Shown piece after piece: positions 1 through 64,000 of a DNA stretch of 64,000 bases. Positions within the stretch are counted from its first letter, which is position 1. Every line of letters begins with the position of its first letter. Below the pieces are notes generated by a model, which was not told the DNA's origin, searched no databases, and saw only the letters and a list, made by a program, of their open reading frames with translations. Made by a program: the position numbers and the translations under genes. Location: the sequence record SRR31156797_326. One strand, written 5' to 3'.

Positions 1-2
1 GC

Positions 3-30
3 GTTGAGACGCACGGCCGTGCGTCTTTAC
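3..30. repeat. REP-like palindrome
   Basis: Perfect 20-bp palindrome AGACGCACGGCCGTGCGTCT at 7-26, in a GTTGAGACG...CGTCTTTAC context resembling GTAG-type REP elements. Confidence 0.55.
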
Positions 31-304
31 GTGTTATTTAGTTATTTGCCTCGCTTCGCTCGGCGTTATTTGCGATGCGCGCGTGATTTGTGGTTATTTG
101 TTGTGTTTGTTGTCGGGTTGTCAAGTTATCGTTGTTAAACGCTTTCTCCAGGTATGGTTGTCTGATATTGGTCAAAGAGTTTAACAATGAAAACGTGAGT
201 AAAACGAACTGATAACCATGACAACGCGTAGCGGATAACATAAATGACTGTTGTTTTATCTTGTTAATTACTTAAATGTCCCTTTCCATTTAAAAAATAA
301 TTAC

Positions 305-312
305 TACATTTG
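305..312 (+). promoter_or_regulatory. Bacteroidota -7 promoter element
   Basis: TACATTTG matches TAnnTTTG, about 75 bp upstream of the repressor ATG. Confidence 0.5.
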
Positions 313-386
313 ACCATTATTTAATCATATTTGCGTTTACAATATAATCAAACAGGATGTTTTAAACAAATAATTGTTGATAACTT

Positions 387-1199
387 ATGCATTTCGGAAC
401 GAACATTAGAATATTGCGCAAGCGCAAAGGCCGTACTCAGGGCGACGTGGCCACAGCGCTAGGGATCAATCGATCGACCTACAACAACTACGAAAACCAG
501 ATTGCCCGTCCGGGGATAGATGCGCTGGTGGCATTTTCGGAGTATTTCGGCATTGCCATCGATACATTGCTAAAAGTGGACCTGGGTAAGCTTTCGGAAA
601 GCCAGTTTTCTCAGCTCGAAAAAGGCTACGATGTATACATCCGCGGGAGTAACCTGCGCGTGCTGGCCACCACTGTTGATCAGGCCAATGAGGAAAATAT
701 CGAGCTGGTGTCGGAGAAAGCCAAGGCCGGCTACACCAATGGTTTTGCCGATCCGGAATTCATCCGTATCCTACCCACGTTTAAACTACCGTTTTTATCC
801 AAAGAGAAAAAATACCGCACCTTTCAGATCAATGGCGACTCGATGCTGCCCATTCCGCATGGATCGTATGTAACGGGCGAATTTATCCAGAACTGGGAAT
901 TCATCCGCAACGGTGAGGCTTGCATTGTGCTTACCCTCAACGAAGGCGTACTTTTTAAGGTGGTGGAAAATTTAATTGAAGAAAATGGTATGTTGCGGTT
1001 GCACTCGCTCAACACGGTTTATGTGCCTTACAGCATTCATGTAAGTGAGATCAGGGAAGTGTGGAAGTTTACCAATTTTATCAGCTCAGAGATGCCCGAA
1101 GGCCGCACTCCCGAAAACGAAATTGTGGAAAGCATCCGCGAGATAAAAAAGGATGTGAAGGGGATAAACGAGCATTTGAAGAAGTTGCCGGAAGGATGA
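387..1199 (+). CDS. XRE-HTH + S24 peptidase transcriptional repressor (LexA/CI-like)
   Basis: N-terminal HTH (LRKRKGRTQGDVATALGINRSTYNNYE), Ala-Gly cleavage site (KAKAGY), catalytic Ser (GDSMLP) and Lys (VLFK), C-terminal heptad extension. Confidence 0.9.
   Translation: MHFGTNIRILRKRKGRTQGDVATALGINRSTYNNYENQIARPGIDALVAFSEYFGIAIDTLLKVDLGKLSESQFSQLEKGYDVYIRGSNLRVLATTVDQANEENIELVSEKAKAGYTNGFADPEFIRILPTFKLPFLSKEKKYRTFQINGDSMLPIPHGSYVTGEFIQNWEFIRNGEACIVLTLNEGVLFKVVENLIEENGMLRLHSLNTVYVPYSIHVSEIREVWKFTNFISSEMPEGRTPENEIVESIREIKKDVKGINEHLKKLPEG
1092..1193 (+). repeat. Direct repeat copy 1 (3' end of repressor gene)
   Basis: 85/102 nt identical, by manual count, to 1758-1859. Confidence 0.9.
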
Positions 1200-1232
1200 A
1201 AAATTGTTGGGGTATTTTTTCGTTTTAAAAAC

Positions 1233-1240
1233 TAACTTTG
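1233..1240 (+). promoter_or_regulatory. Bacteroidota -7 promoter element for TA operon
   Basis: TAACTTTG, 19 bp upstream of the antitoxin ATG. Confidence 0.6.
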
Positions 1241-1258
1241 TATTCAAAATTTTAAGAG

Positions 1259-1465
1259 ATGACTTTTCAACCACAAATAATTAAAGATGCTGATGGCAAG
1301 GACATTGGTGTATTCATTCCCAAAAGAGATTATGACCAAATAATGGAGATGCTCGAGGAGTTTGAAGATACAAAAGATTTTGATGCGGTTAAGAGAAATA
1401 GCGAACAAGCAATACCTGTAGAACAAGCTTTTAGGGAAATTGAAGAAAATCGCCGTGACTTATAA
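1259..1465 (+). CDS. Type II antitoxin (RelB-like, acidic)
   Basis: Small acidic 68-aa ORF directly upstream of and overlapping a RelE toxin. Confidence 0.75.
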   Translation: MTFQPQIIKDADGKDIGVFIPKRDYDQIMEMLEEFEDTKDFDAVKRNSEQAIPVEQAFREIEENRRDL

Positions 1466-1712
1466 GTTGTTGATCTTAAAAAGTGCACAAAAGCAAATTT
1501 CCAAATTGCCGGCGAGAGACTATCGTAAAGTAAAGCAGGTAATTTTAGATTTAGCCAATAATCCAAGGCCGGTGCATTGCAGCAAGCTGAAATATCGTGA
1601 TGGCTATAGAATCCGGCAAGGAGATTACAGGATAATTTACCAGGTTCAGGACAATATTTTAACAGTACTTGTATTGAAGATTGGCCACCGAAAAGATATT
1701 TACCGCGATTAG
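1455..1712 (+). CDS. RelE/StbE family type II toxin
   Basis: Basic protein with YRIRQGDYRIIY and IGHRKDIY motifs; likely GTG start at 1455 (MTYKL) overlapping the antitoxin end. Confidence 0.9.
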   Translation: MTYKLLILKSAQKQISKLPARDYRKVKQVILDLANNPRPVHCSKLKYRDGYRIRQGDYRIIYQVQDNILTVLVLKIGHRKDIYRD

Positions 1713-1757
1713 ATTTTGATTTCATTTATTGGTTTTTCTTTTTCCCATTGTGCTAAA

Positions 1758-1874
1758 ATGCCCGAAGCCCGCCCACAGGAAAACGAGATCGTGGAAAGTA
1801 TCCGCGAAATTAAAAAGGATGTGAAGGAGATTAATGAGCGGTTGAAGGGGTTGCCGGAAGTGGATATTTTTTAA
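1758..1874 (+). repeat. Direct repeat copy 2; intact 38-aa mini-ORF homologous to the repressor C-terminus
   Basis: Translates to MPEARPQENEIVESIREIKKDVKEINERLKGLPEVDIF*; 28/34 aa identical to the repressor tail; expression unproven. Confidence 0.8.
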
Positions 1875-1877
1875 CAC

Positions 1878-3563
1878 CTACAGCCCCGTATTCTCAACCC
1901 TGGCAATATACGCGAAAGCTGTATTGATTTTGATCCTGTCGCCGCGATTTAATTCAAGCCGCTGTACCCGACCACTGGGACGGATAATTTGCTTTGTGCC
2001 GTTGACCTCAACCTCGATGGGGATTTTGAAATCATCACCCATGTTTGCCCACTTGTATTTGAGGGTGTTTTTTCCGGTTGCCGGATTTCGGGTAAAACTG
2101 AAATCCAATTGCGGACATGCCCTGTTGAAAAGATAAGCATCAAAAAACCAGCTATAATCACTGCCTGTCTTTTCGTTTACGAGGTTCATAAAATCGTTGT
2201 TGGTGGCGATGCTGTATTTGTGATCTTGGTAAAAGGTTTTGATGATGTCCATAAACACGCTGTCGTTGTTGATGGTGTTTCGCAGGGTGTGCAGCATATT
2301 TGCTCCTTTGAAATATACATCCGCATCTTTTTTGTGCCAGAAGTTCAGATCGTATGGTCCGATGACCGGGTATTCATTTTGCACCATATAGCTGTACCAT
2401 TTCAGATGCTCCAGGTACATATCATAGCCATAAACGTGCTCCAGGAATAGCGCTTCGCTGTACGTGGCAAAACCTTCGTGCAGCCAGATTTCGGCATAGT
2501 CGAAAGCCGAAACGCTATTGCCCCACCATTCATGGGCGGCCTCGTGCAGGATGATGTGGTCATAATCGTAATTGGTTTCGTTTTCGTAACCGTTGCCATA
2601 TGCTATCGCCGACTGGTGCTCCATCCCTGCATACGGACTCTCAACCAGTTTAAAGCCATCACGCCACCAGGGGTATTCCCCAAAGGCCTCCTCAAAAAAC
2701 CTGATAATTTCTATGGATTGCTCAAAATGTGTTTTGGCGGTTTCCAGGTTTTCAGGAAGTACATAAAAATCAAGGTAAAGCGTTGAGTTGCCCTTTTCAT
2801 AGGGCAATTGAAAATGTTCGAAGTTCCCGGCGTAAAAAGTTACATTGTAGGTATTGATGCAATAGGACACCTTCCAGGTAAATGTTTCCTTCCCGTTTTC
2901 AACTTTTCGGTTTTTCAGCCTGCCGTTGCTCACACAAAACAGGCCCTCGGGAATGGTAAAATGCATAAGGGTGCTATCGGGTTCATCGTACAGATGATCT
3001 TTTACCGGCCACCAGGCACTGGCGCCCAGGCCTTCGCAAGCCACCCCAACCCAGGGTTCACCATTTTCGGTTTCATCCCAAACCAGACCGCCTTCCCAGG
3101 GCGGATCTTTTGTCGGCATTGCCTTGCCATTGTAAAAGGTTCTGATTTTGGTTTGCCTGCCTTTTTTAAGGGGTTCCGCAAGGGTGACAATAACCGATTT
3201 CTTTTCCCGATTAAATTCCAGCGGATGCCCATCCTGCATTATAGAAGTTATCTTATAATTTTTGCGCAGGTCAATCTGCACAATATTCAGATCTTCCAAC
3301 GCTTCGAAATGCATATCCACCCAGCCATTCAGCCTTTTCTTGTCGATGTCAACATCGATATTGATTTCGTAAAAGAAAACATCGTTGTTTTTGCGGTATT
3401 CGCCATAGCTGCCAAACACATAATCGGCATCACTGAACTTTGGATATTTCCCTGGTTCTTCAGGGGTTTTGTGAGCAGTATTGAGTTGGTATTCTTCAGT
3501 TTTACAAGCAAATAAAATCAACAACACCAACAGGGATATAAACCATATTTTTTTTGTATGCAT
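1878..3563 (-). CDS. M1 family zinc aminopeptidase, lipoprotein
   Basis: AGMEH (GAMEN-like), HEAAH...E zinc motif (LHEGFATYSE), lipobox LFAC followed by KTEE. Confidence 0.9.
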   Translation of the reverse strand: MHTKKIWFISLLVLLILFACKTEEYQLNTAHKTPEEPGKYPKFSDADYVFGSYGEYRKNNDVFFYEINIDVDIDKKRLNGWVDMHFEALEDLNIVQIDLRKNYKITSIMQDGHPLEFNREKKSVIVTLAEPLKKGRQTKIRTFYNGKAMPTKDPPWEGGLVWDETENGEPWVGVACEGLGASAWWPVKDHLYDEPDSTLMHFTIPEGLFCVSNGRLKNRKVENGKETFTWKVSYCINTYNVTFYAGNFEHFQLPYEKGNSTLYLDFYVLPENLETAKTHFEQSIEIIRFFEEAFGEYPWWRDGFKLVESPYAGMEHQSAIAYGNGYENETNYDYDHIILHEAAHEWWGNSVSAFDYAEIWLHEGFATYSEALFLEHVYGYDMYLEHLKWYSYMVQNEYPVIGPYDLNFWHKKDADVYFKGANMLHTLRNTINNDSVFMDIIKTFYQDHKYSIATNNDFMNLVNEKTGSDYSWFFDAYLFNRACPQLDFSFTRNPATGKNTLKYKWANMGDDFKIPIEVEVNGTKQIIRPSGRVQRLELNRGDRIKINTAFAYIARVENTGL

Positions 3564-3576
3564 GCCAGGGAAGGTT

Positions 3577-4953
3577 TTAGTATTTCATGATTAGCATTGA
3601 TTCTTCAATGTTTTCTTCATCACATCCAAGTACCTGGTGAACGATCATGGCATTTTTGTGGTCTTCAGCCTTCCCAAGCTTTTCGAAACATGTGCTTTGA
3701 AGCTGATAAACCTCACACCCACAGGGGGCATTTTCCTGGATAACCTTCAGGTCTTTCAGTGCTCCGGCATAATCTGCATTTTTCATGTATGCCATTGCCC
3801 GCATTCGGTACTCGCCATAAATTGAATCCTGCGCAATGGATGCTGAGGCATAATCTATCACAGCGTCATAATTGCCCAATTGATAATCACACCTTGCAAC
3901 CCTGTAATCCACATCCACCTCTTCATCAGTATCCCGGCAATTCAGGAAATTTGTTTTTGCCTCTGCATATTGGCCCATATTATAATGGCACATGGCAAGA
4001 TACTGGAATTCGCTTTCCTCTGCTGAAACCTTTTCATTGTATGCTGAAAGGTTTACAAGCGCATCTTCATAATTTTCAAGTTGAAACTGATAGTAGCCCA
4101 TATTGAACCAAACATCGGTATCTTCAGGGTCTATTTCCATGGCATCTTTCAGTACGATGATAGCTGTATCGTATTCTTCCAGTGTGCCCTTGATGTATGC
4201 CAGATTTTTATAATACTGCAAATATTCAGGTTCCATTTCAATCGCGATTTTTATATGTTTACACGCTTCATCGTACCTTGAAGAATAGAAAAAATATCTG
4301 CCTTTTGTGTTGTAGAGACTTGCGCTGTCGGGGGTTAACGTCAATGCCTGATCGATGGCTTCAATGGCTGCATCATATTGCTCGAGCCCTTCATAAGCCA
4401 ATGCCAGGTTTTGGTAGATTGTTGTTGACTCTGGGTTTAACTCCAGTGCGTTTTTAAAATAGGGGAGTGCTTCCTGGAAGTTTTCCTGGTAATAATAGCA
4501 CAGCCCAACATTATTGTAGAAATCCGCATCCCTGGCTTCTATTTCTACTTTTACGTATTCTTCAAGGGCAAGTGCATATTCCTCAGCATTAAAATAATCG
4601 TTGCCGGTTTGGTAATGCTCACTGGTGGATGCTTCTATCATATCAAACATAATTTCCTGTATTGTGGGACAGTTGAGTCCCAATTTCACCCCCACTTTCT
4701 CCATTAATGATTGTACCACCTGTTCTGCATTTTCTCCGTCAAGACTACCAAATTCTTTTTCAATTTTTTTGCTGTATTTCGACATGGCTTCCAGGGCACA
4801 CTTTCCCATCTCCTCCTCCGGGTTCATCAATACCAGGGTTTTGTTTTTCTCCAGGCATTCACAGGTGAGATCTGCAATTTTATCGATGTATTTTTGGCCG
4901 TAGGCCAGGTTTATGGTCAACAGGATCAGGAAAATTACTGTAATTTTTTTCAT
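3577..4953 (-). CDS. Secreted tetratricopeptide repeat protein
   Basis: Signal peptide and many TPR units (e.g. FYNNVGLCYY..ALELNP). Confidence 0.85.
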   Translation of the reverse strand: MKKITVIFLILLTINLAYGQKYIDKIADLTCECLEKNKTLVLMNPEEEMGKCALEAMSKYSKKIEKEFGSLDGENAEQVVQSLMEKVGVKLGLNCPTIQEIMFDMIEASTSEHYQTGNDYFNAEEYALALEEYVKVEIEARDADFYNNVGLCYYYQENFQEALPYFKNALELNPESTTIYQNLALAYEGLEQYDAAIEAIDQALTLTPDSASLYNTKGRYFFYSSRYDEACKHIKIAIEMEPEYLQYYKNLAYIKGTLEEYDTAIIVLKDAMEIDPEDTDVWFNMGYYQFQLENYEDALVNLSAYNEKVSAEESEFQYLAMCHYNMGQYAEAKTNFLNCRDTDEEVDVDYRVARCDYQLGNYDAVIDYASASIAQDSIYGEYRMRAMAYMKNADYAGALKDLKVIQENAPCGCEVYQLQSTCFEKLGKAEDHKNAMIVHQVLGCDEENIEESMLIMKY

Positions 4954-5105
4954 GTTTTTTGGGTTTCTGTTTGTGAATAGTTCAACTATAAGTTTCTGAT
5001 TTCGATATTTTTTTTATGGTAATGAATGGGTTTTTAGTAATGGGATATGGTTTTTGGCTGATCGGTATCCGGGTTTTAAATGCTGCCTGGACGATCTTTT
5101 CCCAA

Positions 5106-5669
5106 TCAAAGCTTTAACACCAGTTGCAATGCTGGATAACGGTGCCTAATGGTTGGCCCAAACCTAAAATTCCCGGATAAATGATAAGATGGCATATATA
5201 ATGACTGGGTTTTTGAACTCGTGGATCCTACAATTGCGCCAATGAGCAATCCGCCGGCACCAAAGCCCAGGTACATTGGGCCAAAGTTAACCGGCTCGGC
5301 ATAGGGGTCAACTTCGTAATTCATTTGAACCAAAAATACAGTTAATACACCCGTGAGGCCTCCCAATAGCGCTCCGGTTCCGGCTTTCGATCCAGTTTTG
5401 ATGGAAACCCAGTGAACTTCATCTGTCGAAATATAATTTTCCTGTCCTGAGGCAGAGAAATACCGCAATGTTGTATCATTCACCAGTTCGATGCTTTTGC
5501 CCGCAACAAACTGGTTGGATTTCATGTACATTTTTCCATTGTAAACCTGCCCTGGCTGAATGTAGTCCTTTTGGGCTTTAAGGGTGTTAGTAGTAAAGAA
5601 CACAAATAGCAAAATTCCCATAACCTGAAAGTCCCAAAACCCGGTTTTTGGTAAATGGCTTTTTTTCAT
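5106..5669 (-). CDS. Hypothetical exported/membrane protein with glycine-zipper segments
   Basis: Signal-like N-terminus and two Gly-rich hydrophobic helices. Confidence 0.65.
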   Translation of the reverse strand: MKKSHLPKTGFWDFQVMGILLFVFFTTNTLKAQKDYIQPGQVYNGKMYMKSNQFVAGKSIELVNDTTLRYFSASGQENYISTDEVHWVSIKTGSKAGTGALLGGLTGVLTVFLVQMNYEVDPYAEPVNFGPMYLGFGAGGLLIGAIVGSTSSKTQSLYMPSYHLSGNFRFGPTIRHRYPALQLVLKL

Positions 5670-5695
5670 TGGTCTTATTGGATTTTCTGGGGATT

Positions 5696-6526
5696 CTATT
5701 TTTGAAGGTAAGGGTTGGATTGCCCTGTATTACCTGATGCCACATTATTGTTGGATTTATACCGGGCCTCTATTTGATCCATCATAGGTTCAATCAGGAT
5801 TGAAAAATTCCCCAGGACGACATCATATTGTTGGGGATCTTTACCCTTTATAAATAGGCTGGCTGACATATTAGATGCCTCGCTGACTAGTTTTCCATCG
5901 TGGTTAAAAATATACAGTTTGGTTTTTAAGGCAAGGCCGCCATTACCTCCAAAAGGGCCAACACTCTGAACCGACAGTTGTGAAACGGATAGCGCAACAT
6001 AATCCACTTCAAGTTTTTCAGCTATTTTTCCGATAGCATATCTGTAATTAACTTCCTGTTGGAAAAATGGTTGGAACCGCATGCCGCTGAAGGCAAAAGG
6101 ATTAATATCACCATCCGAAATGCTCATCATCGGAAAATTATCATTGCCGGTGTAAAGGTCACCAGGTCTATCCATATCCTTCGCCAGATTCTCGAATTCA
6201 GGATGATTGTGAAGTGTGTCACCGTAAATTACCTGGCAGTGAAAATGGTTTTGAAAACTGCTTGCCAGAATCTCACGGTATTCGTTTGCGTGGGCTTCCT
6301 GGATAATGATAATTTCTTCGGCAATCTCATTTGTTTTTCCATTGAATATACCTGCATCGATAAGCGGAAGTGTGGGCTGGTAAATCCTGTCGATCATCGT
6401 TGAAAGGATGACTACCTTTTTCATTTCTTCGGGTGTATTGCCGTAGTGTGTAACTTTTAGGGATTCGCAACCTGCAAGAGTAAAAACTACAATTGCACAA
6501 AGGATAATTCGTTTTAAATTTTTCAT
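5696..6526 (-). CDS. Hypothetical lipoprotein
   Basis: Lipobox LAGC; 276-aa ORF; no family recognised. Confidence 0.7.
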   Translation of the reverse strand: MKNLKRIILCAIVVFTLAGCESLKVTHYGNTPEEMKKVVILSTMIDRIYQPTLPLIDAGIFNGKTNEIAEEIIIIQEAHANEYREILASSFQNHFHCQVIYGDTLHNHPEFENLAKDMDRPGDLYTGNDNFPMMSISDGDINPFAFSGMRFQPFFQQEVNYRYAIGKIAEKLEVDYVALSVSQLSVQSVGPFGGNGGLALKTKLYIFNHDGKLVSEASNMSASLFIKGKDPQQYDVVLGNFSILIEPMMDQIEARYKSNNNVASGNTGQSNPYLQK

Positions 6527-6572
6527 TGGTTTTTGTTTTGGATAATTTGATTGGTTCCAAATTTGGTTATCA

Positions 6573-6580
6573 CAAATCTA
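6573..6580 (-). promoter_or_regulatory. Bacteroidota -7 promoter element
   Basis: CAAATCTA reads TAGATTTG on the minus strand, upstream of the lipoprotein gene. Confidence 0.5.
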
Positions 6581-6639
6581 CAAAATTTGACCTTAAATAT
6601 GGGACCATCCTCAAAAAATTTTTCATATAGAATTGCAAA

Positions 6640-6664
6640 ACGTTTAATCATGCATATTAAACGT
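6640..6664. promoter_or_regulatory. Dyad (candidate operator) between divergent promoters
   Basis: ACGTTTAAT-N7-ATTAAACGT, perfect 9-bp inverted repeat. Confidence 0.45.
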
Positions 6665-6706
6665 AAATATGTCATGTAATTCCGGCATTTAATGGGCAAA
6701 AAACTT

Positions 6707-6714
6707 TAAATTTG
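6707..6714 (+). promoter_or_regulatory. Bacteroidota -7 promoter element
   Basis: TAAATTTG just upstream of the sensor kinase GTG start. Confidence 0.5.
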
Positions 6715-6727
6715 GCTCAAAAAACAA

Positions 6728-9700
6728 GTGTTCAAAGGCCAATATCTTAGTTTCATACTGTTCCTGCTCCTGTTCTGGGTTAACCTGGCTTCTCAAAACT
6801 TAGTCCGTTACGGCATTTCGGATGGCCTGGCTCATAAGCATGTCCGACACTTTTACCAGGATTCAAAAGGTTTTTTGTGGATTGGCACATGGAATGGGAT
6901 TTCCAGATTTGACGGTCATCATTTTACATCCTTCCAACATGATTCTGGTGATTCAACTTCAATTTTAAACGAAGAGGTAACCTGGATTACCGAAGATAGT
7001 TTGGGGAATATTTGGTCGTTCACAAGAAATGGTATCATGAAATATTCCGGGGGCGACAATTTTACACGGGTTTTTCTTGATGAAACACACAAAAAGGATT
7101 TCAAACCACTGGGTAGCCAAACTCTGGTATTTGATTACAGCGGGACAGGCTGGTTTTTAGAAGAGCAGGGGTTGTTTTCATTTTCCAGTGACCTGAAAAA
7201 AATACGCAGGCTGGGTATTCCCAACATTACTTTTAAAGAAAGCAATGCCATCCTTGCTGATAAAAGTGGATTGTGGATTACCACAATTAATGGCATTTGT
7301 TTTTTTAAATATGAAACGCTGAATCAAAATAATTTCATTACAGAAGAGGCAGCGGACATTTTCATTCTGAACCGGAATTGGAGCCAGGATTTTCCAGGCG
7401 GTTTTTTAAGGAGTATAAATGATCGGCTTTTGGTTCATTATACAAATAAAGGTATTTATGAATTGGATGTTGATGACGGTGAATTGAAACAATTGATAGG
7501 TAAGCACACAGCCGGTGTTGGTAATATAACCGAGTTTCGCAGGTTTTATGAAATTTCACCCGGAATCATTGCATTTGGAAAAGGGCAAAACGGCATGTTG
7601 ATGTTTGATTTAAACAGCAATACATTCATCGATGAGCATCCATTACTTAATTATACCAGCGGATTAGATATTCACGCAATCCTGATGGATAAACAGCACA
7701 ATATTTGGGTAGGCAGCCTGAATGGTGTATTGAAATATTCATGCCCGCAATTAACATTTAAGTCATGGCTATATGATCCGGAAGACACAAATTCGTTATC
7801 CGGCGAAAACCTTACTCATGTGTTTAAGGACGCATACAGACATCTTTGGGTTTCCAGCACCAGTGGAGGTATTGAGAGAATCGATCCTGAATCCGGGTTG
7901 GTTACCAAAATCAGGCTTCCGGATAAATATCATATTTATACCAATCCAAACAGGGGTAATTATATCTATCAGCTGGACAGTAACATGTTTTTGCTTGCCT
8001 ACGACTCTGCCGTATTTAAATATAATCTGAAACAAAATAGTTTTGATTTTGTAATGAAGGTTGACCGTCATGTAAGACAAGTTGCTAAAGATGATGATGG
8101 TAAACTATATATGGTAGCTTCTAACGGGAGGTATATTTTAAATTACAAAAATGAAAAGCTAACTTTAGATAGTGAATTTAACATAGGCCATGAAAAGGCT
8201 CAATATCAGAGTAATTGGGATATTGAGATTTTGGATGACAGAATAATCCTCGGACAAAGAAAGGGGTTAACAATTATCGATAAAAACAACTTTTCTAACG
8301 TTGCTTGTTTTGTGCCTGATGGAGCCAAGGACATACCCTATGTACTTTGTGTTTATCCGGCAAGTAGCGGCCTGGTTTGGATCGGAACCATGCGTGATGG
8401 TATTTATGCCTTCGATATGACGATAAAGGAGTTCGTCAGCCACTTCGACATGAATGATGGATTGATTGATAACTCGGTGAATGCAATTTTTGAAGATAAC
8501 AATGGATATTTATGGGCGAGTACATGGAAAGGCATCGCAAAAGTTATCCCCGAAACAGGCGAAATATATAACTATAGCACAGTGAATGGGCTGCCATTTC
8601 CTGAATTTAATACCGAAGTATATTGTAGGGATGACGACGGGAATATATATTTTGGCGGACTTGGTGGGGTAATTGAAATGCATCCCAGGACGTTTGTAAA
8701 TTTTGAAACACCCAATGATTTAAAAATTATAGAAGTTCATGCCTGGAATAAACTTTTACCCCTTACATATCCTTTGGGTAATGATGAACAGGTAAAATTG
8801 GAATTTGAACAAAATGATTTTTCGGTTTTTTTTAGCAGTTTTGATTTCAGACATGCCCATGAAAGGCGGTACCGTTATAAGCTCAATGGCTATGACAGCA
8901 AATGGCGTCAATTGACCAACAACGATTTTGCTGCACGGTATGCCAATGTACCGTCGGGTTCGTACACACTTACCATCGGGTCAACGTACCAGAACTGGCC
9001 TTGGGTGGGCAAACAAACCAACCTGAAGATCAGCATAAAACCACCTCCGGTTTATAAACGTCAAAGCTTTCTGGTAGCCATTTTAATCATATTGGGCCTG
9101 TCATTAACCACCATAATAATTTTAAGGTTGCGAAATAAAAATATGCAAAAAGAGGTGATGATAACCAGGTTGGAAAAAGAATCAAACCTGGCAAAACTCA
9201 ACTTCCTGAAAAGCCAGATGAACCCGCATTTTTATTTCAACACCCTTAATGCGATTAACAGTTTTGTGTTGAAACATGAAATAAGGGAAGCCAATATCTA
9301 CCTGACCAAATTCGCCAAGCTGATGCGTGAAGTTCTGGATAATTCTCAAAAGGAGTTTGTGAAAATAGCTGACGAAAAAGCCGTACTTGAGAAATACCTG
9401 GCCTTGCAGCAGTTGCGCTTTCAGAATTTATTTGATTATGAAATTAACGTAGATCAGGAGGTGGAGGATAAGGAGATACCTCCCATGTTTTTGCAGCCAT
9501 TCATCGAAAACTCTGTTGAATATGCTTTTGTTGATATGCAGGTAAAAGGTTGGCTTACAATAAGCTTTAATCTGGATGGAGAGCAAATTATTTGTTCTGT
9601 CATCGACAATGGCATAGGCATAGACCGCTCGCAACAGATCAAGCGTCGCTCCAAAAGATCATCAACAGCTATAAAAAACATTTTTAAGCGCATTTACATG

Positions 9701-9838
9701 TTGAATTCAATTTATGAAACGTCCATAAACATTGAAATAGCAAAGCTTCACCCTGATAATGTGGATTTTCCCGGAACCCGGATTGTATTGAAGATGCCTG
9801 ATTTCGGTAAGCTGGTAAAATCAGGTCAGAAGAATTAA
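6728..9838 (+). CDS. LytS/YehU-type sensor histidine kinase with periplasmic beta-propeller and Y_Y_Y domains
   Basis: Reg_prop repeats (QDSKGFLWIGT), YRYKLNGYD Y_Y_Y domain, TM helix, H-box LKSQMNPHFYFNTLN, LQPFIENS, DNGIG. Confidence 0.9.
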   Translation: MFKGQYLSFILFLLLFWVNLASQNLVRYGISDGLAHKHVRHFYQDSKGFLWIGTWNGISRFDGHHFTSFQHDSGDSTSILNEEVTWITEDSLGNIWSFTRNGIMKYSGGDNFTRVFLDETHKKDFKPLGSQTLVFDYSGTGWFLEEQGLFSFSSDLKKIRRLGIPNITFKESNAILADKSGLWITTINGICFFKYETLNQNNFITEEAADIFILNRNWSQDFPGGFLRSINDRLLVHYTNKGIYELDVDDGELKQLIGKHTAGVGNITEFRRFYEISPGIIAFGKGQNGMLMFDLNSNTFIDEHPLLNYTSGLDIHAILMDKQHNIWVGSLNGVLKYSCPQLTFKSWLYDPEDTNSLSGENLTHVFKDAYRHLWVSSTSGGIERIDPESGLVTKIRLPDKYHIYTNPNRGNYIYQLDSNMFLLAYDSAVFKYNLKQNSFDFVMKVDRHVRQVAKDDDGKLYMVASNGRYILNYKNEKLTLDSEFNIGHEKAQYQSNWDIEILDDRIILGQRKGLTIIDKNNFSNVACFVPDGAKDIPYVLCVYPASSGLVWIGTMRDGIYAFDMTIKEFVSHFDMNDGLIDNSVNAIFEDNNGYLWASTWKGIAKVIPETGEIYNYSTVNGLPFPEFNTEVYCRDDDGNIYFGGLGGVIEMHPRTFVNFETPNDLKIIEVHAWNKLLPLTYPLGNDEQVKLEFEQNDFSVFFSSFDFRHAHERRYRYKLNGYDSKWRQLTNNDFAARYANVPSGSYTLTIGSTYQNWPWVGKQTNLKISIKPPPVYKRQSFLVAILIILGLSLTTIIILRLRNKNMQKEVMITRLEKESNLAKLNFLKSQMNPHFYFNTLNAINSFVLKHEIREANIYLTKFAKLMREVLDNSQKEFVKIADEKAVLEKYLALQQLRFQNLFDYEINVDQEVEDKEIPPMFLQPFIENSVEYAFVDMQVKGWLTISFNLDGEQIICSVIDNGIGIDRSQQIKRRSKRSSTAIKNIFKRIYMLNSIYETSINIEIAKLHPDNVDFPGTRIVLKMPDFGKLVKSGQKN

Positions 9839-9961
9839 TCTGAGCTATGATATATGAAATTCTGCTTAGCGCAACAAGCTACAGCGGGCAGAAATGATCA
9901 ATGAATCATTCTGGTAAATCACATTGCTTTAATGATCACTTTTCAGCAGCGATCATCGATC

Positions 9962-10573
9962 TTAAAAACCCAACTGATTAATGAAATTTCCTATGTAATC
10001 CGGATTTATCAGTATCGTAAAAACAATTCCGTAAACTGATCCCAAAAAATGTGCGTTGTGCCCGATATTGCCCTGGGAGCGTTTCCCCATGTAAGCCGAA
10101 TACACCAGGTACAGGATTCCAAATAACCATGAAGGGATACCAATGGGAATAAAGAAAAGATAGATACTACCGCCTGGGTATAAGATTATACTTGAAAATA
10201 CAACTGCAGCAACTGCTCCCGACGCTCCAACGGCATTGTAGTAAATATCATCTTTGTGTTTTGCAAAATCGTAGATGGTTGAAAATATTGCCCCGCCAAC
10301 ATAAAGAACCAGGAAATAAAGCATTCCGATGGTTCCAAAATCGTAAGTTAAAAATGATTGCACGACTCTGCCAAACGACCAAAGCACAATCATGTTGATG
10401 ATCAGGTGGCCCCAATCGGCGTGGAGCAGAGTGTGCGACAGGAATCGATACCACTGCTTGTCGTGGTTGATATAATAGGCATTGAATTTAAATCTGTCAA
10501 ACAGTTGAGCATTCTGAAATGACATAAACGAAACAATGCCTGTAATTACAATGATGATAATTGTTAATGACAT
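9962..10573 (-). CDS. Rhomboid family intramembrane serine protease
   Basis: WYRF, HLIINM, GASG catalytic Ser, AHFLG catalytic His; multiple TM helices. Confidence 0.9.
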   Translation of the reverse strand: MSLTIIIIVITGIVSFMSFQNAQLFDRFKFNAYYINHDKQWYRFLSHTLLHADWGHLIINMIVLWSFGRVVQSFLTYDFGTIGMLYFLVLYVGGAIFSTIYDFAKHKDDIYYNAVGASGAVAAVVFSSIILYPGGSIYLFFIPIGIPSWLFGILYLVYSAYMGKRSQGNIGHNAHFLGSVYGIVFTILINPDYIGNFINQLGF

Positions 10574-10599
10574 GTCATTTTATTTAATCCTGATCGGCT

Positions 10600-11415
10600 T
10601 TAATTATTAAGGGTTTCCTGTGTGTAATCTATTTCAGAACCCAACATGCTGTGGGGGATCAAATAAACCGCCAGCAATACCACTGCCGCTGCAATCACCC
10701 ATGCTTTGTGGTTTGGATTTTTGCGTACACGCAGGTAGGCTATAATCCACATAATAAATGCTACTGCGGTTTTATTATCCGTGAGGTCGGTGCCAATTGG
10801 CCAGCCGGTCCAGTAAGCGTCAAAAGCATATTTCTGCACTATAGGTCCCAAAATCAATCCGCCAATGGCAAAAAATATGACGGTCCATAATGCCATGTTT
10901 ACCAGGTTTCTTCCGTGTATCAGTGCCTCGAAGCCTGCACGCATCGAAAACATCATGGCCAGGAAAATAATGATGATATGCGGGATAAGTACCAATTCAG
11001 GTACCGCGCCCTTGTATCGCAGGACCAGTGGCTTTTTCTCGATACTCTCAAAGTTTCCGTCCTGACCCAGCAAAATCTGGTATTCAACCTTTCCGGCAGG
11101 AGGCTGATTGGGTAGCCTTGCTACCAGTTCACCCCCCTGGCGAACCATTGACTTTTCGCTCCAGTCATCAAAACTTTTGAAACGCCTGAAACGGTATTTA
11201 CCTTCAATGGTTTCATCTTCAATTTCAACAGTTACCTCTGCATCTGTGGTGCCTTCCCAGGTGCGGATAAGTTTGTATTTAATGGTTTCACCGGCAATTT
11301 CAGTTTTACCTCTTTCCGGGTATGTAGGGCCGGTCATGCGCTGATAAATCCCTGCGCCGGCCATAAGAATAAAAGAAAGAATCCAAAGTAGTATTGATCG
11401 TGTGCGATATTTCAT
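10600..11415 (-). CDS. Hypothetical membrane protein
   Basis: N-terminal TM, soluble domain, then about four TM helices. Confidence 0.7.
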   Translation of the reverse strand: MKYRTRSILLWILSFILMAGAGIYQRMTGPTYPERGKTEIAGETIKYKLIRTWEGTTDAEVTVEIEDETIEGKYRFRRFKSFDDWSEKSMVRQGGELVARLPNQPPAGKVEYQILLGQDGNFESIEKKPLVLRYKGAVPELVLIPHIIIIFLAMMFSMRAGFEALIHGRNLVNMALWTVIFFAIGGLILGPIVQKYAFDAYWTGWPIGTDLTDNKTAVAFIMWIIAYLRVRKNPNHKAWVIAAAVVLLAVYLIPHSMLGSEIDYTQETLNN

Positions 11416-11455
11416 AGTTTGTTCATTATTTTAAAGTCGGCAAAAATACCAGTTT

Positions 11456-14455
11456 CTATTTAATCAGTTTTTCTTCCTGCTTTGGAAGTGTAAATGGTTG
11501 TTGTTTATTCAGGATATCGTATACAAGTTGATGAAGATCAGTTCGAAGATCCATTTTCAGTAATTTATAATTGTCAGCATCCGGGTACACCCTGTTCGAC
11601 AAAAATACATAAAGCAGCCCGTTTTCGGGATCGGCCCAGGTATATGTACCTGTAAAACCCGAGTGTCCAAAGCTTTTTAGCGAGGCACTTTCACAAACAG
11701 GCCCGAGAGAATCATATTCCGGGTAGGGTTTGTCGAAGCCCATTGCGCGGCGGTTCTCATCGAGTGGAAACTGCTGACGCGTAAATTCATCGATTGTACC
11801 CGTCCTTAAATATTGATGACCACCGTAAAAACCACCCTGAAGATACATCTGCATCAGTTTGGCCTGATCGTTGGCATTCGAAAACAACCCTGCATGGCCT
11901 GACACGCCTCCAAGCATTGCCGCACCCGGATCATGAACATACCCACATATGAGCTGGCCCCTGAAGGCTGTATCCATTTCAGTTGGCGCAATGCGATCTT
12001 TGTTTATGTATTGCAATGGCTTGTAGTGCATGGTAGTCATGCCCATAGGCGCATAATATTTTTCGGTAACGAATGTATCGAATGGATGTCCGGTTATTTT
12101 TTCCAGGGCATCACAAAGCAGATAATAACCGATATCGCTGTATTTGTATTCGCGCTTGTCGCGAAGCTCGGAGCTGACAATGGTGTCAAAAATGCTGTCG
12201 CGATACGGGTTTAAAATGTACAGGTTTTCAGAAACCTGCGTACTGAAATTTTTCCTGGGCTTTTTGGTGTAGAGTTTAGGGTTAAGTTGATTGTCAATTT
12301 TTGTTTTCCAGAAAAAGGGTATCCAGGGTTGAAATTGTGCCTGGTGGGCCAGGATTTCACGGGTGATTTTTGCTCGTTTGTTTGAATTTCGGAGATAAGG
12401 CAGATACCACGACAAGGGCATGTCCACATCAAATTTGCCTTCCTCATATAAATCCATTACAGCCAATGTTGTTGCACTGATTTTTGTAAGGGATGCCAAA
12501 TCGTAAACATCACTGTTTCTTACCTCCCGGATACTGTCGTAAGTGTGGTAGCCAAATGATTTGTTGAAAAACACAACCCCGTCCTTTGCCAGCAGTACCT
12601 GCGCTCCCGGATAGGCTTCTTCATGAATGCCAAACTCTATAAGCTTAATAACAGTGTCTAGCTGGTTCCTGGGAATACCTACCTCCTCGGGTATTGAATA
12701 TTTTAACCTGCCGATACTTTTGGTTTCGATGCCATTACCAGCCTGGAACCATTCATTTGCCGTTACCGGAAGTTTTCCCTTTGCACCCAACGCACCAAAA
12801 ATTATTTGTGCAGAAATCTCCTTCGATATGTCTACATCTTCATAAGATACAATCAACGCTTCCGGAAGTTCTTCGTTGCTGAGCCTTGAAAGGGCGTAAG
12901 GATTTCCAAAAATGTTGATGACCAGGTTTGATGGCTGGCTGTTTATTGTGCGGATAAGTTGAAGAGCTTCATTTGATATCCCGAATTCCTTGCCGGCATA
13001 GTTGCTGGTGTTTTCCAGTGCGACGATAATGAGGTTATATTTTGAAAGTGCTTTTGCGGTTTTGGATATGGCAGATTTAGTTGGTTTTGACGGGAGGTTG
13101 AAATGATCAACAGTTCCAAAAAGGTCGAGAGTTTCCTGAAAAACTGATTGTTTTTTACTACCCACCACCAGTGCAGCTATTTTGAGTGTGTCGAGGTTTT
13201 GAAGCGGGATCAGGTTGTTATCGTTTTTTACGATGGTAATTGCTTCTTCAAAGATCTTTCGTGATATCAGTTCGTTTACCGGATGGTTTATGTCATCAAT
13301 AATACCTTTTTCATCAATTACAGGCAGGTTATCCAGCCCCATGAGCTGTTTGTAAGCCAAAATTTTCCTGCACCGAAAATCAATCTCATCCTGTGAAATC
13401 AATCCGCTATCCACAGCTTGTTGAATTTTGCTTATTGCTGCAGGTACATCAAGCGGAAGCAAAAGAATGTCGTTCCCGGCCATGAGGGCTTTCAACTCAA
13501 TGTCGCCGGGTTTGTGATAATTTGTTACCCCTTGCATATCCAGCGCGTCCGTAATGGCCAACCCGCTGAAATCAAGCTCTTTTCTGAGCAGGCTGTCCAC
13601 TGATTTTTCTGACAGGGAGGTCGCCATATTTTTACGATTATCCAGGTCGGGGATAAACAAGTGTGCGACCATGATTCCGCCAACTCCGCCATCGATGGCT
13701 TTTCTGAAGGGGTAGAGGTCAACACTGTCGATCAGGGCTTTGTCATGATTGAGCAGCGGAAGGGTAAAGTGCGAATCGCTGTCGGTATCACCATGTCCCG
13801 GAAAATGTTTGGCAGTGGCGATCACACCTTCTCTCTGCATTCCTTGAATGTAAGCAACACCTTTTTCAGCCACATTTTCTTTAACCTCACCAAACGACCT
13901 GAAATTGATAACCGGGTTATCAGGATTACTATTGATATCAACAACAGGGGCAAAATTGATGTGTACCCCGATTCTCCGGCAGTTTTTTCCGATTTGTTTG
14001 CCGGTCAGGTACACCAGGTGATCGTTTTGCATGGCACCCATGGTCATTTGTTTCGGGAAGCTGAAAGCACTGTCAAGCCGCATCCCTACACCCCATTCTG
14101 CATCCATGGCAATGAGAAGTGGTGTTTTTGATACACTTTGCCAGTAATTGGTGAGTTTGGCCTGCTGTAAAGGGTCGCCCTGAAAGAAACAAAGACCTCC
14201 AATATTATAATCAATCATCAGCCTGGAAATACTGTCGTAAAAAGCTCTGTTTTTGTTGGAATAGGTGCGGATCATCAGGAGCTGTGCAACCTTTTCGGAT
14301 GGCGAAAGCGAGCGAAACACCGAATCAACCCAGGGGCTGTGGTACAAAGCTGCCGCCTGATCGTTGAGGTTGAAATTTTCGGATTTTATCTGACCAAAAA
14401 CACCAACTGAGCAAAATATTGCGATTGTAAAAAATACTAGTATGTTCTTTTTCAT
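11456..14455 (-). CDS. GH3 beta-N-acetylglucosaminidase fused to a class C beta-lactamase-like serine hydrolase
   Basis: KHFPGHG..DSH NagZ motif, TDALDM nucleophile, C-terminal ASLTK (SxxK), YSD, HSGFTG; start moved to MKKNIL signal peptide. Confidence 0.9.
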   Translation of the reverse strand: MKKNILVFFTIAIFCSVGVFGQIKSENFNLNDQAAALYHSPWVDSVFRSLSPSEKVAQLLMIRTYSNKNRAFYDSISRLMIDYNIGGLCFFQGDPLQQAKLTNYWQSVSKTPLLIAMDAEWGVGMRLDSAFSFPKQMTMGAMQNDHLVYLTGKQIGKNCRRIGVHINFAPVVDINSNPDNPVINFRSFGEVKENVAEKGVAYIQGMQREGVIATAKHFPGHGDTDSDSHFTLPLLNHDKALIDSVDLYPFRKAIDGGVGGIMVAHLFIPDLDNRKNMATSLSEKSVDSLLRKELDFSGLAITDALDMQGVTNYHKPGDIELKALMAGNDILLLPLDVPAAISKIQQAVDSGLISQDEIDFRCRKILAYKQLMGLDNLPVIDEKGIIDDINHPVNELISRKIFEEAITIVKNDNNLIPLQNLDTLKIAALVVGSKKQSVFQETLDLFGTVDHFNLPSKPTKSAISKTAKALSKYNLIIVALENTSNYAGKEFGISNEALQLIRTINSQPSNLVINIFGNPYALSRLSNEELPEALIVSYEDVDISKEISAQIIFGALGAKGKLPVTANEWFQAGNGIETKSIGRLKYSIPEEVGIPRNQLDTVIKLIEFGIHEEAYPGAQVLLAKDGVVFFNKSFGYHTYDSIREVRNSDVYDLASLTKISATTLAVMDLYEEGKFDVDMPLSWYLPYLRNSNKRAKITREILAHQAQFQPWIPFFWKTKIDNQLNPKLYTKKPRKNFSTQVSENLYILNPYRDSIFDTIVSSELRDKREYKYSDIGYYLLCDALEKITGHPFDTFVTEKYYAPMGMTTMHYKPLQYINKDRIAPTEMDTAFRGQLICGYVHDPGAAMLGGVSGHAGLFSNANDQAKLMQMYLQGGFYGGHQYLRTGTIDEFTRQQFPLDENRRAMGFDKPYPEYDSLGPVCESASLKSFGHSGFTGTYTWADPENGLLYVFLSNRVYPDADNYKLLKMDLRTDLHQLVYDILNKQQPFTLPKQEEKLIK

Positions 14456-14678
14456 TACAAAAAATACAAATTTTAAAGGTTGGTCCAATATACCGGGCTT
14501 AAAAGGAATCAGGTATATGAACATTTTATTTGCAAAGGTATTGAGTTTGGTGCAACAAATGAATAGCCTGAATTATTTTAATTATTGCCTGAAAAGTAAA
14601 AACGGAATACAAAAAGTACACAATAGGGGACATTGAATAATGTTTTAATTAACACAAGAAAGATACTGACGTTTACCG

Positions 14679-14686
14679 TATATTTG
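14679..14686 (+). promoter_or_regulatory. Bacteroidota -7 promoter element
   Basis: TATATTTG upstream of the second TA pair. Confidence 0.55.
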
Positions 14687-14729
14687 TATCATCTTGATAA
14701 ACCAACATTCATGAAAATAATCATTAAAA

Positions 14730-14957
14730 ATGAGAACTATTGATGATATCATCCATGATGCCAGTGCACTTACGGATGATCAGAAAATATTGCTTGTGGA
14801 TTTGCTGCTCACTGAAATCAGAGAAAATAAAAGAATTTTTGATTCGGAATGGAGCTATGAGGTTGAAAGAAGGGTGGATGAAATCACGGGTGATCACACC
14901 GATCTGGTTGATGGTGAAAAAGTTTTTGCTGAAATTAAGAAAAAGTATGGCAAATAA
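14730..14957 (+). CDS. Addiction module antitoxin (TIGR02574-like)
   Basis: 75-aa acidic protein with W..EVERR..EI..G...LVDGEKVF pattern, upstream of a ParE-like frame. Confidence 0.8.
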   Translation: MRTIDDIIHDASALTDDQKILLVDLLLTEIRENKRIFDSEWSYEVERRVDEITGDHTDLVDGEKVFAEIKKKYGK

Positions 14958-15244
14958 GATTCTACTTTCATCCTGAATCTAAACTTGAGTTTATTGAATC
15001 GATTGAATATTATGAAGATAAAAGTACTAACTTAGGCTTTGCTTTTTCGAATGAGGTATATAAATCAATCGGTCATATCAGGCAATCACCCCAAGCATTT
15101 CCATCCTTCTCAAAAAGAACAAGAAGAATATTTGTAGATCGTTTTCCATTTGCTTTGATATATCATACAAGTAAAGACCACGTCATAATAATTGCTGTGA
15201 TGCATCTCAACCGAAAACCCGGATATTGGTTAAAACGCAGTTAA
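14954..15244 (+). CDS. ParE/RelE family toxin lacking a canonical start (ATA start or pseudogene)
   Basis: Manual translation IRFYFHPESKLEFIESIEYYE...LGFAF...RFPFALIY...IIAVMHLNRKPGYWLKRS*; in-frame stop at 14936 and no ATG/GTG/TTG at the 5' end; absent from the ORF track. Confidence 0.8.
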   Translation: MRFYFHPESKLEFIESIEYYEDKSTNLGFAFSNEVYKSIGHIRQSPQAFPSFSKRTRRIFVDRFPFALIYHTSKDHVIIIAVMHLNRKPGYWLKRS

Positions 15245-15363
15245 TGCTTGCCAAATTCAAAGCTGTAATAACTGATTTTTAAAGACCAATACAATTTTTA
15301 TGTTTAGTAACTAACAGATGGGGCAATTTCTAACAATTGTACATGTTTTTAACTTCAAAATAG

Positions 15364-15371
15364 TACTTTTG
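15364..15371 (+). promoter_or_regulatory. Bacteroidota -7 promoter element
   Basis: TACTTTTG upstream of the lamin-tail gene. Confidence 0.65.
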
Positions 15372-15402
15372 CAACAAGTCAAAAATTTTAAACTTTATTA
15401 TC

Positions 15403-16383
15403 ATGAAAAAAGCATTACTACTCACTTTTACAGTTCTTTTATCAGGGATAATTTATGCACAGCCCTGTACAAAACTCTTTATTTCGGAGTATGTTGAAGG
15501 TTCGGGCAATAACAAGGCCATCGAAGTTTATAACCCTACCGATCAGCCTGTTGACCTGTCAGGTTATCAACTTGTAAGGTATTCAAATGGTGGAACAACC
15601 CCTAACGCAGTTCAGCTGGGCGGCATTCTGCAGCCAAAGGATGTTATGGTTGCCGTGCTCGATAAGCGCGATCCCAATGGTACCGGCAACGAAATAATGG
15701 TGGATTTGGAATTGCAGGCCAAGGCTGACACATTTCTGTGTCCGGTTTATGAAGTAAACAAAATGCTCTACCACAACGGCAATGATGCAGTTACTCTCGA
15801 AACCTTCGGAGGATCTGAAATACTGGATATCGTGGGCCGTGTTGGTGCACCCGATCCTGAAAATGGTTGGACCAATTTTACCGATACAACCATTACCTAC
15901 AACAGCGGTGGCGTTCCAACCGAATACACCATTGTTGATTACATCGTGGGCCCGTTGTTCTGGCTGTCGTGGACCAAAGATCATACACTCATCCGTAAGT
16001 CAGAAGTTACAGAAGGTGTGATGACAAACCCATCAGCTTTTAACCCGGAAGTCCAGTGGGATTCCATTCCTGAAAATTCTTTCGAAAACCTTGGAACCCA
16101 CGATTGCTTTTGTAACAGCATTTCGGTTCCAGAGATTGAAGAAGGTATAGATATTACATTCTATCCAAACCCGGTAACAGGCGAAGATTTTGTGATTGAA
16201 GCACAGGAAGAAATCAGTGAAGTGATTGTTTTCAACACTGCAGGCCAGACCATTATCAATTCGCGTATGAATGGCGTAAGAAGCACAACGATTGAAACTG
16301 GTGAGCTGAACACAGGCGTTTACTTTGTTAAAGTTACGCTGGCAAACAAGGCCACCATCGTTAAAAAAATAATCAGGGAATAA
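15403..16383 (+). CDS. Lamin tail domain protein with T9SS C-terminal sorting domain
   Basis: LFISEYVEGSGNNKAIEVYNPT..VDLSGY lamin-tail motif; FYPNP...GVYFVKV...KKII CTD; signal peptide. Confidence 0.85.
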   Translation: MKKALLLTFTVLLSGIIYAQPCTKLFISEYVEGSGNNKAIEVYNPTDQPVDLSGYQLVRYSNGGTTPNAVQLGGILQPKDVMVAVLDKRDPNGTGNEIMVDLELQAKADTFLCPVYEVNKMLYHNGNDAVTLETFGGSEILDIVGRVGAPDPENGWTNFTDTTITYNSGGVPTEYTIVDYIVGPLFWLSWTKDHTLIRKSEVTEGVMTNPSAFNPEVQWDSIPENSFENLGTHDCFCNSISVPEIEEGIDITFYPNPVTGEDFVIEAQEEISEVIVFNTAGQTIINSRMNGVRSTTIETGELNTGVYFVKVTLANKATIVKKIIRE

Positions 16384-16403
16384 AATAACCCTGAAAAAAT
16401 TGG

Positions 16404-16441
16404 CACCCTGTTGATAATCCAATGTTCAACAGGGTGTTTTT
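16404..16441 (+). terminator. Intra-operon hairpin/terminator
   Basis: CACCCTGTTGA...TCAACAGGGTG stem followed by TTTTT. Confidence 0.65.
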
Positions 16442-16473
16442 CATTTTCCAATCATTTTCCAACACACATCATT

Positions 16474-19230
16474 ATGAAAACTATACGGATACTTGCTTTT
16501 GTAGGACTCATGTTTCCCGCCTTTGTGTTTGGTCAAACAGGAGAACTTAAAGGGACCATAACAGATGCGAAAACCGGTGAAACACTCATTGGTGCAAACA
16601 TCATTTACGAAACAGGGCGGGGAACCGTTACCGATATCGACGGAAATTACAAGTTGGAACTGGACTATGGTACCTACGATTTGACCATTTCCTATGTAGG
16701 GTTCCAGTCCATTCAGGAATCAGTGGTGATTGATAAGCCGCAGACCACTTTGGATTTTGAACTCGATTATGTAACTCTTACAGCAGTGGAAGTTGTTGGC
16801 GACATGGCCCGGACACGTGAAACGCCGGTAGCTTTTTCAACCATTCAGCCAAAAACACTTCAGGAAGAATTGGCCTCGCAGGATATTCCGCTTATCCTTA
16901 ATTCAACACCCGGCGTGTATGCTACACAGCAGGGTGGAGGCGATGGTGATGCACGGATCAATATTCGTGGTTTTAACCAACGCAACGTCGCCGTTATGCT
17001 CGATGGTATTCCGGTGAACGACATGGAAAATGGCTGGGTATACTGGAGTAACTGGTTTGGCCTGGATGTGGTGATGCGCAGTACACAGGTACAGCGTGGA
17101 CTCGGAGCCTCAAAGCTTGCCATTCCTTCCGTTGGTGGTACAATAAACCTGCAAACCAAAGGTATTGGTGCTAAGCGAAACGTAAGAATCAAACAGGAGG
17201 TAGGAGATAACGGGTTTTTACGGACCAGCTTCGGTTACACCTCCGGCCAGCTTAAAGGTGGATGGGGAGTTACTGCAGCAGGTTCCTATAAAAGAGGAAA
17301 CGGTTGGGTAGACGAAACCTGGACAGAAGGCTGGTTTTATTTTTTGAGAATCGATAAAAATTTGGGCAATCACAGGCTGAGCCTTAAAGCCATGGGCGCA
17401 CCGCAAAAGCATGGTCAGCGTTCTTACAAAAAATCAATTGCCGAGTTTGATTCGGCATATGCTATCGATCAGGGTGTTAAGCCGGATGAATTTTTGACCG
17501 GCAAACCGGTTGACCTGGGTATTAAATACAACCCGAACTGGGGCACCCTCGATCGTTATACACTTGACAGCGAAGGTAACCCGATAAGCGGAGGAGTTGA
17601 AAATGTTTCAACAGCCAAAAATTATTACCACAAACCCATGTTCAGCCTTAGCGATTTCTGGAATGTAAACGATCGTTTTTATCTTTCAAACATTGTTTAC
17701 CTGTCGATTGGGAATGGCGGCGGAACCGGGCTGCTGAACAGTACCTCAACCTTGCCGAATGGACAGGTTGACCTGCAAAGCCTTTACGATGCCAACTATA
17801 ACAATCCTAATTTCAATCCTGACCGTGTTTCTCAGGGTATTTTAAGGTCATCCATCAACAACCACTTTTGGTATGGTTTGCTTTCAACGTTTACCTACGA
17901 AATTAACGACAACTATTCCCTGTCAGGTGGTGTTGACCTGAGGAGTTACAAGGGTGAACACTATCGCGAGGTTTATGATTTGCTGGGTGGTAATTATTAC
18001 CTGGCAAGGCCCGGGGAACAAAATTCAAACGAAGATCCAAATACCGAAAAACGGGTTGGAGACATTTTTGGATATCACAACGATGGACTGGTAAGATGGG
18101 GAGGCCTTTTCGGGCAACTCGAATATAAGAAGGATAAGCTTTCTGCTTTTGTTAACCTGACTGTGTCAAATAGTGGGTATAAACGGATTGATTATTTCAA
18201 GCCCAAGATGCTTGAAGTTGGAGATACAACTTTAAGGATTGCCTATAACACTGAAATAGAATACAATGGCGAAACATACGACAGGAATTCTCCGGGTTTA
18301 AAAAATCTTGAATCAGACTGGAAATGGATACTTGGAGGTACTGCTAAAGCTGGGGTGAATTATAATATCAACGATAACATGAATGCATTTATGAACCTGG
18401 GATACCTCTCTAAAGCGCCAAGGTTCAACAATGTTTACGATTACAATAACCAGCTTTTCAGGGACATCGAAAATGAAAATGTGAAAGCCATTGAAATGGG
18501 ATATAGTTATTACAACCGTAAGATGACCATGAATTTAAACGGATATTATACCGTATGGGAAAACAAACCCGCCGACAGCCCGCCATCATACCAACTTGAC
18601 GATGAAACCTACCGGGTTAATATCAACGGTATGGATGCACTACACATGGGTTTGGAGGTGGAACTGGCCTATCGGTTGCTCGATAATCTGATGTATGAGG
18701 GTTTACTCTCAGCAGGTGACTGGTCATGGACTTCTTCTGATTCCGCCAGGATTTATGATGATAACCAAAACCTGGTGGATGTAGTGGCTTTTGATGCTGA
18801 AGGTATTTATGTTGGAGATGCGGCTCAATTCCAGACCAGGCATAGCTTGCGCTGGGAAATTATTGAGAGACTGTATGTGAAGAGCGCATTAACCTATTTT
18901 GGGAAAAACTATTCAAATTTTGATCCGCTGGATCTGGATCCTGAACGTAATCCGTGGGCATTTGACGATGATGGTAAACCACGTCAGTCGTGGAAAATGC
19001 CAAATTACTTTATGGTTGATTTCCACGCCGGGTATGGATTTAATGTGAATAACCTGCGATTCAACGTCAGAGCAAGTGTCCTGAACCTTTTGGATGAGAA
19101 ATACATTTCGGATGCCGACAATAACGACAAATATGTTGGCCAGTCATACAACGATTTCGATGCCAAATCAGCGGCTGTATTTTTTGGCCTGGGCCGCCGG
19201 TACAATATTTCTCTGGAAATTAATTTTTAA
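16474..19230 (+). CDS. TonB-dependent receptor
   Basis: N-terminal CarboxypepD-like extension (GTITDAKTGETLIGANI), plug (INIRGF...LDGIPVND), C-terminal NLLDEKY...GRRYNISLEINF; start moved to MKTIRIL. Confidence 0.9.
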   Translation: MKTIRILAFVGLMFPAFVFGQTGELKGTITDAKTGETLIGANIIYETGRGTVTDIDGNYKLELDYGTYDLTISYVGFQSIQESVVIDKPQTTLDFELDYVTLTAVEVVGDMARTRETPVAFSTIQPKTLQEELASQDIPLILNSTPGVYATQQGGGDGDARINIRGFNQRNVAVMLDGIPVNDMENGWVYWSNWFGLDVVMRSTQVQRGLGASKLAIPSVGGTINLQTKGIGAKRNVRIKQEVGDNGFLRTSFGYTSGQLKGGWGVTAAGSYKRGNGWVDETWTEGWFYFLRIDKNLGNHRLSLKAMGAPQKHGQRSYKKSIAEFDSAYAIDQGVKPDEFLTGKPVDLGIKYNPNWGTLDRYTLDSEGNPISGGVENVSTAKNYYHKPMFSLSDFWNVNDRFYLSNIVYLSIGNGGGTGLLNSTSTLPNGQVDLQSLYDANYNNPNFNPDRVSQGILRSSINNHFWYGLLSTFTYEINDNYSLSGGVDLRSYKGEHYREVYDLLGGNYYLARPGEQNSNEDPNTEKRVGDIFGYHNDGLVRWGGLFGQLEYKKDKLSAFVNLTVSNSGYKRIDYFKPKMLEVGDTTLRIAYNTEIEYNGETYDRNSPGLKNLESDWKWILGGTAKAGVNYNINDNMNAFMNLGYLSKAPRFNNVYDYNNQLFRDIENENVKAIEMGYSYYNRKMTMNLNGYYTVWENKPADSPPSYQLDDETYRVNINGMDALHMGLEVELAYRLLDNLMYEGLLSAGDWSWTSSDSARIYDDNQNLVDVVAFDAEGIYVGDAAQFQTRHSLRWEIIERLYVKSALTYFGKNYSNFDPLDLDPERNPWAFDDDGKPRQSWKMPNYFMVDFHAGYGFNVNNLRFNVRASVLNLLDEKYISDADNNDKYVGQSYNDFDAKSAAVFFGLGRRYNISLEINF

Positions 19231-19259
19231 CACTCTTACAACTCATTAAAATTTTAGAT

Positions 19260-21440
19260 ATGCGAATTACTATTTTATCAATCCTGGTTATTATCACAGC
19301 AGGATTATTTGCACAGCCCACCGGATACTATAATGGCACCGAAGGCAAAACCGGCGATGAACTCAAAACTGCTTTGCACGAAATCATCAACGATCACACT
19401 GCCTATTCTTATTTTGCCTCCAAAACAATCATGAAGTTTTCTGATGCCGATCCCAACAATCCGGACAATGTGATTTTGGTTTACACCGGAAGGTCACAGG
19501 CAAACAACGACTACGGCACCGGTGGAAACCAGATCAACCGCGAACACGTTTGGGCCAAAAGCCACGGCAATTTCGAAGATTTGGCCCCAATGCATGGCGA
19601 TGTCCATAATCTGAAACCAGCTGATGCTTCTGTGAACCAGGACAAAAGCAACAAGGATTTCGATAATGGCGGAACCCAGCACCCCGAGGCCACCGGATGC
19701 TATTATACCGCGGACACCTGGGAGCCTCGTGATGAGGTGAAAGGTGATATTGCACGTATTATATTTTACATGGATGCCCGCTACGAAGGTACCAACGGCG
19801 AAATAGATTTGACTGTTGTTGACGAAATCAATACCTACCCGCTACCTGAACACGGAAAACTTTCAACACTCCTGCAGTGGAACCTGCAGGACCCACCGGA
19901 TGACTTTGAGCGTAATCGCAACAATGTGATCTTTTCATGGCAAAAAAACAGGAACCCATTCATCGATAACCCTGATTTTGCAAATCTGATATGGAACAAC
20001 CAGGCCCTTCCCACCATCAGCTTTGGTGATTTTAGCAATTCGCCGGCCTCACCCGTTGAAGGTGAAACAGTAACAGTTCAGGCAACCTTGGCTACAACCC
20101 AGGGAAGCCTCGGCAACGTTGTGCTGCACTGGGGTACCGGTATCGATAATCTGAACCATACCGTTGCAATGAACAATCAGGGTGGTGGCGTTTATTCCTG
20201 TGAGGTTGAGGGTCAAGGTGGAGCTACAACGATTTATTACCAGGTTGAGGCTACTGATGGCAGCGGAACAGATTATTCCATCATTTACAATTATTATGTT
20301 GCTCCGGTATTTAACGGAACGCTTACCAGCATTTATGATATCCAGGGTCAGACTGATGTTTCTCCTTACGAAGGCCAGGTGGTAAGCACAACTGGTATAG
20401 TAACAGCAAACTTTGGTGAGGAATATTTTATCCAGGATGGTAGTGGAGAATGGAATGGTCTTTTTATATACGATCCGGGCCGTAATCCTCAAATCGGGGA
20501 TGAAGTCATTGTTACAGGGCTCATTGAAGAATATTACGATAAAACGGAAATGAAGGAAATTGAAGGTTATTATCTGATTTCTGCCAATAACGAATTACCG
20601 GAACCTGTCCAGATCAGCACCGGCGATGGTGGCGAAGCATACGAATCAGTGCTTGTAAAAGTGCAAAATGCCATCTGCACCGATGACGAATACCAGGCCA
20701 ATTTCTACATGTGGAAGGTGAATGACGGTTCGGGAGACATGCTCGTACACAATACCTCAATTTATGAATTTGAGCCTGTGCTTGGCGAGACATACGATGT
20801 TACCGGGCCACTCAATTTTGATTTTGATGAGTGGAAAATTGAGATCAGGCTGGAAAGTGATGTAGCAGATGGAACTGATGTATTTCCTCCCGAAGTTGAC
20901 GAAGTTGTTTCAGTAAACGACAACCTGTTGAAAATTACCTATTCTGAAATTCTGGATGAATCCACAGCCGTAGATATCATGAATTATGAACTGGACAATG
21001 GCGTTACCGTAGAATCGGCTGAAATGCATGGTTTCCTGCAGAATGTTGTTTTCCTGAATGTTTCCACAATGGGTACGGCAAATTATGTACTCATCATCAA
21101 TGGTGTTAAAGATCCATCAGGCAATATGATGGAAAATGTGCAAGCTGCATTTTACCATGAGAGCACCGGCATCAAAGAACTGGAAGGCCTTACCATGTTA
21201 TCAGTTTATCCAAATCCGGCTACCGAACAATTTAATTTGTTCATCGAGGCCACTGAGAACAGTGTGATTGGTTTTGAACTAACCGATCTTACAGGAAAAT
21301 TGATCAGGAAGAGTGAATTGCAGGCTGTTGCAGGAAGTAATGAATTTTCATTTAAAAGACAGGGGCTTACTGGAGGTGTTTACCTTATTAAACTTACAAA
21401 GGGCACCGGTTCAACATTCAAAAAATTGATTTTGCAGTAG
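19260..21440 (+). CDS. Secreted endonuclease I/Bsn-family nuclease with OB-fold and Ig-like domains and T9SS CTD
   Basis: NREHVW..SHG, DVHNLKPA..VN, KGDIAR..FYM..RY, QKNRNPFID; YhcR/ExeM-like OB fold (IYDIQG..SPYEGQVV..TGIVTA); VYPNP CTD. Confidence 0.9.
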   Translation: MRITILSILVIITAGLFAQPTGYYNGTEGKTGDELKTALHEIINDHTAYSYFASKTIMKFSDADPNNPDNVILVYTGRSQANNDYGTGGNQINREHVWAKSHGNFEDLAPMHGDVHNLKPADASVNQDKSNKDFDNGGTQHPEATGCYYTADTWEPRDEVKGDIARIIFYMDARYEGTNGEIDLTVVDEINTYPLPEHGKLSTLLQWNLQDPPDDFERNRNNVIFSWQKNRNPFIDNPDFANLIWNNQALPTISFGDFSNSPASPVEGETVTVQATLATTQGSLGNVVLHWGTGIDNLNHTVAMNNQGGGVYSCEVEGQGGATTIYYQVEATDGSGTDYSIIYNYYVAPVFNGTLTSIYDIQGQTDVSPYEGQVVSTTGIVTANFGEEYFIQDGSGEWNGLFIYDPGRNPQIGDEVIVTGLIEEYYDKTEMKEIEGYYLISANNELPEPVQISTGDGGEAYESVLVKVQNAICTDDEYQANFYMWKVNDGSGDMLVHNTSIYEFEPVLGETYDVTGPLNFDFDEWKIEIRLESDVADGTDVFPPEVDEVVSVNDNLLKITYSEILDESTAVDIMNYELDNGVTVESAEMHGFLQNVVFLNVSTMGTANYVLIINGVKDPSGNMMENVQAAFYHESTGIKELEGLTMLSVYPNPATEQFNLFIEATENSVIGFELTDLTGKLIRKSELQAVAGSNEFSFKRQGLTGGVYLIKLTKGTGSTFKKLILQ

Positions 21441-21465
21441 ATCTCTTGAAAAACATATAATGCAG

Positions 21466-21499
21466 ATAGCTGTCCTCATACGCTGAGGACAGCTATTTT
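21466..21499 (+). terminator. Intrinsic terminator
   Basis: ATAGCTGTCCTCA-tacgc-TGAGGACAGCTAT then TTT. Confidence 0.75.
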
Positions 21500-21569
21500 C
21501 GTTAGGGTGTTTTTATATCTTTGCCAGCGCTAAGGTAAATGATGCGTTTTAAATTTTAAAGTCTCCAAA

Positions 21570-22304
21570 ATGCTTAGTAACCTCGTCATCATCCCCACAT
21601 ATAATGAAAAGGAAAACATTGAGCGGATCATCCGGTATGTTTTTCAACTTACTGGTGGGTTTCACATTTTAGTTATCGAGGATAACTCTCCCGACGGTAC
21701 AGCCGAAATTGTAAAAAAGCTGATCACGGAATTCCCGGAAAGGCTTTTTATTGAAGAGCGTAAGGGAAAGCTGGGGTTAGGTACGGCTTACATCCATGGC
21801 TTCAAATGGGCATTAAAACGTGATTATGATTATATCATCGAAATGGATGCTGACTTTTCGCATAATCCCGATGATTTATCTAGGCTGGTTGATGCCTGCG
21901 AAAATGGTGCTGATGTTGCCATTGGTTCGCGATATGTGGATAATGTTATCAGGGTGGTAAACTGGCCCATGGGAAGGGTGATGATGTCATATTTTGCGTC
22001 AAAATACGTAAAGGTCATTACCGGGCTTAAAATCGCTGACTCAACTGCAGGATTTGTTTGTTACAAGCGCAAAGTTTTGGATACGATCTGGTTTGATAAA
22101 ATTGGATTCATTGGTTATGCTTTCCAGATAGAAATGAAACTAACAGCCAGCAAACTAGGCTTTAAATTGGTGGAAGTGCCCATCATTTTCACCGACCGCA
22201 AGGAAGGCACATCAAAAATGAGCAGTGGTATTTTTAAGGAAGCCGTCCTGGGTGTAATCAAATTATCCTATAAAAAGATCAGGCCCAGGCCAACAAAAAG
22301 TTAA
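21570..22304 (+). CDS. Polyprenol monophosphomannose synthase (DPM1-like GT2)
   Basis: IIPTYNE, DNSPDGT, KLGLGTAY, MDADFSH, GYAFQIE. Confidence 0.9.
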   Translation: MLSNLVIIPTYNEKENIERIIRYVFQLTGGFHILVIEDNSPDGTAEIVKKLITEFPERLFIEERKGKLGLGTAYIHGFKWALKRDYDYIIEMDADFSHNPDDLSRLVDACENGADVAIGSRYVDNVIRVVNWPMGRVMMSYFASKYVKVITGLKIADSTAGFVCYKRKVLDTIWFDKIGFIGYAFQIEMKLTASKLGFKLVEVPIIFTDRKEGTSKMSSGIFKEAVLGVIKLSYKKIRPRPTKS

Positions 22305-22368
22305 ACCAACTTACCTTTGGTGTTGTTAAATAGATACTATACAGGGATCTGATTTACATACACAAACC

Positions 22369-23718
22369 ATGAAGAAAAATAGCTACCTGATTATTAATGC
22401 CCTAATCGTTAACGAAGGCAAAACTTTCCAGGGATCGGTTCGGGTTAAAGACGGTTTAATCGATCAGATTTCTGAAGGGGCAAACCTTTCGGAGGATGGG
22501 CTGGAGGTAATCGATGCCAGGGGCAGGTTCCTTATTCCGGGCGTAATAGATGATCAGGTTCATTTCCGCGATCCCGGGCTAACTCACAAGGCCGATCTTT
22601 ACACCGAAAGTAAAGCTGCTGTAGCCGGTGGCGTAACTTCTTTCATGGAAATGCCCAATACCATCCCCAATACGCTGACGCAGGAATTGCTCGAAGAAAA
22701 ATATAAAATGGCAGCCGAAAAATCGCTGGCCAATTACTCTTTTTATATGGGGGCATCCAATGATAACCTGGATGAAGTTGTAAAAACCAATCCCCAAAAT
22801 GTTTGCGGCATTAAAGTTTTTATGGGTGCATCAACCGGGAATATGCTGGTGGATGATGCAGAAACGCTGGATGGCATCTTTAAGCATGCTCCCTGCCTTG
22901 TGGCTGTGCATTGTGAAGATGAGCCAACAATCCGTGAAAATCTGGCTATGGCCAGGGAAAAGTATGGTGAGGACGTTCCTGTTCATCTCCACCCAATGAT
23001 AAGAAGTGAGGAGGCTTGTTACAAATCTTCATCCTTTGCGGTAGATCTGGCAAAAAAACACAACACCCGGTTGCACGTACTACATTTGTCAACCGGCAAG
23101 GAAACGGAGCTTTTTACCAACGATGTTCCATTGCGGGAAAAGCGAATAACCGCGGAGGTTTGCGTTCATCATTTGTGGTTCTCTGCCGAGGATTATGCCA
23201 AAAAGGGAACCTTCATCAAGTGGAATCCCGCCATCAAAACCATTGGCGATAAAAAGGAATTATTTAAGGCACTTACCGAAGATAAACTTGATGTGATTGC
23301 CACTGACCATGCCCCGCATACCATTACCGAAAAAATCAATAATTATTTTAAGACACCATCAGGAGGCCCTATGGTTCAACATTCGTTGGTGGCGATGATG
23401 GAATTTTACCATCGCGGAAAAATTTCAATGGAGCGCATCGTGGAAAAAATGTGTCATGCCCCTGCCGTATGTTTCCGGGTAGAAAAAAGAGGGTTTATCA
23501 GGGAAGGATATCACGCTGACCTCGTTGTTGTGGATTCCAATAAGCCGTGGAAGGTTTTAAAATCGAATGTGTTATATAAATGTGGGTGGTCGCCGTTGGA
23601 AGGTTTTCATCTCAATTCAGCAGTTACGCATACATTTGTAAATGGCAACCTGGTTTATGCCGGTAAGAAATTTGATGAATCTGTGAAAGGTCATCGCTTG
23701 CTTTTTGAAAGAAACTAG
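22369..23718 (+). CDS. pyrC: Dihydroorotase
   Basis: DDQVHFRDPG, EMPNT, HCED, KWNPAIK, IATDHAPH. Confidence 0.88.
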   Translation: MKKNSYLIINALIVNEGKTFQGSVRVKDGLIDQISEGANLSEDGLEVIDARGRFLIPGVIDDQVHFRDPGLTHKADLYTESKAAVAGGVTSFMEMPNTIPNTLTQELLEEKYKMAAEKSLANYSFYMGASNDNLDEVVKTNPQNVCGIKVFMGASTGNMLVDDAETLDGIFKHAPCLVAVHCEDEPTIRENLAMAREKYGEDVPVHLHPMIRSEEACYKSSSFAVDLAKKHNTRLHVLHLSTGKETELFTNDVPLREKRITAEVCVHHLWFSAEDYAKKGTFIKWNPAIKTIGDKKELFKALTEDKLDVIATDHAPHTITEKINNYFKTPSGGPMVQHSLVAMMEFYHRGKISMERIVEKMCHAPAVCFRVEKRGFIREGYHADLVVVDSNKPWKVLKSNVLYKCGWSPLEGFHLNSAVTHTFVNGNLVYAGKKFDESVKGHRLLFERN

Positions 23719-23736
23719 AAAGTTAATATTTTTAAA

Positions 23737-24183
23737 ATGAAAAAATTTATGTTCGTCTTCATTACCCTGATCATCGTTAATTTTTTTGGATGTGCTCCCG
23801 GACTGGAGGAAGTAATTACCGAAACCTATACCGATGGAACACCAAAGACTGTGAAATATTTTGCCGGTGAGGGCAAAGCAAAGACCATGGTGAAGGAGGC
23901 CTATTTCTATCCGGACGGTCAATTGAGAATGGCAGGTGAATACAAGGAAGGAGCCAAACATGGCCATTGGATTTCGTATTATAACAACGGAAACAAATGG
24001 AGTGAAGGCTACTACAACGAAGGAATCAACGACGGTAAAACCACTACCTGGCACGAAAACGGGCAAAAATATTATGAAGGTGCCTACAAAGATGGTGAGC
24101 GCTCAGGAACCTGGAAATTCTGGGACGAAAACGGTGAATTCCTGAAAGAGATAAACTACGATCGATTTAATGAGGAGGAGTAG
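23737..24183 (+). CDS. MORN-variant repeat (YwqK-like) lipoprotein
   Basis: Repeats of YxNG..EG.YK.G...G.W; FFGC lipobox. Confidence 0.8.
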   Translation: MKKFMFVFITLIIVNFFGCAPGLEEVITETYTDGTPKTVKYFAGEGKAKTMVKEAYFYPDGQLRMAGEYKEGAKHGHWISYYNNGNKWSEGYYNEGINDGKTTTWHENGQKYYEGAYKDGERSGTWKFWDENGEFLKEINYDRFNEEE

Positions 24184-24307
24184 CCTCAACTATTTAAGAG
24201 TACAACTTTCCAAAATTCCAGGGAAAGCATCCAACAAACTTCCTGATCCAAAATTTCTGAATTAGTTTTGGGTAATTGATTATGAAAGCTTCATTACAGA
24301 ATTACGA

Positions 24308-25348
24308 TTAGTTTTCTTTTAACGAAAACCCGATGTAAACAGGAAGGTGGTCGCTGAAGCCCCCATAATAGTCGTTTCGTCCTGCGGTCCGGTTGGGAAC
24401 TTTGGTTCCGTCGCGGCGTTCATAAAGCATCCAATCCTTTTTCAAAATCCCGATATCTTTTGATTGGAGTTCGTAATTGCCATCGCCGGCAAGTATGTTG
24501 CCTGAAACAATGATCTGATCAAACAAATCCCAGCTGCGCCAGTAAAGGGTTCCCTCTCCATTTTCAAATTTCCGGATAGCCAGGTTATACAGCGACTGGT
24601 CCTGTATTGATCCGTTCAGGCGTTTAGCGTTTAGCGTTTTGTAAACGTTATCATCTGTCGGATTATCATTGAGGTCGCCCATAATGATGATGTTTGCACC
24701 CGGATTGAACCTGAATATTGAATCAACAACACTTCGCGTTGATTCTGCAGCAGCCCTTCTTTTGGGGTCACTTTTTTCTTTCCCACCAGATCTTGACGGC
24801 CAGTGATTAACCATGAAATGTAGGGTGTCGTCCTTTCCCGCAACGCCTTTCACGTAAAGCATATCCCGTGTTTTGTCATCCTTATCAAAATCAAATGTAA
24901 GGGGGTAAGGGCGGGCATGGAGGGGCGTAAATAATCCGCGGCGATAGAGCAAGGCTACATCAATGCCCCGTTCGTCAGGACTTTCGAAATGTATGATGTC
25001 ATAGTCGCCATTGCTCAGCCTGGTTTTGGTGGTCAGATCTTTGAGTACGCCCAGGTTTTCTACTTCGGCCAATCCAATGATGGCTGGTAAGTTCGTGCTG
25101 TCGATGGTGGAAATAACCCGGGCAATATCATTCAGTTTTTTGTTGTATTTCTCCTGATCCCAAACGATGTTTCCTTCAGGTGTGAAATCACCGTCACGGA
25201 CCCCTTCATCATTCTTTGTGTCAAAAAGATTTTCAACATTGTAAAAAACAACCTTAAAATGCTCAGGGCCTTTTTGCTGGCAGCCAACCAACAGGAGGCC
25301 AGAAACAAACATTGTGAGAATTAGCGAACGATATCCATTTGTTTTCAT
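24308..25348 (-). CDS. Endonuclease/exonuclease/phosphatase family lipoprotein
   Basis: FYNVENLFD, GLAEVEN, NHWPSR, MGDLND, FDQI, SDHLPV; LVGC lipobox. Confidence 0.9.
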   Translation of the reverse strand: MKTNGYRSLILTMFVSGLLLVGCQQKGPEHFKVVFYNVENLFDTKNDEGVRDGDFTPEGNIVWDQEKYNKKLNDIARVISTIDSTNLPAIIGLAEVENLGVLKDLTTKTRLSNGDYDIIHFESPDERGIDVALLYRRGLFTPLHARPYPLTFDFDKDDKTRDMLYVKGVAGKDDTLHFMVNHWPSRSGGKEKSDPKRRAAAESTRSVVDSIFRFNPGANIIIMGDLNDNPTDDNVYKTLNAKRLNGSIQDQSLYNLAIRKFENGEGTLYWRSWDLFDQIIVSGNILAGDGNYELQSKDIGILKKDWMLYERRDGTKVPNRTAGRNDYYGGFSDHLPVYIGFSLKEN

Positions 25349-25374
25349 CGTGTATCGGGTTTTCGTGTACTATG

Positions 25375-26322
25375 TTACTTTTTGGGTTTTTTATCCTGGA
25401 GCCAAAGCATTTGTCCGGTGCGTGGTTTTGAGCCTCTTTCCATCCTGTTGAGTTTATATAGTTTCTTGAGCCTGATCCCGTAAAGCTGTGAGATAGCGTG
25501 CATGGTTTCGCCCGGCTTCACATAGTGGTAGGCCTCGGTTTTCGACTTATTTTTCTTCTTTTGAATGTATACCATGTCACCTTCCTTAAGCTTGTCTTTT
25601 TTAGTCAGGTCGTTGTATTTCCATATCTGGAAATTATACACATTCAGGTCATCGGCAATTTTATAGAAATCGTCACCCTTCCGGGCAAAGATGAATTTAC
25701 GGCCATTGTTGGTAAAAACTTTCCGGTTGTTACCGGCAACATTCAGGGGTTCATATTTCCTGTTTTGATCTTTCGGAATTTCGTTGGGGTATTCATTCAC
25801 AGCCACATAGTCGTCATCCAGGAGGTCATATTTATAAAGCTGGTTTTCTTCGATGATCTTAATAAGCAATGGGGCATAGTTTGGGTTGGTGGCGTACCCG
25901 GCTTTTTTCAATCCTCGTGCCCACCCTTTGTAATCGGTAATTTTCAGGTCGAATAAAAAGGAATACCTGCCCCGCTGACTCAGGAAAAACGAATGGTCTT
26001 TGTACGAATCATAAGGATCATCATATTTCCTGAAACATTCGTCTGGTGCATCATCATCCATTTTAATGGATTCTCCATCCCAGCCTTTGTGGCACTTAAT
26101 GCCAAAATGATTGTTGGCTTCACGGGCCAGCCGGCTGTTTCCATTACCTGATTCTAAAATGCCCTGCGCCAGTGTGATACTTGCCGGGATGTTGAACTCA
26201 ACCATTTCCTGGATGGCGATGTCTTTGTATTTATTGATGTATTGTTGCCTGGTAAGTTTTTGCTGTGCATGCAATGAGGTAGTAATAGAAATTGTCAAAA
26301 ATAAAATCAGGGTATTGAACAT
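25375..26322 (-). CDS. GH73 glucosaminidase with LysM domains
   Basis: PASITLAQGILESG, NNHFGIKC, GYAT.PNY, two C-terminal LysM-like repeats; start uncertain (26322 or 26349). Confidence 0.88.
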   Translation of the reverse strand: MFNTLILFLTISITTSLHAQQKLTRQQYINKYKDIAIQEMVEFNIPASITLAQGILESGNGNSRLAREANNHFGIKCHKGWDGESIKMDDDAPDECFRKYDDPYDSYKDHSFFLSQRGRYSFLFDLKITDYKGWARGLKKAGYATNPNYAPLLIKIIEENQLYKYDLLDDDYVAVNEYPNEIPKDQNRKYEPLNVAGNNRKVFTNNGRKFIFARKGDDFYKIADDLNVYNFQIWKYNDLTKKDKLKEGDMVYIQKKKNKSKTEAYHYVKPGETMHAISQLYGIRLKKLYKLNRMERGSKPRTGQMLWLQDKKPKK

Positions 26323-26457
26323 CAGTCTTGAATTAATTTGGATGGGCATTTTGTGAAGTAGCGTGCTTAAATCTGCATTCATTAAAAGTTTTACAAATAA
26401 AGGCGTATTTGGTTGATTATTGTTGTATGAGCTAAAATTTGTCACCTCAGCCCACGG

Positions 26458-27186
26458 CTAATTCTCAAAACTCCTGATTTGTCGTTCTGCTTTTTCCAGG
26501 TTTTCGGGTTTGCCAATATCAATAAAGGACGCATTATCATCTTTGTATCCAATGATTGGATGTTCCTTTGCCAGGTTCAGGTACACCGGAATAATTGAAA
26601 ATTTCCCGGTTTGGTCGATGAGCCCAAAAATTTTTGGATCAATAATATGAATACCGTTAAAAGCAAAATCGGTTATTTCAGGACAGTCTCTCACAGTTAT
26701 TTGTTCTCCGGTTTTTTTGTTTATCCATCCACAGAGTTGCATAAACGGGTCAAATTCAAGGTATCGGGAGGTTATGCGTTTTTGTACAAAAAGTGTTGCC
26801 AGTGGGTTTTTGTACCCATGAAATTTGAGCATTTCACGAAGGTTGAGATTGGTGAGGACATCGGTATTATGGACAATAAAGGGCTTTCCGTCATCAAAAA
26901 ATCCGGCAGCTTTCTTCAGCCCACCACCAGTTTCAAGCAGTTCGTTACTTTCGTCAGAATAGTGAATGTTTATCCCGAAGTTGTTTTTCTGCCTAATAAA
27001 ATCAACAATCATTTCCGGGTAATGGTGCAGATTGATGATGATATCAGTAATTCCGGCTTTGATCAGCTTTTTGATCACCCGTTCAATCATCGGCACTCCG
27101 CCAACGTCAACCAGTGCCTTGGGTGTTTTTTTAGTTACAGGCTTTAATCTGGTGCCCAGTCCGGCTGCAAATATCATTGCTTTCAT
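26458..27186 (-). CDS. MurU-like nucleotidyltransferase
   Basis: MKAMIFAAGLGTRLKP, PKALV, LETGGGL, DIGKPE; downstream of an AmgK-like kinase. Confidence 0.8.
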   Translation of the reverse strand: MKAMIFAAGLGTRLKPVTKKTPKALVDVGGVPMIERVIKKLIKAGITDIIINLHHYPEMIVDFIRQKNNFGINIHYSDESNELLETGGGLKKAAGFFDDGKPFIVHNTDVLTNLNLREMLKFHGYKNPLATLFVQKRITSRYLEFDPFMQLCGWINKKTGEQITVRDCPEITDFAFNGIHIIDPKIFGLIDQTGKFSIIPVYLNLAKEHPIIGYKDDNASFIDIGKPENLEKAERQIRSFEN

Positions 27187-27283
27187 GTACTAGAATTTTT
27201 GCGGCTTGTGGTGGATTGAAATGTGCTGTTGATCGTGTACGAAATCACCCTTGGGTAATCCGGCTTATGGTTGAGACGATTGT

Positions 27284-27406
27284 CTAGATTTTTTCTGCTT
27301 TACAAAGCTTATCCTTCGAGTTGGCTGTGCGGCTACATTTGCGGCAGGTAAATTTATCTTTGGCCGATCGATGAAATTTTTCTTTTTTACAAAGTTTCTT
27401 TGGCAT
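27284..27406 (-). CDS. Small basic 40-aa protein with four Cys (putative metal-binding)
   Basis: Manual translation MPKKLCKKEKFHRSAKDKFTCRKCSRTANSKDKLCKAEKI*; co-oriented inside the operon; below the ORF-track cutoff. Confidence 0.7.
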   Translation of the reverse strand: MPKKLCKKEKFHRSAKDKFTCRKCSRTANSKDKLCKAEKI

Positions 27407-27438
27407 CCTGTAAAATTTTCAAGCTAAACGATAATACG

Positions 27439-28857
27439 CTATTCTTGTTCACGGTGACGAACTTCTATTTTCACATTATCGTAAAGGTATAGTCTTTCGG
27501 CCAGCTTTTCGGCACAATATACCGAACGATGCTGTCCGCCGGTACAACCAAAATTTACCTGTAAACTGGTAAAGTGCCGATTTGAATAAACCTCAACCGA
27601 GTGCTCTACCATGCTGGCCGCATGATCTATAAAATCTGCCACCTCATCATATTGTTTCAGGTAATCAATCACTTCCCTGTCCTGCCCAGTCAGGTCGCTA
27701 TAGGCATCAAGCCGGCCCGGGTTTGGTAGCCCGCGACAATCAAACACAAACCCACCACCATTTCCGGAAGTATCCGGGGGTATTCCCCGTTTGTACGAAA
27801 AGCTGTTTATCGAAATCATTAGTGGTGGCTCAATGGTATTTTTGAGGTCTTCACTTGCAATGATGGCTTTCAGGCACTTCTCCAGTTCGCCCAGATTCTG
27901 GGGTATTTTATCATTGTCCATCAGCCATTTAATATTCATTATGGCCATCGGTATGCTGCGCAAAAAATGTGATTTTTTCTCGTGTATGCCTCTGAATCCG
28001 TATGCTCCAAGGGTTTGTAAAATCCTGATCAGTACAAACTTATAAAAATGATGCCTGAAATTTCTTACACTTCTTGGGTCTATTTTTTCGGCTTTCGAAA
28101 TATAGTAATCGATCAACGATTCTCTTATGTTTGCAGGCATGGCTACCCTGGCCTGGAAAAGGAGCGAAACCAGATCGTAGTGAACAGGACCACGGCGACC
28201 ACCCTGGTAATCGATAAAATACAGTTTGTTTTTGTGCACCATAATGTTTCGCGTTTGAAAATCGCGATACACAAAATAGGAACTTTCCACCGACATCAGA
28301 AGTTGAACAAGTTTTCTAAAATCTTCTTCCAGGTAATATTCGTTATAAGGTATTTGAGCAAGTTTAAGGAAGTTGTATTTAAAATAGTTGAGATCCCACA
28401 TGTAAGCCTGGGTGTCGAAATCCCCTGACGGGTAACAAACAGAATAGTCCACATTATTCCCGGCAACCATCTGAAATTTGATCAGCTCATCAATTACCTC
28501 TTTGTAAATGTTGATCAGCTTCTCATCAAACCCGGTTTTCTTTTTCATGGAGTTGATGGTGTTAAAAAGTACCTCATCACCAAGATCTTCAATCAGGTAA
28601 GCTCTAAAATCATCGTCAACCATAAGGATTTCAGGAACATGCATTCCGTTTTTTCTGAAATGCCGCGTTAGCTCAATAAAAGCTTTATTTTCCGGTGGGC
28701 TGTCAAAGTATGCGCCCATTGCATTTTTGTGTTTGCTAACAATGCGATAATATCTCCGATAGGAACCGGATTCGGGAAGAAGGTTTATGTCTGTGGAATC
28801 TTCACCTGCCCATTTCTGATAGAGCGTTAAAATTTTTTTCTTTTCTTCTTTATTCAA
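27439..28857 (-). CDS. AmgK-like phosphotransferase fused to a RapZ C-terminal domain
   Basis: GSYRRYYRI, RDFQTRNIM, IDYQG..GPVHYDLVSLL; C-terminal SFSYKRGIP, FDCRGLPNP, GCTGGQHRSV; TTG start. Confidence 0.88.
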   Translation of the reverse strand: MNKEEKKKILTLYQKWAGEDSTDINLLPESGSYRRYYRIVSKHKNAMGAYFDSPPENKAFIELTRHFRKNGMHVPEILMVDDDFRAYLIEDLGDEVLFNTINSMKKKTGFDEKLINIYKEVIDELIKFQMVAGNNVDYSVCYPSGDFDTQAYMWDLNYFKYNFLKLAQIPYNEYYLEEDFRKLVQLLMSVESSYFVYRDFQTRNIMVHKNKLYFIDYQGGRRGPVHYDLVSLLFQARVAMPANIRESLIDYYISKAEKIDPRSVRNFRHHFYKFVLIRILQTLGAYGFRGIHEKKSHFLRSIPMAIMNIKWLMDNDKIPQNLGELEKCLKAIIASEDLKNTIEPPLMISINSFSYKRGIPPDTSGNGGGFVFDCRGLPNPGRLDAYSDLTGQDREVIDYLKQYDEVADFIDHAASMVEHSVEVYSNRHFTSLQVNFGCTGGQHRSVYCAEKLAERLYLYDNVKIEVRHREQE

Positions 28858-28946
28858 AGTCTGTTATTTTTACTGCAAATATAATCAGACTATCCGGTTA
28901 ATTTGCATTATCGTTGCAAGCTGCATCAATTCGGGATTTACATCTG

Positions 28947-28973
28947 GTTAACACAAGCGTTAAACTTAGTTAA
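28947..28973. promoter_or_regulatory. Phased GTTAA repeats
   Basis: GTTAA at 28947, 28959 and 28969, between divergent -7 elements at 28876-28883 (-) and 29013-29020 (+). Confidence 0.4.
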
Positions 28974-29060
28974 TAGCTGTTTTTGTTTTTTTTGCATAAC
29001 GCCGGATAATTTTACTTTTGCGTTCGCAAATATCAATTTCGAAACTTAAACCGAAAAAAT

Positions 29061-29597
29061 ATGAAAGATTTCTTCAAGCTAATTTTTGTATCAGTACTAA
29101 TGATCTCAGCAGTTCAGGTTTCAGCTCAGGATAATGAAGGCGTGAAAACCGGGAATGAAGTGGGGAATTACATTGGTGACTTTGAAGCCAAAGGGCCGAA
29201 CGGTGAGATGCTCAAACTGTCAGATCTTAGGGGTGATCTGGTGATGGTGGTACTTTGGAATTCACTTTGTGGCCACTGCAATGCTGAAAACAAGAAATAC
29301 CAGGAAGCCTATGAAGCTTATCATGGAAAAGAGTTTGTTAATGGTAATGATTTTGAAATTTACCAGATAGCTCTTGATAAAGAAGAAGCCACCTGGCACG
29401 AAGCCATCGAAAGCTATGGTTTTCCATGGGACAATCATGTTTATGTGATTGATAGCTGGAAAGATAAGAACATCCGCTTCTTTGGTGTAAGGAATTTACC
29501 CGGGACTTTTTTGATAGACGAGAATGGAATTATTCTGGCAAAAGGATTTGAAGGAAAAGATATACCGGAGATTCTGAATAAATATGTTAAAAATTAA
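29061..29597 (+). CDS. TlpA/redoxin family thiol-disulfide oxidoreductase
   Basis: Signal peptide, WNSLCGHC, LPGTFLIDENGII. Confidence 0.85.
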   Translation: MKDFFKLIFVSVLMISAVQVSAQDNEGVKTGNEVGNYIGDFEAKGPNGEMLKLSDLRGDLVMVVLWNSLCGHCNAENKKYQEAYEAYHGKEFVNGNDFEIYQIALDKEEATWHEAIESYGFPWDNHVYVIDSWKDKNIRFFGVRNLPGTFLIDENGIILAKGFEGKDIPEILNKYVKN

Positions 29598-29640
29598 GCA
29601 AATCTTTTGTAATTGAATTTGCTAAATAAAAAAAATGTTT

Positions 29641-29648
29641 TACTTTTG
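29641..29648 (+). promoter_or_regulatory. Bacteroidota promoter of rpsT
   Basis: TACTTTTG -7 element with TTTG about 20 bp upstream. Confidence 0.7.
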
Positions 29649-29705
29649 CAGCCCTCAAAAACAGGGCTGTAAAATTTAAAGACAGAAAGTAAATAATTTT
29701 TAATA

Positions 29706-29957
29706 ATGGCAAATCATAAATCTTCATTAAAGCGGATAAGGTCAATAAAGACAAGAACTACTCATAACAGGTATTATGCCCGTTCGATGCGTAACCTGGT
29801 TAAGAAATTCAGGGAACTTACCGATAAAGATGTTGCAACAGAGCAATTTCCAAAGCTATCAGCAATTATCGATAAAAACGCCAAGCGTTCAATTATTCAC
29901 AAGAATAAGGCTGCTAACCTGAAATCAAAACTGTCCAAACACATGGCATCCCTCTAA
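29706..29957 (+). CDS. rpsT: 30S ribosomal protein S20
   Basis: MANHKSSLKRIR...IIHKNKAANLKSKL. Confidence 0.97.
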   Translation: MANHKSSLKRIRSIKTRTTHNRYYARSMRNLVKKFRELTDKDVATEQFPKLSAIIDKNAKRSIIHKNKAANLKSKLSKHMASL

Positions 29958-29980
29958 GGATAAAATCTTCAAAATATTTT

Positions 29981-30014
29981 AAGCCCCTTTTGTTATTAAC
30001 AGAAGGGGCTTTTT
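29981..30014 (+). terminator. Intrinsic terminator
   Basis: AAGCCCCTTTTGTT...AACAGAAGGGGCTT then T run. Confidence 0.8.
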
Positions 30015-30050
30015 CGTATTTTAGCTGCTAATGATTTTATCTATTGAACA

Positions 30051-30761
30051 ATGAAAAATTACCCTGACCAGCCACCCTCTTCCATTCGTTACTGGGCCGA
30101 AAGTGACCGTCCTCGTGAAAAACTTCTGCTGAAAGGAAAATCTGCTTTAAGCGATGCCGAATTGATGGCTATTTTGCTTGGTTCCGGCAATAAAGATGAG
30201 TCGGCTGTTGATTTATCCCGGAGGATTCTTTCAAGCATCCATCACAATCTAATCGAGCTTTCCAAAATGTCGGTATCTGATTTGCAGAGATTTAAGGGAA
30301 TAGGTGAGGCAAAGGCTATAACCATTGTAGCCGCTCTGGAGTTGGGCAGGCGCAGGCGTGGTGCTGAAGTGATGCAACGCAAGTCGGTTACCTCAAGCCG
30401 TGAGGCATTTGAACTGCTTCAACCATTCCTCAGCGATATGCATTATGAGCAATTTGTGATGGTTTTGCTCAACCGTGCAAATCATGTGCTGAAAGTTGTA
30501 AATGTAAGTGACGGCGGAGTATCCGGAACATATGTTGATCCAAAAAAGGTATTCAGGCTGGCACTGGAAGGAAACGCTTCTTCAATAATTTTAGGCCATA
30601 ACCATCCATCAGGAAATTGTAAACCCAGCGATCAGGATATCTCCTTGACCAAAAAATTGAAAAAGGCAGGTGATGTTTTGGATATTGCGGTTTTTGATCA
30701 TATCATCGTTGGGGCAGAAACCTATTATTCCTTTTCGGATGAGGGCATGATGCCTGCATAA
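30051..30761 (+). CDS. radC: RadC/JAB domain protein
   Basis: RPREKL..G..LSDAEL, GIGEAKA, HNHPSG..PS.QD, DHII. Confidence 0.92.
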   Translation: MKNYPDQPPSSIRYWAESDRPREKLLLKGKSALSDAELMAILLGSGNKDESAVDLSRRILSSIHHNLIELSKMSVSDLQRFKGIGEAKAITIVAALELGRRRRGAEVMQRKSVTSSREAFELLQPFLSDMHYEQFVMVLLNRANHVLKVVNVSDGGVSGTYVDPKKVFRLALEGNASSIILGHNHPSGNCKPSDQDISLTKKLKKAGDVLDIAVFDHIIVGAETYYSFSDEGMMPA

Positions 30762-30911
30762 CATGTAAAATGTGATGGTTGGGTGGTGGTAAGTTGGTTC
30801 GTGGCGTGACGTTTTATTGGGATGATTGTGTAACCCAATAAAGCATTCTTAAACACAATACTCCGTTCTTGCAATACTCCAAAAAACAAATTCGGAAAAC
30901 TTCAATATCTT

Positions 30912-32219
30912 TTAGCTGCAAGCATACCTTACCGTTTCGGCATATAGCTCATGCCAGCCTTCCCAGACCCCCGCATTACTCAAGGATTCGTTGTGCCAAA
31001 GGCTCATAAAGGTGCCATCCACAGCTTTCACTTCATCAATTAATAATTTGATTATTTCGAGGGACTGCTCTCTCGATTTGTACAGGTAATCTTTTAACGT
31101 ACCTTCCATAAACTGGAAGCTATGTACCCTCAGGTTCGTTTCTGTTTCCAGGTCGAGGTCATAAAAATAGAAAGGATCGCAAATGCCGGCCCTGAATCCA
31201 ACATCGGCGGCATACCCCATGGTGTAATCATCCGTGATGCCCAGGTTGATCAGGTTCCTGTAGGTGTCAGGAAAAGTGAGCCGGAGGAAGTGCTGCCTGC
31301 TTTGGGTTATTTCGCGGTTCAGGATTTTCGATAGGCGGGATACCTCGGTTTTGAGCTGGCTGAAGCTATCGTGTGAGCCAAAGGAGGGGTGGATGCCAAC
31401 CTCCGCATAATCGCCCAGCGATTTTATGAGTACCTGGAAATGACGGCTGTTTACGGGAATGTTTTTGTCATATTTGCCATAATCACCCAAAAGGATAAAA
31501 TAGATGGTGTCGATCTCATACTTTTTTTGTAGCTGAAGCTGAAAAGAATAGGTGTCGAATGGATCCTTCTGAAAACCGGCAATTACAAATAATCGCTCAA
31601 GGATTTGAGAAAAGTTAAATTTTAATCCGGCTGTTAGAATACCACCAATTGTTCTCACCGTACCCTTGAATTTGTATGCATAGGCCGAATCGATATCGAT
31701 GGTTGAAACAAAATTGAACTTTCTCTCCCTAAACTCCAGTTCCGGGAAATTTTCCTTTAATATGGCTCTCAATTTGTAAGCCCAGATATTCACTACCGGT
31801 TTTCTTAAAAACTCATACTCACCCGAATTACTTTGGGGGGCATCAAACCTGCCAAACCTGTCGCGCATATAGGGCAAATACTCTTCATACCTGGTTACCA
31901 GGAAAAAAGATGCGGCAAACATATCAAAAGGTAGTGCCGAATTTTTACTGTAAACAGGGAAAAAGGCTTTGTTTTTTTCGAAAGTAAATACATTTAAATC
32001 CTGCCCTTCAATACCAGTGCTAAACAGCAGATCAACCGACTGAAAAAAAAGTTCTTTGCCGAATGGGTCAGCAGCATAAGAAAACTTGGGGCCTTTACAT
32101 GCCAAAAATTTTTCGGGACTTGAGGTAATTTCATAGTCAGTACCCAACACCTGCTCCATGATGAGCTTGAAAATGTAGTTAACCCTTTTGGTTAATTTGT
32201 GTGAGTATATTAGTAACAT
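30912..32219 (-). CDS. Polysaccharide deacetylase family protein
   Basis: STIDID, VGIHPS, RQHFLR, DYTMGY, GFRAGIC, LWHNE. Confidence 0.75.
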   Translation of the reverse strand: MLLIYSHKLTKRVNYIFKLIMEQVLGTDYEITSSPEKFLACKGPKFSYAADPFGKELFFQSVDLLFSTGIEGQDLNVFTFEKNKAFFPVYSKNSALPFDMFAASFFLVTRYEEYLPYMRDRFGRFDAPQSNSGEYEFLRKPVVNIWAYKLRAILKENFPELEFRERKFNFVSTIDIDSAYAYKFKGTVRTIGGILTAGLKFNFSQILERLFVIAGFQKDPFDTYSFQLQLQKKYEIDTIYFILLGDYGKYDKNIPVNSRHFQVLIKSLGDYAEVGIHPSFGSHDSFSQLKTEVSRLSKILNREITQSRQHFLRLTFPDTYRNLINLGITDDYTMGYAADVGFRAGICDPFYFYDLDLETETNLRVHSFQFMEGTLKDYLYKSREQSLEIIKLLIDEVKAVDGTFMSLWHNESLSNAGVWEGWHELYAETVRYACS

Positions 32220-32323
32220 AAACCGCTATTGGCATGCAAATGTAAGTATTTTAGGTTCAAAGGTTCCAAATAACTCCAGCTGATTGTTAGCAAAAAAACT
32301 CCGATTGACAACACAAAAAACTT

Positions 32324-32331
32324 TACTTTTG
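32324..32331 (+). promoter_or_regulatory. Bacteroidota -7 promoter element for dnaX
   Basis: TACTTTTG. Confidence 0.6.
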
Positions 32332-32354
32332 AGCTTGAAAAAATTGCAGTTTTA

Positions 32355-34096
32355 ATGGATAATTTTATTGTTTCAGCCAGGAAATACAGGCCTTCAACTT
32401 TTAATACAGTCGTTGGCCAGAGCCACATTACCAACACCCTGAAAAATGCCATCAGGAACAACCAGCTTGCCCAGGCATTTTTATTTACCGGCCCCAGGGG
32501 TGTTGGAAAAACAACCTGTGCACGTATTCTTGCAAAAACCATTAACTGTATGAATCCGGGTGAAAACCTTGAACCTTGCAATGCCTGTGAATCCTGTGTT
32601 TCGTTTAATAAAAACGCATCTTTTAATATCCACGAACTTGATGCTGCATCAAACAATTCGGTGGATGATATCCGGGTTCTGGTAGACCAGGTGCGTATAC
32701 CCCCGCAGGTTGGGAAATACAAGGTACATATCATCGATGAGGTTCACATGCTCTCACAGCAAGCTTTTAATGCTTTCCTTAAAACACTGGAGGAGCCACC
32801 GGAATATGCCAAATTTATTTTGGCTACAACCGAAAAACATAAGATCATCCCAACCATTTTGTCGCGTTGCCAGATTTATGATTTTAAACGGATCGGGGTA
32901 AAAGATATAGCCGAGCATCTGAAATACGTGGCATCCAGCGAAAATGTAAATGCCGAATCAGAAGCCCTGCAGATAATTGCACAAAAAGCTGACGGTGCGC
33001 TACGTGATGCACTCTCGATTTTTGATCAGTTGGTGAGTTTTGCAGGAAATGAGCTCACTTACAAGCATGTGGTTGAAAACCTCAATGTGCTCGATTACGA
33101 TTACTATTTTCGACTGACAGAAAATCTTGTGAATGGACAATTATCTGAGGCCTTACTTGTTTTGGATAAAATCCTTGAATCCGGATTTGATGGCCAGCAT
33201 TTTTTAACCGGGCTTGGAGCTCACCTTCGTGATTTGCTGGTTTGCCAGGACGAGAAAACGGTTCAGCTTCTTGAAGTTGGAGATAGAATTAAAGAACGAT
33301 ACCGAGAACAGGCAGGAAATACGGAATTGCAGTTTCTGCTCAAGTCTCTTGATATTATTCAAAAAAATGACTTTACCTATAAGAGCAGCAATAACAAACG
33401 ATTGCAACTTGAAATTACTTTGATGCAAATTTCAGGATTGAAATTGCTCGAGCAAAAAGAACCCATTGAAGCAGCCGGCCCTAAACCGGTAAAAAAAAAA
33501 CTTTAGCCAATGATCAGTCTGCAGCCAGTCAAACGGCGAGGGCTAAAATTGTAGGCTTATCTCATTCCAATTCACAGCAGGTTAAAAGAAAGCCTGAAGA
33601 AGTACCTGCAGATTCAAAGCATTTCCTGCCAGGGTCAGTTTCCATTAAAGACAATATCAGCGATAAGGCTGAAGAAAAGGAGCTTACAGAAATCTTTGAT
33701 AAAGATTCTGAAGAATTTAAAAATGCAAAACCGATTGACAAAGATTTGCTTGATGAAGCCTGGAAGGAACTGGCATTCGCGGTATCAGAGGACCAACCCG
33801 ATCTCGGCAGTACCCTTGCTGCCAGTATGCCTAAAGCAACTAAAGATTTTGAATTGGAGTTTGAAGTTAAAAACGCTATTCAAAAGGATAAACTGGATAG
33901 TCAACGGACGGATTTGGTGCCGGTTATCCGGGAGAAACTGGGCAACCGTTTTGTGAATATAAAGGTAGTGGTTAATCCGGATAGGTTTGATGACCTGAAG
34001 CCCGCAACACCTGTTGAGAAATTTACCCGCCTGGCCGAGAAAAATCCTGTTGTAAAAGACCTTCAAAAGAAGTTTGGATTAGAGCCTAATTATTGA
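32355..34096 (+). CDS. dnaX: DNA polymerase III gamma/tau; gamma 32355-33506, tau by -1 recoding at the A10 run (33491-33500)
   Basis: ARKYRP, GPRGVGKTT, DEVHML, ILSRCQ; the -1 frame is open without stops from 33500 to 34096 and ends in a tau-like tail (EKF..L.EKNP...L...FGLE). Confidence 0.9.
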
Positions 34097-34098
34097 CA

Positions 34099-35613
34099 CT
34101 AATTCGATACCTGCGCCCATGACGGGAAAATGCCAGGTTCAATGTCGAAAACCAGTGAGCCCAACCAGTAGGTCATCAGTGTGATGACAATTGCCCCGAT
34201 GATGTTGAGGATGAGGCCGTTTCGCGCCATCTGCATCACCTGAAGCCGGTTTGTGCCAAATACGATTGCATTGGGCGGGGTTGCCACCGGAAGCATAAAC
34301 GCCATGGAACCTGATAGCGTTGCCGGGATCATAAACAACAGTGGATTGGTTTCGGTACTTATGGCTATTCCGGCAAGTATGGGTAGTATCATTTCGGTTG
34401 TGGCCGTGTTGGATGTAAGTTCCGTGAGGAAGGTCATAAGTATGGCAATGGTGAAAATAACCAGTATCGGATCGTAATCGGCAACCCAAACAAGCTGTTC
34501 GCCAAACCATCCTGAAAGGCCCGACTCCTTAAACCCTGAAGCCAGCGCAAATCCGCCACCAAAAAGTAACACAATATTCCAAGGCAGCTTTTCAGCCGCT
34601 TTCCAGTTCATAATTCGTCCCGGATTACTTTTCCCGGATGGAAGCACAAATAGCATGATGGATATGACAATGGCAACAGTCCCGTCGTTAATAAAACTGT
34701 GGTCAGGAAACAATCCGGACCAGCCAGGGATAGAAAAACTCCCTAAATCAATATCCGACCTGAACAACCATAAAAAAGCAACCAGGATAAAGTGCACCAG
34801 AATTACCCTTTCTTCATATTTAATGGGGCCCATTTCATTCAGCTGACTTCTGAATGTCTGTTTGCCAACATGCGACCATTGTGACCTGGCAGGTTTAAAA
34901 ACCAGGTAAAGATAACTCCACGCAATGGCAAACACAGTAACACTTACAGGCAGTGCAAACAAAAACCATCGTGCAAATGATATTTCAGGCGCTTCAGCAA
35001 AATAGATATGGAATATCCGTGAAAACGACAGATTTGGCGGGGTTCCCACCAGGGTAGCAATTCCGCCAATGGAAGCACTATAAGCTACTCCCAGCAAAAG
35101 CCCTGTGGTATATTTTGAAACATTTTTTTTGCCGACCAGTTCCTCCAATTTGCTGATAATGGAAAGTAAAATGGGGATCATCATCATAGTGGTAGCTGTG
35201 TTGGATATCCACATCGAAAGAAAAGCCGTTGCTGTCATAAATCCCAGTAATATTCTTCCGGGGCTTACACCGGTCATTAACAGGATCCTCAGGGCAATTC
35301 TGCGGTGCAAATTCCAACGTTGCATGGCAAGAGCAATGATAAAGCCTCCGATGAACAGAAAGATAACATGGTTAAAATAGGTGGAAGAAACATCCTTGCC
35401 ATCCATAATTCCAAGGAGTGGGAATAATGCAACCGGCAACAAAGAAGTTACTGCCAGCGGAACAATCTCAGTGATCCACCAAACTGCCATCAGGAGCGCC
35501 ACTGCAAGTGTTCTGCTGACCAATGGATTTTCAGGATCAAAATCACCAAATAGGATAATCGCTGCAGATATTGCAGGTGTAAGAATGAAACTGATGAAAG
35601 GCTTGATTTTCAA
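34099..35613 (-). CDS. SLC13/DASS family permease
   Basis: SMWISNTAT, GTPPN, SNTAT, FMLPVATPPNAIV. Confidence 0.9.
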   Translation of the reverse strand: MKIKPFISFILTPAISAAIILFGDFDPENPLVSRTLAVALLMAVWWITEIVPLAVTSLLPVALFPLLGIMDGKDVSSTYFNHVIFLFIGGFIIALAMQRWNLHRRIALRILLMTGVSPGRILLGFMTATAFLSMWISNTATTMMMIPILLSIISKLEELVGKKNVSKYTTGLLLGVAYSASIGGIATLVGTPPNLSFSRIFHIYFAEAPEISFARWFLFALPVSVTVFAIAWSYLYLVFKPARSQWSHVGKQTFRSQLNEMGPIKYEERVILVHFILVAFLWLFRSDIDLGSFSIPGWSGLFPDHSFINDGTVAIVISIMLFVLPSGKSNPGRIMNWKAAEKLPWNIVLLFGGGFALASGFKESGLSGWFGEQLVWVADYDPILVIFTIAILMTFLTELTSNTATTEMILPILAGIAISTETNPLLFMIPATLSGSMAFMLPVATPPNAIVFGTNRLQVMQMARNGLILNIIGAIVITLMTYWLGSLVFDIEPGIFPSWAQVSN

Positions 35614-35849
35614 CGGCTATAAAAGTATGTAAGAGAAAGTTAGGGCTAATGTACGAAAAAAGGGTAAATCTCCGATCTATCAAAGTGAAAATGGTAATGG
35701 GATCATCGAATATTCATTAGCTTTGCTGCCTCAAAAATGTTTGGGTTTATCAGTTGATTAGCAGGGATTAATCTGTAAATATGAATGTGTAGATCCATGC
35801 TTTGAGAAGGAATAGTCTAAAAAATATTAACCATAAAAATTAGGTGTAA

Positions 35850-36797
35850 ATGAAGAAACTGGCAGTTGTTGCCCTTGGCGGAAATGCCTTGCTGCAAAGT
35901 GATCAGAATGGAACCATTGATGAACAGGAAAGAAATGCTTTTGAAACCAGCGAGCGGTTACTTGTGCTGATAAGAGAAAAACGTTACAACCTGGTAATTT
36001 CGCATGGAAACGGCCCACAGGTAGGAAACCTCTTGTTGAACAATACGGCAGGTAAAAAGCTTTACGGTCTGCCCGAAATGCCTCTTGATATATGTGTGGC
36101 TTACTCCCAGGGCTTTATTGGTTATGTAATTGAGCAACAGCTTAGGAATGTGTTGATGAAAAATGACCTGGATCGTGACATTCTAACCATTATCACACAG
36201 GTGTTGGTGAACAAGGATGATAAAGCATTTAATAATCCAACCAAACCAATCGGCCCTTTTTATACAAAAGATGAAGCAGACAAAATTACCGCCGAAACTG
36301 GTGCTCAGTTTGCTGAAGATCCACGAGGAAGGGGGTGGCGTAAGGTAGTTGCCTCTCCAAAGCCCCTGGTCATCAACAATAAAAAATCCATCGAAAAAAT
36401 TGCCCGTGAAGGAACCATTGTAGTTGCAGTAGGCGGTGGCGGAATCCCGGTGTTTTACAAAAAAGAAAACCTGTTGCAGGGTATCGATGCTGTAATTGAT
36501 AAGGACTTAGCCTCGGCACTTTTGGCGGCGCAGATAAATGCAGACAAGCTTTTTATTTTGACCGATGTGCCCAAAGTTTGCATAAATTTCAATACTCCAC
36601 AGGAGAAAGCCCTCGACCGGATTACCATTGCAGAAGCTAAAAAATACCTGAAAGAAGGCCATTTTGCCGAGGGTAGTATGGCTCCAAAAATCCGCGCAGC
36701 GATTTATTTCGTGGAACACAGTGGTAAGGACGCGATCATAACCAAAACCACAAAATTGGGTATTGATGATGGTGGTACCAGGGTTGTGATGGTATGA
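35850..36797 (+). CDS. arcC: Carbamate kinase
   Basis: VALGGNAL, HGNGPQVG, NPTKPIGPF, GWRKVVASP, AVIDKD, GSMAPK. Confidence 0.95.
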   Translation: MKKLAVVALGGNALLQSDQNGTIDEQERNAFETSERLLVLIREKRYNLVISHGNGPQVGNLLLNNTAGKKLYGLPEMPLDICVAYSQGFIGYVIEQQLRNVLMKNDLDRDILTIITQVLVNKDDKAFNNPTKPIGPFYTKDEADKITAETGAQFAEDPRGRGWRKVVASPKPLVINNKKSIEKIAREGTIVVAVGGGGIPVFYKKENLLQGIDAVIDKDLASALLAAQINADKLFILTDVPKVCINFNTPQEKALDRITIAEAKKYLKEGHFAEGSMAPKIRAAIYFVEHSGKDAIITKTTKLGIDDGGTRVVMV

Positions 36798-36858
36798 TGA
36801 TGGCAGCATAAAGAATAACGAACAACTAAATAACTTAATAACAAATAACTAAACAACA

Positions 36859-37860
36859 ATGGCATTCAATTTAAGAAACCGTAATTTTTTAAAACTCCTG
36901 GATTACACGCCCCAGGAGATTAAGTTTTTACTCGACCTATCAGCTGATCTGAAAAAGGCGAAATATGCCGGAACCGAGCAGCAGCTTTTAAAAGGCAAAA
37001 ATGTAGTACTGCTTTTTGCAAAAGATTCAACCCGTACACGTTGCGCTTTTGAAGTGGCTGCGCTTGACCAGGGTGCCGGTGTAACTTACCTCGGCCCATC
37101 AGGATCGCAAATGGGGAAAAAGGAATCGATGAAAGATACAGCCCGTGTACTTGGACGTATGTACGACGGCATTGAGTATCGAGGATTTGGTCAGGAGATC
37201 ATCGAAGAATTGGGTAAATACGCCGGGGTCCCGGTTTGGAACGGCCTAACCAACGAATATCATCCAACCCAGATTCTGGCTGATTTTCTTACCATGCAGG
37301 AACACTCCGATAAGCCTTTAAGCAAAGTTTCGTTTGCATACCTTGGCGATGCACGCAACAACATGGGTAATTCATTGATGGTTGGTGCTGCCAAAATGGG
37401 TATGGATTTTCGCGCAGTAGCACCGAAAGAACTGCATCCAACCGATGAGCTGGTTGCAACCTGTAAGGAAATTGCAAAAGAAACAGGTGCTACAATTACA
37501 GTTACAGATAATGTTGATGAAGGAGTGAAAGGTGTAGATTTTCTATATACGGATGTCTGGGTTTCGATGGGTGAACCTGAGGAGGAATGGAAGCGGCGGA
37601 TCGAAATGATGGAACCGTACCAGATAAATATGGATATGATTAAGAAAACAGGGAATGGAAATGTGAAATTTATGCATTGCCTGCCTGCTTTCCATAATCG
37701 TGAAACCACTGTTGGTGAAGATATCTATCAAAAATTCGGACTATCTGAAATGGAAGTTTCCGAAGAAGTTTTTGAATCAGCTCATTCCATAGTTTTTGAT
37801 GAAGCCGAAAACAGGTTGCACACCATTAAAGCAGTTATGGTAGCAACACTGGGTAATTAG
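36859..37860 (+). CDS. arcB: Ornithine carbamoyltransferase (likely catabolic)
   Basis: [27 protein letters not shown]; co-oriented with arcC. Confidence 0.9.
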
Positions 37861-37878
37861 CCAAATCCATACAGGAAC

Positions 37879-37914
37879 AAAAAAGCCGCTATCCAAAAGG
37901 AAGCGGCTTTTTTT
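37879..37914. terminator. Bidirectional intrinsic terminator
   Basis: AAAAAAGCCGCT...AGCGGCTTTTTTT between convergent genes. Confidence 0.85.
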
Positions 37915-37929
37915 ATTTGCCAGATATAC

Positions 37930-39408
37930 TTATTTGATGATTAATTTTCGTGTGAGCATGTTCTCGCCGATGTTGAGATTTACCAGGTAAATACCCTTTG
38001 CCATTCCATCCAGGTTAAGGTACAATGAATTTTGACCTGTTACAAGATTTACAGCTCCGGTTTGAATTTCCTGCCCGGTTAGATCGGTAATAGAATAGGT
38101 TGCTTTTCCTGCTTTCCTTGCAGAAATATTCAACGTTGCCATATCAACGGCTGGATTCGGGAAAATAGAAACTTGTTCAGTATTCAGGTATTCATTAATG
38201 CCGATCGGGCCAATGGTAGTGAACGACCAGGGTTCAGAGTAACTGCTGGTATCCTGCTCTGCACAGGCTCTTACGCGCCAAAAATATTTGGTTCCTTCTT
38301 CCAGGGCTGTGCCGATATTAAGGAATGCTGAACCAATATTTACAGATTGGGTTTCAGCAAAAGTTGAGTCGGTTCCGTATTGCACATCATATGTTGTTGA
38401 ACCAACAATCGGTTCCCAGCTTAAGGTAGGGTTAACTTCAACGCTGTCAATCATGTTAAATGGTTCCAAATGGGTAACCATATTGGCTGTAACAAACGAC
38501 CAGGGTTCGCACCAGGCCGTGGTGTCACGTGTATTTTTACCTCTGACTCTCCAAAAATATTCAGTTCCATATAAAAGTGTTGGAACGGGAACTTCTGTAG
38601 AATCCACAAAATAGGTAAGTGAACCATTGAAGGAGGGGGTAATATGTACCTGGTATTCATATTCAGTAGTTCCGTCAAACTCATCCCATTCGATAAAGAA
38701 TTCCAGATCAGTATTTGTTGATCCATCACTGGGTTTGTCAAGTTCAATTAAATTATCTGTGATAAAACTAAAAGGGTCTGTCCAGGGGCATGTATCATTA
38801 GGATGAACAGTACGCATCCGCCAATACATGGTGTCACCATAGTACACGTGGTTCAGATCATAGCTAAAGCCGTTTCCTTCAGGTATAAACAGATTCCATT
38901 CTGGGTTACCACCGGTCAGGTTCTCAGCATCCAGATCAACCTGTAACTGGTAAGCATCAAAACCTGACAAGGTATATCCATTATACTTGTCTTCCCATTC
39001 CAGTTCTACAAGTGCCTGCAATTCATCTTCACCATCATCAGGGTCTGTTAGCTCAAGAATTTGAAATGTGGTAAAACTGCGGGTATCAGACCATGCTGAA
39101 TAATCACCATCCTGAACAGCGCGAACTCTCCAGTAGTAGGTTGAGTTAAACATCAGGTATGAATTCTGGAATGCTGACAAAGGAATCTCTTCGTTAACGA
39201 TTGGGTTGTTCAGGTTTTCATTGGTTGAAACCACAACGTGATAACCTGTTGCATTCAGTACTGCAGTCCAGTCGAGAATCGCATCGGGCATTACTTCTGT
39301 ATCTTCATCATCAGGTCCAAGAAGTTCTGGTGTGTCGATTCTATATTGGCCAAATGAAAAAACAGCGATAAATATGAGTGAAAACGCGGTAAAAAATATT
39401 TTTTTCAT
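37930..39408 (-). CDS. T9SS-secreted protein with four FN3-like repeats
   Basis: Four units ending Y/FWRVR...WS...SFTT; IFPNP...GIYLV...RKLIIK CTD. Confidence 0.85.
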   Translation of the reverse strand: MKKIFFTAFSLIFIAVFSFGQYRIDTPELLGPDDEDTEVMPDAILDWTAVLNATGYHVVVSTNENLNNPIVNEEIPLSAFQNSYLMFNSTYYWRVRAVQDGDYSAWSDTRSFTTFQILELTDPDDGEDELQALVELEWEDKYNGYTLSGFDAYQLQVDLDAENLTGGNPEWNLFIPEGNGFSYDLNHVYYGDTMYWRMRTVHPNDTCPWTDPFSFITDNLIELDKPSDGSTNTDLEFFIEWDEFDGTTEYEYQVHITPSFNGSLTYFVDSTEVPVPTLLYGTEYFWRVRGKNTRDTTAWCEPWSFVTANMVTHLEPFNMIDSVEVNPTLSWEPIVGSTTYDVQYGTDSTFAETQSVNIGSAFLNIGTALEEGTKYFWRVRACAEQDTSSYSEPWSFTTIGPIGINEYLNTEQVSIFPNPAVDMATLNISARKAGKATYSITDLTGQEIQTGAVNLVTGQNSLYLNLDGMAKGIYLVNLNIGENMLTRKLIIK

Positions 39409-39443
39409 GTCTAAAATTGTTTAAAGTTGATTCAAAAACAGGT

Positions 39444-42400
39444 TTACTTAACAATGAATTTTGTGTTTTGAACACTGCTACCGGCCTGTAAATTCAGAAT
39501 ATACACACCGCTGTTTAATCCGTTGCAATCAAATGAGAACTCATTTTTGCCTTCGGTAGAATTGGTCATTTGGAAGTGTTTAATAACTTTTCCGGAAACG
39601 TCCAGAACTTTAATGGTTACCGACTCTTCCTGGTTCAGGTTAAATGAAATATTAGCCTGGCCCTGAACGGGGTTCGGATATATATCAACTTTGATCTCGT
39701 CTATTGTTCCTGATGGAGAATGAATTTCCGGAACACCTACGGGCAAATGGAATGAAGCATCTCTGAAAACGCCTCTTCCGAATGTAGCGCAATAAATATC
39801 ACCAAAGTTATTCACTGCAGGATAAACAATCGGTTCAGATGTTGGATCAGGATTTTCAAGAATAAATCCGGCCTTGTAAACACTCTGCTGTTCCATTCTT
39901 ACAACCATCGCCTTGCCAACTCCATTGGCGTCGATTGTCCATTCAGGCGTATCACTTGTCAGGTTTTGAGTTGAGAAAATGCCCAACTCAGTACCAATGA
40001 TTCCAATGTCAGAGTCCTGCATTTCGATAATTGAGGAATAAGCTGGCATTTTTGGAAGGTCACCTGTAATGTCAGTGAAAGCAACGGCATCAACAGCGTC
40101 AAGTGCATTCATCGACTGGTAAACATAACTTTCATTACCATAATTACCAAGGGTGACAAGAATGTGGTTTGGATCCTGTTTGTCAACAGATACCGAAGTT
40201 ACATACCTGTCGGTTATCGCCTCAGGAATGATTTCGGCTACTGAAAGCACACAGAATGGGCTATCGATGTCGCCGGATTCTTTATCGCCGGCATCCTGGA
40301 TATTGGCAACCCTGTATATTCTACCATTTTCAGTACCAACAAAGAGATAGTTACCATCACTTGAAACACCCAGGCAGGATGGTTTGGAGAAGTTTCCAAC
40401 TGTTTGTAAAATCTTCCACATATTTCTACGTGTGTTAATCGAATTGGTCCAGGTAACAATGCTATCAAATTTAATGATGTCTCGTGTCATGTAAACCGCA
40501 TTGTGAGTGGCAATAAAGAACTTGCTTTGTACAATGTCCTGAACGTAAATTGAATCACCTTCAGCGAGTGTTTCCTGTTCCAGAACGTGGTAGAATGGAT
40601 ATCCTTTTCCGCCTTCAACACCCTTATTGGCGCTATGGCAGAGAATCTGTTCACCTTGCGTATATGTCCTGTCGGCAATGAATTTTACTTCAGTTTTTGA
40701 ATTATAGTCATTGAAGTTTTCCCACTTGGCAAATGGTGTAATTACAAGGTTGGTATTTGGTGGCGTAAAGTTCAGCGAAAAACTCAGCCCAAAGTCGTTT
40801 GTTCTGTTCATATTCCCAACAACATCACTTAGCATGAAAGCGCTTGGGTTAATAATCGAGGTTTGACATGAACCACCTGTAACACCATAAATATTTTCAC
40901 CTGTTTGTGGTGTGTTTCCCTCACCGCTTACAAACTGAACGCCGTTACTTTGAACTCCGGCAAGGAACCAGTTGCGCAGGCCGGAAATACCGAGTGTATA
41001 AACTTGAGAATTTGACAATCCCCTGATAATTTGCTGGTATGATACGCTTCCTGCCTGGAATGCACCAAAAGATATCCCTTTACTTGTAGCAATGGCGAAA
41101 TCTGAATTTGAGCCGGGGAAGAACACATAATTGTGATGGCTTTCCGGTAAGTAGCTTGGGAAGGATGTTGGCACCAGGCTTGTTGAGATCGGGCCTGCTC
41201 CCCAGTCGTAAAATTCTCCGGCTGACAACCGTTCACCCAACCAGAGGTCATCACCACCCAGTAACAATTTATAAGGATTGTTCGGGAAAACAGTAAGTAC
41301 CATGTTGAAACATGATGAACCTTCGAAAGGCAGGAGAGAAGAAGTTGATCCACCCGGGAAAATGATTTCCCATGTCTGTCCACGGTCGGTGGAGAGGTAC
41401 ATGTTTTCCATGTATCCCAGGGCGTCAGAACAAACTGCATAATAAACATTGTCATCTGACGGGGCAATAGCAATTTGGGTTCTGCCCTGGTTAGCCAGTG
41501 AAAGCGGGCTGATTTCTTCAACAAAATTATCGTAATCTGTTGTGTCGTTAAATACAAGTTGACCGCGGTTATAAACCTGATCGTTGGTATCGATTACAGC
41601 AAGATTTGTTTTGTAATAGGTAATGTCCCTGCTGTAAAAATCCATGTTGCTGGGGTTGCTTGATACATTGGTGAACAATGGATTTGCTCCTCCGTCAGAA
41701 ACATAAACTTTATTATTGAATGTTGCCATAACAACGCCGGATGTGCCAACTTCAACAGATGAACATTCAATGATGCCAAATTCCATTTCATCATTTATCC
41801 GGCTTTCCTCAACGGTTTCGAAAAGCAATGTATCGATCATCACTTCTGATTGGCCTTCAATAATCAACTCGTCACCTTCAACGGTCCATGAATCACAGTA
41901 GATGGTAGAATCGAGGTGGGCTGTTATGCCGTAGGTTATCGAATCGCTTTCGTAGCGGGTAACTTTGTTCCAGCTGGTACCTTTGTCATCAGAAAAGAAC
42001 AGTCCGGTATTGGTGGCTGAATAAAGCCTTCCGTTAGCGACATCGTAAGCCAGATCGTAAATGTATGCAAAATCAACGGTGTCGTTTTGTTCTGTTAGCT
42101 CTGGAGCAGTAGCAGGAAGAAGTTCAAAATTGTCACTGTCGGATGATTTGTAGATACCGGTACCTACAATACCGCTGTAATAAATATTGTTTTGCGTGAA
42201 TTGAACATCGTTGGTGCAGAAACCATCACCTGTACCGGCATAAATATTGCCCTCCGGATCCTGGATCATGCAGGAGACCTTGAGGTTTTGTCCGGCCTGG
42301 TTTAGTTTTGTCCAGGTAGCTCCAAGGTTTTCGGTGCGCCAGATACCTCCTGTAACCCCGGCCAAAATCAAAGATTGATTGCTTGCAGCCTGGTTATCAA

Positions 42401-42710
42401 AAAGCATTGCCCTCACCACACCAGGGGCATTGTCAGGTCCCATCGTTTGCCAGTCCAGGTTGAGTGATGCACCTGATTTAAGCGCCATGGCCCGGGTTTC
42501 TTCCATCGCCCTGACTGCATCTGCAGGATCAATTTTGTGAGTAACCTGGTTTGCCCTGATCTTGGTAAAATATTCTGCCTGAGTCGTAAAAGCCGACCGG
42601 CCTTCATCCGACTGCTTGTCTGGCCCGTAATCGAGGCCAGAAGCCAGAATAATGGAGGTAACTCCCAGAATGATAGTAAATAAACTAAGTGGTAAAAGTT
42701 TACTTTTCAT
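39444..42710 (-). CDS. T9SS-secreted BNR/beta-propeller protein
   Basis: Asp-box repeats (TENLGATW, SDDKGTSW, STDRGQTW), ATFGRG, IYPNP CTD. Confidence 0.85.
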   Translation of the reverse strand: MKSKLLPLSLFTIILGVTSIILASGLDYGPDKQSDEGRSAFTTQAEYFTKIRANQVTHKIDPADAVRAMEETRAMALKSGASLNLDWQTMGPDNAPGVVRAMLFDNQAASNQSLILAGVTGGIWRTENLGATWTKLNQAGQNLKVSCMIQDPEGNIYAGTGDGFCTNDVQFTQNNIYYSGIVGTGIYKSSDSDNFELLPATAPELTEQNDTVDFAYIYDLAYDVANGRLYSATNTGLFFSDDKGTSWNKVTRYESDSITYGITAHLDSTIYCDSWTVEGDELIIEGQSEVMIDTLLFETVEESRINDEMEFGIIECSSVEVGTSGVVMATFNNKVYVSDGGANPLFTNVSSNPSNMDFYSRDITYYKTNLAVIDTNDQVYNRGQLVFNDTTDYDNFVEEISPLSLANQGRTQIAIAPSDDNVYYAVCSDALGYMENMYLSTDRGQTWEIIFPGGSTSSLLPFEGSSCFNMVLTVFPNNPYKLLLGGDDLWLGERLSAGEFYDWGAGPISTSLVPTSFPSYLPESHHNYVFFPGSNSDFAIATSKGISFGAFQAGSVSYQQIIRGLSNSQVYTLGISGLRNWFLAGVQSNGVQFVSGEGNTPQTGENIYGVTGGSCQTSIINPSAFMLSDVVGNMNRTNDFGLSFSLNFTPPNTNLVITPFAKWENFNDYNSKTEVKFIADRTYTQGEQILCHSANKGVEGGKGYPFYHVLEQETLAEGDSIYVQDIVQSKFFIATHNAVYMTRDIIKFDSIVTWTNSINTRRNMWKILQTVGNFSKPSCLGVSSDGNYLFVGTENGRIYRVANIQDAGDKESGDIDSPFCVLSVAEIIPEAITDRYVTSVSVDKQDPNHILVTLGNYGNESYVYQSMNALDAVDAVAFTDITGDLPKMPAYSSIIEMQDSDIGIIGTELGIFSTQNLTSDTPEWTIDANGVGKAMVVRMEQQSVYKAGFILENPDPTSEPIVYPAVNNFGDIYCATFGRGVFRDASFHLPVGVPEIHSPSGTIDEIKVDIYPNPVQGQANISFNLNQEESVTIKVLDVSGKVIKHFQMTNSTEGKNEFSFDCNGLNSGVYILNLQAGSSVQNTKFIVK

Positions 42711-43294
42711 GTTAATTGAATTTGATTAGTATATTATAATTCTTTAATTCCGGTTTTTTGGCTTTTCAGTTTGCTGAAAATGAATAAGTTAAGATTTGAT
42801 AAAATGTTGTATCTGATAAAAATGTAAAAAACCTAGTTTAAACCAAAAGATCAAATGTAGCTGTTACCCTGATTTTTATGCCTTTATAATCAGAAATCGG
42901 TAAATCGAAATCAGTTATCGGTGTTACCAAAAATCAGTTGTATGTGCTTCAAATCAACTAAAAAATCTTAAAATTTGAATGAACAAAGTTGAAAAAAAAA
43001 TCCCAACCAAGCATTGATTTTTATCAATTCAAATCGATTTTAAATAAAACTGCTGTTACAAAAAGTGCCAAAGATAGGAATGATTTGCGATTGAACATCA
43101 TAATTATCACAAAATCAAACTTATAAATTCAATTGTTTTATGCTTTTTTTGCTGGTAATCACGCAAATAAAAATTTTGTCAGTTAAGTTATTCACAACAC
43201 CCAAATAAATCTTGCTTCAAGCAACGTATATTAATAAAATTGCGAGTCTGTAATTTTCAGCACAGTATTTGTAATAGCAGCGCAATTAAAATGC

Positions 43295-43302
43295 TACTTT
43301 TG
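43295..43302 (+). promoter_or_regulatory. Bacteroidota -7 promoter element
   Basis: TACTTTTG; supports a start at 43355 rather than 43310. Confidence 0.6.
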
Positions 43303-43354
43303 CTCGCAAATGCAAAGTGAGAAAAGAATAATCAACAATAAACAGGTTACATTT

Positions 43355-44500
43355 ATGAAAAGAGTTAAGAATTTGAGTTGTGCGTTGTTAATTGCACTGA
43401 TATTCAGTTCATCGTTGGGCTTTTCCCAGGAAAAATACTATGAATTAACAACAGTTAAGGAAGTAAAGACCAATACTTCCAAGGGTCAAAAAAGGGTTGG
43501 TACCTGCTGGAGCAATGCGGGTGCTGCTTTTCTGGAGGCTGAAATGCTCAGGATAGGTAAAGAGCCTGTCAGTCTTTCAACCCTTCAGTTTGTGCATAGT
43601 GCGTACACCAAAAAGGCCGATATTTACCTGAATGAAAATGAAAAATTAAAAGTTGATCCTTCGGGAATTGCTTTTGATGTAATTACTCTGGCAGGAGACT
43701 ACGGTATGGTTCCTGAAAGTGAGTTTATGAATGCTGATGATGAAATGACCTCAAAACAAAATCAAGGTGAAATGGATGCTATACTTCGTGGAACTTTGAA
43801 TATGATCCAGCAAAAGGGTGAAGGCTTTACGGAAAGATGGCAAAATGTTTATAACACCTCTTTGCTCAGATACATGGGTGAACCAAAAATAGAATTCACT
43901 TACAACGGTTCCTCTTACAACGCAAAATCATTTGCCGGCTCTACCGGATTGAATCTGGATGATTATACACTGCTGACCTGGTTACCACAATCTGACTTTA
44001 ATACAAAGGTTGATCCTGCGCTGAGGCAAAACTGGGCCAAAAATGACTTTTACAATGTTCAGGGAAGCGACATGATTGAAGCAATAAAAAGTAGCATTGA
44101 AGGTGGTTACACTGTTGTTTGGTATGGTAAGATAGATGAATCGCAACTGTTTCATGATGAAAATATGGCCCTTGTTCCTGCCAATAAAATGCCTGGCGCA
44201 ATTGAAGAGGAGGAAGAATCAATAGAACCGGAATTTAAACCGGTGGCCGAAAAACAGGTTACACCTGAAATGCATGCCGAACTGCTTAAAAAAGCAGGGC
44301 AGAAGGATCAGGATTATCTGTTAATTCATGGAATGACAACAGACCAGGAAGAGAATAGCTATTTCACCGCAAAATATGTTTGCCAGACAGGGGATAAAAC
44401 GATCAATTTATCCATACCTTTCGTAGAGCTGAACACCGTTTACCTGATGTTGAATAAAAATGGTTTGCCATCAACATTGAAAAATAACTTGGGCATGTAA
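43355..44500 (+). CDS. C1B (aminopeptidase C/bleomycin hydrolase) homologue, probably inactive
   Basis: QKRVGTCWS Cys motif, YGMVPE, family layout retained; His and Asn motifs appear replaced. Confidence 0.8.
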   Translation: MKRVKNLSCALLIALIFSSSLGFSQEKYYELTTVKEVKTNTSKGQKRVGTCWSNAGAAFLEAEMLRIGKEPVSLSTLQFVHSAYTKKADIYLNENEKLKVDPSGIAFDVITLAGDYGMVPESEFMNADDEMTSKQNQGEMDAILRGTLNMIQQKGEGFTERWQNVYNTSLLRYMGEPKIEFTYNGSSYNAKSFAGSTGLNLDDYTLLTWLPQSDFNTKVDPALRQNWAKNDFYNVQGSDMIEAIKSSIEGGYTVVWYGKIDESQLFHDENMALVPANKMPGAIEEEEESIEPEFKPVAEKQVTPEMHAELLKKAGQKDQDYLLIHGMTTDQEENSYFTAKYVCQTGDKTINLSIPFVELNTVYLMLNKNGLPSTLKNNLGM

Positions 44501-44529
44501 CCAGGTTGCTATGTATTTAATCCAATAGT

Positions 44530-44565
44530 AAAAAAATCCTGCTCAAACCGAGCAGGATTTTTTTT
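44530..44565. terminator. Bidirectional intrinsic terminator
   Basis: AAAAAAATCCTGCTC-aaacc-GAGCAGGATTTTTTT. Confidence 0.85.
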
Positions 44566-45337
44566 ATATCTTCTTGAGGTCGTGGTCCTTAATCCACCCC
44601 ACACTTCCATTGGCAATTTTCACTTCGTACCATTCTCCCACATGATCGGTAATCTGAACTTTTGTCCCTTCATGAATAACGAACAGGTCAATGCCTGTTT
44701 CGGTGGGTGAACTTTTTACGGCCAGGGTTGGCGTGAAAATTATAGCCTGGTGGTCTTCGGTGAAGGTTTTGTATTTCTGATTTGCCAGCATCCAGGTTGT
44801 TCCTGAAATCACGATAAATACAAGGCCCAGCCAGAATGCAGTTTTTTTGATCCAGTAGACATTGGTTAGAAGGAAAAAAAGCAGCATAACAAAAATCAAA
44901 GAAAAAAACGCAAGACTAATTACGGCCCACTGATCTACTGTAAATGTGTAGAGCAGGTTCTTCCACCATCTTATATAGAATATCTCAGGCACATTTTCAA
45001 TTTTATCCACAATCTGGCTATTGGCAATCTCCAGATTAAAAAGAATATCCTCGTCGTTTGGCTTCAGTTTTTTTGCCTTCTCGTAATTCAGGATTGCCGA
45101 GGGCAGATCATTCATTTTAAAATAGGCATTTCCCAAATTGTAATAAACCCCTGCAGATTCAAATCCATTCTCAATCACTTTTTCGTAGAGTTCGATGGCT
45201 TGTTCAAAATTATCCTCACTGTAAACCTTATTCGCTTCAGCAAGCAACAATTCATTGTCGTCGGCAAACAGGCTGGCAGCCGCCAGAACAAAAACCAGTA
45301 TGATCCAGTATTTTTTCAATGCTAGCATAATCATCAT
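44564..45337 (-). CDS. batE: BatE (TPR + SH3)
   Basis: TPR (YYNLGNAYFK), TM helices, HEGTKV..GWI SH3-like domain; last gene of the Bat cluster. Confidence 0.85.
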   Translation of the reverse strand: MMIMLALKKYWIILVFVLAAASLFADDNELLLAEANKVYSEDNFEQAIELYEKVIENGFESAGVYYNLGNAYFKMNDLPSAILNYEKAKKLKPNDEDILFNLEIANSQIVDKIENVPEIFYIRWWKNLLYTFTVDQWAVISLAFFSLIFVMLLFFLLTNVYWIKKTAFWLGLVFIVISGTTWMLANQKYKTFTEDHQAIIFTPTLAVKSSPTETGIDLFVIHEGTKVQITDHVGEWYEVKIANGSVGWIKDHDLKKI

Positions 45338-47214
45338 TTTAGCTCTCGTTCTATTTTTGAAATAATTTCAAGCGCTTCTTTATAAATCTTGTCCATGTTT
45401 TCTGATTTATCTCCCGGAGCAAAACGTGCATATTCCGTATTGTTTAACGTTTCGATAAACTGGTCGGTAATTTCCTCTTTTACCTCTTTTTTAATCAACA
45501 CTTCACGCACATTGTCCATCGATAACCTGGCTTTTGCAATGTTGAGTTTATCACTCAGGTATCCCCAAAGTGCCCTTGATATTTCGACGTAAAATTCGTT
45601 TTCCTTACCATCTTTCATGAAAGCATGGGCTTGTTTCAGACGTTTCCTGGAAATTTTTGTGGCTTTGCGGTTTTTCATTTTTGCTACATCGCTGCGCCGC
45701 TTTACAGTTTGCCGCCAAACTATAATCACCAATATGGATACAAGAACCGGGATTAAAAGCAAAATAAAATACCAGTTTGAACGGAAGAAAAATGTACCGG
45801 TTTGCCTGAGTTGATAGGGGGGCAGCTTGATGTGCCTGATATCCTGGCCAATGTATTGGATTTCCTCTTTGCCCATGCTTGAAAAAGTAACTCCTGACGA
45901 TTGGTCGTTGGCACCTTTTTTAACTGTTATTTTGTATTCGGGCGAGCTGAGTGTGCTGTATTCTTTCTTTGAAACATCGAAATAGGCGAGTTCTACAGGC
46001 TTGATCGTAAAGTCCCCCGGATTACGCGGAATGATAAGGTATTCAAAAGTCCGGGTGCCTGAAACACCACTTTGGTTTGCCCTGATATTATTGGATATTT
46101 CCGGATCATAAACTTCAAAATCCGGAGGGAAGTTAACCTCAGGGGCATCAATCAGTTCGATATTTCCTTTTCCTGACAAAACGAATTTCAAGGTGATGGC
46201 GTCATTGGTAACGACATCAGTTCCACTGATTTCAGACTTGAAGGAATAGCTACCTACGGCACCACTGAAACTTGAAGGCTTATTTTGTGTCGGCAATGGC
46301 TTAACATCAATTTTCAGGCTGTTTGAAAACAGTTGCTTTTCAATATTCTGATAGCGGTTGTTGAAAAACGGGTCGTTAAAAAAACTGTCGAAAAACGGAT
46401 CGGAACCTTTGCGTTTTCCACTTGACCGGATTTGAGCTACACATTCCAGTTCACCGGGTTCTATAATAATTTCACCACTGCGTTGTGGAAACAATGCGAA
46501 TTTCCGTACTTCGGCAACTACATATTCTTTCCCGTTCAAAACCTGCCGCGATTGTGGATATTCTTTGATGTTTTGAAGCAGGTCTTTTGCCCAAAACCCA
46601 GGGAATGAAGAAATCTTTGAAGCATCAATATTCGAAATGGGGAGGGTGGTATAGATTTTATAGGTAATGATCACCTGTTCACCAAGGTAGGGTGTTGAAT
46701 TGCTGATGTGTGCCCTGATAAAAAGTTCGTCTCCTGTTCCTTGCTCTGTTGCATTTCCGGTACTTCCGGAATTTCCCTGGCCGGAACTCTTCACAACCCT
46801 GATATTAACGCTGTTCGAAGCATACTTTTTTCCATCCACTGTGATCTCGGCCGCAGGTATTGTAAACGTACCTTCCTTAGTGGCTCTCAAAACATACGAG
46901 AAAACATAATCAACTTTGCTGGTAACCTGGCCATTTACAATCTGCACACTTGAACTGGTGGATGTGTTGGGCCCTGATAATACCTGGAAATCTGTGATGT
47001 TTGGGCCCCTGAACCCTGAACCTTCAGCGTTGATGTTGAAGCGAAGCTGGAATTTTTCACCTACCCTTACAGCCGTTTTGGCTGTAGCCGTAAAGTTGAT
47101 TTCATCGGCTTTGCTTGTTTGCCAGGATGAAAATATCAACAACAGGCTCAGCAGGTAAATCGGCCTTATGATCCGTGTAAATAATCCAACCATATTTTTT
47201 TTCTGATTCATCAT
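45334..47214 (-). CDS. batD: BatD
   Basis: GPNTSTSSSVQIVNG, LFPQRSG, FSGAVG, YLIIPR; position in the Bat cluster. Confidence 0.88.
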   Translation of the reverse strand: MMNQKKNMVGLFTRIIRPIYLLSLLLIFSSWQTSKADEINFTATAKTAVRVGEKFQLRFNINAEGSGFRGPNITDFQVLSGPNTSTSSSVQIVNGQVTSKVDYVFSYVLRATKEGTFTIPAAEITVDGKKYASNSVNIRVVKSSGQGNSGSTGNATEQGTGDELFIRAHISNSTPYLGEQVIITYKIYTTLPISNIDASKISSFPGFWAKDLLQNIKEYPQSRQVLNGKEYVVAEVRKFALFPQRSGEIIIEPGELECVAQIRSSGKRKGSDPFFDSFFNDPFFNNRYQNIEKQLFSNSLKIDVKPLPTQNKPSSFSGAVGSYSFKSEISGTDVVTNDAITLKFVLSGKGNIELIDAPEVNFPPDFEVYDPEISNNIRANQSGVSGTRTFEYLIIPRNPGDFTIKPVELAYFDVSKKEYSTLSSPEYKITVKKGANDQSSGVTFSSMGKEEIQYIGQDIRHIKLPPYQLRQTGTFFFRSNWYFILLLIPVLVSILVIIVWRQTVKRRSDVAKMKNRKATKISRKRLKQAHAFMKDGKENEFYVEISRALWGYLSDKLNIAKARLSMDNVREVLIKKEVKEEITDQFIETLNNTEYARFAPGDKSENMDKIYKEALEIISKIERELK

Positions 47215-47229
47215 TATTTAAACACTGAA

Positions 47230-48012
47230 TTACCAGTCTTTTTCTGATTTAACTCTTTTAGCGTTCTTTAATTTTTCAAGCTTTATTTTTTCGAGTGTTT
47301 TTTTCTCATTGTCTTTCAATGCCTGAAGCATTCGCTCAGCGTCTTCCTTTGATATTTGTTTGGGCTGCGGCTGCTGTTGTTGTTTTTGTTGATCCTGGTT
47401 TTGTTGCTGGTCCTGATTCTGATTTTGATCTTGCTTTTGTTGATCCTGATTTTCTTTTTCCTGGTCCTTTTTCTGCTGGTCCTGCTTTTGTTGATCTTGT
47501 TTTTGCTCCTGATCTTCGTTCTCGTTTTCCTTATTCTGATCCTGATTTTGCTGTTGTTGTTGTTGCTGTTTCAACATGCGACGGGCATATTCCAGGTTAT
47601 ATTTGCTGTCCTGGTCATCAGGATTGTTCCGTAAAGCATTTTTGTAAGCTTCAATGGCCTGTTCGTACTGTTGTAATCCTATCAGAGAATTTCCAAGATT
47701 GTGATAAGCCCCTGCCTTTAACTGGGGTGGAACATCTTCTCCTGACAGGCTTTCAAATTTTTGTGCGGCCTCCTCAAAGCTTTCCTGCTGGTACATGGCA
47801 CCCCCCAGGTTAAAGTTTCCCTTTACCGATTGCTGGTTTTTTTCCAGGGCCTTCCGGTAATCGATTTCAGCTTTCTGGAAATCACCATCTTCAAAGGCAT
47901 TGTTCCCCTTACGAATCAACTTATTTTCATTTTGTGCCGACAGGTCTGACATCGATGTCAAAATGCATGTGATCACAAATAAGCCTGATAATATGTGTTT
48001 CAGTATTTTCAT
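47230..48012 (-). CDS. batC: BatC (TPR + Gln-rich linker)
   Basis: TPRs, YNLEYA, Q/D/K-rich tract, C-terminal EKDW. Confidence 0.88.
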   Translation of the reverse strand: MKILKHILSGLFVITCILTSMSDLSAQNENKLIRKGNNAFEDGDFQKAEIDYRKALEKNQQSVKGNFNLGGAMYQQESFEEAAQKFESLSGEDVPPQLKAGAYHNLGNSLIGLQQYEQAIEAYKNALRNNPDDQDSKYNLEYARRMLKQQQQQQQNQDQNKENENEDQEQKQDQQKQDQQKKDQEKENQDQQKQDQNQNQDQQQNQDQQKQQQQPQPKQISKEDAERMLQALKDNEKKTLEKIKLEKLKNAKRVKSEKDW

Positions 48013-48022
48013 TTTAGCTTTT

Positions 48023-49081
48023 TCAGTTTTTCATGTTTGACTTTTTGTCACCAAAAAGGTTCACATTTCTAAACCACCGGCCGCGGCGCTCCAGGATAAA
48101 AAACTCAAACAGGAGCAGTGCCAGCGCAATTCCGATGAGGTATTGGAACCGATCTTCATAATCAGAAAAAACACGCGATTCGAACTCGGTTTTTTCAAGG
48201 TCGTTGATTTCATCAAAAATTAGTCCAAGTCCGGCCTGGCTGTTATTGGCCCTGACATATTCACCCTCACCTGCAGCTGCTATTTGTCGCAGCATATCTT
48301 CGTTTAACCTGGTAACCACTGTGTTGTTGTTCAAATCCTTTTTAAAGCCCTGCTGGTTCCCAAAACGATCGTAAACCGGGATTGGTGCACCTTCGGGCAA
48401 TCCCATGCCAATGGTATATACTTTGATGCCCTGCTCGTTAGCCTTTTGCGCAGCTACAATGGCTTCGCCTTCATGATCTTCTCCATCTGTAATGATGATG
48501 ATGGCTTTTTGGTGATCATTTTCGTCAAATGCGTCAATCGAAAGATCAATGGCTTCCGAAATGGCTGTACCCTGAGTCGGGACAATATCGGTGTTTATGG
48601 TGGATAAAAATAGTTTTGCTGCAGAGTAATCGGTGGTGATGGGTAACTGTGTGTAAGCATTGCCGGCAAAAACAACAATGCCCAGCCGGTCATTTTTTAA
48701 TTCATCCACAAGTTTAGAGATGGCCTGCCTGGCGCGTTGCAGCCTGTTGGGTTTGATGTCTTCGGCGAGCATACTGTTTGAAACATCGATGGCAATTACG
48801 ATGTCAATGCCACGCCGTTCTACAGTTTCGAGTTTTGAGCCAATTTGTGGATTAGCCAGGCCCGTAATGATCATAGTGTATGCCAGCATCAACAAAATAA
48901 ACTTTAAATACAATTTTCCTCCTGAAACATTTGGCATAAGCTTATCAACGAGGCCTGCTTCGCCAAATCGTTTCATGGCTCGCCTCTTCCAACTCTTCAT
49001 CAACCAAAAAAGGATGAAGAAAACCGGGATTAAAAGCAGCCCGTAGAAATAATCCGGTTCAGCAAATTTGAAAATCTGCAT
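48023..49081 (-). CDS. batB: BatB vWA domain protein
   Basis: DVSNSM MIDAS, QLPITTDY, ITDGEDHE. Confidence 0.9.
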   Translation of the reverse strand: MQIFKFAEPDYFYGLLLIPVFFILFWLMKSWKRRAMKRFGEAGLVDKLMPNVSGGKLYLKFILLMLAYTMIITGLANPQIGSKLETVERRGIDIVIAIDVSNSMLAEDIKPNRLQRARQAISKLVDELKNDRLGIVVFAGNAYTQLPITTDYSAAKLFLSTINTDIVPTQGTAISEAIDLSIDAFDENDHQKAIIIITDGEDHEGEAIVAAQKANEQGIKVYTIGMGLPEGAPIPVYDRFGNQQGFKKDLNNNTVVTRLNEDMLRQIAAAGEGEYVRANNSQAGLGLIFDEINDLEKTEFESRVFSDYEDRFQYLIGIALALLLFEFFILERRGRWFRNVNLFGDKKSNMKN

Positions 49082-49096
49082 ATTCGTTTTTAAAAT

Positions 49097-50092
49097 TTAT
49101 GGTGTTGTTCTGAAAACTGTATTCTTGAATAATATCTCTAATACAAACAAAAGCAATGCGATGAGCACAAATGGGAAAAACTCCTCAGTCTTTTTGTGAA
49201 ATTCAGTCACATCGATTTTTGACTTTTCCAACTCGTCAATTTCCTTGTAGATGTCTTCGAGTTTGTTGTTTGATGTTGCCCTGAAATATTTACCATCAGT
49301 CATTTCGGCCACATTTTCAAGCAGCTGTTCATCAATTTCCACTTCCATATCCTGGTAGCGGATACCAAATGGCGTTTGAACAGGGTAGGGAGCAGTGCCC
49401 ATACTTCCCACCCCAATGGCATAAATCCGGATGCCATAAAGCTTTGCGATTTCAGCCGCTGAAACCGGGTCAACAGCACCAGCGTTATTAACGCCATCTG
49501 TTAAGATGATAATTACTTTGCTAATGGCCTTACTTTCCTGTAGTCTTGAAACAGCTGTTGCAAGCCCGTCACCAATGGCTGTTCCGTCTTCAATCATACC
49601 GCTCTTGATTTCGTGAAATAAATTTTTCACTACGGAATGATCGGTTGTGAGCGGAACCTGGGTAAAGGTTTCACCGGCGAAAACTACCAGGCCAACCCGG
49701 TCGTTGGGGCGCCCGTCGATGAAATCGATGGCAACATTTTTTGCGGCTTCAAGCCTGTTTGGCTTCAGGTCTTCGGCAAGCATACTGCTAGAGATATCCA
49801 CGCCCATCACAATGTCGATACCTTCGATGGATACATCCTGGCTGCTCGATGAAGTTTGTGGCCTGGCCAAAGCAACAATAAGCAAAGCAACGGTAAGGAT
49901 CCTCAGCGCAAATAATCCATGATAAAGCACCTGCCTGATGCTGATTCCACTTTTCGCAAACGGCAGCGTGGATGAAATCTGGATATCGGCTTTGCTATGC
50001 CTGTTTTTAAACCAATACCACAACCCCATGAGTGGGATTACCAGCAACAAATAGAAAAATTCCGGATTTGCAAATTCTAGGTTCTTAAACAT
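49097..50092 (-). CDS. batA: BatA vWA domain protein
   Basis: LARPQ, DISSSM MIDAS, GTAIGDGL, LTDGVNN. Confidence 0.9.
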   Translation of the reverse strand: MFKNLEFANPEFFYLLLVIPLMGLWYWFKNRHSKADIQISSTLPFAKSGISIRQVLYHGLFALRILTVALLIVALARPQTSSSSQDVSIEGIDIVMGVDISSSMLAEDLKPNRLEAAKNVAIDFIDGRPNDRVGLVVFAGETFTQVPLTTDHSVVKNLFHEIKSGMIEDGTAIGDGLATAVSRLQESKAISKVIIILTDGVNNAGAVDPVSAAEIAKLYGIRIYAIGVGSMGTAPYPVQTPFGIRYQDMEVEIDEQLLENVAEMTDGKYFRATSNNKLEDIYKEIDELEKSKIDVTEFHKKTEEFFPFVLIALLLFVLEILFKNTVFRTTP

Positions 50093-50111
50093 TTCGATCT
50101 CTTTTACCGGA

Positions 50112-51107
50112 TTAGTTTACTTCGGTTACTTCAGGTTTGGTTACTTTATTTTCAACAGCAGGTTTTTGTGGTTCCGTATTCGGCATGGTTCGTTTCACAA
50201 ACTCAACTGCCTGCTCAATACTATTTTCGTTTTCCTCTGGCAATGGTTTAAGCTTGGCAAATTTCACCAGATCTGCCAATTCAAGTATTTCCCTGAGTTT
50301 CTCCAGGTTTGCTTGTTCAATTTTTGCGCCGGCAAACGACCTGATAATCTCCCAGGTTGTCATTTCCATGGCTGCAATGTTGTAAATCCCTTCAACATAC
50401 GTTCTCAGGATATCAGAGATTCTTGAATGATATGCTTTTATCTTATCCTTTTGCCAGAGTTTTTCATCTTTTAGTTTTTCAAGTTCATCGAGTGCAATGC
50501 GATACGGTGGCAGTTTGGGTTTGGGCCTTTTGAAAACCACTGGCTGTCTCGTTTTTCGTTTGCTTAAAAAATAGACAAGCGCAGTACCGGCCAGCAAAAT
50601 GGCTATTCCCAGAATGATCCAGGGAAGCACTTCGGCAAAAGTGAGTGGGGCCGCAATGGGGCCTTTTATAGGCTTAATGGCGGCGGCTGTATCAACCTCC
50701 AAAGTGAAGACGTTGAGCAGGTAAGGCTCTGTTTCAACACTTGTGTTGTAATCCTGTCCATGGAGAAATTCCAGCGGCCTGATCACGTAATAACCCGAAT
50801 CGAATACAGTAAGTTTCAGGATTTGCTCCACATTCATGTATCCATCACCAAGTTTGGTGGTGTCGATCTTTGAACGTTGAACAACTTCAATGTCGTCAGG
50901 AAGGGTATCTCCAATTTTCGGCCACATAAACGGCTCATCCTCAGGAATCTGCAATCGAATCCTGAAATCAACCTGATCTCCAATATCTATTTGATTGGTA
51001 TCGAGTTGCGCATCAACAGTTACTTGTTGAGAAAAGCCGGTCAGCCCCGGTAGCATAAGCAGAATTACCAGATAAGTGCTGAAATGTTTTAACAATTTTC
51101 CTTTCAT
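50112..51107 (-). CDS. Bat-cluster membrane-anchored hypothetical protein
   Basis: Signal peptide, one TM helix, ADLVKFAK motif; lies between DUF58 and batA. Confidence 0.8.
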   Translation of the reverse strand: MKGKLLKHFSTYLVILLMLPGLTGFSQQVTVDAQLDTNQIDIGDQVDFRIRLQIPEDEPFMWPKIGDTLPDDIEVVQRSKIDTTKLGDGYMNVEQILKLTVFDSGYYVIRPLEFLHGQDYNTSVETEPYLLNVFTLEVDTAAAIKPIKGPIAAPLTFAEVLPWIILGIAILLAGTALVYFLSKRKTRQPVVFKRPKPKLPPYRIALDELEKLKDEKLWQKDKIKAYHSRISDILRTYVEGIYNIAAMEMTTWEIIRSFAGAKIEQANLEKLREILELADLVKFAKLKPLPEENENSIEQAVEFVKRTMPNTEPQKPAVENKVTKPEVTEVN

Positions 51108-51115
51108 TTTTTGGC

Positions 51116-51991
51116 TTATTGTCTGGCTTCTCGTTTTTGAAATAGTTTAATGAGTTGTTTCACATAATCCTGGTCGGTACGGATATGGGTTACATCAGTC
51201 CCGGATTTAATGAAAGTACGTTTCAGCCTTTTTTCATTTTCGGTGTACCACTTCCTGTATGTATCCCTTACTGATTTTCTGGTGGTATCCACCCATACGT
51301 TTTTCCCGGTTTCCGCATCCCTGAGTTTGGTCAATCCGATATTGGGTATCTCTGTTTCGCGTTGGTCGAACACCCGGATAGCAGTTACATCGTGTTTATT
51401 GTTGGCGATTTGAAGTGCTTCATCAAAATCAGCATCTATAAAATCTGAGATCACAAATGCGGTACACCTTTTCTTTATGGCATTTGTTAAGTAGCGTAAC
51501 GATTCGGATACTTTGGTGCCATTGTTCTCGCTTTTAAAATCCACCAGTTCACGGATAATCCGCAAGATATGTGAAGAACCCTTTTTAGGTGGAATGAATT
51601 TTTCAATTTTATCACTGAAAAAGATTACCCCGACTTTATCATTGTTTTGTATTGCAGAAAATGCAAGAACTGCCGCAATCTCAGTAATCATTGATTCTTT
51701 CATGGCATTGGTGGTTCCAAATTCGTTGGATCCACTCACATCAATCAGAAGCATCACAGTGAGTTCGCGTTCCTCTTCAAAGATCTTGATGAAAGGATGG
51801 TTGAACCGTGCAGTTACATTCCAGTCGATATTTCGGATGTCGTCGCCATACTGGTATTCCCTAACTTCGCTAAATGCCATACCTCGTCCTTTGAAAGCAC
51901 TGTGGTACTGACCGGAAAAAATCTGGTTGGTCAATCCGCGTGTTTTGATCTCGATCTTTCGTACTTTCTTAAAAATCTCCGAAGTATCCAT
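51116..51991 (-). CDS. DUF58 domain protein
   Basis: FSEVREYQYGDDIRNIDWNVTAR, EEERE, DVSGS. Confidence 0.92.
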   Translation of the reverse strand: MDTSEIFKKVRKIEIKTRGLTNQIFSGQYHSAFKGRGMAFSEVREYQYGDDIRNIDWNVTARFNHPFIKIFEEERELTVMLLIDVSGSNEFGTTNAMKESMITEIAAVLAFSAIQNNDKVGVIFFSDKIEKFIPPKKGSSHILRIIRELVDFKSENNGTKVSESLRYLTNAIKKRCTAFVISDFIDADFDEALQIANNKHDVTAIRVFDQRETEIPNIGLTKLRDAETGKNVWVDTTRKSVRDTYRKWYTENEKRLKRTFIKSGTDVTHIRTDQDYVKQLIKLFQKREARQ

Positions 51992-52053
51992 TTGGATAAT
52001 TTGAAATTAAAAGCTTAATGATTTTGGTAAAATGAAGAATGAATGTGCATTTT

Positions 52054-53046
52054 TTATGGCACATCGATGGTATTGAGAATTTCGTTGATGATATCCTCTG
52101 TGGTAATATTTTCGGCTTCAGCTTCGTAAGTGAGCCCGATACGGTGGCGCATCACATCATGAGCAACTGCCCTGATATCCTCCGGAATTACGTAACCGCG
52201 GCGCTTGATAAATGCGAATGCTTTTGCTGCCAGTGCCATATTGATGGAAGCACGTGGCGATGCCCCATAATTGATCATGCCTTCATACTTAGCGAGTTTG
52301 AACTCTGAAGGGTACCGGGTTGCAAAAACGATATCCGTGATGTAGTTTTCGATTTTTTCATCGAGGTAAACTTCGCGTGTTACTTCACGGGCCTTTAATA
52401 TACTCTCTGGCTTAACCACTTTATTTGGACCAACAGCTGAATGACCGATATTCTGACGCAGAATGATTTTCTCTTCCTCCTTTTCAGGATAGGAAATGAT
52501 GACCTTAAGCATAAAACGGTCGACCTGGGCCTCGGGGAGCGGGTAAGTACCTTCCTGTTCAATGGGGTTTTGTGTGGCCATCACAAGGAATGGCTCCGGA
52601 AGTTTAAATGTTTGATCACCAATGGTAACCTGGCGTTCCTGCATGGCTTCGAGCAGCGCACTTTGTACTTTTGCCGGCGATCTGTTGATCTCATCCGCAA
52701 GTATGAAGTTGGAAAAAATCGGCCCCTGCCTTACCACAAATTCTTCATTTTTCTGACTGTAAATCAAAGTACCCAAAAGGTCGGCGGGCAGGAGGTCCGG
52801 AGTGAACTGAATCCGGCTGTAGCCTGCATCGATAGATTTTGCCAGCGATTTAATGGCGAGGGTTTTGGCCAGACCCGGAACACCTTCAAGTAAAATATGT
52901 CCATCGGCAAGCAGGCCAATGAGCAATCGCTCAACCATGTGTTTTTGCCCAACGATAACCTTGTTCATTTCAAGGTTGATCAGGTCGATAAATGCGCTTT
53001 CCTGCTGAATCTTTTCATTTAATTCTCTGATGCTTGTATCGATCAT
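52054..53046 (-). CDS. moxR: MoxR family AAA+ ATPase
   Basis: GVPGLAKT, RIQFTPDLLP, ADEINR, ATQNPIEQEGTYPLPEAQVDRF. Confidence 0.95.
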   Translation of the reverse strand: MIDTSIRELNEKIQQESAFIDLINLEMNKVIVGQKHMVERLLIGLLADGHILLEGVPGLAKTLAIKSLAKSIDAGYSRIQFTPDLLPADLLGTLIYSQKNEEFVVRQGPIFSNFILADEINRSPAKVQSALLEAMQERQVTIGDQTFKLPEPFLVMATQNPIEQEGTYPLPEAQVDRFMLKVIISYPEKEEEKIILRQNIGHSAVGPNKVVKPESILKAREVTREVYLDEKIENYITDIVFATRYPSEFKLAKYEGMINYGASPRASINMALAAKAFAFIKRRGYVIPEDIRAVAHDVMRHRIGLTYEAEAENITTEDIINEILNTIDVP

Positions 53047-53068
53047 TTGTCAACTGTTTTTTGATGCA

Positions 53069-53076
53069 CAAAGATA
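53069..53076 (-). promoter_or_regulatory. Bacteroidota -7 promoter element for the moxR-bat operon
   Basis: CAAAGATA reads TATCTTTG on the minus strand. Confidence 0.65.
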
Positions 53077-53109
53077 ACTCTGCACTATTTTTCAAATTAT
53101 TGGCCTGTA

Positions 53110-53146
53110 GTTAAATATTGTTAATCCTGCTGTTAACATACGTTAA
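53110..53146. promoter_or_regulatory. Phased GTTAA repeats
   Basis: GTTAA at 53110, 53120, 53132 and 53142. Confidence 0.45.
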
Positions 53147-53222
53147 CCCTATCAACTGTTGAAATGCTTTATAATTCAACGTTTCAGCGGATTGTGTTAA
53201 TCTGCTAACAATTACTTAAAAC

Positions 53223-53252
53223 AAAAAAACGGCATATTAATTATGCCGTTTT
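53223..53252 (-). terminator. Intrinsic terminator after DUF3467 gene
   Basis: AAAACGGCATA-ttaat-TATGCCGTTTT with an A run on the left. Confidence 0.75.
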
Positions 53253-53276
53253 ACAATAAAAAAATTTAGTCATTTA

Positions 53277-53591
53277 TTAAGCCTGTGCAGTTGGTCCGCC
53301 CAGCTTAAAAGGCATATTTTCCATCTCCGATTCTTTGATGGCTCCATGCATCGATTCGAATTTCTTCACATTTTCCTGTAATGCCTTTAGCAGTTTTTTG
53401 GCATGCTGGGGTGTAAGAATAATTCTTGATTTCACTTTGGCTTTAGGAATGCCCGGAAGCATTTTAATAAAATCCACCACAAATTCTGATCGTGAATGCT
53501 GAATGATGGCCAGATTTGCATAGATACCTTCTGCAACTTCATCTGGCAATTCGATGTTTAGTTTTCCCTGTTTTTGTTTGTTTGGTTCCAT
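53277..53591 (-). CDS. DUF3467 domain protein
   Basis: AEGIYANLAII.HS.SEFVVDF, KVKSRIILTPQHAK; typical position after rpoC in Bacteroidota. Confidence 0.85.
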   Translation of the reverse strand: MEPNKQKQGKLNIELPDEVAEGIYANLAIIQHSRSEFVVDFIKMLPGIPKAKVKSRIILTPQHAKKLLKALQENVKKFESMHGAIKESEMENMPFKLGGPTAQA

Positions 53592-53615
53592 TGTATTGTG
53601 TTTTTGTATTTGGCT

Positions 53616-53657
53616 AAAAAAATGAAAACCAAAAGAGTTGCTCTTCTGGTTTTCATT
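53616..53657 (-). terminator. Terminator after rpoC
   Basis: AATGAAAACCA.AAGAG-ttg-CTCTT.TGGTTTTCATT stem with a T run on the minus strand. Confidence 0.7.
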
Positions 53658-53676
53658 AGCTATTGTTTATTTTAAT

Positions 53677-56600
53677 TTAGAATTCCTGGCGTTGACGGGG
53701 ATGAACCAGAGTTTCGTATTCCTCTTTGGAGCCAACGATAAGATCTTCGTATTCGCGTAAACCTGTACCTGCTGGTATTTTGTGACCAACAATTACGTTT
53801 TCTTTCAGGCCATTCAGGGTGTCGCTTTTTGCGTTGATCGACGCATTTGTGAGCACCTTTGTGGTTTCCTGGAAAGATGCAGCTGAAATAAAGCTGTTGG
53901 TTTGAAGCGATGCTTTGGTAATACCCTGCAGTACCTGACGGGCTGTTGCAGGTTGTGCATCCCTTGAATCGATCAGCTTTTTATCCTTACGCTTAAGTTG
54001 TGATATTTCGTCCCTGAGTTTTCTTGCAGAAACGATTTGTCCGGCTTTGAAAATGCTTGAATCACCGGGTTCGATGATAACCTTCTTGCCAAAGATCCAG
54101 TCGTTTTCTTCCTGGAAACCGATCTTATTCACGAGCTCTTTTTCGAGGAATTTTGTATCGCCCGGATCAGCCACTTCAACTTTCCGCATCATCTGACGTA
54201 CGATTACCTCGAAGTGCTTATCGTTGATCTTTACACCCTGAAGACGATATACCTCCTGGATTTCATTAACGATGTATTCCTGTACTTTCATCGGACCTTT
54301 AATAGCAAGGATGTCAGCAGGTGTTAATGCTCCTTCCGAAAGTGGAGTACCGGCCTTAACAAAGTCGTTTTCCTGAGCCAGGATTTGTTTTGTTGTAGGA
54401 ATGAGGTAACGCTTTTCTTCGCCGGTTTTTGAGGTGATGATCACCTCTTTGTTACCACGCTTCAGTTTTTTACCAAATGAAACGATACCATCAATTTCTG
54501 ATACTTTGGCTGGATCTGACGGGTTACGTGCTTCGAATAGCTCAGTAACCCGTGGCAGACCACCCGTGATATCACCTGATTTACCAATTGTACGTGGAAT
54601 TTTTACGAGGATGTCACCAGGTTTTACTTCCTGTCCTTCATCAACAGAAATGTGAGCTCCTGTTGGGAGGTCATAAACCCTGATTTCCTCACCACTGGCG
54701 TCCAAAACGCTTATTGAAGGATTCTTGGTTTTTTGCTTGGTCTCGATAATAACCTTTTCATTGTATCCGGTTTGCTCATCAGATTCAACACGATAGGTTT
54801 TACCTTCAACCACATTGTTAAACCTCAGTTTACCGCCAGCATCCGAAATAATGACGGCGTTATAGGGGTCCCAAATACAAACGGTTTCGCCTTTCTTGAT
54901 CTTATCACCCGATGCGTAATAGAGGTTTGAACCATACGGAATATTATTTGAAGCCAGTGAAATACCGGTCTTTTCATCAACAATCCGCATCTCTGCCGAA
55001 CGGCCAATTACAACATGGTATTTCTTCCCTTCGCTGTTTGTGTAAGGTACACTTCTTAATTCATCAATATGCAGAATACCATCAAATTTGGCTTCAATTT
55101 TTGATTGTGATGAGATGTTACCACCTGCAACACCACCAACGTGGAATGTACGCAATGTAAGCTGTGTACCCGGTTCACCAATTGACTGTGCTGCAATTAC
55201 ACCAACAGCTTCACCTTTTTGTACCATCTTACCTGAGGCCAGGTTACGGCCATAACATTTGGCACAAACACCTGTTTTGGCTTCGCAGGTTAATACCGAC
55301 CTTATTTCCACAGATTCAATTGGAGAATCTTCAATTACCCTTGAAATTTCCTCCGTGAGCTCTTCACCGGCGGCAATAATCAGTGTGCCGTCTATTGGAT
55401 GGTATACGTCGTGAAGAGTTGTACGTCCAAGAACCCTGTCATAAAGGGTTTCAACAACCTCTTCATTTTTCTTCAATGCTGTTGTTGTGAGTCCACGAAG
55501 TGTTCCGCAGTCTCTTTCTGAAATTATAACATCCTGTGCAACATCAACAAGACGACGGGTAAGATAACCGGCATCAGCTGTTTTAAGCGCAGTATCAGCA
55601 AGACCTTTACGTGCACCGTGCGTGGAGATAAAATATTCAAGTACGGTTAGCCCTTCCTTAAAGTTTGAAAGAATCGGGTTTTCGATAATTTCACCACCTG
55701 TTGCGCCGGATTTCTGAGGCTTAGCCATCAATCCACGCATTCCGGACAACTGCCTGATCTGTTCTTTACTACCACGAGCTCCGGAGTCAAGCATCATGTA
55801 AACGGAATTAAATCCCTGCTTGTCTTTCGAGAGCTGATCCATCAGGGTGCGGGTCAGTTTAGAGTTGGTATGTGTCCAGATATCAAGGATCTGGTTATAA
55901 CGTTCGTTTCCGGTAATGAAACCCATGCTGTAGTTGGCCAGCACTTCATCTACCTCTTCGTTGGCCTGTGAAACAAGCTCACCTTTAACTTCGGGGATAA
56001 TCACGTCACCAAGGTTAAACGACAATCCACCACGGAATGCCATGGTAAATCCGAGCTTCTTAATATCATCCAAAAATTTTGAGGTTGTGGCCGTATCCGT
56101 TTTTTTCAGGATTGCACCAATAATGTCACGAAGTGCTTTTTTGGTGAGCAACTGGTTAATATATCCAAATTCCTCTGGAACAACCTGGTTGAAAATCACG
56201 CGTCCAACGGTAGTTTCTGTCAACTCGTATTTTACACTTCCATCATCCTGAATGATCGGGAGGCGGACATTAATAATAGCATGGAGGTCAACCCTGCTTT
56301 CATTGTGCGCAATGATAACCTCTTCAGGTGAATAAAACTTGAATCCTTCTCCTTTAACAGGATTATCAGCAACGTGTTTCCTTGCTTTGGTGATATAATA
56401 TAATCCAAGAACCATATCCTGCGATGGTACCGCAATCGGAGCACCGTTGGCAGGGTTCAGGATGTTGTGTGATGCAAGCATCAAGAGCTGTGCTTCAAGA
56501 ATAGCTGCATTTCCAAGCGGAACGTGCACAGCCATCTGGTCACCGTCGAAGTCAGCATTAAACGCTGTACATGCCAGTGGGTGAAGCTGAATGGCCTTAC

Positions 56601-57975
56601 CTTCGATAAGTTTAGGCTGGAAGGCCTGTATACCCAAACGGTGAAGGGTAGGAGCACGGTTGAGCAATACCGGATGTCCCTTCAGAATACTTTCGAGGAT
56701 ATCCCAAACAACCGGATCTTTACGGTCAACAATTTTCTTGGCTGATTTTACTGTCTTTACAATACCCCGCTCAAGCATTTTGCGGATAATGAATGGCTTG
56801 AATAACTCAGAAGCCATTCCTTTGGGTAATCCGCATTCGTTTAAACTAAGTTCCGGGCCAACAACAATAACCGAACGGCCTGAATAGTCAACACGTTTAC
56901 CAAGCAGGTTTTGACGGAATCGGCCCTGCTTACCTTTGAGGCTGTCACTTAATGACTTGAGAGCACGGTTTGATTCAGTTTTTACGGCATTGGCTTTTCT
57001 TGAATTGTCGAAAAGGGAGTCAACTGCTTCCTGGAGCATTCGTTTTTCATTACGCATGATCACGTCCGGAGCCTTGATTTCAATAAGTCGCTTCAAGCGA
57101 TTATTACGAATGATGACTCTTCGGTAGAGGTCGTTCAGGTCGGATGTGGCAAACCGGCCACCATCCAGCGGAACCAACGGACGAAGTTCTGGCGGAATTA
57201 CCGGAACAACTTTCACGATCATCCATTCAGGTCGGTTTTCAATGCGGTTGCGCGCATCCCTGAAAGCTTCAACCACCTGCAGACGTTTCAGCGCTTCGGC
57301 TTTACGCTGCTGAGAGGTTTCGTTGTTTGCTTTGTCGCGCAGGGTGTATGACAGGGTGTCGAGGTCAAGACGGGCAAGCAAATCATGCAATGCTTCTGCC
57401 CCCATCTTGGCAATAAACTTATTGGGATCGGTATCGTCGAGATACTGGTTTTCAGGCGGAATTGTTTCCATGATATCGAAATACTCTTCTTCAGTCAGGA
57501 AGTCGAGATATTCAATGCCATCATCAGCCTTAATACCAGGGTTGATCACAACATATCTTTCATAATATATAATGGAATCGAGCTTCTTGGTTTGCAATCC
57601 AAGCAGTGCACCGATCTTATTCGGAAGCGACCTGAAAAACCAGATATGTGCTACGGGTACAACCAACTGGATGTGGCCTGCACGTTCACGTCTTACTTTC
57701 TTTTCGGTAACTTCCACACCACAACGGTCGCAAACGATACCCTTGTAACGGATACGCTTGTACTTACCACAGTGACATTCCCAGTCTTTCACCGGGCCAA
57801 AAATCCGCTCACAGAACAACCCGTCTCGTTCGGGTTTGTATGTTCTGTAATTGATGGTTTCGGGTTTCAAAACTTCACCGTGCGAACGTTCCAGGATCGT
57901 TTCAGGTGAAGAGAGGCTAATAGTAATTTGCGAAAAATCGCTTTTTACAAGGTTTGTTTCTTTTCTAAAAGCCAT
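53677..57975 (-). CDS. rpoC: RNA polymerase beta' subunit
   Basis: [24 protein letters not shown]. Confidence 0.99.
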
Positions 57976-58030
57976 TAAATTATGTTTAAGTTATTGGTTT
58001 AAAATTCAATGATCAATACTACAATGAATA

Positions 58031-61000
58031 TTAATCAAAAGTTACATTGAGGCCAAGTCCACGAAGTTCGTGAACAAGAACGTTGAACGATTCCGGAATA
58101 CCGGGTCGTGGCATCGGATCACCTTTTACGATTGACTCGTAGGCTTTTGCACGACCGATAACATCATCGGATTTAACTGTGAGGATTTCCTGCAACACAT
58201 TTGATGCACCATAAGCCTCGATGGCCCAAACCTCCATCTCACCAAAACGCTGTCCACCAAACTGTGCTTTACCACCAAGTGGCTGCTGCGTAATCAGTGA
58301 GTATGGTCCGATTGACCTGGCGTGCATTTTATCGTCAACCATGTGGTGTAGCTTCAGCATGTAGATATATCCTACCGTAGCCGGTTGGTGGAAACGTTCT
58401 CCGGTTCCGCCGTCATAGAGGTAAGCTTTACCGTTTTCTGGTAATCCGGCCTTATCCAGGTATTCGTTGATATGCTCAACGCCTGCACCATCAAAAATTG
58501 GTGTCGCGAATTTTTTACCCAACTTTTTTCCAGCCCAGCCCAGAACTGTTTCATAAATCTGTCCGAGGTTCATCCTTGAAGGCACACCCAGCGGATTTAA
58601 TACAATATCTACAGGTGTTCCATCTTTGAGGAATGGCATATCCTCTTCGCGTACGATCTTAGCAACGATACCTTTGTTACCGTGACGACCGGCCATTTTA
58701 TCACCAACCTTAAGCTTACGCTTTTTGGCCACATAAACCTTCGCCATCTTCACGATTCCGTTTGGCAGATCATCACCGACTGTGGCTACAAACTTCTTAC
58801 GGTTAAAAATACCAAGCACCTCTTTGTACTTGATCACATAGTTATTGATCAGTTCTCCGATGAGGTTGTTTTTTTCCTTATCGGTTGTCCATTTATTTGG
58901 ATTAACTGTCAGGTAATCGATTCCAAGCAACATTTTCTGTGTGAACTTGGCTTTTTTCGGTACAACTTCATCCTTAAAATTGTTGTACACGCCCTGAGAA
59001 ACTTTTCCACTAACCAAAACCATCAGCTTGTCGACAAGCTTGTTTTTGATCGCGGTCGATTCCTTTTTAAATTCCTTTTCGAGTTCGGTGATATCGTCTT
59101 TTTCTTTTCCTTTGGTCCGTCTGTCGCGGATGATCCTTGAGAAAAGTTTTTTCTCAATTACCACACCCTGCATCGATGGTGGTGCCTTGAGTGAGGCATC
59201 TTTCACATCACCAGCCTTGTCACCAAAGATAGCCCTGAGCAGTTTTTCTTCAGGAGTTGGGTCGGATTCACCTTTTGGGGTGATTTTTCCGATCAGTATA
59301 TCACCCTCAGTTACCTCAGCACCAATTCTGATCAGGCCGTTTTCATCCAGATCTTTTGTGGCTTCTGAAGAAACATTTGGAATATCGTTGGTCAACTCTT
59401 CCACACCGCGTTTGGTATCACGCACTTCAAGCACAAATTCTTCAATATGCACGGAAGTGAAAACATCATCCTTAACTACTTTCTCAGAAAGTACGATGGC
59501 ATCCTCAAAGTTGTAACCTTTCCAGGGCATGAAAGCAACCATCAGGTTACGGCCAAGTGCAAGTTCGCCGTCACGTGTTGCGTACCCTTCACATAAAGGT
59601 TGACCGTTCTCAACCTTCTGACCTTTTTTAACAATAGGCCTCAGGTTAATGGATGTATTTTGATTTGTACGTTGGAACTTTGTAAGCTTGTATGTTTTCT
59701 TGTCGTCATCAAAGCTTACCAGTCTTTCGTTTTCATGGCGTGAATAATGGACTGTTATTTCATTGGCATCAACGTATTCAACAATTCCATCACCTTCAGC
59801 CTGGATAAGAACCCTTGAATCCCGCGCAACAGCGCCTTCAATGCCGGTCCCAACAATTGGGGCTTCAGCTTTGAGTAACGGCACAGCCTGACGCATCATG
59901 TTCGATCCCATCAAAGCACGGTTAGCATCATCGTGCTCGAGGAACGGAATCAGCGAGGCAGCTACTGAGGCAATCTGGTTTGGCGCCATATCGATGAAGT
60001 CAACGTTTGTCCGTTCTTCAATCGGATAATCGGCCTGGAACCTTACTTTAACCTTATCGCGGACAAACTCACCTGAATCATTCAACAATGAGTTTGCCTG
60101 AGCAATAATTTTATTTTCTTCTTCCTCAGCGCTCAGGTATGTTTCTTCCTCTTCAAGTTGGACCACACCTTTTTCTACGCGTTTGTACGGCGTTTCTATA
60201 AAACCGAGTTTATTGATCTTAGCAAATACACAAAGTGATGAGATCAGGCCAATATTCGGCCCCTCAGGAGTTTCGATGGTACAAAGTCGGCCATAGTGCG
60301 TGTAGTGAACGTCACGAACCTCAAATCCGGCACGCTCTCTTGACAAACCACCAGGTCCCAATGCAGAAACACGTCTTTTATGTGTTAACTCCGAGAGTGG
60401 GTTGGTTTGATCCATAAACTGTGAAAGCTGATTGGTGCCAAAGAATGAATTAATTACTGATGACAGTGTTTTGGCATTAATCAGATCTGTAGGAGTAAAC
60501 ACCTCGTTGTCCCTCACATTCATCCTTTCGCGAATGGTACGGGCCATACGGGCCAGACCCACGCCAAACTGAGCATAAAGTTGCTCGCCCACTGTACGTA
60601 CACGACGGTTACTCAGGTGGTCGATATCATCAACTTCACGTTTGGCATTCACCATCTCAATCAGGTACTTGATGATGGAGATGATGTCGTCCTTGGTAAG
60701 TACTTTCGTATCCATTGGAACATCAAGGTGCAATTTCTTGTTGATCCTGTAGCGACCTACATCGCCAAGGTCATACCTTTTGTCTGAAAAGAAAAGCTTT
60801 TCGATGATTCCGCGGGCAGTTTCTTCATCCGGTGGTTCGGCATTACGCAACTGGCGGTAAATAAATTCAACAGCTTCTTTTTCAGTGTTGGTGGTATCTT
60901 TTTGCAGGGTATTGAAGATAATGGAGTAATCGATGCTGTCGGCTTCATCTTTGTGAACCAATACTGTTTCAACGCCTGATTCAGCAATTTGATCAATATG

Positions 61001-61837
61001 ACTCTGTTCAAGAACAGTTTCACGGTCGATGATAACCTCGGTTCTTTCGATGGAAACCACCTCACCGGTATCTTCGTCCACAAAATCTTCGATCCATGAT
61101 CTTACAACTCTCGCAGCCAGTCGGCTACCAATACATTTTTTCAGGTTTGTTTTTGTTGCTTTAACTTCCTGAGCAAGGTCGAAAATCTCCAGGATGTCTT
61201 TATCACTTTCATAACCGATAGCCCTCAGCAGTGTGGTAACAGGCAATTTCTTTTTCCTGTCGATGTAAGCATACATCACCTGGTTAATATCGGTGGTAAA
61301 CTCCATCCATGATCCTTTGAAAGGAATGATCCTGGCTGAGAAAAGTTGTTGTCCATTGGCGTGATAGCTGGTGCCAAAAAATGCACCTGGAGAACGGTGT
61401 AGTTGTGAAACCACAACACGTTCAGCACCGTTAACTACAAAGGTGCCCTTAGGGGTCATGTAGGGTATTTGTCCGAGGTATACATCCTGGATAATGGTTT
61501 CGAAGTCTTCGTGTTCAGGGTCTGTACAGTAAAGTTTCAGTTTCGCTTTAAGCGGAACACTGTAGGTTAGCCCTCTTTCGATACATTCTTCGATTGAATA
61601 CCTGGGTGGGTCAATAAAATAATCCAGAAACTCAAGTACAAAGTTATTCCTGGCATCCGTAATCGGGAAGTTTTCACTGAAAACCTTGTAAAGCCCTTCG
61701 TCTATGCGATTTTCAGGGTTGGTTTCCAATTGGAAAAAGTCCTGGAAAGATTTTAATTGAATGTCGAGGAAATCAGGATATTCTGATTTAATTTTTGTTC
61801 TTGAGAAACTTATTCTTTCAGCAAATTCCTTAGCCAA
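58031..61837 (-). CDS. rpoB: RNA polymerase beta subunit
   Basis: [34 protein letters not shown] start. Confidence 0.99.
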
Positions 61838-61898
61838 TGTTGTAAAATTTTGATTATGAATAAGATATGATTTTTCGAGAACGGAGTTCTCTAATACA

Positions 61899-61947
61899 AA
61901 GAAATATAGACCCTGTACAGCTAAGCTGACAGAAGCCTATATTTCTT
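61899..61947 (-). terminator. rplL-rpoB attenuator-like hairpin
   Basis: AAGAAATATAG...CTATATTTCTT 11-bp outer stem with an inner paired region. Confidence 0.55.
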
Positions 61948-61967
61948 ATAGTTAGCTTTTATGAAAG

Positions 61968-62348
61968 TTACTTTACTTCCACTTCGGCACCAGCCTCTTC
62001 GAGTTGAGATTTGAGTGCTTCGGCTTCGTCTTTCGATACGCCTTCTTTGATAGCTTTTGGAGCAGAATCAACAAGAGCTTTGGCTTCTTTAAGTCCAAGG
62101 CTTGTAAGTTCTTTAACAAGTTTAACAACGGCAAGCTTAGATTGGCCGGCTGCTTTGATGATCACATCAAATTCTGTTTGTTCTTCAGCGCCAGCTTCTT
62201 CGCCACCACCTGCTGCAGGGCCAGCTACTGCTACTGCTGCTGCTGCGGGCTCGATTCCGTAATCTTCTTTTAAGATTTCAGCGAGTTCGTTAACTTCTTT
62301 TACTGTCAGACCTACTAATTGTTCTGCAAATGCTTTTAAATCTGCCAT
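61968..62348 (-). CDS. rplL: 50S ribosomal protein L7/L12
   Basis: [23 protein letters not shown]. Confidence 0.98.
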
Positions 62349-62394
62349 TTTAATATCTGTTTTAATGAATGTTCTTTAAAATTGAAATAGTAAA

Positions 62395-62925
62395 TTATGC
62401 TTCTTCTTTCTCTGAAAGTGTTTGTAGAATTCCTGTCAAGGTCTGTCCTCCTGACTGAAGTGCAGAAACAACGTTCTTGGCAGGTGACTGAAGCAGTGCG
62501 ATAATGTCGGCGATCAACTCATTCTTCGACTTGATATTTTCGAGAATGTCAAGCTGGTTTTCACCAATGTAGGTTGATTCTTCAACATATGCACCTTTCA
62601 GTATAGGCTTCTCTGATTTAAACTTCTTGCGAAATTCTTTAATCAGTTTAGCCGGGGCGTTTCCTACTTCTGTAAACATAACAGAAGTGGGTCCTTTGAG
62701 AATGTCAAATAGTTCCTCAAAATCCCTGTCAGATTTCTCCATTGCTTTTCTGAGCAGCGTATTTTTAACAACCAACAGTTTAATGTCTTTGCTAAAACAC
62801 ATTCTTCTCAAATTGCTCGTGGATTCAGAGTCAAGGTCCTCAATATTTGCAAGATAAAAATTGGGGTTTTCCTTGAGCTTTGCCGACAATGTTTCTATCG
62901 CTTGATGTTTTTCCTCTCTGGTCAT
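62395..62925 (-). CDS. rplJ: 50S ribosomal protein L10
   Basis: VVKNTLL motif; position between rplA and rplL. Confidence 0.96.
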   Translation of the reverse strand: MTREEKHQAIETLSAKLKENPNFYLANIEDLDSESTSNLRRMCFSKDIKLLVVKNTLLRKAMEKSDRDFEELFDILKGPTSVMFTEVGNAPAKLIKEFRKKFKSEKPILKGAYVEESTYIGENQLDILENIKSKNELIADIIALLQSPAKNVVSALQSGGQTLTGILQTLSEKEEA

Positions 62926-62942
62926 ATTACGATCTCCTCATT

Positions 62943-63638
62943 TTATGCGCTGATAGATTTTGGATCAATTTGAATTCCCGGGCTCATCGTACTCGACATA
63001 AAAATGCTCCTTACGTAAGTACCCTTGGCTGCAGCTGGTTTTAACTTAATGATGGTGGTGAGCAATTCTTTTGCATTATCCAGAATTTTGTTCTGATCAA
63101 ATGAACTTTTTGCTACCGAGGCATGAATGATGCCTGATTTATCCACCTTAAAGTCAATTTTACCTGCTTTAACATCATCAACAGCTTTTTTGATATCCAT
63201 GGTTACCGTGCCGGTTTTTGGGTTTGGCATCAAACCTCGTGGTCCGAGAATCCTACCCAAAGGTCCAACCTTAGGCATAACATTTGGCGTTGTAATAACA
63301 ACGTCGATATCAGTCCAGCCGCCTTTGATCTTTTCAACATATTCGTCCAGTCCGACGTGGTCGGCACCGGCAGCTTTGGCTTCTTCTTCCTTGTCAGGAG
63401 AACACAATACCAGCACACGTACAACTTTACCTGTACCGTGTGGCAGCGTTACTGATCCCCTAACCATTTGGTTAGCCTTTCTGGGGTCAACACCCAGTCG
63501 AATATCAAGATCTATCGAGGAATCAAACTTTGTAGTTGTGACGTCCTTAACAGTCTTTACTGCATCCACCAGAGTATAGCTAGCATTTTTATCGAATTTC
63601 GCTAAAGCTTCTTTGCGTTTTTTAGTCAATTTTCCCAT
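62943..63638 (-). CDS. rplA: 50S ribosomal protein L1
   Basis: [22 protein letters not shown]; start moved to MGKLTKK. Confidence 0.98.
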
Positions 63639-63680
63639 TTGCGAATCCTGTTTTAATTTAAACAAATGCCTAAACAGCTA

Positions 63681-64000
63681 TTAGTTCTGTCCAAACGGAG
63701 GTGTGCCTTTAACAGTAATACCCATACTTCTTGCAGTGCCTGCTACCATGCGCATTGCCGATTCAACCGTAAAACAGTTGAGGTCTTTCATTTTTCCTTC
63801 GGCGATGCCTTTTACCTGGTCCCAGGATACTGCGGCTACTTTCTTTCTGTTTGATTCAGGCGAACCTTTTTTCTGTTTGGAAGCTTCTAACAGTTGTACT
63901 GCAACTGGCGGAGATTTGATTATAAAATCAAAGGATTTGTCTTTGTAAACAGTAATGATCACTGGAAGTACCTTACCGGCCTGTTCCTGCGTACGACCAT
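63681..64000 (-). CDS. rplK: 50S ribosomal protein L11 (5' part outside window)
   Basis: [22 protein letters not shown]; frame open to the window edge. Confidence 0.97.

Follow-up and report, generated by a model that had tools for sequence, protein, structure and literature searches.

Islands at the ends of tRNA and tmRNA genes often include toxin-antitoxin (TA) pairs in their cargo. Dominant-negative small proteins made of the oligomerisation parts of larger proteins are represented by the plant microProteins and by the small C-terminal Rpn proteins of E. coli, cases which are conserved genes or internal translation starts. For Rhs-type loci, C-terminal displacement and orphan modules were reportedly described by Jackson et al. 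in 2009. The excerpts of two papers used here describe C-terminal displacement and "orphan" modules for Rhs, CdiA and T6SS effector loci (PMC3150448, PMC5361080). According to the excerpt of another paper, e14 is a 15-kb cryptic prophage of E. coli K-12 with its own site-specific recombination system; icd extends into e14, the C-terminal pseudogene icdC lies at the prophage's opposite end, and excision of e14 rebuilds icd (PMC13626634). The original icd/e14 paper, as referenced there, is that of Hill, Gray and Brody 1989 (PMC13626634).

In this study, we investigated a 38-codon open reading frame (ORF) in a stretch of 64,000 nucleotides of DNA, which we call the window. The ORF lies beyond a RelE/ParE-type TA pair and resembles the 3' end of the repressor gene that precedes the pair (Table 1). 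We conclude that it is probably the original tail of the repressor, displaced by a TA block that brought a replacement tail, and a by-product of that event rather than a dedicated gene.

Table 1. Positions of the repressor gene, the TA block and their neighbours in the window
Feature	Position	Strand	Content or basis
Repressor gene, 270 aa	387..1199	+	XRE-type HTH, S24 LexA-like peptidase domain, linker, C-terminal amphipathic helix
Probable inserted block, 666 bp	1092..1757	+	Surrogate repressor tail, AT-rich spacer, antitoxin, toxin, 45-nt right end
Left repeat copy, the present in-gene tail (MPEGRTPENE..INEHLKKLPEG)	1092..1194	+	Probably imported
Antitoxin candidate, 68 aa	1259..1465	+	Weak Pfam matches; upstream of toxin gene, overlapping
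RelE/ParE-superfamily toxin, 85 aa from GTG 1455; alternative start TTG 1440	1455..1712	+	Pfam ParE_toxin
Right end of block, GC 0.24	1713..1757	+	No relation to repressor sequence
38-codon ORF, probable displaced native 3' end of repressor gene	1758..1874	+	Tail comparison with relatives
M1-family peptidase gene, convergent	1878..3563	-	Pfam Peptidase_M1, 74.2 bits; ORF list

The repressor, the direct repeat and the cargo

The repressor matches Pfam HTH_3 (48.6 bits) and Peptidase_S24 (31 bits), both above the cut-offs, and its length is usual for its family (264-275 aa in most relatives). It has 5616 homologues of similar length, nearly all from Bacteroidota genomes or metagenomes, which some sources label LexA family or XRE family regulator. 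S152 (in GDSM) and K191 are invariant across 52 sequences and are the putative catalytic dyad of a predicted self-cleavage. A profile of the last 75 residues finds the tail in 19/23 sampled genomes of the family, in 196/401 of the order and in 282/401 of the class (a tally that includes G597 and G513, flagged as unpublished and used for no other claim). In many Bacteroidales, a same-strand gene for a protein of 447-454 aa lies directly 3' of the repressor gene (L011:6802-8142 and 15-20 loci). The one such neighbour that was scanned carries an RNase_T (DnaQ-like) exonuclease domain and a GIY-YIG domain, which suggests an SOS-type operon. At other loci the downstream neighbour differs (SPFH, DnaB, AAA ATPase). 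Because of its wide spread among genomes and this recurrent neighbour gene, we regard the repressor as a conserved chromosomal XRE-HTH and S24 regulator of Bacteroidales and not as a phage repressor. Searches of viral contigs found no repressor tail, either by protein pattern or by a degenerate DNA pattern for ENEIVESIREI. In a Lentimicrobiaceae metagenome-assembled genome (MAG), overlapping direct repeats (33-53 nt, 77-91% identity) stand right after the repressor stop (L003:6806-6991), apparently as a short tandem array.

Comparison of homologues places the tail (..EMPE..ENEIVESIREIKKDVKGINERL..) within the repressor family. AlphaFold2 (AF2) predicts a helix at residues 242-265 with a pLDDT of about 56-69, preceded by a low-confidence linker at 233-241; that this helix forms a C-terminal coiled coil and serves oligomerisation is putative. 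Among solved structures, relatives were found for the HTH domain only, and the tail had no match.

The two tails form a direct repeat (1092-1194 / 1758-1860) of 103 nt with 83% identity and a start-to-start spacing of 666, as reported by a repeat finder; blastn within the first 12 kb of the window gives the pair an E value of 5.8e-27. What the initial annotation had read from the letters withstood our recount: homology starting at an ATG after AAA, an intact frame, and substitutions that spare the heptad core. Pairwise identity begins at the ATG of repressor codon 236, which corresponds to position 1758, and the bases upstream are unrelated. The ORF is open over 38 codons and a stop, and its frame is also open from a TTG at 1716, which would give 52 aa. 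Over 34 codons, the copies differ by 7 synonymous and 6 non-synonymous changes (17/102 nt), the latter at positions 4, 6, 7, 24, 28 and 31, and all of I11, I15, I18, V22, I25, L29 and L32 are the same in both. The homology stops 5 nt short of the repressor stop, the in-gene tail ending in ..LPEG* and the copy in ..LPEVDIF*. The M1 peptidase stop lies 3 nt past the stop of the copy, and we take this gene as the native right flank.

Several smaller features of the region were recorded. The TAG stop of the toxin gene (1710-1712) is in frame with the 38-codon ORF, with 15 sense codons between them, and read-through would fuse the toxin to the displaced helix; by chance, the frames would coincide in 1 of 3 cases. 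Simple scans for promoters and terminators gave no signal above chance around the ORF, with no terminator-like site in the interval from the toxin gene to the ORF, and Rfam had no match over positions 1-4000 of the window. At its very start, the window holds a 15-nt perfect-neighbour hairpin (2-16 / 17-31), followed by several copies of TTATTTG, seen by eye, 5' of the repressor gene (region 1-140). A search of public runs found the stretch in no run besides the likely source sample, whose contigs cover hardly any of it and include no junction across 1092/1758. In the likely source run, X1, a 173-nt contig with a depth of 2.2 spans window positions 1031-1165, over the repressor's 3' end. It departs from the window by 18 differences, among them G>C at 1102 and T>C at 1109, which points to a second strain in this sample whose tail variant is a different one.

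The cargo between the tails consists of two TA genes only, and no recombinase or integrase was found in the 666-bp block. The toxin matches Pfam ParE_toxin (PF05016) at 48.6 bits against a cut-off of 23 and NCBIfam RelE_StbE at 25.4 bits, under the cut-off of 27.9. The antitoxin candidate matches Pfam RelB-like (20 bits) and PhdYeFM_antitox (16.9 bits), both under their cut-offs, and has no NCBIfam match; gene order and the overlap of the two genes fit a type II pair. GC content is 0.22-0.38 in the TA genes and both spacers, compared with 0.48 in the repressor gene and 0.46 in the 38-codon copy. The TA pair and its spacers are thus compositionally foreign, AT-rich DNA. With 80 loci kept from each of two collections, no relative of the toxin exceeds 56% identity, and the relatives come from many phyla. 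None of the 160 kept loci contains the repressor gene, and the 80 from the metagenome collection include no same-locus relative.

We also compared the sequence upstream of the antitoxin with that downstream of the toxin in 73 of the toxin-relative loci (L031-L110, genome_contigs). Three were set aside as self-match artefacts, and 21 of the remaining 70 have direct repeats (28-1314 nt) on both sides of the TA pair, a count that comes without a shuffled control. In eight loci (L032, L033, L042, L044, L059, L067, L075 and L091) the repeats bracket the pair closely; in L092, L044 and L090 they read like tRNA 3' ends beside integrase-like ORFs. A Bacteroides MAG (L042:3552-5458) carries three copies of a piece of ~100 nt that covers the start of an ssb-like gene (~12 codons) together with the region upstream of it (3552-3661, 4251-4360 and 4993-5080; 88% and ~80% identity). 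The first and second copies each precede one TA pair, and the third precedes the intact ssb-like gene, an arrangement that looks like a 5'-end counterpart of the repressor-tail displacement. In a Bacteroidetes MAG (L047:243-4308), a 1.3-kb direct repeat (243-1545 / 3005-4308, 84% identical) flanks a related TA pair.

Origin of the two tails

The body of the repressor and its present tail have different closest relatives. The body is 94-97% identical to those of P0001-P0003 (6/235 residues differ from P0001, the closest relative, and 13/235 from P0003), and the tail differs from that of P0001 at 6/31 residues (Fisher p = 9e-4). When the 29 tail residues that can be aligned are counted, four of the in-gene tail depart from P0001 and likewise four from P0003, compared with two and one, respectively, for the 38-codon copy. 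The in-gene tail is closest to the tails of P0005, P0006 and P0010 (2/29), whose bodies differ at 30-35/235 residues. At the DNA level, the nearest sequence to the in-gene tail is that of L003 (89.6% over 96 nt), and the nearest to the copy is the in-gene tail of L024, whose genome is G003 (89.8% over 88 nt); copy and G003 in-gene tail differ by 7 synonymous and 2 non-synonymous changes in 29 codons. The window's repressor is P0001-like to at least residue 223 and P0005-type from residue 239, so that the switch between body and tail falls between residues 223 and 239 and therefore coincides with the start of the repeat, an argument made from protein sequences only and from few informative tail sites (residues 239, 241, 242 and 263). 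That repressor tails vary more than bodies also weakens this argument. It is the copy, and not the in-gene tail, that agrees with the closest relatives of the body, which makes the copy look native. Our searches found no genome with the empty site, that is, a repressor ending in ..LPEVDIF beside the M1 peptidase gene; none of 80 loci with relatives of the M1 peptidase has the repressor, and the M1 orthologues are at most 50% identical.

Two other genomes carry the same kind of displacement. In another MAG (L016), a 60%-identical orthologue of the repressor (6001..6801) is followed by a VapB-like ORF, a PIN toxin gene and a 250-nt, 93% copy of the repressor's own 3' end (6587-6834 vs 7923-8172), which starts at residue ~196; in the core 150 nt the two copies differ at 2 positions only. 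In G003, whose repressor is 86% identical, a 7.9-kb insert follows the repressor gene and contains a PD-(D/E)XK transposase-family gene, an HTH gene, lipoprotein-like genes and a Tlde1-domain gene. Past the insert come a 122-nt, 81% copy of the tail, from residue ~224, and a 246-nt, 86% copy of the hicB gene located after the repressor. Scans of 10 ORFs of the G003 insert and 5 of the L016 insert found no integrase families. The displaced copies start at residues ~196 (L016), ~224 (G003) and 236 (window), and all are open through the tail part (71, 47 and 38 aa). Tail types are swapped between G003 and the window: the G003 gene carries the RPQ type and its displaced copy RTP, and the window's gene carries RTP and its displaced copy RPQ. 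The architecture of the window arose independently in L016 and in G003. The PF12784 PD-(D/E)XK "transposase" gene of G003 (L197:2694-3626, 87.7 bits) sits where the insert ends, and 42 nt separate it from the displaced tail.

Outside the close clade of the window, displaced tails are rare. A degenerate DNA pattern for ENEIVESIREI occurs at four places in species-representative genomes, namely, L003, L005 and both G003 copies; in the close clade that shares the pattern, a displaced tail is present in two of four genomes (the window and G003, not L003 and L005). One of the 19 family-level genomes with the repressor has a displaced tail (G003), and none of the 196 order-level genomes does (order sample, n = 401); 8 of these 196 have a second tail match, in each case a full-length or degenerate paralogue that lies on a different contig or at a distance of over 100 kb. 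In the class sample, 53 genomes had at least two matches; 13 of them, with a strong best match and a second match that was not visible, were searched again, and none has a short second match next to the repressor. A 63-aa repressor fragment lies on a separate contig of G596, from the class sample. Several apparent cases were discarded: in G407 a contig end cuts the tail-only match, one of the two G406 matches (contig C41) is a gene interrupted by N, the contig of P0121 is a repressor gene split by an N run, and G632 and G682 have frameshifted or degenerate repressor genes. An 11-nt word, GATTTTGATTT, noticed by eye 5' of the displaced copies of the window and G003, was also set aside as a possible chance match in AT-rich DNA.

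The initial annotation had named a displaced old 3' end as its alternative reading, and this is the reading favoured by the grouping of the copy with the tails of the closest relatives, by the AT-rich foreign block and by the recurrence in two genomes. We infer the following course of events. The block of 666 bp (1092-1757) would have inserted at codon 236 of the gene, where a flexible linker joins the S24 domain to the C-terminal helix. Its first part would be a homologous tail of a related lineage that replaces the old one, and the RelE/ParE-type TA pair would come next. Because the block starts with such a tail, the repressor stays intact. The old tail would have been shifted 666 bp downstream, still beside its native neighbour, the M1 peptidase gene. 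The conservative substitutions between the copies would follow from a comparison of two orthologous, once-functional tails, and selection on a free ORF is not required for them. The junction falls inside the low-confidence linker predicted by AF2, the kind of place where a chimeric protein is likeliest to stay functional.

Insertion of the block at a single point is the simplest reading of its structure, and two modes of entry can be considered. The block could have arrived by a Campbell-type single crossover, site-specific or homologous, between the chromosome and a circular DNA that carried tail and cargo, or by a one-sided homologous crossover combined with an illegitimate join, which is called homology-facilitated illegitimate recombination. 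A block that starts with a homologue of the sequence following its insertion point is the product of a single crossover with a circle, and the second mode would need the crossover to land by chance beside the join. At the informative sites, the left copy is all donor type and the right copy all native, which places the crossover no more than about 9 nt from the homology's left edge; random homologous exchange would therefore fit less well than a defined crossover site. L016 and G003 have junctions that differ from that of the window, so there is no single crossover core shared by the three. The last codons (VDIF and the stop) and the M1 flank are contiguous native sequence wherever the crossover fell. 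If the two tails recombined, the TA pair would be lost and a chimeric gene rebuilt, much as happens at icd when e14 excises; selection is expected to act against losing the pair, which would stabilise the arrangement.

Two other histories could have produced the architecture. The polarity might be reversed, with the in-gene tail being native and the downstream copy (to about 1860) having been brought in alongside the TA pair by a Campbell-type crossover at the homology's rightmost edge. A single crossover with a circle does yield the same architecture wherever it falls, and both RTP and RPQ tail types circulate in the family, with G003 arranged opposite to the window. Against this, the tails of P0001-P0003, the relatives with the 94-97% identical bodies, fit the copy (1-2/29) and not the in-gene tail (4/29), so that reversed polarity requires an oddly divergent native tail together with a donor whose tail type is that of the recipient's own relatives. 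We consider it quite unlikely. A tandem duplication of the tail in situ, followed by divergence and by a later insertion of the TA pair between the copies, is highly improbable. Local duplication can generate direct repeats of gene ends, and the near-identity of the L016 copies (2 differences in the core 150 nt) would suit it, but in the window the 17% divergence is patterned as two orthologous alleles that each fit different relatives, the boundary of the repeat is also the boundary of the mosaic, and duplication requires two events where one suffices. Displacement of the native tail by the TA block remains our preferred reading.

The displaced tail as a possible microprotein

The same origin could be combined with a later function. 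The displaced tail may now be kept as a microprotein that is translated from the TA transcript, pairs with the repressor helix and weakens repressor assembly, leading to derepression. This was the main proposal of the initial annotation, for which we found no direct support, and we think it unlikely. Some features of the locus would suit it. The ORF is intact from its ATG, none of its heptad core residues has changed, the stretch that parts it from the toxin gene showed no terminator-like site, and the AF2 model sets the repressor helix apart as a separate element behind a flexible linker. Displaced tails are present in half of the ENEIVESIREI-pattern clade (2/4 genomes, the window and G003), and P0126, a 35-aa protein from a public metagenome, begins at the same Met. 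The other repressor-bearing genomes examined have no stand-alone copy, however, and the only relatives with a stand-alone ORF are the displaced copies of L016 and G003, which do not share a conserved start (residues ~196 and ~224, compared with 236 in the window). Each displaced copy has one unusual residue. In the window this is G24E, at a position where the 15 closest relatives all have G and which is variable across 120 homologues; in P0126 it is E17K, in which K replaces the E of SIREI. P0125 (59 aa) is a fragment in which the helix end is missing; from their sequences, P0125 and P0126 look like further displaced-tail remnants. Conservative substitutions are expected from two orthologous tails in any case. 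The initial annotation had held that arbitrary start positions together with stops or frameshifts in copies elsewhere would speak against a microprotein: the start positions do differ between genomes, and no stops or frameshifts occur within the tail part of any of the copies.

G003 offers the closest look at what becomes of a displaced tail. Its displaced copy keeps the helix part, and the adjoining upstream homology has decayed. In four functional genes, the 12 codons before the Met encode an identical protein sequence (0 non-synonymous, 3-8 synonymous differences). In the displaced copy these codons have 6 non-synonymous changes, including one of a family-invariant Trp, plus a TGA, whereas its 29 helix codons differ from those of L003 by 3 non-synonymous and 6 synonymous changes. 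The contrast between the two parts gives p = 0.011 by Fisher's test, and p = 0.004 when nucleotides are counted (13/36 vs 10/87), in this one case. Such a contrast is the pattern expected from selection on an ORF that starts at the Met, but a chimeric copy or repeated exchange at one crossover site would match it equally well. If exchange recurred at a crossover site near the Met, that would also be the reason why the junction of the window and P0126 both start there. A prediction of the complex between repressor residues 100-270 and the 38-aa peptide scored 0.02 against a mark of 0.34, run without controls, and weighs neither way; a word-index search of small proteins with the 52-aa in-frame ORF returned no candidate. 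A broader scenario can be drawn up in which the linker and tail are a recurrent landing pad for recombinase-less blocks, mostly of TA genes, that carry a surrogate tail, and in which the helix ORF from Met236 is kept, is co-transcribed with the TA genes and titrates the repressor helix; we regard this scenario as distinctly improbable.

Significance and comparison with known systems

Read as the displaced end of the repressor gene, the ORF makes the window a small and clean illustration of a conserved gene that survives an insertion by means of a spare end supplied by the incoming DNA, and it indicates that a TA pair by itself, without a recombinase, can occupy such a site. TA genes stand beside the repressor tail in all three events (RelE/ParE-type in the window, VapB-like/PIN in L016 and hicB in G003), which bears on how chromosomal TA pairs move and why they persist. 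Should the helix prove to be expressed and to bind the repressor, an insertion scar would have given rise to a dominant-negative microprotein, a rare case among bacteria.

Of the tRNA- and tmRNA-end islands, the locus shares the direct repeats of a conserved gene's 3' end that bracket foreign cargo. Unlike in those islands, the target encodes a protein, the repeat consists of diverged coding sequence (103 nt), and an integrase is absent. The likeness to plant microProteins and Rpn proteins would hold if the ORF is expressed, as a free interaction helix that titrates the full-length protein, with the difference that here the ORF is an insertion scar. As in the Rhs and CdiA loci, to the extent that the excerpts cited above describe them, a cassette with a homologous 5' stretch appears to have swapped the C-terminal end, the old end persists alone downstream, and events recur at the same gene. 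In those loci, however, a toxin tip is displaced together with its immunity gene, and the displacement serves diversification, whereas the displaced part in the window is a conserved repressor helix and the cargo an unrelated TA pair.

The closest counterparts are C-terminal displacement at Rhs and CdiA genes and the icd/icdC pair at e14, the latter judged by the excerpt cited for it. At e14 as in the window, the insert brings a homologous replacement 3' end that leaves the host gene intact, the original C-terminal fragment persists at the element's far end as a short homologous piece, and the differences between the two ends are conservative. Unlike e14, the block in the window measures 666 bp and holds a TA pair only, without a recombinase. 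Its host gene is a regulator and not a metabolic enzyme like icd, and the event is known here from sequence, with excision seen for e14 only. The structure in the window is most likely a known kind of scar, of the icd/icdC type, and not a proven new gene.
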